Below, one piece after another: positions 1-64,000 of a stretch of 64,000 nucleotides of DNA. The number at the start of each line of letters is the position of its first letter. Positions within the stretch are counted from its first letter, which is position 1. The stretch comes from Vitrella brassicaformis CCMP3155 (taxonomy: Eukaryota > Protista > Chromerida): the NCBI GenBank assembly GCA_001179505.1, contig CDMY01000404.1, positions 21,561 through 85,560 on the forward strand. Reading direction: 5' to 3'. Position numbers and translations under genes: made by a program. The notes beneath the pieces are model-generated. The model made no database searches. It was not told the origin of the DNA and worked only from the letters and a program-made list of their open reading frames with translations.

Positions 1-165
1 GCCTCTCCCACCGATCCCTACGCGCGCATCTCTCCCTGTCTCTCTGTTGCCTGTCTGTGCGTCAGATACGTGAGTCTGGTTGGCGTGCGGCCGATGTAGC
101 TCGGTTGTCGGTAGACGATGGGTGGATGGAATACATGGGTAGAGCTCACTCAGACATGTGCGTGT
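1..165 (+). repeat. Inverted duplicate of ~30365-30530
   Basis: Reverse complement gtgagctctacccatgtattccatcc...ccgagctacatcggccgcacgccaaccagactcacg...acaggcaacagagagacagggag aligns by eye with the + strand at 30380-30510. Confidence 0.85.
66..99 (+). CDS. Terminal exon of a gene starting before the window; paralog of the gene at 30449-33365
   Basis: Acceptor gtcag| followed by A TAC GTG AGT CTG GTT GGC GTG CGG CCG ATG TAG (YVSLVGVRPM*). It matches the last exon HVSLVGVRLM* of the minus-strand gene ending at 30449, and the preceding intron is also similar. Confidence 0.6.
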
Positions 166-194
166 GTGAGCGTGGGTGACGATTTTGGTTCCTT

Positions 195-965
195 CCTGTC
201 TGCTGCCCCCTCAGCCCCCCCTCCCTCCCTCCCTCCCTCTCTCTGTCCCTGACAGTCACACAGCCGGGTCACCGACGAAGGGCTGGGCAGACAGGCGAGA
301 GAGGCAGCGGCAGGGATGAGCGAGCAGACGGCAAGACTCAGTCATGTGTGCAGCTGTTAGTGGAATGGATGACAGGCGGATGGACAGGATCGGTGGTGTG
401 CGTGTTGGCGATGGACGGACACACGTGTGTCATTCCTGGATGTGCGCGTGGATGTTTGCATGTTCGTTGAATGAATGCCTGTGGATTGACACCAACCACA
501 CACCCACACCCGCATTCACACGCGTGTGTCATTCGCTTCGTGCATCGTTGTGGGCTTCCCGCGACACCGTGCCGTGATGTCACACCGACATTGCTGACAT
601 GCAGCGGCGATGTTGCATCACGACGCAGTACGTGAGAAGCCCGCCCTTGAACACGCAGCAAGCACACACCTGTCTGTCTCTGGCTCTTCCATTCTCTCTC
701 TCTTGGATGTTGGCCGGTCCTGGCTCGTTTGACACACGGCACGCTGCCCAATGCAAAAACACCTGGGTCCAGGCATTCCTGCGAAGGGCACCGAACTCAA
801 GATCAAACGAGCCAGAATCGACCTCCCACACCAACCGAACGACGATACCAACAGAGGGGTAGATAGCACGACTGTTCAGACCCCACCACAGCAGCCATCC
901 ATCCATCCATCCGACATACACACACGGCCACTTAACGGCCCTCTCGCTCGCAAGACAACAACAGA
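195..965 (+). repeat. Inverted duplicate (~0.75 kb, probably non-coding) of ~26150-26900
   Basis: Long near-identical blocks, e.g. ggcacgctgcccaatgcaaaaacacctgggtccaggcattcctgc here and its reverse complement at ~26340-26385. Indels between the copies break shared reading frames. Confidence 0.9.
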
Positions 966-1012
966 CGCACCTCACCCCGACCTGCCTTACAACAAAACAG
1001 CCCCCCTCCCAG

Positions 1013-3245
1013 CTACGCCCGGACCTTCCTCGACGGCCGCCTGGGCTGCTCGCTTGGCTTTGGCTGTGGCTGCCCGTCTGTCGTCGACACACTGGCGGGT
1101 GGTGGTGGTGCGGGGCCTGTTGGCGAGCCCGACAGCCACAGCACGATGCAGAACAGGCGACGCTTGCACATCTGCAACTGCCACCTGCAGGCAGGAAGAC
1201 ACGACATACGGCAAGCAATGGGTGTTGGGGCTGGTGTTGTGTGGCGGGTCTCACTCGTTCGCTTACTCACCATGTGGTGTCTGACCGCAACAGCACGAGG
1301 GTGTCTGTGTGGGGGTCGAGTACACGCTCGCTCTGCATCGCATCAGTCCACCCATCCCATACACACCAGAGAATGTGTTGAGGACGGACGTGTTGGTTTG
1401 TTGTGGTGTGTTGCAGAGCTCGGCTCACGTCAGGGTTTTCCTCCAGATGGTCGAGCAGCGTTGATATGTCACGGGCCGGCAGAGCGCCATCCTGCAGCCA
1501 CTCACACAGGGAGAGAGAGAGAGAGAGCGAGAGTGCACCCAACACCCTCTCCCTCTTTCCCAGGCCTTACCGTGGTCTTGACGGCTTTGATGGCGCCCCC
1601 GTCTCTCTCAGTGTCCCACAGCAGGTCGCTCGAGAAGAAGTAGAGCAGCGTCAGCCGCCGCTCGTCATCGTGCTGCCGCATGGGACTCTTGGACGCGTTG
1701 TCCAGATGCCATGTGTACCGGTCGTCGTTGCCTGCATCCACCACACAGACAGCAGCCAGGAATGGTGCGTGTGCTGTGCTCTCTGTGTCGTGCTCTTTTA
1801 CCGTCGAAGCACCAGAGCTGTGGATCGGTGTGGCCGGTCAGCTGCAGACCTAGTGTGCTCTGACACAAGTGGATGGAGCAGGGAGCCACGCACAGGTGGG
1901 TGCGGTTGTGTGTCGATTTGTGTCTTTGCGTACGTTGGCCCGTTTGCACATCGACTTTGCGAAGGTGAGCACCAGCTCCAGCAGGTTGGCCAGCGCTCCA
2001 GTGGTGCTCACATCGCCGCTGTCGTGCTCCAGATGCTCGAACAACCTCTGCAGCACATCAAGACACACACATCAACCACATCAACTCTCTCTTTCTGTGT
2101 GTACTATTGGGTCGATTGCCTCACCCCCTACTCACCTTTTGCGTGATCGAGTGGAGCTGCTTGACGACGGGATTGAGCATGGCGACAGGGTTACTAGAAG
2201 GCTTCTCAGGCCGGTCAAACACGCCACTCGCGAACACCGCCGACGCCTCGTGAAACCCTCGGTCACTCATCGACGACTCGGCACCGGCACGACACACAGC
2301 AATGCCATTCGACCTCAGAAGAGCCAACATCTGAACAAGCCACACACCGACACACGACCTCCTCCCTCCCTCCCTCCCTCCCTCCCTCTCTCCCTCTCGC
2401 GCGCGCGCTCTTGCTCTCTCTCTCTCGTTGTGTGTGGGTGGGGTCAGCTCCCACCAGACCTCATCTGTGAGAGAGTCAGGTGAGCCCTTGAGCATGTCCA
2501 CATCCACAGGTGCGGGGAAGGGGGGCAGCGGGGTGCCGTTGGTGGCTGAGGCTGCAGCTGCAGCAGGGGGGTCGGGGTAGAGGGGACTCCATTGCGTGAA
2601 TGCCTTCCGGGCCGCCCCGCGACGCTCCTCATGCTCTATCTCCTACACCACACGACATGACACACAAATAACGCGCATAGCCATTCACAGCAATTTTGCT
2701 CACGTTGAGCATTTGTTTGGCCGCGGCATTGGTTGCATCGACCTCCAGCAGCGCCTGCAGGGTGACCTTGGCCTCCTCTGTGGCCCACGCGCCGCCGCCC
2801 TGGTCGCTCGGGAGCTTCCGGAGCGCCTCTGCCTTGCGGTAGAGGGCCTTGACGTTGGCCTGGTCCGACGCCAGCACCTTGTCGCAGTAAGCTGACAATC
2901 ACACACAACCACACACACACAGAGAGGGGGAGATGGCAACACGTATATCACCCTGTTTGGTGTGTCTGCATGGCTGTGCTCACCGATAGCGTCCTTGTAA
3001 GCCTCCCTTTTGAGGTTGACAAGCGACATGTTGCCGTATATCGACGAGCGGCACTCGGCAAGCTCCGCATCTTCCTCGTTGACACGCCCGCCCGGCCTGT
3101 CTGGCAAGAGATCTCTCAGCCTGTCCAGTGCTGCAGCCCAGACGGCGGCGGCCTCGTCGTAGCGGCCCTGCTTGAAGAGCCTGTTGCCCTCGTCCTTCAT
3201 CTCACGTGGGTCGGGACCCGCGTCAAGATCCTCAAACTGAACCAT
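1013..3245 (-). CDS. TPR-domain protein fused to a C-terminal EGLN/PHD-like 2OG-Fe(II) oxygenase domain (multi-exon)
   Basis: N-terminal TPRs: KDEGNRLFKQGRYDEAAAVW, IYGNMSLVNLKREAY, NVKALYRKAEAL. Spliced C-terminus: LWCFDG.NDDRYTWHLDN..RRLTLLYFF..WDTERDGG..LDPHTDTLVLLRSD..RRLFCIVLWLSG*, which follows the PHD pattern Y.xHxDN..R..T..YY...W....GG. Confidence 0.75.
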
Positions 3246-3578
3246 CTGTTTTGCAGGAAGGAGCCTTCAGATCAAACACAGCGGTTGGACTTTTCGCGTC
3301 GAGAGATCTGCTTCTCACAGCTCGCCTCTTTGTTTCACGGACAAGCTGAGCTCGCAACTGGAGTTGGCGGTGACTCGCCGCGCTTTGCGCAGGATGGTCT
3401 GGTTGTGCCGTCTGCTGCTTCCTTCTGCGTGTTGAAAGGGCGGCGGATGAGTTAAATCTTCGTCGAAGTTTCTGCAGAAAATTGTTAGGGTACGTAAACA
3501 CCCGTCGGTCCTGCCTTATTGACACGCAGAGGGCATAGACGCGACTAGAGGATGACCGGATGAGAATGGCTCACCGAG

Positions 3579-6256
3579 ATGGACCAATTCTACAAGGTGA
3601 ATGACCCAGAAAGGACAAAAAACGAAATTGCGGGGTCGTGTGTGTGCTGCGAATGCATTGGATGACGTGTCGGTTTGGTCTGTGTGTCCTTTCAGACGAA
3701 GATGTGTCCGCACATTCTGCGGGTGAGAAGAAAACACGGCCACAACTCAGACAGCCAGACAGTCAGACAGATGGAGAGATCAGAGGAAGCGCGGCTATCA
3801 GCAATCAGACAGAGATGAGATGATGAATCGCACACACACACACACACACGCATGGCTGGAGGAGAGAGAGGGACAGACGTCATATCAGTCACATAATCCT
3901 TTCCACTGAGTGTTTGTTCTGTTGGATGGCGTGTCGCATGTGTGTGTGTCTTTAGGGGAGTTGTGTGCGGGGTCAGTGGTGCACCTACGCCCACTCGCCG
4001 GCAGAGCTGAACCCCCTGCAGGACCTCAGGAAGACCAAACTCTGCGAAGCTTGGCTGCACGTGAGCTGCCAGTGACTCACAATGAATGAATGAATGAATC
4101 GCTGGCCACCTCAACTGCACACGCATTATTCTGCTGATGGCTGTGGCTGGTATGGATGCCGTCTGTCTGTTTTGCTTCAGAGCGTGTGTCATGATCTCAA
4201 CTGCAAATTTGCCCACGGGTGAGGAGATGGGATGGACGGGTAGACAGGCGGGGCGGGCAGGGAGGGCTATGTGTGTGATTGAGTGGTTGACGTGACGAAT
4301 ATATTGGATTGACCTGTCTGTCTGTCTGTCTGTCGTGCGTCACGTTCCACTCACTCCACCAGGGAGCAGGAATTGCGGTGCACCGATGACTACTACAAGA
4401 CAGGTAGGTAAACAAAGGAGTGAAAACCCGTGTGTGTTTGCCTCGCTCCATCGCCATGTCATGTGCGTTCGTTGGTTCCTTTAATGCAGCGCTGTGCAAG
4501 TTTTGGAAGCAGGGCAGCTGCCCTTTCGGCCTGGCATGCCGACACGCACACGGCATTCAGGAAGTCAGGACACGCAAGTACGCACACACGCACACACACA
4601 CACGCACACACACACACACACACACCGTGGCGTGCTTCAGGTATCGGCTGACGGAGGGTCAGAAGAAGGAGCTGGCCGTCAAGAAGAAGCAGAAGGAGTA
4701 CGACCGGCGGAACCACATGCGGGCCAACAAAAAGATGATGATGATGACCATGATGAATAATGGAGCCGCCAACAACGCAGCCGACACAGCCGACGCCGCA
4801 ACCACCGCACCACCAGCAGCACCGCCAGACACCATCAATGTCACCAACGGCACATTCACACCGTCGCCGCCTCCCCCGCCCCCACCACCTCCCCCAATCA
4901 GCCCCCACACACAGACGCAGTCGCCATCGTCCCGAGAAGACAGCACGACGGCTCCGCTGCCCCTCCCGGCCTCGTGTGTGATGGAGGACGTGGGTCAGTG
5001 GCCGGGGTCGGCCCACGACACGCCGATGAGCGCGCACTCGCTGCCGATATGGCAAGGCAGGTGCCGCATCATGTCGGACGAGAGTCAGCGGGCGCTGCAG
5101 ATGGCGAGGGAGGCGAGATCTATGAGTGACGGCGCCGTGGCTGGCCCAGTGCAAGGGCAAGAGCAAGAGCAATTGCAGCAGGGAATGGGAGGGGGAGAGG
5201 CTGAGGGTCATGGCCAGCATCCCGTTTCTTCGTCTTCGTTATTATTGTCTCGATGGCGGTCGCTGTCTTTTGAAGGAGGCGCTTCAGGCCCCATCAGCAA
5301 GGGGCCGCCGTCTGCGTCAGGCGCCATCTCGCCCCACATGCACTCCCCCGTCCCCTCCCTCCCATTTGCCAGCCGGAAGCTCTCCAGCATGAGCCACGCC
5401 AGCACCAACTACACCAGCTACACCGACTCGACCAACACCACCCTGCTCACCTACGGCGGGGGCCGCTCGCGCGTCAACTCGGCCGCCACACACACTGCTG
5501 CTGCCCTGCCGCCATTACCCAGCCCACCACACCTGAGAGCGGGCTCGGGCGGTCCGCAGCTCTTTATGGATGCCTTGGGGGCTGCTTCGAGCGGCCGGGG
5601 ACCACCCAGAGCAGACACAGCGCCTGCAATGGTCCCAGTGGCTGGGCTGAGGGCACACAAGCGGGGCCACCGCGCCCGGGCGTTCATGCAGCATCACCGG
5701 AATCGGGCGGAGACCGATGGCGTGATGGTCGAGGACTCGCCGGCGCGGTCCGCCGGCAGGCACCACCCCATGATGCCGATGGACTCCTCGCCCGTGTCAT
5801 CGGGCGACGGCGGCCAGCTCAGCTCGCGGCCGTCATCCCCCTCTCCCCCACCCTTCCCCCTCGCCCCATTCCACTCGCCCGACCACCAGAGTGTGTCGCT
5901 GCGTGTAAGCCTGGCGCACCCCTTCACGAGCCCGTTCTCTGCTCCCAGCACGCCGGGTCGTTCGTCGGTGCAGGGTGGGGGTATTGGTGGTGGCGGCGGT
6001 GGTGTTGGTGGGATGGATGTGGGTCGTCAGTTCTCTGGATCGTCGATGCTGACCTCGTTTGGAACGCCGTCGCCGTCGAGCGCCGCGCAGGCGAGCTTGC
6101 TGCAGGTCGTGGGAGTCGGAAAGCCATACACCATCACTGCTGAAGGTGAGACGAACACATAAGGGAGAGAGGGAGAGATTGATGCGATGCATTCTCGTGT
6201 TCTCTTTATGTCGATCAGTCTTGGCTGAGGCGCAGCCTGACCGCTATGAGGAGTGA
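3579..6256 (+). CDS. Triple CCCH zinc-finger protein with a long low-complexity Pro/Ser-rich tail
   Basis: Spliced small exons give MDQFYK|TKMCPHILR|GSCVRGQWCTYAH..LRKTKLCEAWLH|SVCHDLNCKFAHG|EQELRCTDDYYKT|ALCKFWKQGSCPFGLACRHAHG. All introns are GT-AG. Last exon LAEAQPDRYEE*. Confidence 0.9.
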
Positions 6257-6386
6257 GTGACTGGCGCATTCTGGCGGGCGGCAAGAGGGCCCAAGCAGCT
6301 GACATGGGGTGGGTGGTGTGACAAGTAAAGCCAGGATAGAGATCGGGATGGATGACGGGGTCAGGGGAGGGGGGGGGGGGGGGGGT

Positions 6387-6686
6387 NNNNNNNNNNNNNN
6401 NNNNNNNNNNNNNNNNNNNNNNNNNNNNNNNNNNNNNNNNNNNNNNNNNNNNNNNNNNNNNNNNNNNNNNNNNNNNNNNNNNNNNNNNNNNNNNNNNNNN
6501 NNNNNNNNNNNNNNNNNNNNNNNNNNNNNNNNNNNNNNNNNNNNNNNNNNNNNNNNNNNNNNNNNNNNNNNNNNNNNNNNNNNNNNNNNNNNNNNNNNNN
6601 NNNNNNNNNNNNNNNNNNNNNNNNNNNNNNNNNNNNNNNNNNNNNNNNNNNNNNNNNNNNNNNNNNNNNNNNNNNNNNNNNNNNNN
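6387..6686. other. Assembly gap (300 N) flanked by poly-G
   Basis: Run of N with G-runs on both sides. Confidence 0.99.
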
Positions 6687-6699
6687 GGGGGGGGGGATT

Positions 6700-9600
6700 G
6701 GGCCGTTTTGCTTTCTGTCTGTCTGTCTATCTTTCCTAGCGATTCATTCCTGTCTGCCTGCCTGTACGTGGCTGCTATTATTGCTGTCTGAGGGAGCGAG
6801 CGATCGATCTGCCGAGGGGCGGCTTAAGGGAGCTATGACGTTACCTGTGTTCATCGTTCGATGATTGTTTTGCCTCTCTCGTTTTATTGCGATGAAGAGA
6901 ACAGCCCGGCGGACCGGGCCGGACCCACTTTGAGCGGTCCACACGCCGACCGACAGGCCAGTCGGCTGCATACCTACACACGTGCATGAGAATGAGATGC
7001 ATGGATGGACCCATACACACACGCCATTCACACACGACCCTTGTTACCTCCCTCCCTCCGTCCCTCCGTCCCTCCCTCCCCGTTCCATCGAGAGAGTAGT
7101 GGTGTACCGTAGTTGGTGCGAGAGATTGAGCGGTTGCGAGGGACAGGGAGAGAGAGAGCTGCCTGTGGGTGTGCATACATACGGATGTGCATGCTTGTGT
7201 GCATATCATTAGGGAGAGCTCCTTTCTTTCCCTTTGCTTTTGCACACCACAATGATACCACACCACACCGATCCGCCCCGCCTCTGTCGTCTGGCCACCT
7301 TTCATTTCGTCCGTTGGTTCGTTCGCTACCTGCATGTGCATGTGCGTGTGCGTGTCGCGTATGTGAGTGTTCTAATGCTCCTCCAATACAAGATGTTGCT
7401 GTTGTGAGGTTCCCTCCAATTTCCTTTTGACGGACTGGTCCGGCGTGGTGTGGTGTGGTGTGGTGTGGTGTGCTTCGGTCGGTTGGCTTGGGTTGGGCAG
7501 ATAGAGATTTAAGCGAGAAGCGGGCGACCCAGAGAGGGCGGGTGAGCGAGGGGACGGGTGAGCGAATGAGAATTGCGCCATACGTACATGCCTCCACCCC
7601 CGGCTGCATGCCATGCCGGTCTTCTTCCTCGCCGATCCGATCATCCTGTTTTGTGATCGGAGGAGCGGTGCATGCCATGCGTTGATGCCTACGTGGAGTG
7701 GATGAATCGATGAAGCGCGCTGACACACAGAGAGGGATGGGGAGGGATGGGATGGAGAGGCTCTGCATGTGCATGTGGTCTGGTGTTGTGTTGTGCTATG
7801 TGGGAAGAACGAACCAACGACGATGATGAAGGCTGTTGAGCGCAGAACAGCCCTCCCGCGCGCGTAAGAGAGCGAGAGCGAGAGATATAGAGAGATTTCC
7901 TGTTTTCTTGCATGTCGCTCTTCTCTTCTCGTCTCTTTTGTTGCGATCGATGAGTGCCATACGTACGCGTGCGTCCGTAGGGACCCACATGCCAGGCATC
8001 TCTCCAGCCCAGCCCACCTACTGGCAGTCAATGTAATGCAGGCACTGGCCTGCCTCTTATCATCCATATGCATATGTGCGTGTGTGCATGCTGGGAGGGA
8101 TCCCGGGCACTTTCTCAATCCATGCTCCTCCCTATGTGGTTTAGTGGCCGACTCGCACACACACTCACACACCGACTCGCACTCACACACGCGACACAGG
8201 ACATGCATGACACACACAGAGGGCTGGCTGGCCTGTCTGCCCGGTGCGTGCGGTGCGGTGCGGTGCGTTCTATCTATCTGTGTGTGGAATGAACCGGGTG
8301 ATATGACTGACGGGCTGGGCGTACGTCCTTTCCTGCCCGCGTACGTAAGTATTTGTTTGCGACACACAACACAAGGGGAGCCCTCCCCTGCCCCTGCTGC
8401 CTGCCGGCTTTCTTTCTTTCTCATATATACGGAGAAGACAAGTGCATACCCGCGTACGTACCAGAATGTGTCGGCCGGCCGGTCGGTCGGTCGGTCGGTT
8501 GCTCACAGTACAATGACCCATGTCATGTGGCCCAATGACCTTGCTCAGTGGGTGGGCGGGGGGAGAGTGGGGGGAGGGAAGCTCCTTTGTTGGTTTGTTC
8601 TTGTTTGTGTGCATGCCATGTGCTCAGTCAGCTGTTGTTGGTTGGGGTTGCGGTGCGTGTGTCAGTTATTTGTTGCTCGATCGCTGAACAACACATACAT
8701 ACACGAATGTGTGTACCTATCTAGCTATCTATCGACTGACTGGTCGGGGCGGGGCAAGTGTGCATATATAGCTGACTGACTGAGATGCGGACTTGCCTGC
8801 CGGTCTGACTCTCTACCTGCATGTCTTCTCACTCTCTCTCCTTCACTCACCCTCACTTGCCTGCCTGGTGTGTTACGCCTGTCTGTCTGTCTGTCTTTCT
8901 GTCTGTGCGTCTGTGTATCTCCCTCCTCCCCCCCAGAGTGCCGACTTCCTTGAGCTGACAGAACGGTGACAGACAGCAACAGACAGACGGCCGTCTCACC
9001 TCTCCCCTTCACTATTTTCTCCTGCCTGCCTGCCTGCCTGAGTACATGCGACTTTTTTCTCCTGTCTGTCTGTCTGTCTGTCTTTCTGGGTGTCTGTCTT
9101 GGTGTGATCGGCTGGCTGGCTGGCCGACACAGCCGCAGATCCATCGGCGGCTGTGTTGTCTGTATATCAGTGAACGTCACCGATGGATGGATGGATGGCG
9201 AGAGGGGTCTGTCTGTCTGTCTATTTGCTTGTCTGTCTGTCTGCCTGTCTTGTGAAGCATACACACAGATCTGCCAGCTCGCTCGTGCGCTGTCTGCTCA
9301 TGTAGTGGTCGGCCAGGTTGCCTGTTTGCCTCTTACAGAGGGCATTCCAGCCGCCTGGCCGGCATCGGCATGAAGCGGACAGCACACGAGCAGCAAAGGC
9401 ACCGGAGAGAGAGCGAGAGAGCTCGAGCACACCGATATCAGGCGGCCAGTGAGATGGAATCAAATTGCGTTGACTGACTGACTGACTGGACGTGGTGGGG
9501 AGGGCGGGGGAGGGGAGTCGGGTAGGTCATTTACTTTGCTTGCAGAGAGAGAGAGAGAAGAGGGCCTTACTTTGTGTTGTGATTGTTGTCTAGAGGTACC

Positions 9601-10241
9601 ACGGTGGCGTGGCCATGTGTGCGAGGCAGTGCACAGCTGCAGTGGCGCTTTGCCGGCCGAGGCCCCATATATCACGAATTACGTTTGCACCACTTGCCTC
9701 TTCGATGATGCTATGCACCCATCTATCTCGGCTTGACTCGACTCGACTCGGCTTGCTTTCATTGTATTGTGTTGCTGTGTTTGTTGCATCCCCTCCCCAA
9801 TCCGATTCCATTCCATTCACTCAGTCAGCCAATCCATTTGCCTTGGCCATTTTTCAACACTATCCACCGTGTTTGTGTTGCAATCATCCACACACACACA
9901 GAGCCACACACGCATGGAGAGCCCAGATAGGGCAGGCCCGACACACACTTTTTTTGGTGAATTCGTTCCTTATTGCCTCCCTCCCTCGCTGCGCTGAGCC
10001 ATCTGCGTCTCTCTCACCCACACACGAAGACACCCAGCCATTTCTATTTTTCCCCCTCCCTGTTTGCACAACGCACAGGTTGTTTCAAGCACGCCAGCCA
10101 CCGATGCGATGCGATGCGATGCGTGTGTGTGTTCCATTCACTCACTCGTTCACTCACCGATTGATTGCATCCGCATGCCCATTTTTCTCTCTCGCCCTTG
10201 TTGTTCGTTTGCGTGCCGTTTGTTTGACGCAGCCATCCATC

Positions 10242-10274
<33 letters not shown>

Positions 10275-11600
10275 TGTATGTGTTGTGTGCGTGACGAAGT
10301 GCAGTGAGCCACCTGGTCTGAGACGTCCACATATTCATCTGGGCTGCCTGCCATCCATCCATCCACACACACACACACATACGCATCAACCATCACACAC
10401 AAACGACGTTTGTGTACTTCCATCATGCATTCCGTCATCTTACCTACCTACCTCAATAATTATATTTCGTTTCCTTCCTATGAAGGCCTCTCTCTATGCG
10501 AGCCCCTTTCTGCGTTTGCACGTGAGTGACTCTTCCCNNNNNNNNNNNNNNNNNNNNNNNNNNNNNNNNNNNNNNNNNNNNNNNNNNNNNNNNNNNNNNN
10601 NNNNNNNNNNNNNNNNNNNNNNNNNNNNNNNNNNNNNNNNNNNNNNNNNNNNNNNNNNNNNNNNNNNNNNNNNNNNNNNNNNNNNNNNNNNNNNNNNNNN
10701 NNNNNNNNNNNNNNNNNNNNNNNNNNNNNNNNNNNNNNNNNNNNNNNNNNNNNNNNNNNNNNNNNNNNNNNNNNNNNNNNNNNNNNNNNNNNNNNNNNNN
10801 NNNNNNNNNNNNNNNNNNNNNNNNNNNNNNNNNNNNNCCCCCTCTCTCTCTCTGTTTGCCGTGGCCGTCCACTCCTGCCCGCCTCCCTGACCTGTCCGCC
10901 CCGTCCGGCTGTGCGCCTGTCAAGTGAAGTGTGCCCGCCTCTCTCCCTTGGACCGATGTCTCTCTCGTGCCGTGCTGGCAAATGGGGGTGTTTGTTTGTC
11001 GGTATGCATGTGTGTGTGTGTGTGTGTGTGCCGAGAAAGGAGGAGAGAGGGTCGCGTCGCGTGTCCGTCTGTCCGTCTGTCAGTCGTGGGGTGTCGTCAT
11101 GGTATGGTTGATTCGTTGGTTGATTTCTATCGAGCGCCAGCCGGCTGGCCGGCCTGTGTGTGCGTGCTGTCTGGCTCGTGGAGGATGGACGCAGCCAGAG
11201 AGGCATGCAGCAAGATCCGGCGGAGTTGGTCTCGAGGACAGCGTACACACATCAACTCTCGTATCTTTGTGTGTAGCTGGAGACATTGACAGATGTCCAG
11301 ATGGGATGCATTGTGGAATTTAGTCGATGGTCGACAGACAGACAGACAGACAGACAGACGAGCGGGGAATGGTTGCTGCTGCTGCTGCTGCTGTGTATAT
11401 GTGCTGTGGTCTGCGTGTCCTGTGGATGGATGGATGGATGGACCTGTCTGCCTGCCCGCCTGTTTGTCTGTCTCGGTTTATCCCTCTCTCTCTCTGCCTC
11501 TCTGCGCACGAATGTGCCTGACTGCCCCCCTGACTGACCTGACTGTCGTGTGGTTGATTGGATCCATATGCACGCCAACCAGAGTTTCACTGCCCTTTGG
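6700..11600. repeat. Microsatellite-dense region with no confident CDS
   Basis: Many (GTCT)n, (GGAT)n, (CA)n, (GA)n, (GTGTG)n and (GATGC)n tracts. ORF-track products here are mostly repeat-derived. Confidence 0.7.
10538..10837. other. Assembly gap (300 N)
   Basis: Run of N with short C-runs on both sides. Confidence 0.99.
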
Positions 11601-11755
11601 TCTCAACGACTCACACATCATCACTAAAGGCCTTCAATGCGTAGTGTCAAGGTATCACTAGCAAGGCAAGCACCGAAATCCTTCTCTCTCCTCTCCTCCA
11701 CGACGTCACAAAAAATGCGCCCCACACGTCCCTCCTCATATAAATCCCCGGCTGC

Positions 11756-14005
11756 CTATTGCTGCCGCTGCTGCTGGCCCTCCATCGAGCGACGCACCTG
11801 AGTGACAGACGACAACAGACACCAACAATCCACTGAGCAACTGCTTGTGAATTGCCTACCTCTTCATTGAGCGTGGCATTTTCTCGACGGAGGTCTTCGA
11901 TTTCGGCCTCCAAACGCCGCCGGTCCCCTGCCTCCTGTGGAAAAAAGACACAGACGTTCGCCGTGGGACGACTAGAACAAGGGTCGGCCCACCTTGATCA
12001 GAGCATTGTGAAGCGTGGCGAAGGTCTCCTCGTCCTCCGGATTGATTGCGTTCTTGAGGGTGTTCTTAAAGGCTGTCTGCACTGCGGGGGGCAGGGTGGA
12101 GATGAGGGGAAGGATGGCAGCCACGTCGTCAGGATTTCGTCGAATGAAGTCGGCCGTCAGCCTCGACAAGACACCATCGGTACAAACCCCCGCCAGATTG
12201 CCGAGCGCCGACGCCCAGAACAGCGCCAATGGAAGGCGATAGTGGCGAACCTCAGACAGTGGCAGGAGCATGCCCTCAGCGACCGTAGAATGAATCGACC
12301 TGCACACATGGACAGACAACACCACCATGTGCATGTTTGTCCATTGTTTGCTCACTTGGCCATGTGTGTCACGCCGTCCCACCGCCCCTCCTTGGCGCAC
12401 AGCCGCAAGTAGTGCAAGGCGAGGGCGCGCATGGGGAAGTGTCGCAGCGTCATCGTCATCTCAATGTCCTTGAGCCGCGCCTCTCCCTCTCCTTGCTGGG
12501 CGAGCTTCTCAGCCGAGATGTTGCGCACACACCCACTGATCTCCCACCGTGACGGTCTCTGAAACAGCTGAAACTGGAAGGGGCCAGTTGAGGGGACGAA
12601 TTCAAACCGCAAAATACTGATCACAGGGGTCTGCATGGGCCCGCCAGGGGTCTGCATGGGCCCGCCCCCCATCATTGTGGGCGCCTTATGCAGTTGAATG
12701 GCCTTCTAGGTGGCATCATCGCCGCTCTCTGCTGTTCGCGCCGCTGCTGCTGTGCCGTCGCCACTGTCAGCACCACAGGGGATTGCCAGAGAGGCGTCAG
12801 GAGCGAAGCACGTCACGGACGACACTGGATCGGTGCCATCATTCGTTCCAAAAACGACGTACCAACCGGCAACGTCGGCAATTCTCGCATCTCCGTCGCG
12901 GATGGCGTTGGCAGGCACGCCTGCAAACGATGGGGGTGTGTTGGGTGCGCGAGGGGGGGGAGGGGTGTAGGGATGGGGAAGGCCCACGACTGTGAACGAG
13001 AGCCCAAGCCACATGACGGTTCCCTGCTGGTTGTTGGCGAAGGGATGCTGGGAAAAGCTCTTGTTCTTTCCAGGGAAGGTGAGACAGTGAACACATCCGT
13101 CTCGAAGGCAGCCGCTGCATCAATCAAGCCACAACAACAAAGGCATGATCTGGCCTCCCCACTGCAGTTCACTGTCGTCCTTCTTACCCAGTGCCGCAGC
13201 GAGTGATGAGCTCCCTGTTGCGTCCGTGATGAACCGGGCGACTTGGTGGCTCATATCGATGACGCGGTCATGGGACAGCTCATCCACCAAACTGCCGGCC
13301 AGGCTGATGGCCGCCCTGATAGCGTCGTCCGTGTCGTCATTCCCACCCTCACACCTACGCCATTGAGCTTGGGTGATGTCAGGCTTCTTGAGCAGTGCCG
13401 GCAGCAGACCCGTGCGAATGTCATTGTGCTGATGGATGAAACGAGCGATGAAGGCGTAGCGACTGAAGCTGTCCAGCAGGCTGTTGGCCAGCTGATGGTC
13501 ACGGAGCCACCCCTCCAACACCATCTGCAACACACAACATACCCAATAATGCATCAAGCGGCAGCCCAGACGACCCTCCCATTTCCGCTCTGACCTGTCT
13601 GTGTATGCGCCACAGCAGACTTTGGCTGCTGCGGGGCGTGAAGATCTTGTAGGTCTCGAACTGCAGGTAGTCGAGGGCGATCATTGCATCCAGGAGGTTG
13701 TCCTTGGTCAGCGACTTGACGATGTCCAGCTCTCGCTGCAGCACCACCAGCCCGGTGGCTCGAGTGATCCCTTCGATGCAAATCTGACGCTGTTGACCCT
13801 CTTGGAACTCGCCATGAAGAACCTGCGTCGACACACAGATGAGGGACGGTCACGGGCATTTCTGATCTGCTGTGTCTGGTGCTGTGTGTCTAACCCGCTG
13901 GAAATACTTGAACTGCCGGGCGACACTCTCCTTTACGACCACAGGCGGCTCTGCCTCGCCATCGCCTGCGAACCGTACACTCACTGACGGCTCGAGAGCA
14001 CTCAT
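11756..14005 (-). CDS. BTB/POZ (Skp1-like fold) domain protein with C-terminal coiled coil; internal model uncertain
   Basis: MSALEPSVSVRFAGDGE..VVVKESVARQFKYFQR|VLHGEFQEGQQRQICIEGIT..LTKDNLLDAMIALDYLQ fits the BTB pattern. Final exons: EAGDRRRLEAEIEDLRRENATLNEE|VRRSMEGQQQRQQ*. An in-frame TAG at 12706-12708 is unresolved, so this could be two genes or a pseudogene. Confidence 0.6.
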
Positions 14006-14167
14006 CGTGCAAACAGGAAGAGAACCGTCGCACAGATGCGCGCGTGACAAGGAGGTTGGCGTCGCGTGCCGAGAACTTCTAAGTCCTATTCCTCCAGACC
14101 AGCAGTCGGTGGCGCGCTAACCAGAACGAAATAGAAGTCCAGGCACCGGCCTTCGGGAGAGATAGAA

Positions 14168-15061
14168 ATGTTTGTGTGGGTGGCCCTGACCCTCCCCTGG
14201 ACGGCCCTGTGTGCGCAACAATGCGGCATCTCGTTCAGCCCTCGGCCCCAGGGCACCGCCAAGATAAGCGACGCGATGATGAACACAGGGGCCCTGACGA
14301 ACCTCGACAGCTTCACGCTCTCCCAGTCCAAGGCCCTGCCCTCCCTCCTCACCAAACAGCAGCAAACACAGCTCCACGCCCGACAGGCCCAGACGGCCAC
14401 CTTCCAGACCATCCTTGAAGACAAGAGGGGGCAGAATGCGATGTTCAAGCAGCTGTTCGAGGGCAAGCTCACCGCGATTGGCAACGGGGCCGGCATGGCA
14501 CCCGGACAGCGCACTTCCATCACTGGGCTGGGCAAGGAACTCGAGCAGGCCTTGGCGAAACTGGCTGCCGCGACCAGTGAGGCGGGCGTGACACACAAGT
14601 TCTCATTCGGCAACTTCAAGATGACCCCTGACGGCAAGGTGAGTGAGGCGTCAAAGACCGCCTAGGTAGGCATGTTTGTGCCATATGTGTGTGTGTGTGT
14701 GTGTGTGACCGTAGGTCTTCAATGACCGTGGCGAGAAGGTTTATGAGGTGTCGAAGGAGGCCCTCCAGGCCAGCAAGCGCCTCAACCCCAATTACACGGA
14801 CAGCGCCATGACGCCGGCAAAGACCACAGGCGAGCTGCTGGGGCTCTCATCATCCCGGCCACCCAACAAGGGCACGATGGCCACAGCCGATCAAGCCAAC
14901 AACAAGAACCAGTGCCAGAACCAGTGCCGCCCCACCACGTGCGCGCGGCAGCCGACGCAAGAGACACCACGGCGACAGCAGCCGCCCCTTCCCCAGCCCG
15001 CACAGAAGCACAAAGAGGACAAAAGAGACGAAAGCAGCAAGGACCAGAGGAAACAACAACA

Positions 15062-15092
<31 letters not shown>

Positions 15093-15659
15093 AAACAGCC
15101 GGAGACCTTACTTGCCAAGAAGGAGAAGGAGCCCCCGGTGAGATACGACACGCCCCAGCTGCTGCCGCAGCTGCCCGCCACGAGCAACCTCAACTCTCTC
15201 GGCGGCCACCCGACCCTCTTCCCGCATCTTGGCCATCATCACGGACAAGAAGAAGATGACATCGCTCCTTCGTCCGTGCCAGCTCTCTGCATGGACTGCG
15301 ACACATTGCTTGTGACCGACCCCGCCACCGGCGAGACGTACCGTTCTCACGACCAGGAAGATCACATGACGGTCATCACGCCCCCTCCCGCCCCCCTCGC
15401 CTATCTGTCCCGCCCACCGACCCAAGCGCATCGGGGCCCTCTGAAGGTGCGTGTGCAGGGGGCGGTCAACAAGAAGCTCGGCGACGGGATGCAGCAGCTG
15501 CGGATGGTGCTGAGCATGCACCTGCTTTTCGGGATTGGGCGGGGGAAGTGGAATAATGAGAGGCAGGGAGTGATGCTGGGCAGCAGGGTGCAGCTCGACT
15601 GTGGGCAGGTGCTGAGCGCCAGGGAGGGGAGGCGGTGCGAGGAGCGGTCCAATTGGTGA
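14168..15659 (+). CDS. Hypothetical protein with signal-peptide-like N-terminus and polyQ tract (2 exons)
   Basis: Hydrophobic start MFVWVALTLPWTALCA. GT-AG intron at ~14640-14714 joins TPDGK|VFNDRGEKVYEV in frame. (CAA/CAG)n at ~15050-15095. Confidence 0.65.
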
Positions 15660-16705
15660 AGGAGGTGGAATTGGTTGGACGTCTGAATCACGTGTGTGGA
15701 TGTCCCATTGCTACCCTTCGCTAAGCTATGCCACACTGCTGTGTGTGGGCATTGCTGGCATTGCAGGCGGGCAGGGTTTTGACCGTTTGTTGGTGCTTGC
15801 TGTGCGTTTCTTGGTTAGTCGCGTGGTGGTTTGGTCGTCTGGGGGGTCAGTTCTAGTAGGGTGTGGCGTCAGACTCAATCAAGAGATGTTTTCTCTGTTT
15901 GTGAAAAGTGAGAGAGAGAGAGAGAGGAATTGGCGGTCGGGTGGGTGGGGTGGGTGGGAGAGACCGATTTAGGTCAGTCAGCTTGTCTGTTTGTCTGTCT
16001 GTCTGTAGATCAGTCAGCGTGTGTAGATCCTAGCCAATTAATGTGAGAGTGAGAAATCTCTTAGCGACCGACGGACGACGGACGATACGCGTGGCATTGA
16101 GCGTTGATCGGATTGTCGTGTGTGGATGTGAAGGTCAGTCCTGAAGGCCACTCAGTCAGTTCCCTCTTCCTTCCTAGTGTCAGTCGCTCTCTTAAACCTC
16201 CCTCCCTCCCTAACCTTCCTTGGTACCAAACGACGGGCAACACACAGACAGACATCGTGCAAGGCAGGCTCTTCACCCGCCACCCACAGACATGCTGCCC
16301 ACTTAGCCAATTACCTGGCGCACACAGACACATTGACAGACACATCAAGATGGATGGATGGATGGACGGGTGAATGGTGGGGGTGAGTGGGTCGGTGGAC
16401 GGGAGAAAAACGATGGGGCTGGCTGGATGAAAGAACATCATGACTCACACAGACACACAGGCGGCCACACTGATGCACGCACGGATGGAGGCAGACAGAC
16501 CTGTTTCTTAGACGGACGGACGGCAACAAAGCAAAACGGTAGACAGACAGACAGACCATGGCTGGATGTGTGTGGCATGCAGAGCAGTCAAGTAGGGAGG
16601 GAGTCCGGGTGTCTTGTCGAACATCGGTGTTGGCTGCCTGGCTGCACCCTCCCTCTCCATCCATCCATCCCTCAATCATCACTTGTGGTCTGGCTGCTGG
16701 TTGAG

Positions 16706-18659
16706 TCAGTTCTTGCCCTTGCCGCCCTTGCCACCAACCTTGGCTGAAAGCCAAACACGCACACACAAAGAGACAGGGAAGCCGTAAGACGTTCGCACGC
16801 TTCGCTGTCCGTCTGTCCGTCTGGCTGTCTGTCTGTCTGTCTGTCTGTGTCCATACCTTTCTTAGAAGATCCTTCCTGTGCGGCGGATGATGCGCGTTTG
16901 CCGCCCTGTTTGGCCTTTGGCTTGGGCTTGGCGCCCTGCTTGGCCTTCGGCACTGCTTTGCCTACACTCACACACAACACACGAGACACGAGACGCCAAC
17001 CGCAGAGACCAATGTATTGATGTGGACGCGCGTGGCCTCACTGACTCGCCCACCCTTGCCGGCAGACTTGTCGCCCTCCTCGCCCTCGCCCTCCTCATCC
17101 TCCTCATCCTCATCCTCTTCTTCGTCGTCCTCCTCCCCAGCTGATGTCCAAATCACAAACACACATAGACACCACACACAGACGGACAGGGCAATGTGCT
17201 TTGGGCATTCAGTCAGTCGGTTGCCGCGTCAGCTCGTCTATCTACCCTTTGCGAGTTCCTCGTCGATCTCGGCGTCTGTCATACCAAACTTGCGCAGCTG
17301 GGCGCGGAGCGCTGGCAGAAACAATCACGCACACACACACACACACACACACGTGTGTGATTCAATGCTGGTCCACGTGTGTGTGTGTGGTTGCTGCCTC
17401 ACCCTCCTCGTCCTGAACGTCGTCATCATCGTCTTCCTCGTCATCATCCTCATCCCCGCCAGCCACCACCATGTCGGCCGCTGATACACACACACATACA
17501 CACATGGATGGCATGTTGTCGTGTGATGTCACCCACTGACTGACCTTTCGCCTTGGCCTTGGCCTTGGCCATGGCCTTCGTTGCGGCGACCTTGGCCTTT
17601 GGCTTGGGTGCAGCCTTGGACTTGGCCTTGGCCTTGGCCTTGGCCTTGGCAGCAGCATCCACCAACATCGGAGCTGATACCATTCCACCCGACAACACCC
17701 ACAATAGAACAGGGAGAGAGTGAATCCACGCATTGCATTCCACATCGTTTGTTTGTTTCTGTCTGTCTGTCTGTCTGCGTGGAAGCTCTTACCTTCCTCC
17801 TCGTCCTCTTCTTCATCCTCGTCCTCGTCGTGAAGGGCACGCTGCCGCTGACACACACACACACACACACACACACGCAGACAGAGAGAGAGAGAGAGCG
17901 AGCCGTCCACACCACCCACCCTCCCACCAAATGTGCCAGTGCCCTCACAGCGCTGATGTTGCCCATGAGTTCGTCCTCGTCTTCATCCTCATCCTCGTCG
18001 AATTCGTCGAAGTCCGGCTCGTAGTAGCCCGTCACGTGCACCGGCACCTTGCCGCTCACCGTCAGGCTCAACTCGCGCATGCCCACGTCCAAAAACAGGT
18101 CGAACGACGTCGACTCACACTGAAAGAAGATATGACCAGGGAGAGAGGGAGGGAGAAATGTGATGTGAAAGGGGTTGCTGGTGGACGGACGTACCTTGCC
18201 CTTCTCGAGGCTGCAGACGTTGTACTTGACCTGGTCGTGGGGCGTGAGGACCTGAAGCGTCGCCTTGCCGCTGCCATCACCCAAACACGCCTACACACAC
18301 ACACACATATGGATGCAGGGATGCACCGAGAATGAATGCACTCCCTACAGATGCCACCACCGTCACCGTGGGTGCGTTCCGTTCCCCTCCCCCGCCTCCC
18401 CCGCCTCCCCGGCTCTTCTGTCGTGTTCACTCACCGACGAGAGGTGGAGGATGTCCCCCAGCAGGTTCTCCAGAGGCACGGGCTCGTCAGGCTTCACTAT
18501 CGCGCCTGCATCACACCGCATCACATCACATCATATCACACCACACACACCCGCAACGCACCAGAATGCTCAGCGAGACCAGACCCCCTCATGCGTCGAT
18601 GAATCCCCTTTGCCGCGATCTGGGGTATTTCGCGGTTGGGTTGTCTTACCGAAAAACAT
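16706..18659 (-). CDS. Nucleoplasmin-like (NPL) domain protein with acidic tracts and Lys/Ala-rich tail; likely histone chaperone
   Basis: MFFG|AIVKPDEPV..DILHLSS|ACLG..YNVCSLEKGK|..DLFLDVG..LTVSGKVPVHVTGYY is the NPL fold seen in HD-tuin/FKBP39-type proteins. It is followed by poly-D/E tracts, (AK)n and KGGKGKN*. No FKBP domain was seen. Confidence 0.85.
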
Positions 18660-18708
18660 GGTGGTGGAGTTCGCAGCGAACAGGGAAAATTGCCCTGGAG
18701 GAATGTGT

Positions 18709-18723
18709 AGGGTTTGAAACCCT
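18709..18723. promoter_or_regulatory. Palindromic telo-box-like motif 50 bp upstream of the NPL gene
   Basis: AGGGTTT-G-AAACCCT. Confidence 0.5.
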
Positions 18724-19051
18724 GTGGACCGAACCCTGCTACTGCCGCGCACGCAGTGTTTCCATGCCACACGCGCCATCTGGAATGATTGATTTTCTGC
18801 TGTAGACGTGGGCCTGCACGTCTTCAATTCCTTCCTCAGTCTACTATCTCCGCCAGCAGCCTCGGTGTGTTCCGCCGTCATCTGTGCCTTCGTGACATGG
18901 AGAAATCCTGCCTATGGTGGCAGCACCCCCTTGTCAGACGTACACAGACCACGCCAGAACACACACGCCGTACTGGCCGGCTAGCCTCCCGTCACACACA
19001 CACACACGGAGAAGACAGCCCCTTCACCCACCCACCCAGAGAGCAGCGTGT

Positions 19052-19626
19052 TCACTGAGACACCAGTGCAAACACGCTGTCTCTGCCATGGTCGGCCGTC
19101 ACCGGCAAAAGCTCCCGCCCGTCGGCCTCCCTTGCCCCGCCCCCCTCACTCTCGGCCATTGCGCGGCCGATCTGTCTGCGGAGGAAGTGCATCTTCTCGT
19201 GTTCGCTGCGCAGAGGCTCCCAGTCAAAGTAGGGGACGAGCGCCACGTGCCACCCCATGGCTCTCAGGAGGCGGTGGCGCGCTCGTGACCAGGCCGTCCT
19301 GAGGGAGAGAGAGAGAGAGGAGGTCTGATTTGGTTCTGTGTGGCGATGGGTGGGTGGGTGGGTGGGTGGGTGGGTGTTGGGTGACTGACTGACCATTCTA
19401 TCTGAGTGCCGTCCATCTCTGTGTAGAAGTCGTTGGGCAGACCGACCTACACACACACACACACACACACACAAACAGGGTACGGAGCCCATATTACATG
19501 TGTGTGGATGTACATCTGTTGTGCGTTGGTCAGTCAGTCTGACCTCGATGACCACTTTGTAGTGCGTGTCTGCGATGTGTACGACGAAGGGCGCCGCATC
19601 CACCAGCAAAGAAGGAACCAGATACT

Positions 19627-19659
<33 letters not shown>

Positions 19660-22600
19660 CAGAGAGGAAGAGATGGAGAGAGAGACAATGACCAGCACTC
19701 AATGCATCCATCCACGAACGCACCCCGGGCTGTGCTGGCTGACCATGGTCTTGGCGATGCGGTGGTTGGCGAGCATCTCCAAGTGTTTCCACACATCCCT
19801 CTCCAGCGCATTCAGGGCCCTCTCGCCACGACCGCCCTCACACCCACCCTCACTGAGCTCATCGGCGGTGTCAACCTCCGTCAGATCAGCAGTGGGAGGG
19901 AGGGCTGGTGCCGGTGCTGGTGGTGGTGGTGGTTCTGCTTGCGGCTCGAGCAGTGAGGTGAGGAAATGGTAGAGGGGCAGAGTGGATGGAGAGACGTCAC
20001 CTGCACGCGCACACACACAGACACAGGCACACACGATGTCGCCCGCGTGGCTCCATCTCTGTCTGGTTTGGTCTGACTGGCTTCGATGCGGTGGCAGTGG
20101 GTCATGCTGCACGCGGCGAGCTTCAACAGAGGCAGCGACGAGCCGTCAGCACGGACACGGCGGTGATGTGCTGCACACACAAACAACACAACACACCACT
20201 ATACAGGACACCCGAAGACACTCCCCCCCACTTTTGGCAGCCCTGCCCTGCCGACCCGCTATCCCATCCAGGAGCTGGATGAACGCCGATCGTGTGTGTG
20301 GCGAGGTGTCGTTCCACAGAATGAGGGCCGACAGCAGCCGCAGCATATCGGACAGGTCGCTGGACGCACCGAGGGGGATCAAAGGGAGACGGTGAGAGAA
20401 CACGCGAGTCAGCAGGCTGGCAGTCTGACACACGCAGACACACAGACAGACAGACAGACAGGCAGACAGACGGAGAGACGGAGAGACGGAGAGAGAGGGA
20501 TCACCACAGCCAAACAGACACACACACACACACACACACACAAGGTTGCACGCTCACTTTGTCGTTGAGCTGCCCGAAGAGGTCGCTGTGTGGGAAGCCC
20601 AGTTTGGTGAGGCCGAACGCCACGCGAGAGAGGTCGGCGAGGTCGAAGGAGGCGGGCAGCGGCTGCAGGGCCTCCGTCAGGGCGAGCAGCAGCTGGTTGT
20701 CCCGCAGATCCATCGACCCCCACACATGGACCTGACCGCACACACGCGCACAGATGGCCTCTCGTCTATGTGATTGATGCATGCCTTGTTCCCCCACCCC
20801 TCCCTCCCTCCCTCCCTCCCTCCCTCCGCCACTCACTGACCAGCTGTGCGATGACTTTGGTGTCGTCGTCAATGCTCTTGGCCTGCAGGATGGCTATGAG
20901 TGCGTTGGAGATGCGACCGAATCGCCGCCTCTGCTGACCAAACACCGGCCGCAGTCGAGCCAGTGTTGAAGCCACCAGCAGCAGATCGCGGGGCGGGAAG
21001 ACATCCAGGTTGATACGCGCCTGAACGAGACACACCAACAAAGCGTTGCGTGATGCATGCGACACATGACATGAGGGGTGGGGGGAACTCACCTGGTCCC
21101 ATAGCGTCTGCCAGACGTCTTTGTCTTCCACCCGGCCCCGCTGCATGCCCTCCATCATCCGCAACACCTCCCGCGCCCCATACGGCCGCACCCACTTCAT
21201 GAGGTGCCCCTTGGCGCCCTCACACACGATGCCCCACCCCCTGCCCTCGCCCCCACACAAGGCCGCCACGTGACACACGAAATCCGCCACCTCATTCGGC
21301 CCCCAGGCGCCCTCGTCCATCCCCAGCCTCTTCACGGCCACCGGTGCGATAGCATCGATAAACGGGGAGACATCCATCGGCTCTGCACACGACTCAACCG
21401 CCATTCGCAAGCCGGCCACCATGCGCAAGAGAGTCTCAATGTCGGCGAACTGGTGCGCTTGGCTTGTGGCGCGAGCCACCAGGGCGTTGATGAGGTCAGG
21501 GGAGGTGAATCTGAGGTGGGCCAGGGCGCTGAGGCATCCGGCGATCACGAAGGGGGGCGACGAGGGGAGGGAGGCCGCCAGCCGTTGTGAGAGCAGAAAG
21601 AGGGGCTTGTGGACGGATTGCGGCGCACAGCCGGCGCGCTGAAACGCCGTCAGCAAGCTGTGCACGCCCTGAATGAAACACAACAAAATGCACCAACCAA
21701 CGTGACTGTCGGGTCAGATCCCACTCACCCCCCTCCCCCTCCCTGCCTCACCACCGGCGTCAGTTGGCCGATCTTCGCGGCATCGAGCGCCTCGCAGATC
21801 TTCCCAATCCACTCGTCTTTGGCCATGGCGCGGTTCAGCTTGGTGAGGTCGTTGGCCACCATGGCCAGGGAGTTGGGCGAGAGCTCGCCCAGACGCGCCA
21901 TCAAGTGCACCACAACAGAGTGCGACAGCCGGCTGTCGCGGTCGCCCCGCATCACGTGGGCATGCAGCAGCTCTGCCAGGTCCGTTGGGCTGCATTTGGG
22001 TAGCATTTCGCGGAGCCTCTCGCTCAGATCGGTCAGCGACGCCTTGACCCACTCTGGCCGCGCCAGGGCGACGTCGAAGGACATGTCGAGCTCGCTGTTT
22101 GGGAACATCCCCACGGGCCCCTCCTCTCCCTCAACCGTCCCAGTCACCTCACCCCCACCACCACGTGTGCGGGGCTCCATGGTCATGGCGTCGGGCACAC
22201 CAGCAACACCGACCTTCTTGCCCAGCTCCACCCACAATGGCGGGCTCTTCATGGGCCGCGGTCTCCTGTATTTGCTGAATTCTGGTGGTGGGCGCTGCGT
22301 GACATTCCAATGGGGGTCTGATGCCAGCAAAAAGTTGGGCGGTGTGGGGCCTTTGACGTAGAGGGCGTAGAGAGAGACGAGGTCGCGGGGCGGGGCGGTG
22401 GGCGTGTGTATGAGGGATGCCGAGTGGACCAGGTGCATGAAGGCCGGGGTGAGGTAGTCGAGCTGCTGGAGACACTGCACCACACCCACCCCACACACGC
22501 AAACATGCCGAAGACATGCATCGCATCAATCGGCGTGTGCGTGCAACCAACACAGGCAGGTCCGTACCAGGGCGACATTGACAAGTTGTGATGAGCTGAA

Positions 22601-24241
22601 TGTGGGCAGTCTCGGCGCACCAGCCTGCATGACCAACACGAGAAAGGGGGAAGACACCGCTCCTCCTTCTCTGCACATGCATTTGCTTTCGTGTTGTTCA
22701 TTGAGCTGACCCGTGTGAGTTTCCTCACAATGGGCACAATGAGGTGCCGTCTGCCCTCCTGGCTGCGCAGTATAGACTGCAGCAACGACGCATAACCCTG
22801 GAGACAGACCGCTCACATGCACACAGAACAATCAACCATTGTGCCACCAGACGCCCTCCCCAGATATGCATATGTATGTGCCTGTGCCACCCACTATCTC
22901 TCTCTCTCTCACCTCGGGCCTCAACTCCGCCACAACTCGACTCAGCTCCCGCGCCACCTGCTTCCAAAACTCCCGCTTCTCAACCATCCTCACGCCACTC
23001 CCCTCCTCCTCCCCTCCCCCGTCTTCCACCACCACCACGTCCTTTCTGTGTGTCTTCCTGGGCGGGTCATCGATCAGCACGTCCTCCTGGAACCGGACGG
23101 CGATGCTGACGAGGTGCGGCAGATCGGTGCTGTTGGCTCGGGTGAGGAGGGAGGGGAGGGAAGGGGCCAGTTTGGCCAGGAAGGAGGCGTGTGGGTGGTC
23201 GAAACGGATCAGCGTGTTGCCGATCAGACAGACGCCTGATTGATGTGATGCATCCCCCCATGACATCATGCATGAGAGCGAGCATCTGCTACTCCGTGTC
23301 TGTCGTGTTGGTTACTTCTCAGTGGTAGCTCCTCGAATTGCTCCGTCGCCCGTGTCACAAGATGGTGGAGCAGGGCGTGGTTGGGGCCGAATGGTGGGTG
23401 GTGCGAGAGGATGTGGATGACGCGGGAGAGCTCCAGCGGAGTGCGGGCACACGCCTGACAGACACACCACACACACGACAGACAGTCACGCCCATGTATG
23501 TCATGTCATCCATCGGCCTGCCTCTTCTGCTCTCGTGTGCTGACTGACGACTCACCGCTGCCTTGCGTATGGCCTCCTGGAAAAGCTGCCGGTTGCCGGT
23601 CTTACCGTGCCGCACCGCCGCGTCACACAGCGCCGACACCACCGTATACACGCTTCGGCCCATCCCATCGTCGCCATACACAACGGCACGCCTTTCCTTC
23701 ACTTTTGTTGTGGGTGGTGGTGGTGGGATGGCCCGCGGCCCTCCCGCTCCGAAGGTTTCGAGGTCGTAGTGGTCAGGGATGGATGTGGCCTCGGACGGCA
23801 GCGGGGAGTCGATATCCGCTGCTGACCGGAGCAGCGCATCTGAGCCGCCAACCACACCCAGCAGAAGAGGAGAAAGAAAGAAAGAAAGACATATCAGAAC
23901 CATCCATGTGTGTGTTGTGTTGTGTTGTCTTCTCTTCTGTTCTGTTGCTTGCCTTGTGCGAGCCTGGTGCTCTTGAGGTGTTTGCCGTTGGTGCTGAGGA
24001 CGATGGGCACCTTCTGCTTGAACCGCCGGTTTGGCCGCACGAAGATCGGGTCGGACTTGATGACGCCAGAGGCCCTCTCCGGACCATCGTCTGCCCGTGG
24101 CCACCTCTTGACCGCCGTATCCTCCCCCTGCGCCGACATCTGCACGCTGGCTGCTCCCGCAGCACCTGTGCTCGCCGCTGCAGTGGACATCTGGCGAAAG
24201 AGAGGGGTGGTGGACGGCCGAGAGAGGCCGCGGGAAATCAT
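19052..24241 (-). CDS. RAP-domain protein with FAST/heptatricopeptide-like helical repeats and probable organellar (mitochondrial) targeting
   Basis: Arg/Ser-rich leader MISRGLSRPSTTPLFRQMSTAAA. Repeats such as FDLADLSRVAFGLTKLGF and LSPNSLAMVANDLTKL. C-terminal KVVIEV|GLPNDFY..|..RHRLLRAMGWHVALVPYFDW matches the RAP domain. Confidence 0.8.
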
Positions 24242-24707
24242 CTCGCTCTCTCAAGGCCGCCGGTTTCGTCGCACTCGTGGCTGCCGCGTGTTGTATGTAA
24301 GAGCCTCTGAGTCACCGGCCGCGTCGCATATAGAAGAGATCTGTGTGCCGAGCCCGCCTCACTCATGCGGCTCCGCCCCCGGCCGCATTGCCGCCGTCAA
24401 TCTCGTCGACGTTGAAGCAGTGTGAGATGAGGACTGTGTATAATACGACGACGAAGTATATGGACGAGAGTTCGTCGAACTCTTGCGTGAGGTAGAGGAA
24501 GAGGAAATAGAAAGTTATCCACATGGCGCAAACGCGTCGACCACGTCAAGATCCATCGAAGATCAGAGGAAGCGCCTCCTTATTGCTGACACTTCGCACT
24601 TCGCTAAGCTCGCAGCGTGGCGATTTGTCCGTCTGTCGGCGAAATGAAGCACAGGGGTGTCGGGCTGGTGTGCATAGACGCCAGACATCACTCATGAGCC
24701 GAGATCT

Positions 24708-25970
24708 ATGGAAACTCTCATCGCTTCACTCGCCTTCATCAGCCTCTTGATGACGGCTTCCGGCTGGCTGACGGCTGCTTATCAGCGCTTCTCGACGTTC
24801 CCACTGGACAAGAGGAAGTGTGCGCGACCGCAGTGCTGCCCTGCCAAAGGTCCTCCGCTGCATTTGCATCATGCGACTGCGCACTGCGTGCTGATGGGCC
24901 TTGAGGACGCCTCATGGAGGGCAGATGCGGCTTCGCGGCGAAGCGCCATTGCAGCTGCGGCGGTGCCTGCAACGGTCCTTGTGCCTCTCACGGCTCTATT
25001 GCCAGCCTCTGCTGATGAGTCGGAGGCGAGAGAGGATGCACCAGCGTCTCCGGACGCCGTCTTTCTCAACGAGACCACACCAAAGTAGGCCAACAAGCGG
25101 AAGATACACCAAACAAGACATCCGTCGATTGTTCTATACTTCCATTGTTGTCGCATCAGGATCACAGCTCGTTGTTGGTTGGAGATTGCCGAGGCGCCGA
25201 AGACAGCTGATGGCGCTCCCCTTCTCCTGGGCCGCCTCAACATCTCGGTTTATGGCGAGATTGTGCCCAAGACGGCAGACAACTTTATCCAGCTGTGCAG
25301 CTCGGGCAGTTACCAAAACAGCACTATCTACCGGATCGTAAAGGACTATGCCCTGCAGATGGGCGACATCGGTGCGGCCGGCACGGGCAAGAGCGGCCGC
25401 AGCGCACAGCCCGACGGCTCACCGCTGCCAAAGGAAAACACGCGCATCCGCCACTCGGTGCCGGGCCATGGTGTGGTGAGCATGGTGCGCGACCTCAAGA
25501 CCAAGAAGGTCGACAGCCGCTTCTTCATCACTCTCGTGGACGACGCCGGATGGGCCGACTCGCGCTTCGTGGCGTTCGGAAGGGTGCAAGGAGGAGAAGG
25601 GTTGATGGAGCAGCTTGGGAAAGAGAAGGTGGAGCCAGTGACCAACAGGCCGGTGCGCAAGCTCATCATCGCTGACTCGGGCGTGTACGGCCCCGATGAG
25701 CCCTTGCCCGTATCCCCGCCGCCATCAGCACAGTCCATTGTTAGCGCCAAGCCACGGCCGCTGCTGCCGACCGTCACCTCCCCAGCCGAGCCAAGGAAGG
25801 GTCTGTTTGATGGACTGCTGCCGTCGTTGGGTGGTGGAGAGGGCGGGGGGGAGATTCAGTCGACCGATTCTGCTGACAGGGAGGCAGATCGTGTGCGACG
25901 GGCCAGAGAGGCGCAGGAAGAGATCAGACTGCGGAAGAAGAGACAGACAGAAAGGGAAAGCGGCGAGTGA
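24708..25970 (+). CDS. Cyclophilin-type PPIase with tripartite targeting (signal peptide, plastid transit peptide, twin-Arg lumen signal); 2 exons
   Basis: METLIASLAFISLLMTASG signal peptide; SRRSAIAAAAV..PASA|DE Tat-type peptide. Intron at ~25086-25160. Cyclophilin core YGEIVPKTADNFIQLC..YRIV..LQMGD..VSM..SRFFIT..W..FVAFGRV. Confidence 0.88.
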
Positions 25971-26149
25971 ACGACTAGAGAAAGAGTGTATGGCGAGGCG
26001 AGTGTGCTGGTTGAAATTAATGGTGTCCAGAGGGATCATGCAATTGACGGAGACGAGCAAAGAAGGTGCATACTAAGCTGGTCGACTGTTGACTGATGCG
26101 TTTGGACCTCTCATACACCTTTGGAGAGAGGTGTGCTGTGTGGTGCTTC

Positions 26150-26900
26150 TGTTGTTGTCTTGCGAGCGAGGGGGTCGTGAGGGGGTCGTGTGTATGTCCG
26201 GATGGATGGATGGATGCATGGATGCTGCATGTGGTGCGGTCTGAACAGTCGTGCTATCTACCCCTCTGTTGGTATCGTCGTTCGGTTGGGTGTGGGAGGT
26301 CGATTCTGGCTCGTTTGAGATCGACATCCGTGCCCTCTGCAGGAATGCCTGGACCCAGGTGTTTTTGCACTGGGCAGCGTGCCGTGTGTCAAATGAGCCA
26401 GGACCGGCCAACATCCAAGAGAGCTCAAAGAATGGAAGAGCCAGAGACTGACAGGTGTGTGGTTGCTGCCTGTGTGCAAGGGTGGGCTTCTCACTCTCGG
26501 TGCCGTGATGGCTCATCGCCGCTGCATGTCAGCAGTGTCGGTGTGACATGACGGCACTGTGTCTCGGGAAGCCCACAGCGATGCACAAAGCGAATGACAC
26601 ACGTGTGTGAATGGGTGGGTATGGTTGGTGTCAATCCACAGGCATTCATTCAACGAACATGCAAACATCCACACGCACATCCAGGAATGAAATGAATGTG
26701 TCCGTCCATCGCCAACACGCAGACCACCCATCCATCCGCCTGTCATCCATTGCACAGAGAGCAGGAGAGGCCCACACTTGCAACTGCACTTCCGTCAGCT
26801 TATCCCTACTGCTGCCTCGCTCCACCCCCAGCCCTTTCTCGCTGGCCCGGCTGTGTGAGTGCAAGGGAGAGAGGGAGGGAGGGAGGGAGGGAGGCAGCAG
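26150..26900 (-). repeat. Inverted duplicate of ~195-965
   Basis: Same alignment as described for 195-965. Confidence 0.9.
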
Positions 26901-27623
26901 ACGTGAGGGCGCCGAAGTGCAAAAGACCCAGTGGCACACAGGCAGCCAAAAGTGGAACGCACGAATGGATGGATGTGTCTATGCCTGTCTATCTATCTGT
27001 CTGTCTAGAGGTCTACATGCCTTGTGCCGTGCCCTCCACGTGTTGTCTCTTCGTCTGTCTGGCCGTCTCTCTTGCCGATACGCTTGTGCTATGCTGTCTG
27101 TCTCCGTCTGTCTGTCCATCTGTATATCTGTGTGTGTTGATTACTATCGCTCCGACCGTCGACTGACTGCCGTGGTGTCCTGCCCGTGCGTGATAGCGTG
27201 TGAGAGTGACTGATGGATGGATGGATGGATGCGTGTGCGTGGTGTCTCTCTGTCTGCGCGTGGTGGACTGATTTATGGATTGATTCAGCCGATCCACGTA
27301 TGCTTTTGCAGCTCCCATGCACGCCCGAGAGCGGCACACCCGGCCGCCACACAGACACGAAGGCCGACCGACGCAAATATGTTCTCTCAGGCGCTTGCAC
27401 CCTTGTCAAGGTCGGGTGGTGTCTCACCCACCTCGTCGTCTCATTATTCTCCCCCGGCTCAAACACGTGCACGCCCGCTTCGTGATCATGAACATTTGAC
27501 ACATCAGCGAGCAGTCATTTCTACACACCATGAGTCTGGCCGTCAGCTATGCTACGCGTCTCTCCCTCCCCTCTATCGTCCATCCATCCATAGCTGCTGC
27601 ATACCACGAATTCAGCTAAGTGA

Positions 27624-29884
27624 CTATCCCTCCGCTCGGCCGTCTGCGCCTCCATTCCCCTCCACAGGTCCCTCCCCCTCTCCCTCGCTATCGTCGTCGT
27701 CCACGTCGGTGTCGAGATCGGCCATCCCATCGCTGTCGTCATCCTCGCCCTGCTGGCCTTGCTGGCGGGCGGCCCGAGCGGCCTCGTAGCGAGCCGTGTC
27801 GACACGGCCGGGGAAGTAGTCCAATAGTATATTCATTGCCTGATTTACGTCAATCAACACATAACATAACAACAAGCAGGCACTTTGTTGTCGGTGTCTC
27901 TTCTTGCTTCTGCATCTGCATCCCTACCTCAAACGCGACGTCCTGGTCGTCGTGTGTCTGCAGCGCCACCAACATGCTAACGTCAGCCTGCGTGTGCAAA
28001 CAGACATGACCACAGGGGGAGGGCCCACCATCACACTGTGCGCCTGTCTGTCGCTATGTCAGTCACCTCTCGAATGAGCTGGCTGAAGGGGTTGTTGGGA
28101 AGGCTCTCGGCTACCTGCCTGTCCCTGCCATGACTGAAGACACATACACACACTCATATACACACACTCGTGGTGCTCCTGTGGAGTGGTCTGCTTACTC
28201 GAGTATGTTGCTGAGCACCACGAGGACGTTGGGGTCATCCGTGCTGTCCAGGAGGCCGCAGAGGCGCTGGACACACCCATACCCGACCAAACCTTCGACC
28301 TGAACACATGGACGGGTCAGGGCAGAAGAAGAATTGCGATCCGTTCTCCCATTCCCCCGCTACCTACCTGTTGCTGCGATGCGTTGTTTGCCAGGAGGGC
28401 CATGGCCTCTGCTGCAGCCTGCTTGAGGTGCCGCAGCCCACCCGAGACGATGAAGTTGATGTCGATGGTCAGGCCGCTGTCGGCGTACATGTTGTCCGCC
28501 GTCATGATGTCGAGGAGGTGCGGCACTGCTCCACTATTGACGACCGCCTCGACATGGCCAGCCGTCCCTTCATTCACAGACACACGGGTGACGTTTGCAA
28601 TCAGGGACGATTGCTGGTATGCATTCGTTCGTACCCTCACTGATCATGATCGTGAGAACACGACAGGCCTTGTCGTGCGCTCGCGCGAGACGAATCGCTC
28701 GCTCGCATCCGGCATCCTCCTCAGACATGTCAGACATGGATGCGGGCATCTGCGGTTGCATGATCTCGTTGGTCGCCGGTGGCTGCAGCAGCTGGCTGAG
28801 CCGCGGGATGACACCACACTCAGCCAGCACGTCACGATGGGCATCGGTACCTGCATCAACACACAACCAAGAGTTGACTGACAAACAGCGCCACCTCTCC
28901 GCGTCAGGGCAACTGACCTTGTGCAATGTTGTCTAGCACAGTTAATGCGTTCTCTAGCATTCCACACATAACCCACTCCCCCGCCGCCAGCTCCACCAGC
29001 CGCTCACACACCCCGGTCGCCACCACGGCATCGCGATGCTCATCATCGTCCCTGCCGTCACTGATGGCCGCCAGCGCCGACATGGCTCCATACAGGAGGC
29101 AGCCCTCTTGGTCGGGCGTGTGGGTGCAGATGATGTTGGCCAAGACGGGCACGAAGGGCCCGATCTTGTCGAATGCGGGTGGGTCGGGGTTCCAGAAGCA
29201 CAGGTAATACAGCAGGTCTGCACCGCCCTTGAGCACCTCGAAGGCCGTCCTCTCGCGCATCGTCGTCTGCAGTCGTGCGAGGACGCCCAGCTGCAGCATG
29301 TCGCCGCGCTCCTGGCCCAGGAGTGTTGGTCTGGCGAGATTGACCAGTGTCTTCATGGCCGCCACACACACGCCGTCATCGAGTGACGACACCAGCTCCA
29401 CGAGGGGCGGGACGGCACCGGCGTCGATGACGGCCTGCATCTCTGGCCCGACGCTAGGTGTAGGCGGGCCGTTTGTATTGCCGGATGCGATGTTGTCCAG
29501 TGCGGATGCCGCCTGTTGCTGATGGTCGGGGAGGTGGTCGTCGCCCAGCCGCTCCACCAGCATCGGCAGGATGCCTGCATCGATGGCCTTCTGGGTGATG
29601 CACGGCACATGCCTGAGGGAAACCAGCTGGACGAGTGGCCGCAGCAGCTGCGAAGTGCTGTCGGGAGTTGTGGCGATGCTGGTGGAGATCTGGGTCATGA
29701 CGGCAGAGATCTCGGCCTCCACGGCTTGAAGACCTCGTTCGGCCACCATCTGGTTGTAGCCCTCCTCCGTGCCGATGGAATCCAGCAACGCCGACGCCGA
29801 CGCGTTGACCAATGCGCCCTGGGGCGACTCGGACAGAGGGCGCTGCTCAGCCGGGTGCTGCGTCGTGGTCTCCACCGACTCCAT
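27624..29884 (-). CDS. Importin-alpha-derived armadillo-repeat protein
   Basis: ARM repeats AIDAGILPMLVERL..AASALDNIASG, VIDAGAVPPLVELVSS and VVNSGAVPHLLDIM. C-terminus LVALQTHDDQDVAFE|AMNILLDYF plus an acidic tail resembles importin-alpha LQxHxNxxIYxKAxxIIExYF. Confidence 0.8.
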
Positions 29885-30364
29885 TTCTACTCTTGCGATG
29901 GTACGCGGAAGCCGCTCAAGGAAAAGAAAAAACGCAAAATCGCTGGGAAAATCGGCGCCGTTCTGCTGGCCAAGATCGGATTGGCTAGGAGTGTCCGGGT
30001 TGTTTGTATGTCTGCTGTAGCCGACATTCACACGTGCACACGTCGTATCTGGATAAACAGCTGACATGTGCGTGCATGCTGACGGACCGACTGACTGACG
30101 GACGGACGGACTGTCCTAACCTCACCGGCCCACTACACACTGCATCTCTCGTAAGAACCAACCTCTCTCTCCGTGCGTGCAGTAATGAATGCAGCCAGTA
30201 TAAGTCTGACATCATGCCCCACACGGCAGCTGGCTGGCGTTCGCGTCTGGCGCTCATTGCACGCTCAACACAGGTATGTGCAATGGATGGATGGCTGGAT
30301 GGATGGGTGCGTGACGATCTGGTCATCATCGTCACGAATTGAACAAGTGGGTCCTGCAGGGATA

Positions 30365-30530
30365 CACACCCATGTCTGTGTGAGCTCTACCCATGTATTC
30401 CATCCATGTATTGTCCATCCATCCATCCATTGTCTGCCGCCAGCCGAGCTACATCAGCCGCACGCCGACCAGACTCACGTGTCTGAAACACACGACAGGC
30501 AACAGAGAGACAGGGAGGCGACGCGCGTTT
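30365..30530 (-). repeat. Inverted duplicate of 1-165, including the last exon and 3' flank of the adjacent gene
   Basis: Same alignment as described for 1-165. Confidence 0.85.
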
Positions 30531-33365
30531 ATTGAGTGGGTGCAGCTGGGGATGGTCTGCCCGTCTCTCACCCGGTGTGCCGCGCTCGACAGACAGGGTG
30601 CTGACGAGCATGCTGACCTTGCACAGACCGGTGCCGACCAGCTGCGCCAGGAAAGGCTGCTCAACGCGACGAGGCGACCCGAAAGTCATCTTGATCTGAG
30701 TCCTCTTGTGGCCCTGGCGACGCGACCAGAGAGACGTAAAGCAGATTGCCCAGTGGCCATCTGTCTGTCTGTCTGTCTGTCTGTCTGTGTAAGGGATGTT
30801 TGGCGTGTGTCGGGCACCTTGAGCTTGTCGCTGAATGAGGTCACAGCGGTCATCATGCTGCTGTAGAATGCCTCGAACTGGTCATCCGCTACCGTGTCTG
30901 AAACAAACGAACAGACAGACAGACAGACAGACAGAAGCACCATACACACAGACGCCACGCCGAATAGCTCTCCCACTTATTTCCGTTTCCCCCTCCTTAC
31001 TCTTCACGTCAACATGCACTTCCTCGATCGGCGGCAGCTTCGTGGTGTCACGGTGCCACAGACAGGGGTGGTCGCGGTGCTGGGGGTCCGTGAAGGTGAG
31101 TGCGTCGGCCGATAGGCTGACACACACTGACGACAGGCTCCTCTCTCCCCGCCCCCTGCTCTCCCACGCCGTCTGCAGCCGCTCCAGGTACTGCCACACC
31201 TCACGAACAGGTGCAATCGCTGATGCGTCGATGTGCGACAGGCTGGGCATGCCGGAGGCGACCTCCACTGCGCGCGTCTTCTTGGCGAGTGCACCACCGA
31301 CCAGCCGTAGGGTGTGGGCGGCGGCGAATGCGTCGTCCGTGATGGCCGCGGGGATGCTCTCGTCACGCCCGCTGTAAGTCACAGTGCCGGCAGTCTTAAC
31401 GAAGCCGCCGATGAGCTTCTGGGCAGCGGGAGTGCCGGTGCTGCGGCTGGGCGCAATCTGGCTGAGCGAGAGGAGCTCCGCGTCAATGCGTCCAGATGTG
31501 CCGTCGTCGTTGAGCGCGAAGACCTCCTCCCAGACTACCTCGGGAGCCGCAACGGCCTCACTGATAGTACACGAAGCACAATCATGTGCTGCCCCCTCTC
31601 TCTTTCTGCATCCTTACATGAGCCGGGCAGCGCTTCCTGACCACGTCACAGCACCGTTAAGACTCGGCATACACCTCACGGTGATCTTGACCTCGCAAAC
31701 GGACCGCTTGGCGCCTCTCGCCACCATCACGTCACGCAGCATGTCGATCCCGCTCCCGTTGGTATCCACCCGCACGACCTCATGCATAGACACACCTCGC
31801 AGTGTGCGCAGCGCCGCCAGCGACTTGCCGTCGGCGGGCAGCGCGCTCAGCAGACCGGCCGCGCTTGCGAAGTAGATGTTCTTGAGGTCAAGCACCTCAA
31901 TGGCCTCACAGCCGCCAACCCACACATTCAGGCCCTTCCACTCCTTCAGGCCATACGATGACTGACCCAAATCGGTCCCGACGCTGAGCGTCGTGACGGC
32001 AGGGGTGCGCCACTGGCGGTCTGCGCGAGCCGAGATGCACTCGAGGGGGATGTTGTTGACGGTCTTGAGTGCCGGCAGGTGGATGGGGGAGGTGGGGGCG
32101 GGGGGCAGGTCAGATGAGGGGAGAGGGTCGGGGAAGAGATTGCTTTCGTAGGGCCAGACGGCCTCGAATGACAGCACCTCCAATGTGCCGTCGTCAGCCG
32201 ACTGCCCGCAGCCGTCAGCTTGCCGTGCCGCAGCTGCCGCAGCTGTCCCCTCCCTCTCGCGCTTCTGTTTGGCTGCCATGGCCGCTCGGCCGCTGGCGTG
32301 GCCTTCTACCAGCGCCACCCACGTCCCGCGACACCAAGCCTCTCGACCCACGGGGCGCCGGCGCTTGATCTCTCTGATGTTAGTCGCCCTCTTCCCCCAC
32401 CTCTGCGCCACGGCCAGTGGCATGGCCGCCCACATGGGCCTCGCCGTGTCGTCCTCACAGTCGATGACCAGCTTGGCGTAGCTGGCGGCCGACTGGGTGA
32501 AGAGGCGCCTGCCGAGGGGCCGGCGGTAGCGCGTCAGCTCCCAGGGCTGCAGGTGGCCGAACACGTTGAAGAGATCATCACACGACAGACGGCGACGGGC
32601 CTGAGGGCAAAGAGAGAAGGCATTCATACGTTAAGGTGGGTTTGATGTATCAGGTCTATCGTGGTGTCATTCTCACCGGTTCTTCTAATTCGGGTGGACA
32701 GCCGCTCTCCTTGACCAGACGATACGATGGCCGCCGCGCCTGTGACCAACACATGCGGCGGAATGGACACAGTGCTCTATTCTGACTCTTTTGGGTGGAT
32801 GATGTGCACCTGTGGCTGTTGGTCGGTCTCTGCAGCTGCCGAGCTATTGGCTGGTGGCGGCGTGGCGGCGGCCGTCAGAGCATCCACGGCTCCCGAGAGG
32901 CCCGACTCGACAGACGACAGCTGAGTGACGGCGGCTTTGACATAAGACTCCAGAAGGGACAGCTGAGTGGGCACCAGCAGCGACTCATGGGACGATGCCT
33001 GCAAGACCACCGAAGGGCACCAAACAATGTGCCGTGACCTGCTGCCTGGTGCGGACTCTGCGTGTACCTCGGCAGGGTGATTGGCAGGGTCCAGCCGCTT
33101 GATCTTCGACAGATGAGCACCAACCTGATGCAGAGAGGAACAACAAACACAGCGAGAGGGTGTGGCGCTGGGCCTGTCAGGTGCGTTCATCACAGCATAC
33201 CTCCGAGTGAAGCTGCCGCAGCTGGTCCAGGCCTTGCTCCACACGCGCCGCCTGATCCTTCAACTGAACACAACACACAACACACAACATGACACCACAG
33301 CCGTTGGATGGAAGCTGCTGGCTTCTCTTGCCCGTCAGTCCGCCACCCACCTGAGCTGTATCCAT
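30449..33365 (-). CDS. Lineage-specific family protein with N-terminal coiled coil and F-box-like segment (multi-exon)
   Basis: In-frame spliced exons MDTAQ|LKDQAARVEQGLDQLRQLHSE|VGAHL..|ASSHES..|ARRPSY..|ARRRLSCDDLFNVFGHLQPWELTRYRR, then long exons ending HVSLVGVRLM*. The F-box-like call rests on motif pattern only. Confidence 0.7.
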
Positions 33366-33705
33366 GGCGCCGATCATATGCCGCTATCAACGGTCCGCAT
33401 GAACGGCGAACAAGCCTGCACCATCCCATGCAGCCACAAAACCAACCAGATCAGGCGGCGGAAAGCATTGTGAAAGGGCCGTTCCTCGGTCTGAATTCTC
33501 ATTTCTGTGCTCGACGTATGTCGCCCTCTGCCTGGGAGCCCTCGAGTAGCCCTCCCGCGCCACTCACCTGGTTAGTGCCACGCCTGGAATCGCTCCGGAG
33601 TCTGGCGATGAAAAGCCAGCCACAGGTGACCCCAAACAGCAAAGGCGGCAGCAATCACGCCTCTGCAATGAGTCTATTCCGTCAAATTGATGAGCGCTGA
33701 TTTAT

Positions 33706-33739
33706 AGGGTTTTCTGGGGTTTCAGGGTATGAACTACCC
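33706..33739 (-). promoter_or_regulatory. Telo-box-like motif, variant of the 31-bp arm
   Basis: AGGGTTTTCTGGGGTTTCAGGGTATGAACTACCC resembles 56002-56032 and lies between divergent genes. Confidence 0.5.
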
Positions 33740-34163
33740 CACCACCAGATCGCAGGCCCCCACACGAAAGGCACTAAGCAAACAAAGGCTGATTTGCTTC
33801 CTTGAGTTAGATCGGTAGGTCGCCTGCCTCCCACAAGCAAAGCAATTCATTCACACACATCATTCACAGCGGCTGTGACACTGTGTTTTAGCGTCCTTCC
33901 TTGTCTGTGTGCAGGTCTGAGTCACTGTCGTGTCGATGAGCTGAAAAGAATCGTCGCGTTTGTCCTTCCTGAGGTGCGCCAGGCAGAGTGAAGGAAAAGG
34001 CCAATTCGCATGGCCCATCGGCGCCGCCCTCATGTGCTGTGTGTTTGTGCGCACACAGGGAGGACCCTGAGCATCGCTTATTAGCTGCGGCTTCAGAGAA
34101 GGCATCGAAGACTTCTCATCGCACCGGACGACAGAGACCAGCCGCTGAATCAGATCTACAGCT

Positions 34164-36343
34164 ATGGAGGGGGGCGGTAGACAGGTGAGGCGCATCACAG
34201 CACTTTTTGCCATGAACAGCTCAGGTCACCGAACGGGTGTTTGCTGTGTGTGGTCGGGGCGTGGGTGCAGCGCAAGAGGACCCGTCACAGTGAGGACGCG
34301 CCGGCTGCGGCTTCGTCTTCGTCTGCTGGTGGTGGTGTTGAGAGTGACGAGGAGCGCCAGCGACGGGAGGAGAGGGAGCGAAACCTTCGGCAACAAATCA
34401 CTGACACGGTGAGCCAGCCACCGACGCACTGAGGGCATACACACTGATGGATATCCTCTGCCGTCCCATCTGCTGTGTTGCTGTACTTCAGGAGGGCCTT
34501 CTCAGCTACATGATGGCCTTCCTTCCCGTCAACCTTATGGTGCAGCTGGCCAAGTCCATCTGGCAGCACGCCGCGCCCGACCTCTCAGACGTCACCATCA
34601 GCTCGGCAACCAGGGAGGAGCGGTCGTTTTGGCAGCACGTCCATCTCGCCTTCGTCACCCAGCTGGCCGCCCGACTCACCCGACTCACAACCATCACCCT
34701 CCGGTACCCTGACGGGTTCCGCCTCTGGTGTTTCGACGTCTTTGTGGCCATCATCGAGGGCCACACTGCCGGCCGACGGGCAGCCAACCTCACCGGAGGG
34801 ACACTGCACATCATCGCTGTCAAAAGAGGCGTTCGGCTGATCGGCACGGCGAGGCAGACGGTCGCGAGGACTCACCCATCCCTCCCAGCCCCTCTCGACC
34901 CGCCCCCGACCCTCCACGCACTCACCACCATTGCCGGCCTGCGAGACGACCATGAGGAGCTGGCCGAGCGGGGCTGGCTGGTGCCATCACTCGCCGTCGT
35001 GCGGCAGGAGGGGTGGGACGCCGACAGATTGAGCCAACTCATCAGCTCGTCCCGCTCCCTGTGGTGTGTGGACGGGACGTTTGTCGGTGAGGAGTGGGCG
35101 GATGTGTTTGAGGACATCCCTGCGACACCGGCTGGGCAGCAAGGAGGGCCACTCGCACAGCTTGAGGAAATCGGCACTATCCTGGTCGAAGGCGACGATC
35201 TGGCCGGCCTCAACCGGCTTCAGGTGACCACAAAGGGCAGGACGGCAGGGCCCGTGGATTGGCTCATGATGTCCTTCCTGTATGTGTGTTCTTGCCTTCA
35301 GGAAGCGCTCGTTGCGCGTGGTTGTCGACGGTCACTCAAGCAGCTGCACGTGGAGTTTGGTGCCGCACGCATCGACCGCCACACACTCCCCTCGCTGCTG
35401 GCCCTGGATCGGCTCGTCGGCACGTGCTGGCGACTGGACGCCGAACTCATACTTGAAGTCACCACCACCAGCCGTTTCGACTTCGACCTCTCCATGTTCT
35501 ACGACACCGACTTTCCCACCCGCCCCTCACCCTCACTCAAGACCATGCTCCAGCAGCTGGCACGGCAGGCCCAGTGGGTGAAGTACATCCTCTCTCAGCA
35601 GGACCTCATCGACAACCTCGGCAGCCCCAGCCAATCGGCCATCGACATCGTATCCAGCCTCTCATTCCGTCAGGCCTATGCGGTGGCAGCTGGCTATGCC
35701 CCTGGCTTCGACCCCCCGGCCAACACCCCCTCGCCCCACCCCGCCATCATCACCCACATGCAGCCGTTGCCGAAATTCTCAGAGGTGCTCACGTTCCTGT
35801 GTGTCCAGAGCAAATTGCGTGGTGCTGCCGCCCGGCTATTCGCCACCAAGATGCCAAGGAAGATCGAGAGGGTGGTCATCGGATACCTGTCGAGTGGTGA
35901 GGAGAAGGTGGGCGTGTTAACGGCTTTGGGGAGTGAGAGAGAGGTGGGTACGGTGGAAATGAGGCAGGTAGACGTCGACCAGCTGGTTGGGGCGGCCGAT
36001 GGATTGCCGACGATCAGAGAACTGGAATTCACCCTGACACGTACGCCGAGAGGGAGATGAGGGCATTAGTGTCCGTCCTCATTGCTGCCTTGTGTGTGTT
36101 CCCTCCCCTTCAGTGCCCAATGGTGTGGAGGATGCCGGCAGCTTCGTCCGCACCCGCCTCTCGTCTGTGATCTCGCACATCAGGGGCCTCCGGCGTGTGA
36201 GGCTGGAGGTCGCCGCCACGACAGCTGATCAGCGTGCTTCCGTCGAGACCTCCGTCGCTGTGGGCACCAACATCGACGGCTTCATTATTACACGCATATT
36301 CAACAACACTTGGCTGACAATAACTGCAGTTCGCAATGCCTGA
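34164..36343 (+). CDS. Lineage-specific family protein with F-box-like N-terminal segment (multi-exon)
   Basis: MEGGGRQ|RKRTRHSEDAP..RQQITDT|EGLLSYMMAFLPVNLMVQLAK. Long ORF 34447-36060 contains small in-frame introns. Last exon PNGVEDAGSFVR..AVRNA*. Confidence 0.75.
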
Positions 36344-36930
36344 GGTGAGGGAACGGCACTCGTAGGGGCTGATTGTGTGACCGTGTTCACGTGTGACCTC
36401 TGTGTGTGTTGATGGTGGTCTGTCAGGCCGGCTATTGTGTGTGGTGGGTCATTCATAGCGGAGGGGCAGTGGGGCCTTCTTAGCTGACGACTCTTATGTG
36501 CTGCATAGCATAGCTGCGATGTGTGTGTTCGTATTGATGGCGGCTGCCTTGCTTGCAATTGCTCGGCGCGGCGGACCCAGACATATGTCTGATGCTGCAG
36601 CTGATGTGTTAGCAACGTATGTGGCTGGACGTTTGATGTGCGGATGAGACCGATCGATGGACCGCTTGGATCGATTTGTACACATCAACCGTATCTGACG
36701 ATCCAAGTCGGTCGACTGATGTATGGGGTGCCGTTCCATCACGTAGCATGGATGTCTCGCCGTGTGTCTCATCTCGGGCAGCCAGGCTGACTTGGCTGGC
36801 TCTAGTGTACACAGGCAGCCAGGCCGGCAGGGCCTCTCCCTCTCTCTCTCTCTCTCTCTCTCACGCATCGTGTACACAACCATCACTCTCACGAACCATC
36901 CACGACCCGTTTCAGCGTCCATCCACCACC

Positions 36931-39586
36931 TCACGACATGACGATAGCCAGGCGCCCCCACTTCCCCACCCCATTCATCCACTCCGCCACCTCTTCCACC
37001 TCCATCGGCATCGCACCCCCTCCGCCTTCGATGTCCATCATCGCCAGTGTCTCCCGGTGTGCCACCGATTCCGCCCGTGTCTCTCCCGCTAGCCCGCGGA
37101 GGAGACAGAGGTCTCTGCTGATCTCTGTGTCAGACAGGCGGGCCATGGCGGTCTCTATCCGCTCCTCGCGCATGGCGTGCAAGCCGGGCGTCGCCCATGT
37201 GATCGTCTCCTTCTTGTTCTTGTTGTTCTGGCCGTGGCGCTTTTTGACTGTCTTGGCTGCCTTCGCCGCCCTCTCGTTAATCTGCACACGCACCCCGCCC
37301 TCCTGCGTCATGGATGGCCACCACAGGACCTCCTCCGGCAGGCGCGGGAAGGCAGGCATCTTGTCCTTAGAGCTGCCCTTGCTGGCCTCGCTGCGGGTCG
37401 CCGCCTGAGTGGCCTCGTTGGTTGCAAAGTTGGTCGATTTGTGCGGTGCTGGGTTGGGTGTGGGAGAGCGGCCGGAGGTGCTGCGGCCACGCTTGCCGCT
37501 GCGTGTTGCCATGGCGTGTGTCGTGGTTGCTTCGACCGGCTGCTGCTGCTGCTGCTGCTGCGGCTGCTTCTTGGGGTGGGGCTCGGGAATGGGGGGCGGC
37601 GGCGATGACAGGCCGAGCTGCTTGCGATTGCTGCGATTGCGGAAACCAGTTGGAGCCGACAACCGGGGCTGCTCGTCCCTGTTAGATCGGCAAAGACGGA
37701 ATGCCTGAGTGGCTGTGTGCATCATTCCATGTCTTCCTGTGCAGATACCGACCTGGTGGCGGTGTTGTGGGCCGTGTGAGTGTTTGGCAAGGGCATGTGA
37801 ATGGCATGCACTGTGCCTTTCCTGAGTCCTTTAGCAAGAGATCTCTTCTTGTTGCGTCTAAACCGAGATGACGAAGGCCAGAAAGACACTCATTCACCCT
37901 GACTGGTGCTTGCACATGCGTGTGTGTCTCGGCCTACCCTTTTTCGATGGCCTCGGGCGGAGGGGGCGGCGGCGATGACAGCAGATGCCGACAGCCAACA
38001 GGCGCACCGATGGCCGACGACGACACACCGGGCTGCTCATCGCTGCGCGGTGGAAACGATGGGCAATGAATGACAGAATGCATCGCTGGCTGTGTGGATG
38101 TAAGCATCTTTGTGAAAATGCCCACCTGATCGTGGTCTTGTGTGGCGCTTCGGTCTTCGGCAGGGTCATGTTGATGGCCCGCACCGTGCCGTCCTTGAGT
38201 GCCCTGGCCAGAGACGCCTTTCTCTTGCGTCTAGAGAAGAAGGACACCATGTATTCCGTGCTGATTGATCTGTGTGGGTGTCCACGTTTATACCCCTGAT
38301 CGAACTTCATGCCGCCATTGGCCTCCTCAGCCACTGGAAAGGGTGGCTGCTCGCGACAAGCCAGCTCCTTGACCACATAGTCCCCCGGTCGTTTCTCGCT
38401 ACCATGGCCGACGGGTGGGAGCGGAATCCCATCCGGTGCGGCGAGGCGGCTCCACTTCTCGGTGTCGTCATTGTCGCACTTGTGTGCTGGCGATTTGCTG
38501 TCGGGGCTGCGGGGCTGTTTGCGGGGCGAGGCGGGTGGGGGCGTGACGGGCTGGGGAGCCTCATTGACACCCAGTGACGCACACCTGAAGGCAAACAGAC
38601 AGACAGCACAGGGACAGACCCAGAGACACATGGGTGGAAGCATCTATCGATTATGTATGTCTTTCTGTGCCCGTGTCTCTTTCCTCCTTACTTGTTCAGA
38701 TTCGGTTGCCCGTATCCCGCATCCCCACTCACAGCCATGTCTTTCAGGCCAACCACACCACGCAGACTTTCCCCCTCGCCGGCGAAGGAGGCCTCCAGAG
38801 CCATGATAGTCTCTGACAGCCCGGCGGCCCTACCGTTGTTCGTCTTCTTGGGCACAACAGGCTCTGCGATGTTCGACTCAGCAGTACCGCCGATGGGTCT
38901 CTTGGCCATGGTGCGACCCGGTCGAGTCCTGAACCGGCAGGCATCATATTGAAGTATGTTAGTGTATCCGTGTTTTGCCTTGGTCGTCTCTGTGTATGTG
39001 CCTACCTTTGGATGGTTTGCTCGTCCACCAGCGGCATGCCCTTCTCCAACTCAAACGGTGGCACCAGCCTGACGTACACCCACAGATGCAGCAGGGAACG
39101 AAATTCTTTGTCAAGCGTGCCATACGCTGATCGATGTATCTTGTTTGTAATGCACGTGTCTCTGTCCCGCTCTCTCCCTGACTCTCTATTTGTATAATCC
39201 TTTATTTCTCTCCTTTTCTCTCTGCATGTTGCTTACATGGTCACCCTCGGTCCACCAACTTCCTTGCCCGACACACTCTCGTTGTCCTTGGCCATCCCCT
39301 TCATCCCCACATCCGCCCCCTCACCCAGCCCCTTCGCCCCCGTCCTGCCCTTGTGGTTCTTCTTGTCCTTTGCAGTGGCGCCTTGGGCCTCCGTCTTCGC
39401 GACGGTGGAGGCGCGCAGGGTCATCGTGTGCCTCCGCTGCGGCTCATCGGCAGCCTGAACGAACAAGCGAACGCAACACGATGGCAGGGATGCACTTGGG
39501 CATTGCAGACGGCCTTGAGCTTCGCATGCATAGCCATTCCTGACGGCGCTCACCTTGTTGGAGGCCCTGGTGCCCTTCTTGCCCAT
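36931..39586 (-). CDS. Basic low-complexity hypothetical protein with an internal duplication (multi-exon)
   Basis: Consistent GT-AG chain MGKKGTRASNK|AADEPQ..|LVPPFELEK..|TRPGRTMAKRP..|CASLGVNEAP..|..DEQP.., ending LAIVMS*. Confidence 0.6.
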
Positions 39587-40047
39587 CCTCTGCTTCCCGT
39601 GCCGACAACCGACAAGGAAAGTAAACCGACAAAACTCGATTTATCTACCGTAGCGGCGCTCTGAGACTCAGATGCAGAAACAACAGACGACAGTCTGAGA
39701 CGCCCCCACGCGAGCTAGAAAGCGATCGTCGAGCGACATTCGTTTCCAGATAGACCACGAGCTGAATTGGCAAATGACGCCTGGTCGAGGTGCATCTGTG
39801 CATCTGGCTGGACCGTTCTTCTTCTCTTCTGTCCAGCGGCAATTTCGACGCCTTCGGCTCGTCAGCAGCATATCAGTGCGCAACAGGACGGAAGGGACGT
39901 CTGTGGAAAGATCCGGCGGCTGATTTGATAGAAGGTGAGCAACCAAGCGATGCGAACCTGCATCAGGATTTGGACGTTCCATTGCTGTGTCGGTTTGCTC
40001 GGGTGTGTGTATGCAGCGTGCTGACACGTGTCCCCGCTGTGAGCTAG

Positions 40048-40623
40048 ATGAGAAGGATGTTCGTCCGTCGCTTGCTGCCTGTCGTCCGGCCAGGGCGTAT
40101 CTTCGAGCCACCCTCCAGCACTTTCAACACCTTCCATCGCCGCCATGTGAGCACCAGCCATAAGGCTTCTTCCACCGAGGAGTTCCAGAAGGTCAAGGAC
40201 AACGGTCGCCGCTCACAAGAGGACGCTCGGACGGACCATGAGAGACGTATCAGGGCACTGGAGGAGCAGCTGAGGGAAACGCGCGAGTCCCTGGATCAGC
40301 TGAAGCGCCAGAAGACTCGTCCGGCAGCCTCCATCATCATCAGCAGCAGTGGCAGCAGCAGCACGAGCGACAGTCAGCCTCCCGAGATGCCCACTCGAAC
40401 GCCTCCCTATACCCTCAGCGAGAGCATTCTCTATGCATCCGACAAGCTGTTCGAGGCGATGGGTCTCGAGGACTGGAGGGTGTTCACCGTGCTCGCCATC
40501 GTCGGTGGCGGCCTGACCTGGCTGGCCATTGCAAGAAGGAAAAGGTATCACACGAACAAGGTCAAGAGGGAGATTGAGGAGTACAGGGAGAGTTTGGGGC
40601 TGAGCCGCACCCGCAGCGATTGA
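40048..40623 (+). CDS. Single-exon protein with mitochondrial-type leader, coiled coil and one C-terminal TM helix
   Basis: MRRMFVRRLLPVVRPGR leader; ERRIRALEEQLRETRESLDQLKRQ coiled coil; VFTVLAIVGGGLTWLAIA followed by RRKR. Confidence 0.7.
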   Translation: MRRMFVRRLLPVVRPGRIFEPPSSTFNTFHRRHVSTSHKASSTEEFQKVKDNGRRSQEDARTDHERRIRALEEQLRETRESLDQLKRQKTRPAASIIISSSGSSSTSDSQPPEMPTRTPPYTLSESILYASDKLFEAMGLEDWRVFTVLAIVGGGLTWLAIARRKRYHTNKVKREIEEYRESLGLSRTRSD

Positions 40624-41439
40624 TAACGAGCAAGGGAGTCGAGTACGAATGGTAAGACGGCAGACAGAGAAAGAGAGTCAGGAGGGAGTTCCGTGTGTGT
40701 GTCGTATGTGCAGGGGTGGGTGGATGTCTTTGTGTGCAAACGAATGAGCAAGACAACTCTTCGTCCCTCACGCCCGCAGTTGGGAACAGCGAGTGGCGTG
40801 ATCACTCAATCACTCCCTGTCTGCATCGAGTGGAGGTATGTCGACTGAGTGACAGTCTGATGAGTGACGCGTTTTGTCTTGTTCGTGTTTGTGTGTTGTT
40901 CTTGTAGAGCGACAGAAGTGAAGACTTGTGTAGATTTTTTGGTGTCTCTTTCTCTCTCTGAACGCGTCGTGGGTGCTGTCTGTGATGACTTCCATGAATG
41001 AATGGGTGGACAGCAATGCGATGCATCGATTTGCGCGCCGGTCTCTTGCTTGCTATTGCTCCTTCATATGGAAGCATCCAACTTGAAGGGGGACAAAGCA
41101 CACACACACACACACGTCGGTCAGACGCGTCAATCATCAGACGCATGTCGATCGACCATCCAATCGATACACTGCCGACGCAGCCAATCATACATACCAT
41201 CGTCAGCCACACGATCGACATGGCCCGGCCCAGCCCGGCCATGAATGTGTGCATCACAAACTCATGCAGACGAGACGGGCAACCAACACTCATGGGTGAA
41301 TGGCTTAGACGTGTCTGTATACATATGTATAAGTGTATGTGTGTACGTTACCTAGGTATATACCTATGTATGTACATAGGTGTGTACAGAAGACATACGA
41401 ATACTTTTGTACGTCCGCAAGAGGGGAGAAGGCGAGGTG

Positions 41440-42213
41440 AGATTCAATCCCACCCCACCCACCACATGCAGGTCACACGACTACCACGCACCACATATAC
41501 ATACATTCACAGTATAGATGCATTCCGGGTAAGTACATGACAGCATTCAGCAGAAACGCCTCAGTGGCAGGCAGCTAGGGGCTCAACAAGATGTGAATGC
41601 AGGACGACACGCACAGAACCACCAGCCACCGCCCACCCACAGGCATCAATCAACCGCCGTGCACTCACAAGAAGGCAAAAATGACTGACCGCATGGGAAC
41701 AGCCGGTCTGTCTGTCTGTCTGTCTGGTGTGATGACATGTGTGTGGGTGTGGATGGGCAACGAGTGTGAAACACACACGGCCGTGTCTGTATGTATGTGG
41801 GTATGTGTGTGTGGATCAACGAATTCGTCACGGATGGATGGATGGATGGATGAACGGACATACACCGAGTGTGGTCCATCGGTCGGCCTGTCTGCGGGCA
41901 CACACACACATAGGGATGGCGAGAGAGAGAGAGGCAAAACAGACAGCCAGACAGACAGACAGACAAACACGGCAGCCAGCCACTGATCAATGCACACACA
42001 CATATGGACTACTCCGCGTATTGACAGGCAGATAGACAGAGACTGACTGTCTGCATCATTGAAGCCGTCTATGCGGCCGGCAGTGCCCCTCCCACTGTCA
42101 CCACCACCGCCCAACCTGACACACATGGAAAGACAGACAGCATTCCCTTCGTCGTGTGTGTACGCATCTTCTGCTCGTGTCAGGCGTGTTTGATGCATAC
42201 ATACCTCAGCTGT
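41440..42213. repeat. Non-coding 3' flank module of the tandem family; other copies at ~43380-44062, ~47360-48157 and ~54060-54477
   Basis: Shared blocks include cagtggcaggcagctaggggctcaacaagatgtgaatgcaggacgacac (41.56 and 47.50 kb) and tctatgcggccggcagtgcccctcccactgtcaccaccaccgccc. Confidence 0.85.
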
Positions 42214-42806
42214 CTATTGGTCGAAGAGGATGGCTGAGATGACGGCCCCCAGCACCACACGCGCCAGCCGATAAGTCACTGGGAAGCGGTCCTTGAAGAC
42301 ACCGCCTTCGTCAGACACAGCCGACTCGGTCGTCTTGACCCACACATGCACTGCAAACAAATAAAAGGGGAGCACATTTCCTTTCCCTTGCTGTGCCGTA
42401 CTGGGCTGGGCTGACCGTTGTTGTTAATGTAGGGGCTCTCCATGATGAGAATCCATGCCACGAACGATTGGCGCTGGGCATCGGTCAGGACGAGGCGACG
42501 CCGAGGGAGGCCGCCAGTGAAGCGGGCTGATGTCGTGGTAGTGCATCCCTCTACTGGTGTGTGGGGGGACTGTGTCAGCAGGTTGAGCAGCCGGTTGTTG
42601 TCGACATGCCTGACGGATCAACACTACACACACTCATGTGTCATGACAATGCCCACACAGAGTAATGCCCCGCCTCACCTGTCGATATCACGGCCAGTGC
42701 TGTTGATCTGGTGAGTCCACCTGAAGTGGCTGAGGATGATCGTCTTGATAGACGACGACACAGACGAGCAGTCGTAAGGAAAGGTTAGCACCACCCTTGT
42801 CAGACA
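42214..42806 (-). pseudogene. Tandem family copy A; 5'-truncated, only the last three exons present
   Basis: Exons ..HFRWTHQINSTGRDIDR|HVDNNRLLNLLTQSPHTPVEGCTT..|..FKDRFPVTYRLARVVLGAVISAILFDQ*. Upstream sequence is non-coding flank. Confidence 0.75.
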
Positions 42807-44062
42807 CTGATGCAGAGAAAGAAAGAAAGAGAGAGAGAGGGAGGGACGGAGGGAGGGAGAGGAAAGCAAAGCATCGTCAGCGAGAACACCGAGATGGCCC
42901 ACCATATATACTTAAAGAGGGAGGCCATGGACGGATGTATATATGTGTACGAATATGTACTGTACATATATGTATAGAGGTGTATAGAGGTGTATACAGA
43001 TGACATACAAATGCGTACACACATACAGAGAGAGAGGGGGCCGACATGAGACAAGGCAGCAGAGATCGACCGACCGAGAGCACATACGACCACCCCACCT
43101 CATGCAGCGGACAGAACATGTCGACACGAGACACACCGCCACCGGTGGGCTGTGTCCTCACACAGATCTGGAGCACATACGATCTTCTGGCTTCTCTGAA
43201 TGTCACCCATCACACCGCCACCGCGACACCACATGTATCCGCACAGCATCAGCAAGGAGGATTGGACCGCATCGCTACAGTGTCCATTCGGATGGCAATG
43301 AGAGCGGTCAGCAAAACGCCTCGGCGACCGAGTGGAATGCATTGGGTCACACAAACCACATGATATCAGGACGACTCAGAGAGAGAAAGGAAAGTAACCC
43401 GACCCACCAGCCCATCACCACCCACACGCATCAATCAACCGCCGTGGACCAACAAGAAGGCAAAAATGACTGACTGCATGGGAACAGCCTGTCTGTCTGT
43501 CTGTCTGTCTGGTGTGATGGTGTGGGTGGGCAGCGGGTGTGAAACACATACCGCTGTGTCTGTGTTTTATGTGTGTGTGTGGAGCAACGAATGCGTCACA
43601 CATGGATGGATGGATGGACAAACACAGAGTGTGGTGGACCGTTCAGCCTGTCTGTGTGTACACACACACGAGAGACATATATCAGCCGTCAGCCATCACG
43701 TGCAACAAACACAACAGAAGCACCGACCGCGCAGCCGATCGATTCAGTCATTCATTCAGTCAGTCAGTCAGTCAGTCAGAGGGCGAGGGAGAGGTAAAAC
43801 AGACAGACAGACAGACATGGCAGCCAGCCACTGATAAATGCACACACGCATATCGAGTGGCAGATGGACAGAGACTGACCAGTCGGAAAACCCAACGTGC
43901 ACCATTGCAGCCATCTATGCGGCCGGCAGTGCCCCTCCCACTGTCACCACCACCGCCCAGCCTGACACACACATGGAAAGACAGACACCATTTTTAACTT
44001 CTCGTCGTGTGTGAGCGCATCTTCTGCTCGTGTCAGGCGTGTTTGGTGCACACCTCAGCTGT

Positions 44063-46857
44063 CTATTGGCCGAAGATCATGGCTGAGATGACGGGCCCCA
44101 GCATTACACGCGCCAGCCGATAAGTCACTGGGAAGCGGTCTTTGAAGGCACCGCCCTGGTCAGGCACAGCCGACTCGGTGGTGGAGACCGACACCCTCAC
44201 TGCAAACGAATAACAGCAGAGGACAGAAATGAGAGTGGCACCGCATTTCCTCCCCCTCGCTGTGCCGTGCTGGGCTGACCATTGTTAGTATTGGGATTGA
44301 GGCTCTCCTCGACGGTGATCCACGCGACGAACGAGTGGCTGGCGTCGGTCAACACGAGACGACGAGAAGCAATGCCGCCAAAGCGGTATGATGTTGTTGT
44401 GGTGTATCCCTCCACTGGTCTGTGAGGGGACTGTGTCAGGATGGTGTCCAGCCGGCCGTTGTCGGCATACCTGACCAATCAAGACACACACATCCATTAG
44501 TCACTCGTGTGTTGTTGCAATGCTCACACACAGTGATGCCCGGCCTCACCTGTCGATCATACGGCTACGGTCAGTGAAGTTGATCTGGTGAGTCCACAGG
44601 AAGTGGCTGAGGACGATACTCTTGACGAACGAGGATACTGACGAGTGGTCCTAAGCGCCCCAACTCAGCGACCGCCAGCCCGCGGACGGATGATAGTCGA
44701 TGTTCTTGCGGACGGGCGGGTCATGCAGCTGTCGGTGCTGCTGGTAGGGGTGGTGGGGAGGGAGGGGCGGGTTGATGGTGACCTCGAAGCCGTCCTCATC
44801 CTTGACGGCCCGCAGTGTGTCGACGGCCCACAGTGTGTCGCCGTGGTGGAACAGCTGGAAGGTCACGCTGTTGCCGAAGTCGATGTGGGGGCCGACCATC
44901 TTGAGCTGAGCCAACACACGGGGAGCGGCCAAATACGCCTGCACACACAACACATCAACACATTGACGACACACCGATTGAGAGCCATCCTTTTTCCCTG
45001 CCTCCCTCCCTCGGTGGGCTTACCGTCTTGTTTGGGTATTGGTGCAGATCGCCCGCAGTGAGCCTCACAGGCAGCTGGCAGTTGCCGCACTGCCCCGCCA
45101 GCTCAACCGCCTCGCTCATCTCACTCCAGCCGCCCGCCTCCGTCACACACAGCGCCGCCAGCAGGTCACCCACATCCATCTGCTGGTTGTCGAAGGTCAG
45201 CAGCTGCTGTCCGTTGCACGTCCGCCGCAGCCCCGCCTGTATGCTGAGCTGATCGTCTGTTGTCCATTGGGTGAGCAGATGCCGCAGCTGAGGCGCTTCG
45301 AAGAGGCCTCTGGCCCATTTGCAGGTCTTCCTTAGATGCAGCACATCCCGCAGCGGAAAATCGCTGCCGCGGTGGGCGCAGACGTACCACAAGGGGTGCT
45401 GCTGCTGCTGCTGGGTGTGCTGCATGGGGGCTGCCGACAGTGAGCTGCCGCCCCCCTGTTGCTGCTGTGCCCCTGCCGCAGCACCACCCGCACCAATCGA
45501 GCCACCTGAAGGCACCACACAGCACAGGACGGTCATCACGATATGCAGTCCACCAACAGCAGCCGATGCTTTCCGCACCTCCGCTGTGCCCACCACCAGC
45601 AGCAGCAAGGCTGAGGTCTACGCGTCTACCCTTCTTGGCGCCGCCGTCATCAGCAGGCACCTGACCAGCAAATGACCCAGATACATGAGCTCCTGTGGGT
45701 GTGGGTGTGGATTTGTGCGTACCGCTCTGCCCTGCTGTGCATTGTTGTCGGTCTCGTTCGGTCCCACAGCACCGCCCGCCCCCCACTGGTGAGCTTCGCT
45801 GTCAGCAGCCATGCGCTGAGACGGACACACACAAGAAAGGGAGTGACCGGCCTGTGTGTGCCACTCAGTCACTGGTCATTCCATCCATTCTCACATGTGT
45901 GTTGCAGTCAGTGGTGATCTGCGCCAGCTGCCTGCCGAGGGCCGAGTGGGTATCGCTGAGAGTCTCCAGAACGGTCGACAGGCTGCCGTCCACCATCTCA
46001 GCATCCTGCAACAAAGGCAGAAAGACGGGCTGACCAGTGAGTGAGTGCAGCAGCTCGGCCGTGCGGTCTCTGACGACCTGTTCGTTGTCGGTGTGTGTGG
46101 CTATCATCTGCTCGGCCAGATCAACACCAGACAGAAACTTAGAGGCTTCCTGAAAGCCAAAAGCAGCGCAGCAATGTCGGTGTGGAGCCCTCCCCTTCTC
46201 CCTCCCCACCTCACCGAGCGCAACTCGCGGATCTTCTGCAGAAGGTCACCACCGCTACTACCGCCACTCCCACCTGTGTGTCACATTCCCGCCAGGCAAT
46301 GAACGACACACAAACGGGTCGCCCACGTCCATCAGTCAATTGTGTGGTTACACTGCATGTGCTGTCCATCCATTCACCGCTCACCTCTGGCGGACGGCGC
46401 CGGGCCGTCACCGTCATTGTCTGTGTCCATCGGGAGAACACGCTCACCCATCTGCACCCACCGAAGAGCCAACAACACACACAAGGAAATGCGGTGAGCG
46501 CACCAACAAACCCTCTGTGATGATGGTCCGTGTGTATCTTGTGCTCTGAGTTCGCAGGGCAGCTTACTGCTTGAATTTCGGCGGCAGCCTCCCAGCTGGC
46601 ACCGACGAGTCATCAATGGGCTGGCTGGCCCGCCACAACTGCAAAACCTCTCACTCACGCCGTCATCAAATCTGACACGGAGGCCACACACACGGGTGTT
46701 CATGAAGGGCCGGGAGGGCATGTGCTGTTTGTTTGTTGTTGTTTCCTCGCCTGATGTGCCTGCCTGCCCTTCTGACTGCACCCACCCAGTGCTTTGTCAC
46801 TGAGTGTTCTATTGCTGGCCGCTGATGGACTTCAGTGCATATGCCTACCGATGACAA
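44063..46857 (-). pseudogene. Tandem family copy B (F-box-like segment); in-frame TAG at 44651-44653
   Basis: Exons homologous to copy D. GCT TAG GAC here corresponds to CCT TAC GAC in copies A and D. Extra 5' exons lie at 45.9-46.9 kb and the start codon is uncertain. Confidence 0.7.
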
Positions 46858-46923
46858 TATATGGCAGGAGGATGCTGTGAGGGAGGCATCACAGACTCAT
46901 AGCTAATGGGAGCAACATCTCAA

Positions 46924-46954
46924 AGGGTTTGTGGGGTTGCAGGGTATGAAACCC
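46924..46954 (-). promoter_or_regulatory. Telo-box-like 31-bp arm upstream of copy B
   Basis: AGGGTTTGTGGGGTTGCAGGGTATGAAACCC differs by one base from 56002-56032. Confidence 0.7.
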
Positions 46955-48157
46955 AGACAACCATGGCTACACACATGCGCCAGACATCGCCTCTCGGTCT
47001 CTGTTGTCTGTCCTCTCGTCCAATCATCATGAGACACACAAACACAAACACAAACACAAACACAAACACAAACACAAACACGCAGAGAGAGAGAGAGGCA
47101 TCAGCTGCATCAACTCACCCAGAAGAAAGCAAAACCCAATTAAACCCTCGATGTATTGCCGATCCAGCCATTTATGTCATGCAGAGAGAGAGAGGGGGGC
47201 CATGGCCATGGCCATGGGTGCATGGCATGGCATGGCATGGCATGGATGTGCGTATGTACACCGTATGAGTGTGTGTGTACAGACATACAAATAAGCATAC
47301 AAGACATACAGAAATCGACAGACTGACAGACAGGGCAGCAGAGATGGACCACAGGCGCATGTGAATCCCACCCCACCCACCTCATGCAGGTCATACCGCT
47401 ACCATACACCACATACATTCACAGCATGAGTTTGGAGCACATCGCTACAGTATATATGTATCCGTTGTAAGTACATTGAGCACATTCAGCAAAAACGCCT
47501 TAGTGGCAGGCAGCTAGGGGCTCAACAAGATGTGAATGCAGGACGACACACAGAGGACCACCACCCACCACCCACCCACACGCATCAATCAACCGCCGTG
47601 CACCCAGAAGGAGGCAAAAATGACTGACTGCATGGGAACAGCCGGTCTGTCTGTCTCTCTCTCTGTCTGGTGTGATGACATGTGTGTGTGTGTGGATGTG
47701 CAGCGAGTGTCAAACACACACCGCCGTGTCTGTGTGTATGTCTGGATGTGTGCATGAAGCAATGAATGCGTCACGGATGGATGGATGGATAGAATGTGGT
47801 GCACCACGTGCAGCAAACACAAGCAAAAGCACCGACCGCCCAGCCCATCGGTGCAGTCAGTCAGTCAGTCAGTCAGATGGCGAGGGAGAGGCAAAACAGA
47901 CAGACAGACAGACAGAGATGGCAGCCAGCCACTGATAAATGTATACATATGTATAGAGTGGCGTATTCACCGAAACCCCTTGCGCACACACCATTGAAGC
48001 CATCTATGCGGCCGGCAGTGCCCCCCCAATCTCAACAACGCCGCCTACCCTGACACACACCTGAAAGACAGAAAGCACGGTCAGACACCATTGTGTTCGT
48101 CGTGTGTGTGCACATCTTCAGCTCATGTCAGTCATGTTTGCTGCATACCTCAGCTGT

Positions 48158-49476
48158 CTATCGGTCGAAGAGGATGGCTGAGATGACGGCCCCCAGCACC
48201 ACACGCGCCAGCCGAGTGGTCTCCGGGAAGCGCTCCTTGAAGGCATCACCCACACCAGACACAGCCGCCGACTCGGTCGTCATGACCAACACACACACTG
48301 CAAAGGAATTACAGGAGAGCACAGCGAATGAGAGTAAGTGTTGTGTGCGTGTGTGTGATTTTTACCCTCCCTCCCCCTTGCTGACCGCTGTCGATGTAGA
48401 TCCACGCGACGAAGGGATGGCCGGTGCCCGTCAGGACGAGGTGACGTCAAGCAAAGCCGTGAGTGAAGCGGGCTGATGTGGTGGTGGTGCATCCCTCCAC
48501 TGGTGTGTGGGGGGACTGCGTCAGCAGGTTGAGCAGCCGGTTGTCGTCAACATACCTGACACACACACATTCATCAGTCACTCGTGTGCCGTGACAGCGT
48601 TCACACAGAGTGATGCCCGGCCTCACCTGTCGATCACACGGCTACGGTCAGTGAAGTTGATCTGGTGAGTCCACCTGAAGTGGCCGATGATGATGCTCTT
48701 CACACACGACGACACATATGAGGAGACCCGAATAAACTGCAGCCAGCCCGCAGACCGTGAATAGTCGATCCTGCTGCGGACGGGCGGGTCGTGCGGCTGT
48801 CGGTGCTGCTGGTAGGGGTGGTTGGGAGGGAGGGGCGGGTCGATGGTCAGCTCGAAGCCGTCCTGGTCCTTGATGGCCCGCAGCGTGGTGCCGTGGTGGA
48901 ACAGCTAGAAGGTCACGCCGTTGCCGAAGTCGATGTGGGGGCCGACCATCTTGAGCTAAGCCAACACACGGGGAGCGGCCAAATACGCCTACACGACCAC
49001 ACACGCACAGAGAAGAATGAATGAGGCCCTCTCTGTGCCCTCCCGCCCCTGTATGTGCGTCTCACCGTCTTATTGGCGTGTCTGTCGATGTCGTCAGCAG
49101 TCAGCCGCACCGGCAGGGTGCACCGGCCGCACTGCGCCGCCAGCCGCAGTATGTCGGCGACCTCGTCCCACGTCTGCTCCAGCAAGTAGGTCACCCTGAA
49201 GGCACTCTCGAGGTCACTGATGGTGAAGGATAGGACGTCTTGCAGGCCGAGACGGACCAGCGCCTTCTCTATGTGCTGCTGGACGAGCTCGAGCATCGTG
49301 TCCCCTTCAGCGGAAGGGAACTTGCTGATCTGTGCTGTGAGTGCCGCTTGCTTCGAGTCATCATCCGACATGGCCATGTGGGCGGCCTTCTTGATGGTGG
49401 CTGCCTGCAGGGAGGGGACGGGGGAAGGGCTAGGGGGCCGGCGAGGGATGGGCTGCTGAATGGGCTGGGACGCCAT
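48158..49476 (-). pseudogene. Tandem family copy C; three in-frame stops and a divergent N-terminal exon
   Basis: TAG at 48956-48958 (VLA*LKM), TAG at 48905-48907 (VTF*LFH) and TGA at 48447-48449. Copies B and D have CAG, CAG and TCT at these positions. Confidence 0.85.
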
Positions 49477-49952
49477 CGATCGGTGAGTGGCCTACATGAC
49501 ACACACACAGACACAGAGGCATGCGCACGATGCCATACAGCACACCGTGTGCGTGTGTCTGGCTTTCTCGGTTCCTTACGTGAGGGCGATGAATCGGCAG
49601 CCCTCCCTTGTGCAGCAAGTGCGGTGCGATGGGACAGCTTAAACAACACCGAATCCCCTCCTGCAGACATCACACGCATTTCGAAAACGCATGCACACAT
49701 CGAAAGATGAGCCCGCCACATGTCCACCGCTTCTTGGCTCACCTGGTGTCAGTCAGTGATGGCCCGGAGCGATAAGCCAACACGGAACACTGCCGTCAGC
49801 GACACGCACAACGAGATCTGCAACCAGTCGTGACATGGAGGAGATCTCGGTCGACACAAACAAGGAGGCTGCCTTCATTTTGTAACATCCTCACCTAATG
49901 AAATGCTTCAACACTCCAACACACCTGCAAGCTTCAGCTCGCAGCGTTCAAC

Positions 49953-49984
49953 TTGCAGGGTATGAAACCCAGAGGAATGTTCCT
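49953..49984 (-). repeat. Partial left arm plus start of spacer of the inverted-repeat element
   Basis: TTGCAGGGTATGAAACCCAGAGGAATGTTCCT versus TTGCAGGGTATGAAACCCAGAAGAGTGTTCCT at 56014-56046. Confidence 0.8.
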
Positions 49985-50163
49985 TTGAGCCTCATCCCCG
50001 TCGTGTGGATTCATTCATTCATCCATTCAATCGATCGTCCATTGCCCGTCAAATCCCAATATATATACAGACAAAGAAATCAATGCATGCGCACGTTCTG
50101 CACAGGCCGACAGCAGATGCTACACTTACACACGGCGGGGATCTGTCGAGGTGCGTCTAGGCA

Positions 50164-51627
50164 TCATCGGGAGGGTTTATGCCCTTGGAGTGCTGTCGGC
50201 AAGCCGGGGTCAGGGTGGAGAGTGTCGCCGCGCAGCGACAGGACGATGCCTCCAACAGACAGAGCCACACGATGGCTGCACACCGCAAGACAACACAGCC
50301 ATTCTGCGCCTTTGCCTCGCTCATTCCCTGCAGCAGTGCACTGACCGGACGGTGTCTGTCTTGTTTTCGTCTGTGTGGAAGGGCAGGATGGCCGTCACCT
50401 TGCCGTCCAATCCGTTGTACTGCATACACACGCGCCGCCATCGAAACCTAACAGGGAGGGATGGACGTGTGTCAACATTTTTACCTCGGGGCGGTTGACC
50501 AGGCCAGACACCCACACGTTGCTGCCCTCGGCGAATACACACGGCTTCTGGGGCTTGACTGACCTACACGCAGACACACACACACACACACACACATCCC
50601 TCCCTCCCTCCCACGTCTGTCAGCACCTGCAGCGCAGCCCCCCACCTGATCTCTTCGCCCGTCATCTGCTTGAGACTTTCCGCACAGGCAGTGATCTTGG
50701 CCTCGTTCTGCCGCAGCTGTGCCCGCAGGCGCTCCGCCTCCCCATCCCATCTGAAAGCCTCGAGGCTGGCCGCGTCAGCCGTCTTGGGGAAACGCTCGGC
50801 GATCGCCCGGCGAGCTATGGCAGTGGCCATGTGGCACCCCATGATGGTCAGCTCGGTATCGGCGGCACCATAAGGGCTGCCGGCAGTGTCCATGTCACGA
50901 AGCGCGGCGAAGTAGTAGTAGCTGGCCTTCCATGTCGCAGCGGTGCCGTCGGCCTCCGTGACACCCACATCGCGCAGCGGGCCGCCAGGCTGGTCGGGCA
51001 GCAGCGGGGAGGTGACGGGCTTGCGAATGCGCTCGATGAGGTCACACTCCTGATCAACCGAAGAACGGACAGTCTCTCTCTGTCTCTCTGTGTGTGTGTG
51101 CGTGTCCATTCCCCAACACAAACGCACACGTACCTGTCGGCACGATGGACATGGAAGTCGTGTTCCGGAAGGGAAGCTGCCAGCCTCAGAGGCGAGAGTA
51201 TTGCCCTGAATGACGGACAGTATCTCGCACACCTCACGCTTCACACACTGCACACACACAACACAACACAACACACAGCACAGGACAGCCGACCGAAACA
51301 GCATGCCCTGTCAGCCCACAAAGCCCATCTCTTTCCTCTCGGACCTACCGCAAGCAGAGGTAGTGGTTGCACGTCAGCCGAACGATGTCGGTCTTCTCGG
51401 CGAGGCTTTCGCGGCAGATGGAGCAGTCGTCACTCGGGATGGCGTACGCCTTGGGAAGAGTGAATGCAGTCGCGGCAGCTGACGGGGAAGCACGACCTGC
51501 ATGGCAGGCATCAGTCAACACATGCAGCGGTGTGCAAATGCATCTCTGTGTGTCGTCTAGTGTCGTCGGCGCAATGTTCTCCACCTCTCTTGTTCTGGAT
51601 AGACTTTAGAATCGCCAGATAGTCCAT
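50164..51627 (-). CDS. RING-finger (C3HC4-type) protein with a C-terminal SH3-like beta-barrel; one splice junction appears frameshifted
   Basis: CSICRESL..LTCNHYLCLR|CVKR..LPCPSCRQ, followed by GSNVWVSGLVNRPE|YNGLDGKV..|HRVALSVGGIVLSLRGDTL. Confidence 0.7.
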
Positions 51628-51642
51628 GGCGACTCTCCGCCA

Positions 51643-51688
51643 GAAATCCGGGTTTCAGACCCTACAACCAGACAAACCCTAACCCTGA
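51643..51688 (+). repeat. End of spacer plus right arm of the inverted-repeat element, with AAACCCTAACCCTG telo-box
   Basis: GAAATCCGGGTTTCAGACCCTACAACCAGACAAACCCTAA is identical to 56050-56089. Confidence 0.9.
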
Positions 51689-51742
51689 TGCTCTGCGAGC
51701 TGAGCTTGCAAGAGGGGAAGCAGATCTGACGGCCTCCTGAAG

Positions 51743-52490
51743 ATGGGAGGCTGTCTGGGATCCTGTTATGCGAGACTGCGGTGCAGCTGGTGCGTACGGA
51801 GGTCCACGATGACCGCTCTCCAGCTGAGGGCGTTGAGGGGCATCGGCAAAGCGTATGGAACTCTTCCTGACTGGGTGTTCGACGTTACGGATCTCTCTTA
51901 CGTACGTACCCACAACCAAGGGCAGAGCAAGGATGGGTGCATGGGGGAGAGGGAATTCACGCACGTACCGCTGATTGTGGCTGGCTTGGCGCGGTGTGTG
52001 TGCGTGTGTGTGCAGGTGGAACTATGCACGGTAACGGAGCGCCTCGGAGAGGGCGGTGAGCTGGAGGACGACGACAGAAAGGCGTTCGAGGCTACGGTAA
52101 GATATCCCACCCGGCAGACGAGCACACAGGCAGACAAGGGATATGTCCACGTGTGCTGTGTGCAGGTGGTCCGCATGTCCTGCCAAATTCGGCGGCTGCA
52201 ACTGTGGAAGGCCGAGCTTCTGCGGGGCCGACAGTTCAAGGAGTAAGCAGACGCACTCACGCCCCAACCCAGCCCATGCACAAGTCTTGATGCTGGCGCT
52301 TACTTGTCTCTCTCTCTGTGTATGTGCTCATTTGTCCATCCATCCAAACAGGTATCTGGACAGTAAGCTGCCGAAGCCGCCCCACTACCCCTACATCTTA
52401 GAGCGCCCCCCAGCAGACGCCATTGAGATATGCGAGGGCGCTGCCGGTTCACCGGGTCAAGGTCAGGTCAAGAACACCCAGGGCAGCTGA
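51743..52490 (+). CDS. Small 4-exon hypothetical protein with predicted N-myristoylation/palmitoylation (MGGCLGSC)
   Basis: In-frame GT-AG chain ..DVTDLSY|VELCTV..FEAT|VVRMSC..QFKE|YLDSKLPKPPHYPYILERPP..QGS*. Confidence 0.7.
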
Positions 52491-52859
52491 TGTTCTTGTT
52501 TCAGTGACGCGTTATTTGTTGGCTAATTACCTTAGTTTGGGTGCATTTGTATGCCGTAGTGATGAATGCAAGTGTATGATAGGCTGTTCGGTTTGTGTCG
52601 GGCTGTGCTGTCCTTCATGTCGTGTGGTGCGCTTGTGTTCCCGCGATTGCCTGTGCCTTTACCTCCGTGTGAGCAAATACACGCCGACTCATGTTCAGCT
52701 GTGAAAGCCAATAGCTCGTAGAGTGCTGTGAGCAGTGACCCTACTTTTCTTTACATGGATGGCTGTCAGCACAGCGATTAGTTAATGGGCGGGTCCATGC
52801 CTGTTCGACTGCCAGTGAGTGTATCGACTTGCAGTGCGTGTACGCATTGATTGATCGTC

Positions 52860-53830
52860 AATCAAACATTGAGCTCCTCCTCTCTGGCTGGCAGTGCAGC
52901 TGGGGCCGGCATGGCGGCCTGCGGCCCATAGAACTCATTCCGCGGCGGCTGAGAGCAGAACTGCGATGCTCATCCACAAACCTACCACCCACACATCCGA
53001 TGCTCCACACACATGGATGGATTGCACCTCCTGCCGATGGCTCACGTTTGTTTGTCCCTGGCGAATCGCGCGGCCGGCTGCAGCGCGTCGGCGAGGAAGG
53101 CGAAGCGGCCGGCTGCAGTGGGTGAGAACGATATGTCCTCACCCGCGGGATGAGTCCTCCTCTGTTTGGACGCCTGGTGGGCGCCTTCCTTGGCAGCAGT
53201 CCGTGTGGTGCCGTCGGGGCGCCACTCGTAGCCGTGAGTGAGCGAGAAGCGCCACAGCCGACCTCATTGTCTCAGACCACTCATCTGAACCACACACACG
53301 ACAGATCGACACAGAGAGCGAGAGTGGGCATCGATCTCGGCTGCTCACCAAGGCTGGTGGCTTTGTCACTGAGGCATGCGGAGAGATGGCGCCTCGTAAA
53401 TCACACTGTCCGGCACGCAACACGTCTGCACCACACAACACACACATACAGACACACAGCCACAGCGACATAATAAACAGCCATCTGTGAAGCAGGCAGG
53501 CACCCATGAGTGAGTCATTCGGCCAATGTACAGTACATTTGCAGTTTGGCGATGATCCATCCAGAGGTCCGAGGAGCTGATGAGTCCGGCCCCCGCTGCT
53601 GGAGCTCATCCGCGGAATCGACTGAACCATTCGGCATCTCGACGCCATCCAAATCACTGCAAACACACACACACACAAGCATACACACTCACTCACATGA
53701 GTCCAGCGCTGTCTTGCCGCTCTTTGCCTGTCTGTTTGCCTCACTCACTCACTCAGGCACCTCTTCGCCTCGCCGCAGCCGCTGTTCAGGGCCGAAGAGG
53801 CGGGCGAGCTGTAGAAATCTGCATGCACCC
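52860..53830 (-). other. Possible spliced hypothetical gene or degenerate remnant
   Basis: Several GC-rich segments bounded by AG/GT, e.g. FLQLARLFGPEQRLRRGEE and GRFAFLADALQPAARFARDKQ. No consistent open model could be built. Confidence 0.25.
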
Positions 53831-54477
53831 GGCCAGGCGGCCGAGCCATAGATTGAACTGAATTGAACTGATGGGTATTGAATGTCATGCAATGCGACAA
53901 AATCCATCGATCATAACAGTCTGTCTCACCCACATAAATTGATCCCAGGTACATGACATGAGTGTACAACCATGCAGTCACATCTAGCTACTCATCAGGT
54001 CATCTAACTGAGACAGTCACATCGATCTGCCGGGTAAATCTTGAGTTCCATTTATGTGATACGTGTCTACACATTCAGAGACAGAGACAGATATCAGCCG
54101 TAAGCCACCACGTGCAGCAAACACCAACAGAACCACCGACCGCTCAGCCGATAGGTGCAGTCAGTCAGTCAGTCATTCGCGCAGGCAGAGGGCGAGAGAG
54201 AGGCCAAACAGACAGACAGACATACAGACAGACATGGCAGCCAGCCACTGATGAATGCACACACGCATATCGAGTGGCAGATAGACAGAGTCTAACCAGT
54301 CAGAAAACCCACGCGCACCATTGCAGCCGTCTATGCGACCAGCAGTGCCCCTCTCACTCTCACCGCCGCCGCCCAGCCTAACACACACATGGAACGACAG
54401 ACATCATTGGGGTCGTCGTGTGTGTGCGCATCTTCTGCTCGTCTCAGTCGTGTTTGTTGCGGACACACCTCAGGTGT

Positions 54478-55820
54478 CTATTGATCGAAGATCCTGGCTG
54501 AGATGACGGCCCCCAGCACCGATCGCACCAGCCGAGTGGTCACTGGGAAGCGGTCCTTGAAGGCACCCACACCAGACACAGCCGGCTCGGCCGTGCGGAC
54601 CTGGACAAGAACTGCAAAGCAATCACAGGAGAGGACAGTAGATGAGAGTGAGTGCTGTGTGTGTGTGTCCTTTTCACCCTCCGTCCCCTCTTGGTGTGCC
54701 CTGGTGGGCTGACCGGTGTTCATGTAGGGGCTCTCCATGATGTGGATCCATGCGACGAACAACTGGCCGGCGTCTGTCAGGACGAGACGATGAGAAGTGA
54801 AGCCGGCAGCGAAGCGGTATGATGCCGTAGTTGTGCATCCTTCCACTGGTGTGTGGGGGGAATGCGTCATGAGGTTGAGCAGCCGGTTGTTGTCAACAAG
54901 CCTGACCGATGAATGACACACATATAACGCACACTCATATGTCGTGGCAATGCCCACACAGAGTGATGCCCCGCCTCACCTGTCGATACGTGTACGGCCA
55001 GTGCTGTTGAGCTGGTGAGTGCCTCTGAAGTGGTTGAGGACGTTTCTCTTGACCAACGACGACACGGACGAGTAGTCGTAAGGACCCAGCGGCAGCAGCC
55101 GCCAGCCCGTGAGCAGCCGGTAGTCGATCCTGCTGCGGACGGGCGGGTCATGCGGCTGTCGGTCCTGCTGATAGAGGTGGGCGGCATAGAGGGGCGGGCT
55201 GATGTCGATCTCGAAGCCGTCCTGATCCTTGACGGCCCGCAGTGTGTCGCCGTGGTGGAACAGCTGGAAGGTCACGCCGCCGCCGAAGTCGATGTGGGGG
55301 CCGACCATCTTGAGCTGAGCCAACACACGGGGAGCGGCCAAATACGCCTGCACACACAACACACCACACACCGATTGAGGCCACCCTCCCTCCCTCCCTC
55401 CCTCGGTTGGCTTACCGTCTTGTTTGGGTATTGGTGCAGATCAGCGGCAGTGAGCCTCACAGGCAGCTGGCAGTTGCCGCACTGCCCCGCCAGCTCGACC
55501 GCCTCGCTCATCTCACTCCAGCCGCCCGCCTCCGCCACACACAGCGCCGCCAGCAGGTCACCCACACCCATCTGCTGCTGGTCGAAGGTCAGCAGCTGCT
55601 GTCCGTTGGCCGTCCGCCGCAGCCCCGCCTGTGTGCTGAGCGAATGGCTGAGCCGCTGCCGAAGCTGAGGCGCTTTGAAGAGCTCTCTGAGCCAGCGGCA
55701 TGTGGCCCTCAGCTTCAGGATGTCATCGAGGCTGAGAAGGTAGAAGCTGCGGCGGCCGACGAAGATGTACTCGATGGGATGCTGCTGCTGGTTGGGCTGC
55801 TGTTGCTGTGTGTCCTGCAT
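54478..55820 (-). CDS. Tandem family copy D, apparently intact; F-box-like N-terminal segment
   Basis: Four exons in frame without stops: MQDTQQ..LSLDDILKLRATCRWLRELF..YPNKT|AYLAAPRVLAQLKMVG..IDR|LVDNNRLL..|VLVQVRTAE..ARIFDQ*. Confidence 0.75.
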
Positions 55821-56001
55821 CGAGGCTGTCAGGTCTGCAGAGAGGCAGATTGGCGAGAGAGAGAGAGGGCGGGCGGGGAAGGCGATGCCTCAAAGACGAG
55901 ATGCCGGGCAACCAAAGAAGCAGAAGATGGGAGTGGGCATTCCTAGGGCATGTGTCCTTGGCTACCTCGCTGATCATCTACGACTGCGCAAGGCTGCTCG
56001 A

Positions 56002-56087
56002 AGGGTTTCTGGGGTTGCAGGGTATGAAACCCAGAAGAGTGTTCCTCGCGAAATCCGGGTTTCAGACCCTACAACCAGACAAACCCT
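56002..56087. repeat. Intact 86-bp element: 31-bp imperfect inverted repeats around a 24-nt spacer, built from telo-box-like units
   Basis: Left arm AGGGTTTCTGGGGTTGCAGGGTATGAAACCC; reverse complement of the right arm AGGGTTTGTCTGGTTGTAGGGTCTGAAACCC (26/31 match). Confidence 0.9.
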
Positions 56088-56099
56088 AATGCTCTCGCC

Positions 56100-58850
56100 G
56101 CAGTTGGCCTGTAGGCGTTGGAGAGCGGTCGAATGCAATGCAGCAGATAGACCGATTAAGCGTTAGCTAACACACAGCTGACTGAGTGCGTCACAACCAT
56201 TGTCAGTCACCGCACCAACCGCATCACGCACACGGCGCCCAGCCGGCCAGGAATGAATCAATGAACCCCATCACATGAACAGACCAGAAAAATCATTGGC
56301 ACACAAGTGGCAGGCAGGCACACAGGCAGGCAGGCAGACGGGCAATTGGGCGGCCAGACATGGCGCAGCAGGGCAATCCCATGATGGCATTGCAGTGGCA
56401 GGGGGGCTATATCAACACAGCGGACAGAGAGAGAGAGAAAGAGCGAGCCACCAGCCACCTTGCCAGCGGTCCAGGCACCCACCCACCCAGCCAGTATATT
56501 ATCGAATTACATTCGCAGCAACAGAGTGCATGTGATGTGATGTGATGTGATGTGTGTGGTGTGTAAAGTGATGCGCATCATATGTGTGTGTGGTGGGGTG
56601 TGTACAGTATGGCTATACATGGCCCCTTGCATCGTCCGTGCGTCGGTCAAATCACCAAGACCGATAGATACCACACAGACAGACAGACAGACAGACAACA
56701 CACATGCACCTGACGCGAGACCGGTCAGTCGTCCGCCAATCTCTCTCCCTCCCTCCCTCCCTCCCGCCCTCTCTCTGTTCACACCGGCAGGCAGGCCTGG
56801 CTTAGCTTAGCTTAACTTAGCTTACAACGACAACAAAGGAGCCATTGGACATTGGAGACTGACTACACACACACATTAGTTAGACATTACAAAGAACACA
56901 CCCCACCCCACCCCACCAGTCACACCCGGTTTGATTGAATGAAGCTGGGGCTGGTTGGTCATTGCAATGGCATTGGCCGTACCGTACGTACGTGGGAATC
57001 GGTCGATTCATTCAACAAAAGAAAGATACAAAGAGCAGGGCGGACGGGACGGGACGCACTTACCCTGGCAGGCACACACACACACACATCATCGTTGAGT
57101 TACCTATATGGGTGTGTCCGCCTGTGCGTGTGCGTGATCTGTGTCCGCCATGCTGCCGTGCTGTACTGCCGTCATGGTCCATGTGGCAGCCACAGGGCAA
57201 CATGCAACACAACCAACACCCACACACGAGACACACACACACACAGATCTCTCTCTCTCTCTCTGTCAGGTTATCTCGCTCTTGCGACGGGTGTGGTGTG
57301 CGTGTCGTGTGTGCGCTGCACACAGGTCGTTGTGCACACGGGCCTGCCTGCCTGCCTGCCTGTCTGCCTGACTCTACGTCAATCAGGTAGGTAATCAGGT
57401 AGTAGTGGTGTATATCACAGTATGGTGAGTGAATGCCCCGCGGATAAAGGCAGGCAGGTATCTTAAGAACCATTGCAACTTGCAAATCCGATCCGGCCAA
57501 TCAATCATGTCAGTCAATCCATTCCATCAAACAGACAGACAGACAGTCATGTCAGCCACTGGGTCTGTCTCACTACACCACACACGGCCACAGCCATCCT
57601 TGCAGCCAGCCAACCATCCCTCCATCCATCCCACATACTCACGCGCGGCCACGCCATCAACACACACTCACTGTTGCCGCAGAGAGGCAGGCGGGCGGGA
57701 AAAAGACAGGCGCAGGATAGAATCGACAAAACAGCAACAGCAGCCAGGCCAGGCAACCAAGCAGGCAGGCAGGCACACGCAATGCTCTGCAGGGACCGGT
57801 GTGTGCGAACATGGGAAGGGGGAACGAGCCACGTGTGTGTGTGTGTGTATGTTGCAGGTGTGGTGTGTTGTGCGTGAGAGTGCGCATGGTTAGTTACTGT
57901 TCTGTACTGCCTAGCAGCCGATCTGATCTGTGGGAAAACTCTCTCTCCCTCTCCCCCTTCTCTCACTCAGTGTGTCCATCCATCCATCCATCCAACCGGC
58001 CGTCGGTCGTCCAGACCAATTCAGCTACCTACTGTATCCCTCCCTCTCTCTCAGTCTCCCTCCCTCCCTGTATCTCCACCCACCCCTCCCTCTACCAAAC
58101 AGACAGACAGACAGACAACCAGACAGACAGACAGGCCATCCGTCAATGAGTGTATTCACATAGGCAGGCAGGCAGGCAGGACACAGTACCACACACACAA
58201 CAGCATGTAGGTCACGTGGCCGTGAATAGTGGTGAGTGGGGGGGTGGGTGTGTGGTGTGTACCGGGTGCGTAGCGTAGCTTAGCTTAGCTTGCCGACGAT
58301 CTGTCTGTGCGTCAGCCGATGTGTGTGTCCTGTCGTGTGGTGTGGTGTGTCGTATGGTATGGTATGGTACAGCGGCTCCCTAGCTGCTTGTGTGTGTGTG
58401 TGTGTGATCCATCGACACGACGGCCATCCATCCGCACAACCAGGCAGGCAGACTGACTGACAAACCACACACCACACCACACCATACAGTCATAAACGCA
58501 CCACAGTCACACTCTCACTCACACGTGCCATGCACAGCCATGCAATCTCCGTTGATAGCGATCGCCCCCCCAGCCCCCCATTGGTACTGTAACAACACAC
58601 ACGCGCACGCGCATCCACACTCACAGCTGGATGGATGGATGTGCCAAAAAGCAAAACCAGGGTGGGTGGCAGCTTTCCATCTCCGTATGTATCGGCGCAT
58701 TATCACGATGAACCAACCAACCACTCAATCAACCGACCACCAGCCGTCTGACCACTAACTACGTCCGCCCCTGTCCTGTCTGTATCGGTATCCGTATCTC
58801 AAATATGGTGCATCGTATCGCGTGTGATGGTGTGTGTATGGTGATGTATG
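56100..58850. repeat. Microsatellite-rich intergenic or 3' UTR region
   Basis: (GATGT)n, (GACA)n, (CTTAG)n, (CA)n and (GGTAT)n tracts; no supported CDS. Confidence 0.6.
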
Positions 58851-58854
58851 GCGT

Positions 58855-60957
58855 TTACGAGCGCGAGAACCAGTCGGGGACGACCTTGGTCCGGTGCTCG
58901 GGGGCCATCTGCTCGAGCTCGTCATCCGTGAGGGTGAACAGCTCGGGCATCGCCGAAGAGTTGGGCAGCCGCGTGCCCTCCTGCCGCAACTCGTCGAAGA
59001 ACTCGTGGGACAACGCCTGACGACACACACACACACACACACACGGGGGGAGTGGGTGCTGATGTGGGGGGGTTGTGGGTGTGGCGAGGGCAGCGTACGT
59101 CGTATGCCTTGAGGCGTTCGTTCGGCTCGTATTTGAGCAGTTTGGCGATCAGGTCCAGCCCCTCGGCAGGCACACCACTACCGAACACCTGCACCCACCA
59201 CATACCACACCACATCACACCACGGGCACATGTGTCGTGCACTAGTCCTTTCCAATCACGCTCCCTCCCTCCCTCCCGCTCTCTCCCTCCCGCTCTGTGT
59301 GTGTGTGCGTACCTTCTGCCAGGGTCGGGGCTTCACGTCAGGGAAACGGAACTCAGTGTAGTTGGGGTTCATGGCCTAACGGACAACACCACACCACAGC
59401 ACAGCACAGCACTGTGTGTGGGGTGTCACGGTGACCGACATGACATGGACCTACACCACACCGACCTGCATCTGCTCCCGAGTGGGGGTGCCCATGGTCT
59501 GGATGATCTTGACGAGTTGGTCCACCGAGGTCTCGCCCGCGAACAGCGGACGGCCCAGCAACATCTCACCCAACACACAGCCTGCAGTGCAGGACACACC
59601 AACCAACACACACATGGATGAGGGATGGATGGATGGAAGGGTAAGTGAGTGTGGTGGTTTGTACCGATGCTCCAGATGTCTATGGCGGTGGTGTACTCCG
59701 TGGCGCCCAGCATGAGCTCCGGAGCACGGTAGTAACGCGAGCAGATGTACGCAACCGACTGCTCACCTGCACACACACAAACCGTCAGTCAGGAGTGCCT
59801 TCCTGTGTGTGTGTGTCTGTGTGTGGGGTGGGGGGGTGTGAGAGTGTTATGGTACCCGGGATGAGCCGCTTCGCGGATCCGAAGTCGCACAACTTCAACA
59901 CGTGGCTGCGGGTGTCCACGAGCAAGTTCTGCGGCTTGATGTCGCGGTGGCAAATCCTGACACACACGTTCACACCACACACACACACACACAGATGACA
60001 TGACATGAGAGGCTGGCTGATCGACGGCTGCCCGTCCGTCCGTCTGGTGGTGTGGTGTGGTGTGGTGTGGGGTAGGGTAGGTACCCCAGTGAGTGCAGGT
60101 AGCCCAGCGCCCGGCACATCTGGTAAACGTAAACCTGCACCACACAAACCACACAGACCACACACACACACACAGGGAGAGACCGCCATCACCATAATGC
60201 GCCCATCTCTCCCCTCCCGGCCTCAAGTGCATCATCCATCCATCCCATGCACACATCACGTCCACCGCGAGATACATACACACATACCTTGACCAGTATC
60301 ATGGGAACGCGCGAGTTGTTGCGGACGTAGGAGCGCACCACGCGGTAGGCGGTCTCGGGGATGAACTCCATCACCACGTGCAGGAACTTCTCGCCCTCCC
60401 GCTCGCCAGGGGCCTCCGTGTAGTAGTAGTCCTTCAACTCAACCACGTTCGGGTGACGCAACACCTTCAACACGCCACACACACAACACACAACACACAA
60501 GGCCATCCATCCATCCATCCATCCATTCATCCACGCAGGAGGGCATCTGGCAGGCATGTGTGTATCTGTGTCATGGTACCTTACCTTCATGATATCGAGC
60601 TCTCGGTTTTTGTATCGGGGGTCCTGCAACACCTTCTTGATGGCCACCGTATCGCCCGTGTCCATGGCCGTCGCCTCAATCACCACACCGAAACTCCCGT
60701 TGCCCAACAACTTACCTGCACACACACATCCCACCACATCCACAACAGACAGACAGAGAGATGGATAGCTCGAGATAGCCCCTCCCTCTCTCCCACCATC
60801 ACTGACCCATCTGGTACTCAGTACGAGGCCGGTTGCGGTCACGGCCGCTCGAGCCGCCCTCGCCACGGTTGGTGCGCCCGGAGGACCTATTCGCCTTGCT
60901 GGCGTCGGCACCCTGGGCCTGCGACTGGACGGCCGTGTTGGGAGCCGGATCAGACAT
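58855..60957 (-). CDS. GSK3: Glycogen synthase kinase 3 / shaggy-like CMGC kinase (about 11 exons)
   Basis: [88 protein letters not shown] and [11 protein letters not shown] are diagnostic GSK3 motifs. Confidence 0.97.
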
Positions 60958-61187
60958 GGCGAGAAGCGATGAGGGAAGTGCAACCAGCGATGAGAGGGTG
61001 ACGTCAGAGGGCCCAGGGGCTAGACAGGAAGAGAGACACAGCCGTGCTGCTGGGGGTCAACACGCAGGAAGGGGAGCCTCGCTCTCACAGCGAGTTTCGC
61101 CTTTAGAAGCCTCACAGGAAAGCACATACACAGCGATTGCACGCTCAACAGTGAGCTCGCACTCGTCGCTCGGAAAAAGTTTGCGCA

Positions 61188-62202
61188 ATGAAGTCTCTCC
61201 ACCTCAGCGTGGCGGCAGTAGCCGCCCTTGTGTCGATGGTTGGCGCGTTTGTGCCGCCGAGCCTCAGGCCGAGCCGCACTCTGTCGCCGCCACGGACGGC
61301 GCCGAGGATGCAGATCACTGTCGACGACAGGCCGGTAAGGCTTCAGACACCACACACGTCACAGGCAGACGAAGATCACGTGTTGTGGTTGTCTGATCAG
61401 GCTATCAAGACGGCGGCGGCTCCGCGGTGGCGCGTCCAAGCACCGCCCACGACTGCCGTCGACGTGGATGTCGACGTGGGTGTGGGTGTGGGTGTGGAGG
61501 TTGACACAGAGACGGGCGTCAAGACGGGGACGACGACCGACTTTGTCTATCCGGTGCTGACCACTGAGGCGGACGCCATCGACCTGGAGCTGCAGGAGAA
61601 GCAGGCCCTGATGCAGTATGCTGAAGGGTTCACATCCTTCGGCAACAAACTGCTCAACGTGAGAGAGAGAGAGAGAGGGAGAGGGAGGGAGGTTCTCTCT
61701 GTGTCATCCATCCATCCATCCATCCATGTGTGTGTGTCTGGTGGTTGTGTTGTTGTGGTTGTGTGTGTGTGTCAGCTGGGTTGGGTGATCATCGGTTTGG
61801 GTATCTTTTGCGGCGGCATGTGGGCCAAGGATGCGTGGGGGGCCTTCTGGTCGTGGGATCCCAAGGAGACCTCCGCTCTCATCGTCTGGCTCATCTACGC
61901 CGCCTACATACACACCTCCATCATCCCTTCCCTCAAGGTCGGTCAGCACAAGCACAAGACAAGCACAGCACGTCTGCCAACCACACACACAGAGAGAGAG
62001 AAGGCACCACACGCACACGCACACTCACACGCCGGCCTGACTGTCTCCCTCTTTCTCTGTGTGTTTGTGCGGTGCGTGTGTGCAGGGGAGGACGCAGTTT
62101 TGGACGACGCTGATGGGTTTCTTCTCGATATGGCTGTGTTACCTGGGCATCAACTTCCTGCAGTGGGGCATGCACTCGTACGGATTCATCATCCCCGAGT
62201 GA
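61188..62202 (+). CDS. ccsA: Nucleus-encoded, plastid-targeted C-terminal part of cytochrome c biogenesis protein CcsA (4 exons, ~227 aa)
   Basis: Leader MKSLHLSVAAVAALVSMVGA|FVPP. Exons 61188-61334, 61401-61658, 61776-61937 and 62086-62202 give GGMWAKDAWGAFWSWDPKETSALIVWLIYAAYIH and YLGINFLQWGMHSYG, i.e. the WWD domain and two His. Confidence 0.9.
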
Positions 62203-62573
62203 CGTGACCTGACGTGTGTGCAGTGAGTGCAGGGGGCGGGTCCATGTGATGTGGGTGTGGGTGTGTGGGTATGTGTATGTGTATGTGTGTACACAACAAC
62301 GATCTGTGAAGTTTTCCCACCCACTGTGAGAGAGAGAGAGAGAGAGATACAATACATGGCATGGCTGGGGGTCCACGAGCTAATGCTCATGGTGTGGATG
62401 ATGGATGTGTCATGTGACTGGTGATGCGTGCGACGGGCCAAGAGAAGAAGCCGTCGGTTTTTCTGTGTGGAGTGCAGTTGGCTGCATGGCATGATGTGTG
62501 CAGTGGGTGGGGTGGGTGGTGTTGGCCATGTGTGTGACGGGACGTGACGGTGGAGTTTGTTTTGCTAGCTGCC

Positions 62574-63050
62574 TTACCGAGAAGAGATCATTTTTCTCTC
62601 ACTTACACACACAGAGATGGACAGATGGCTGCACTGCACACAGAGGGATGGTTTGGTGGGCTGCGTAGATGCGATCCGCACAGGGCGGCAAGAAGCCCTC
62701 TGCGTCTTTCCCCGTGACACACAGTTGCTGCTCTCGGCGTTGGATGGCGTGGCGGGTGGTAATCGTTGTTGCGTTGTGTGAGACACCACGACGAGGCAGA
62801 CGTTGCCAGCCGGTGCTGCATCCATCGCCGATTTGCGGCAGCCACGCATGAGACAGACCGAGACAGCCTGGTTGATGGCGGATTGCAATGCATTCAACGG
62901 GGGATTTCGCTTCCCTCTTGTTGAATGACGTGTGAGTGTTCGTGGCGAGGCTTGCCTTTTTCTCGAGCAGCTGTTCCTGACCTTCGTGGGAGTCACAGCA
63001 GCGACTGATGGCGCCACGACGGTCGGGCGATGGCGTTCGGGAAAGGACAA
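62574..63050 (-). CDS. Possible hypothetical protein exon
   Basis: 158-aa ORF lying in non-repetitive GC-rich sequence; no recognisable motif. Confidence 0.25.
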   Translation of the reverse strand: MSFPERHRPTVVAPSVAAVTPTKVRNSCSRKRQASPRTLTRHSTRGKRNPPLNALQSAINQAVSVCLMRGCRKSAMDAAPAGNVCLVVVSHTTQQRLPPATPSNAESSNCVSRGKTQRASCRPVRIASTQPTKPSLCVQCSHLSISVCVSERKMISSR

Positions 63051-64000
63051 AGCCCCGCATTACACACCACACCACTCACACCAGGTGTGGGATGGCTTGT
63101 GTTTGACTTGACGCGAACAGACCAACGCTGCAGTGATATCATTGCAATATATATTCACGCACAAGTCACCCACACCCGACAGAAATGGACTGACTCGCGG
63201 CACGAGATAAAATGAGTGAGACATAAGGACAAAGGTGACGGTCGCCACGCCCCACACACACACCCCAGGTATTTGCTACCGGCTGTATCCATGCCGATGC
63301 TGATCACATGATCCATGTGTCGCATAAACAGACAGACAGAGCGACAGGCGGCAGGGACACGCACACGGCGCCACGCGGCACTCCCCCACTCGCCAACTTA
63401 TACACACATGTGTGGAGGCAGATAATCAAGAAAGAATAGAATAGCCGCCAACTCTCCTCCCCTCCCTCTCCCATTCCCCTTCTCCTCCCCTTCCTCAGAG
63501 CGATGGATTGAAGCCTTCCACTGCCACTGCCACTAACGTTCGTTTGTGTCTCCAGACAGAAGTGGATGTAAGAGTGTAGGCGCCTACATGCTATGAGAGT
63601 CGAGTGGACTGGGATACGCACACAGTTTCATTTTCGGTTTGCGAGAGTCCATCGATCATCCACAGATACACGCAAGACAGCATGAACGTCCTTGAGAGCC
63701 TCAGAATGGCCCGCCCGCCTAGGCAGCCCTATTCGTTGACCTGTCTGATCTGCCGAGCCCGATACTCACCCTATTCTCTCTAGCCGCGACTGGCTGCCCC
63801 CGTATCGGTGGTTAGGGGGTAGCTCAGATCCTTTCCGACAAAAGTAAAAAATAACCGCGCAGATGGTGTGATTCAATCGGGTGTAGTGACCGGGGGTCCA
63901 CTCGCAAACGTCGAGAATCTCGACATGCAGGCCCCATTTCGCATGTGACCCCCATATAATGAAATTGCAGAAAGGCAGCCCACCCAGATTGTGTGACACC

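What the first reader, a model, noticed from the sequence alone, without database searches (positions are those of the whole stretch)
61188..62202. Nuclear, intron-containing, plastid-targeted half-CcsA: candidate split gene after endosymbiotic transfer
Established: ccsA is normally plastid-encoded (~300+ aa) with three essential His, the first in an N-terminal W..xHV helix. Seen: a signal peptide with an A|F transit start, a low-complexity linker, then only ~110 aa of CcsA (the helix before WWD, the WWD domain, IYAAYIH and GMHSYG). The N-terminal TM helices and first His are absent, and I see no room for them between exons. Inference: either System II heme lyase is built from two separately encoded CcsA halves, or this is a truncated accessory copy.
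Basis: partly seen in the sequence, partly recalled or inferred. Interest (0 to 1): 0.75.

Follow-up and report, generated by a model that had tools for sequence, protein, structure and literature searches.

The report
Nuclear gene for half of CcsA
The alga Vitrella brassicaformis, and its relative Chromera, express a nuclear gene that sends only the back half of the chloroplast heme-attaching protein CcsA into the plastid, so this enzyme is probably built from two pieces encoded in two genomes, although I could not read the plastid piece myself.

Summary
Window 61188-62202 (+) is a four-exon gene of Vitrella brassicaformis. Its spliced product is exactly the public 227-aa model P0001. Transcript contigs from three runs confirm the introns and show no further coding exon.

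The protein has a signal peptide ending VGA|F, an S/T/R/P-rich leader and a low-complexity linker. After that comes only the C-terminal part of CcsA: Pfam PF01578 positions 126-212 of 212, NCBIfam TIGR03144 positions 141-252 of 252. That part is three membrane helices, the WWD motif and two of the three conserved CcsA histidines. The N-terminal helices and the first histidine are absent.

Chromera velia has an expressed gene (Cvel_17213) with the same layout and the same breakpoint, so the arrangement predates the split of the two chromerids.

A published paper reports a plastid ccsA in both algae. An unchecked note from this scan (s1-227044) says the Vitrella plastid copy holds only the N-terminal half. 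I could not fetch that gene, so the two-genome split is the best-supported reading (about 0.7) but is not shown.

I found no paper describing it. It is a new variant of a known kind, comparable to split cox2 and ccmF.

The parts
61128..61187 (.). Short divergent promoter region between the kinase gene (minus strand) and the half-CcsA gene
   Evidence: The kinase transcript contigs end at 61125-61127. The half-CcsA contigs of two runs both end at 61186. An in-frame stop lies at 61152-61154.
61188..61334 (+). Exon 1: start codon, signal peptide (aa 1-20, 61188-61247, ending VGA), Phe at +1 (61248-61250), and the start of the S/T/R/P-rich transit-like region
   Evidence: Translation. Hydrophobic stretch at residues 4-22. 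Splice joint 61333/61400 in runs X1, X2 and X8.
61335..61400 (+). Intron 1, 66 nt, GT-AG, in frame and without a stop
   Evidence: Joint seen in three runs. Ends read.
61401..61658 (+). Exon 2: rest of the leader, the (VD)n(VG)n low-complexity linker, and a conserved helix ahead of the first membrane helix (aa 105-135)
   Evidence: Translation. No Pfam family. The segment aligns with Chromera P0120. AF2 helix 10-61 of the model corresponds to aa 105-156.
61659..61775 (+). Intron 2, 117 nt, GT-AG, in frame and without a stop, holding (GA)n, (CATC)n and (GT)n repeats
   Evidence: Its removal follows from record arithmetic of the transcript contigs and from the exact match of the spliced CDS to P0001.
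61776..61937 (+). Exon 3: membrane helix, WWD motif (61836-61868) and a second helix with His181 (61911-61913)
   Evidence: PF01578 E 4.8e-19, profile positions 128-176. Alignment to CcsBA 7S9Y.
61938..62085 (+). Intron 3, 148 nt, GT-AG
   Evidence: Joint 61935/62084 in runs X1, X2 and X8.
62086..62202 (+). Exon 4: third membrane helix, GMHSYG with His219 (62173-62175), and the stop codon
   Evidence: PF01578 profile positions 184-212. Translation.
62203..63161 (+). 3' untranslated region of about 0.92-0.96 kb
   Evidence: The transcript contigs run on from the CDS to 63123 (X1) and 63161 (X2).

Best explanation
This is a working nuclear gene for the C-terminal fragment of the System II cytochrome c synthase subunit CcsA.

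Proposed mechanism:
- The protein is made in the cytosol and enters the ER through its signal peptide (inferred).
- The Phe-initiated transit peptide carries it across the inner plastid membranes (inferred).
- It inserts into the thylakoid with three helices, so that the N-terminal linker faces the stroma and the WWD loop and the HSYG histidine face the lumen. This topology is inferred from Chlamydomonas CcsA and from the CcsBA structure.
- There it pairs with a separately encoded N-terminal CcsA fragment, which supplies the five N-terminal helices and the first lumenal histidine. That fragment is most likely the product of the plastid ccsA gene. Ccs1 completes the complex.
- The complex attaches heme to cytochrome f, c6 and c550.

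The break lies in the stromal loop between the PALQSxWLxxHV helix and the helix before WWD. This is the most length-variable part of the family.

Chromera velia has the same arrangement, so the fission is older than the Chromera-Vitrella divergence.

Shown here: the gene model, its expression, its domain content, the Chromera counterpart, and the conservation of key residues. Inferred: the targeting route, the topology, the partnership with a plastid N-half, and the origin by transfer from the plastid.
For: Gene model and expression:
- The spliced CDS is identical to P0001.
- Transcript contigs in three runs confirm the introns and give an mRNA from about 61186 to about 63160.

Domain content:
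- Only the C-terminal part of the family models is matched: PF01578 positions 126-212 of 212, and TIGR03144 positions 141-252 of 252 at 130 bits.
- As a control, Sargassum CcsA matches TIGR03144 positions 4-252 at 332 bits.
- Residues 132-222 align to residues 809-900 of Helicobacter hepaticus CcsBA (7S9Y), which is only the C-terminal end of that 942-residue chain.
- The AF2 model has three helices (pLDDT 83.6). Its best Foldseek matches are CcmC, CcsBA and CcmF.

The Chromera counterpart:
- Chromera velia Cvel_17213 (P0120, 255 aa) has a signal peptide ending SDA|F, a linker, and PF01578 positions 125-212 only.
- It is found on 16 transcript contigs, with in-frame stops upstream of its ATG.
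- The two proteins are each other's closest relative and form a clade with support 99/95.
- They share 8 departures from the family consensus.

Constraint and the missing histidine:
- Each protein keeps 25 of the 31 columns that are at least 90% conserved, including every W, D and H of the WWD, YxH and HSYG motifs.
- The mature proteins have only two histidines, so the third must come from another chain.

The break point:
- The distance from the N motif to WWD ranges from 80 to 325 residues in 243 homologues.

The plastid partner:
- PMC3894158 reports a transcribed plastid ccsA and ccs1 in Vitrella, and a plastid ccsA in Chromera.
- Scan note s1-227044 says the Vitrella ccsA encodes only the N-terminal half. 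This is a lead only.
Against: - I never saw the plastid ccsA sequence, so its extent is unverified. Three protein searches and one metagenome scan failed to bring it in.
- No assembly, localisation or activity data exist.
- Targeting was judged by eye and by hydropathy only.
- The Vitrella-Chromera clade joins two long branches.
- Some residues of the Vitrella protein (KETSALIVWLIYAAYIH, IPSLKG) look more like non-cyanobacterial CcsAs, so origin from the plastid copy is not established.
- Euglena gracilis appears to have a full-length CcsA with a long N-terminal extension (P0013). Import difficulty therefore does not force a split.
Confidence: 0.7

Rival explanations
1. Accessory or regulatory truncated copy. 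The plastid ccsA is full length and sufficient. The nuclear C-half is an extra subunit, for example a dedicated synthase variant or a competitor for heme or Ccs1.
For: The plastid ccsA is annotated simply as ccsA in the literature, with no mention of truncation. I could not inspect it.
Against: - A redundant fragment would not be expected to keep 25 of 31 near-invariant columns, with the same breakpoint, in two lineages only 39% identical over the aligned part (126 positions).
- The unverified note s1-227044 says the plastid gene is an N-half.
- No second, closer CcsA C-half of Vitrella appeared among the best 150 hits of the exhaustive search. This is weak evidence, because Chromera's own counterpart ranked only about 114th.
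Confidence: 0.12
2. The C-half works without any CcsA N-half. It pairs with Ccs1 or another protein, which supplies the missing heme ligand, and the plastid ccsA remnant is dispensable or does something else.
For: - The C-half holds WWD and two of the three CcsA histidines.
- Ccs1 contributes a histidine of its own in System II (PMC5526843).
Against: - In studied systems, four strictly conserved essential histidines are described. Three are in CcsA, including one in the N-half.
- CcmC and CcmF also flank WWD with a histidine on each side (established knowledge of the family).
- The plastid ccsA is retained and transcribed in both chromerids.
Confidence: 0.1
3. Transcribed relic: a decaying fragment of a transferred ccsA with no function.
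For: It is truncated. It scores below the curated cut-off of TIGR03144 (130 against 187.6 bits).
Against: - The ORF is intact across four exons, with a complete targeting leader.
- Transcript contigs have substantial depth in several runs.
- An expressed counterpart exists in Chromera.
- All catalytic residues are kept.
Confidence: 0.04
4. Mis-modelled gene: a full-length nuclear CcsA whose N-terminal exons were missed.
For: None found.
Against: - Two transcript contigs end at 61186, and no joint links the gene to upstream exons.
- There is an in-frame stop at 61152-61154.
- The neighbouring gene starts 60 nt away on the other strand.
- There is no CcsA N-half in any frame of the window.
- Chromera mRNA contigs show the same short protein, with stops upstream.
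Confidence: 0.02

Closest known systems
Plastid-encoded CcsA of System II cytochrome c maturation (Chlamydomonas CcsA; Sargassum fusiforme CcsA, P0009)
   Same: - It belongs to the same family. TIGR03144 is the best NCBIfam model, ahead of CcmF/NrfE and CcmC.
- It has the same WWD motif, the histidine-bearing helix after WWD, and the HSYG histidine.
- It is 40-46% identical over the shared part.
   Different: - It is encoded in the nucleus, has introns and a bipartite leader.
- It lacks the first five helices and the first histidine.
- It covers only the last 87-112 positions of the family models.
CcsBA fusion protein of Helicobacter hepaticus (PDB 7S9Y/7S9Z)
   Same: Residues 132-222 align to residues 809-900 of the chain (E 1.2e-16). 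The model superposes at 2.6 A over 83 columns.
   Different: The bacterial protein shows the opposite trend, with Ccs1 and CcsA fused into one 942-residue chain. Here CcsA itself appears to be divided.
Split CcmF of plant mitochondria (ccmFN/ccmFC, and ccmFN1/ccmFN2 in Brassicaceae and Trifolium)
   Same: A WWD heme-handling protein of cytochrome c maturation is broken into separately encoded pieces that are thought to work together (PMC7139807, PMC8321540).
   Different: That case is System I, not System II. The pieces stay in the mitochondrial genome. Here one piece sits in the nucleus and must be imported across the several membranes of a complex plastid.
Split cox2 (cox2a/cox2b) of chlorophycean algae, alveolates and some wasps
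   Same: An organellar membrane-protein gene has undergone fission into complementary genes, with relocation to the nucleus in protists (PMC5374615, PMC9895450).
   Different: It involves a different protein and organelle. In alveolates both halves are nuclear, whereas here the halves would lie in two genomes.
Fragmented plastid genes of Chromera velia (psaA-1/psaA-2, atpB-1/atpB-2)
   Same: This is the same lineage, and it is known to tolerate split membrane-protein genes whose products assemble (PMC3894158; PMC12830998).
   Different: Those pieces both remain plastid-encoded and are Chromera-specific. The half-CcsA is nuclear and shared with Vitrella.
Apparently nucleus-encoded full-length CcsA of Euglena gracilis (P0013, EukProt transcript)
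   Same: It is a CcsA with a long N-terminal extension typical of imported proteins.
   Different: It carries both halves (N motif at residue 314, WWD at 433), so that relocation did not involve a split.

Membership tests
CcsA/ResC, System II cytochrome c synthase subunit (Pfam PF01578, NCBIfam TIGR03144) | Tryptophan-rich WWD motif | tested here: met
   WGAFWSWDPKE at aa 156-166. Every W, D, P, K and E that is invariant in 58 references is kept.
CcsA/ResC, System II cytochrome c synthase subunit (Pfam PF01578, NCBIfam TIGR03144) | Histidine in the helix after WWD, and histidine in the C-terminal HSYG | tested here: met
   H181 (YIH) and H219 (MHSYG) fall in invariant columns. They lie within the stretch aligned to CcsBA residues 809-900.
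CcsA/ResC, System II cytochrome c synthase subunit (Pfam PF01578, NCBIfam TIGR03144) | First conserved histidine, in the PALQSxWLxxHV helix of the N-terminal half | tested here: not met
   The motif is absent from P0001 and P0120. There is no other histidine in the mature proteins.
CcsA/ResC, System II cytochrome c synthase subunit (Pfam PF01578, NCBIfam TIGR03144) | Full-length match to the family model above the curated cut-off | tested here: not met
   PF01578 positions 126-212 of 212. TIGR03144 positions 141-252 of 252 at 130 bits, against a cut-off of 187.6. The Sargassum control matches positions 4-252 at 332 bits.
CcsA/ResC, System II cytochrome c synthase subunit (Pfam PF01578, NCBIfam TIGR03144) | Closer to CcsA than to the other WWD proteins, CcmC and CcmF/NrfE | tested here: met
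   TIGR03144 E 1.2e-37, against 1e-10 for CcmF/NrfE and 8e-08 for CcmC. In the PDB search, CcsBA E 1e-16 against CcmF 1e-05 and CcmC 2e-03.
Split organellar gene with complementary halves (cox2a/cox2b type) | The missing half is encoded separately in the same organism | tested here: inconclusive
   A plastid ccsA exists in Vitrella and Chromera (PMC3894158). Its extent was not obtainable. Note s1-227044 says it is N-half only, which is unverified. No N-half lies in this window.
Split organellar gene with complementary halves (cox2a/cox2b type) | Both halves are expressed | tested here: inconclusive
   C-half: spliced transcript contigs in three runs. Plastid ccsA: reported on polycistronic transcripts in the paper only.
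Split organellar gene with complementary halves (cox2a/cox2b type) | The two products assemble into one functional unit | not testable with these tools
   This needs the N-half sequence for co-folding, and biochemistry.
Bipartite targeting leader of complex red-type plastids | N-terminal signal peptide followed by a transit peptide that starts with Phe | tested here: met
   Hydrophobic stretch at residues 4-22 (KD 2.15), then VGA|F. The next 50 residues have 9 S/T, 8 R/K and 3 D/E. Chromera has ...AVSDA|F. This was judged by inspection, without a trained predictor.
Bipartite targeting leader of complex red-type plastids | Demonstrated plastid localisation | not testable with these tools
   No localisation or proteome data were found.

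The most novel reading that the evidence does not exclude
In the common ancestor of Chromera and Vitrella, the eight-helix cytochrome c synthase subunit CcsA was cut in its variable stromal loop. The five-helix front stayed in the plastid genome. The three-helix, WWD-bearing back moved to the nucleus. The heme-binding site of a System II synthase would then be assembled from a plastid-made and an imported polypeptide. To my knowledge this would be the first split CcsA, and the first heme-handling protein divided between two genomes.
Probability: 0.62. Interest if true: 0.7.

Novelty: new variant of a known kind. Interest (0 to 1): 0.62.

Why it matters
CcsA is one of the genes that almost every photosynthetic plastid keeps (PMC5526843). 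A natural case in which only part of it moved to the nucleus bears directly on why some organellar genes resist transfer, whether because of hydrophobicity and import or for other reasons.

It also gives a ready-made two-piece version of the System II synthase. With it one could ask which helices form the heme channel and how the WWD site is built.

In practical terms, both gene models are currently labelled only 'cytochrome c assembly protein' in public databases, and the plastid gene simply 'ccsA'.

Tried and rejected
Attempts to obtain the plastid ccsA of Vitrella or Chromera all failed:
- A word-indexed search with the N-half of Sargassum CcsA listed only the best 120 of 7049 hits, and no chromerid was among them.
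- A profile of 16 diverse N-halves, with the length window set to 71-226 aa, gave 571 hits. The 120 listed were all ordinary fragments.
- An exact scan of the metagenome collection with the published Chromera ccsA primer gave six chance matches without any CcsA. That collection does hold the Chromera transcriptome.
- The PNAS 2010 and MBE 2013 plastid-genome papers are not held.
- The supplements of PMC3894158 and PMC4873144 give no gene lengths.
- Short N-half proteins on long contigs were considered as possible chromerid-like plastids. P0393 turned out to lie on a plastid-like contig where many genes are broken into pieces, so it is an assembly artefact. P0389 is simply a truncated ORF.

Other readings checked and dropped:
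- Hidden exons.
- A CcmC or CcmF identity.
- A pseudogene.

Other points:
- A tree could not place the origin of the chromerid C-halves, because the branches are long.

Full report
**What is there**

The window is nuclear DNA of Vitrella brassicaformis CCMP3155. A search with the region returned, at E 6e-46, a 227-aa public protein (P0001). NCBI labels it 'unnamed protein product [Vitrella brassicaformis CCMP3155]' and UniRef labels it 'Cytochrome c assembly protein'.

I joined exons 61188-61334, 61401-61658, 61776-61937 and 62086-62202. The result is a 684-nt CDS whose translation is identical to P0001. The three introns (66, 117 and 148 nt) all start GT and end AG.

**Expression and completeness of the model**

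- Contigs of public runs X1, X2 and X8 carry the joints 61333/61400 and 61935/62084. By record arithmetic they also lack the 117-nt intron 2.
- Two independent contigs (1607 and 1645 nt) run from 61186 through the CDS to 63123 and 63161.
- The head-to-head neighbour is a protein-kinase gene on the minus strand (Pfam Pkinase). Its transcript contigs end at 61125-61127.
- An in-frame stop lies at 61152-61154, and no start codon lies between it and the ATG.
- I built a CcsA profile from 85 full-length sequences and ran it with all filters off against every stop-to-stop frame of the window. It finds only the known exons.

The protein is therefore complete as modelled.

**What the protein is**

- Pfam PF01578 matches only profile positions 126-212 of 212.
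- NCBIfam TIGR03144, the equivalog model for this System II subunit, matches only positions 141-252 of 252. The score is 130 bits, below the 187.6 cut-off. Sargassum fusiforme plastid CcsA, run as a control, matches positions 4-252 at 332 bits.
- CcmF/NrfE and CcmC models score far lower.
- Against solved structures, residues 132-222 align to residues 809-900 of Helicobacter hepaticus CcsBA (7S9Y, E 1.2e-16).
- An AlphaFold model of residues 96-227 has mean pLDDT 83.6. It shows one long helix (aa 105-156: a soluble part running into the first membrane helix), the WWD loop, and two more helices.
- Its four best Foldseek matches are CcmC (two entries), CcsBA (2.6 A over 83 columns) and CcmF. The E-values are weak, as expected for a three-helix model.
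- In an alignment with full-length CcsAs, the protein has nothing opposite the SNLYES and PALQSxWLxxHV helices.
- The mature part has only two histidines, H181 and H219.
- A review of the pathway describes three conserved CcsA histidines, two lumenal and one stromal, plus one in Ccs1. All are described as strictly conserved and essential (PMC5526843). The absent one is the N-half histidine, H212 in Chlamydomonas CcsA by my own knowledge of that work. This polypeptide cannot supply it.

**The leader**

- Residues 4-22 form a hydrophobic stretch ending VGA, followed by Phe.
- The next 50 residues are rich in S/T (9), R/K (8) and A/P (17), and poor in D/E (3).
- A (VD)n(VG)n run follows.
- This matches the signal-plus-transit leaders of complex red-type plastids. 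I had no trained predictor, so targeting is an inference.

**A second species**

The exhaustive search of 1.84 billion cluster representatives gave 8501 hits, and no hit other than the query itself below E 1e-30. I screened the listed hits for proteins that have WWD but lack the N-half motif. This turned up P0120. It is Chromera velia Cvel_17213, also present as a MMETSP transcript (UniRef A0A0G4FJ33, 255 aa).

- It begins with MRSLSSIATATVFGALAVSDA|F, has a long linker, and matches PF01578 positions 125-212 only.
- It is carried by 16 transcript contigs, and stops lie upstream of its ATG.
- Vitrella and Chromera are each other's best match (47% over 101 columns). They form a clade with ultrafast bootstrap 99 and SH-aLRT 95. 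Both branches are long, so this support should be read with care.
- Independent of the tree, they share eight departures from residues that are at least 70% conserved elsewhere. Two of these (Y131N and R183S) occur in none of the 58 references.
- Each keeps 25 of the 31 columns that are at least 90% conserved.

The other short WWD-only proteins that I read from the hit list, 19 of about 35, are fragments of ordinary CcsAs or calls with spurious N-termini.

**Where the break lies**

In 243 homologues, the distance from the PALQS motif to WWD ranges from 80 to 325 residues, with a median of 119. The chromerid proteins begin their homology just after this loop. The cut therefore sits in the part of the protein that tolerates the most insertion.

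By the published topology, WWD and two histidines are lumenal and the third is stromal. The linker of the C-half would then be stromal and its C-terminus lumenal.

**The other half**

Dorrell et al. (PMC3894158) report a plastid ccsA in both chromerids and a plastid ccs1 in Vitrella. The Vitrella ccsA lies on an rps14-psbV-ccsA-psbK transcript. The paper does not give the gene's length.

A first-stage note of this scan, on another piece of the same genome (s1-227044, 640 letters), is titled 'ccsA encodes only the N-terminal half'. It is an unchecked AI note, and I could not test it. My three protein searches and my one metagenome scan did not bring in the plastid protein, and the plastid-genome papers are not held.

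**Weighing the readings**

The case for the split model has four parts:
- The half-gene is conserved in two lineages, with the same breakpoint.
- All catalytic residues are retained.
- One required histidine is missing.
- Both species keep a transcribed plastid ccsA.

Together these make 'two separately encoded halves of one CcsA' the most economical reading, at about 0.7. The rivals rank as follows:
- An accessory copy beside an intact plastid gene: 0.12.
- A C-half that works without a CcsA N-half: 0.10.
- A relic: 0.04.
- A mis-modelled gene: 0.02.

The origin of the nuclear fragment is unresolved. The best hits are cyanobacterial or plastid-type, including an ochrophyte plastid CcsA, and the last helix is of plastid type. 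However, parts of the middle helix and the IPSLKG turn resemble non-cyanobacterial CcsAs.

The split could have arisen by fission in the plastid followed by transfer. It could equally have arisen by transfer of a whole copy followed by complementary loss. Nothing here tells these apart.

**Novelty**

Both gene models are in public databases with generic names. Full-text searches for ccsA with Vitrella, Chromera or CCMP3155 found no paper that mentions a nuclear or split CcsA. Two relevant papers could not be read.

Split WWD proteins are known in plant mitochondria, as ccmF pieces. Split, relocated cox2 is known in several protists, including alveolates. This finding is therefore a new variant of a known kind of event, affecting a gene that plastids almost never give up.

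Noticed in passing
window 59465-61127 (minus strand): A multi-exon protein-kinase gene lies head to head with the half-CcsA gene. It has a GxGxxG motif and [10 protein letters not shown], so it looks GSK3-like by eye. The two transcript 5' ends are only about 60 nt apart (61127 against 61186).
   Followed up: partly
window 61335-61400 and 61659-61775: Introns 1 and 2 are 66 and 117 nt, both multiples of three and free of stops, so one ORF (61188-62207) reads straight through them. Retaining either intron would insert residues in frame rather than truncate the protein. Intron 2 carries (GA)n, (CATC)n and (GT)n runs, in line with the AC-to-GT intron polarity that other notes of this scan describe.
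   Followed up: no
window 62203-63161: The 3' UTR is long, about 0.95 kb. In run X8 the contig depth over 62340-63174 is two to four times that over the CDS. This could be 3' bias or a second overlapping transcript.
   Followed up: no
P0013 (Euglena gracilis transcript, 504 aa): This is a full-length CcsA preceded by an extension of about 200 residues with two hydrophobic stretches, like a euglenid plastid leader. It suggests that a whole ccsA was relocated to the nucleus in that lineage.
   Followed up: no
P0126 / L013, L014 (environmental transcript contigs, 427 aa): This is a full-length CcsA with an Ala-rich N-terminal extension of about 110 residues and a long Ala/Ser-rich loop. It groups with the chromerid C-halves in the tree, but the tool flags that as long branches meeting. 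It may be a nucleus-encoded CcsA of an unidentified alga.
   Followed up: partly
L015 (JGI contig of 90.6 kb): This is a plastid-like contig (psbY, psaC, thiG, rps6, ccsA, clpC, rps10, tufA, rps7, rps12) in which many genes are called in several pieces. The cause is probably indel errors in the assembly. It shows that many 'half CcsA' entries in the protein collection are artefacts.
   Followed up: partly
P0001 aa 105-135 and P0120 aa 137-170: The stretch just ahead of the first membrane helix aligns between Vitrella and Chromera (F/W-x-Y-P, then an acidic amphipathic helix). It is not the LDxLSYR segment of ordinary CcsAs. It might be a lineage-specific docking element for the other half.
   Followed up: no
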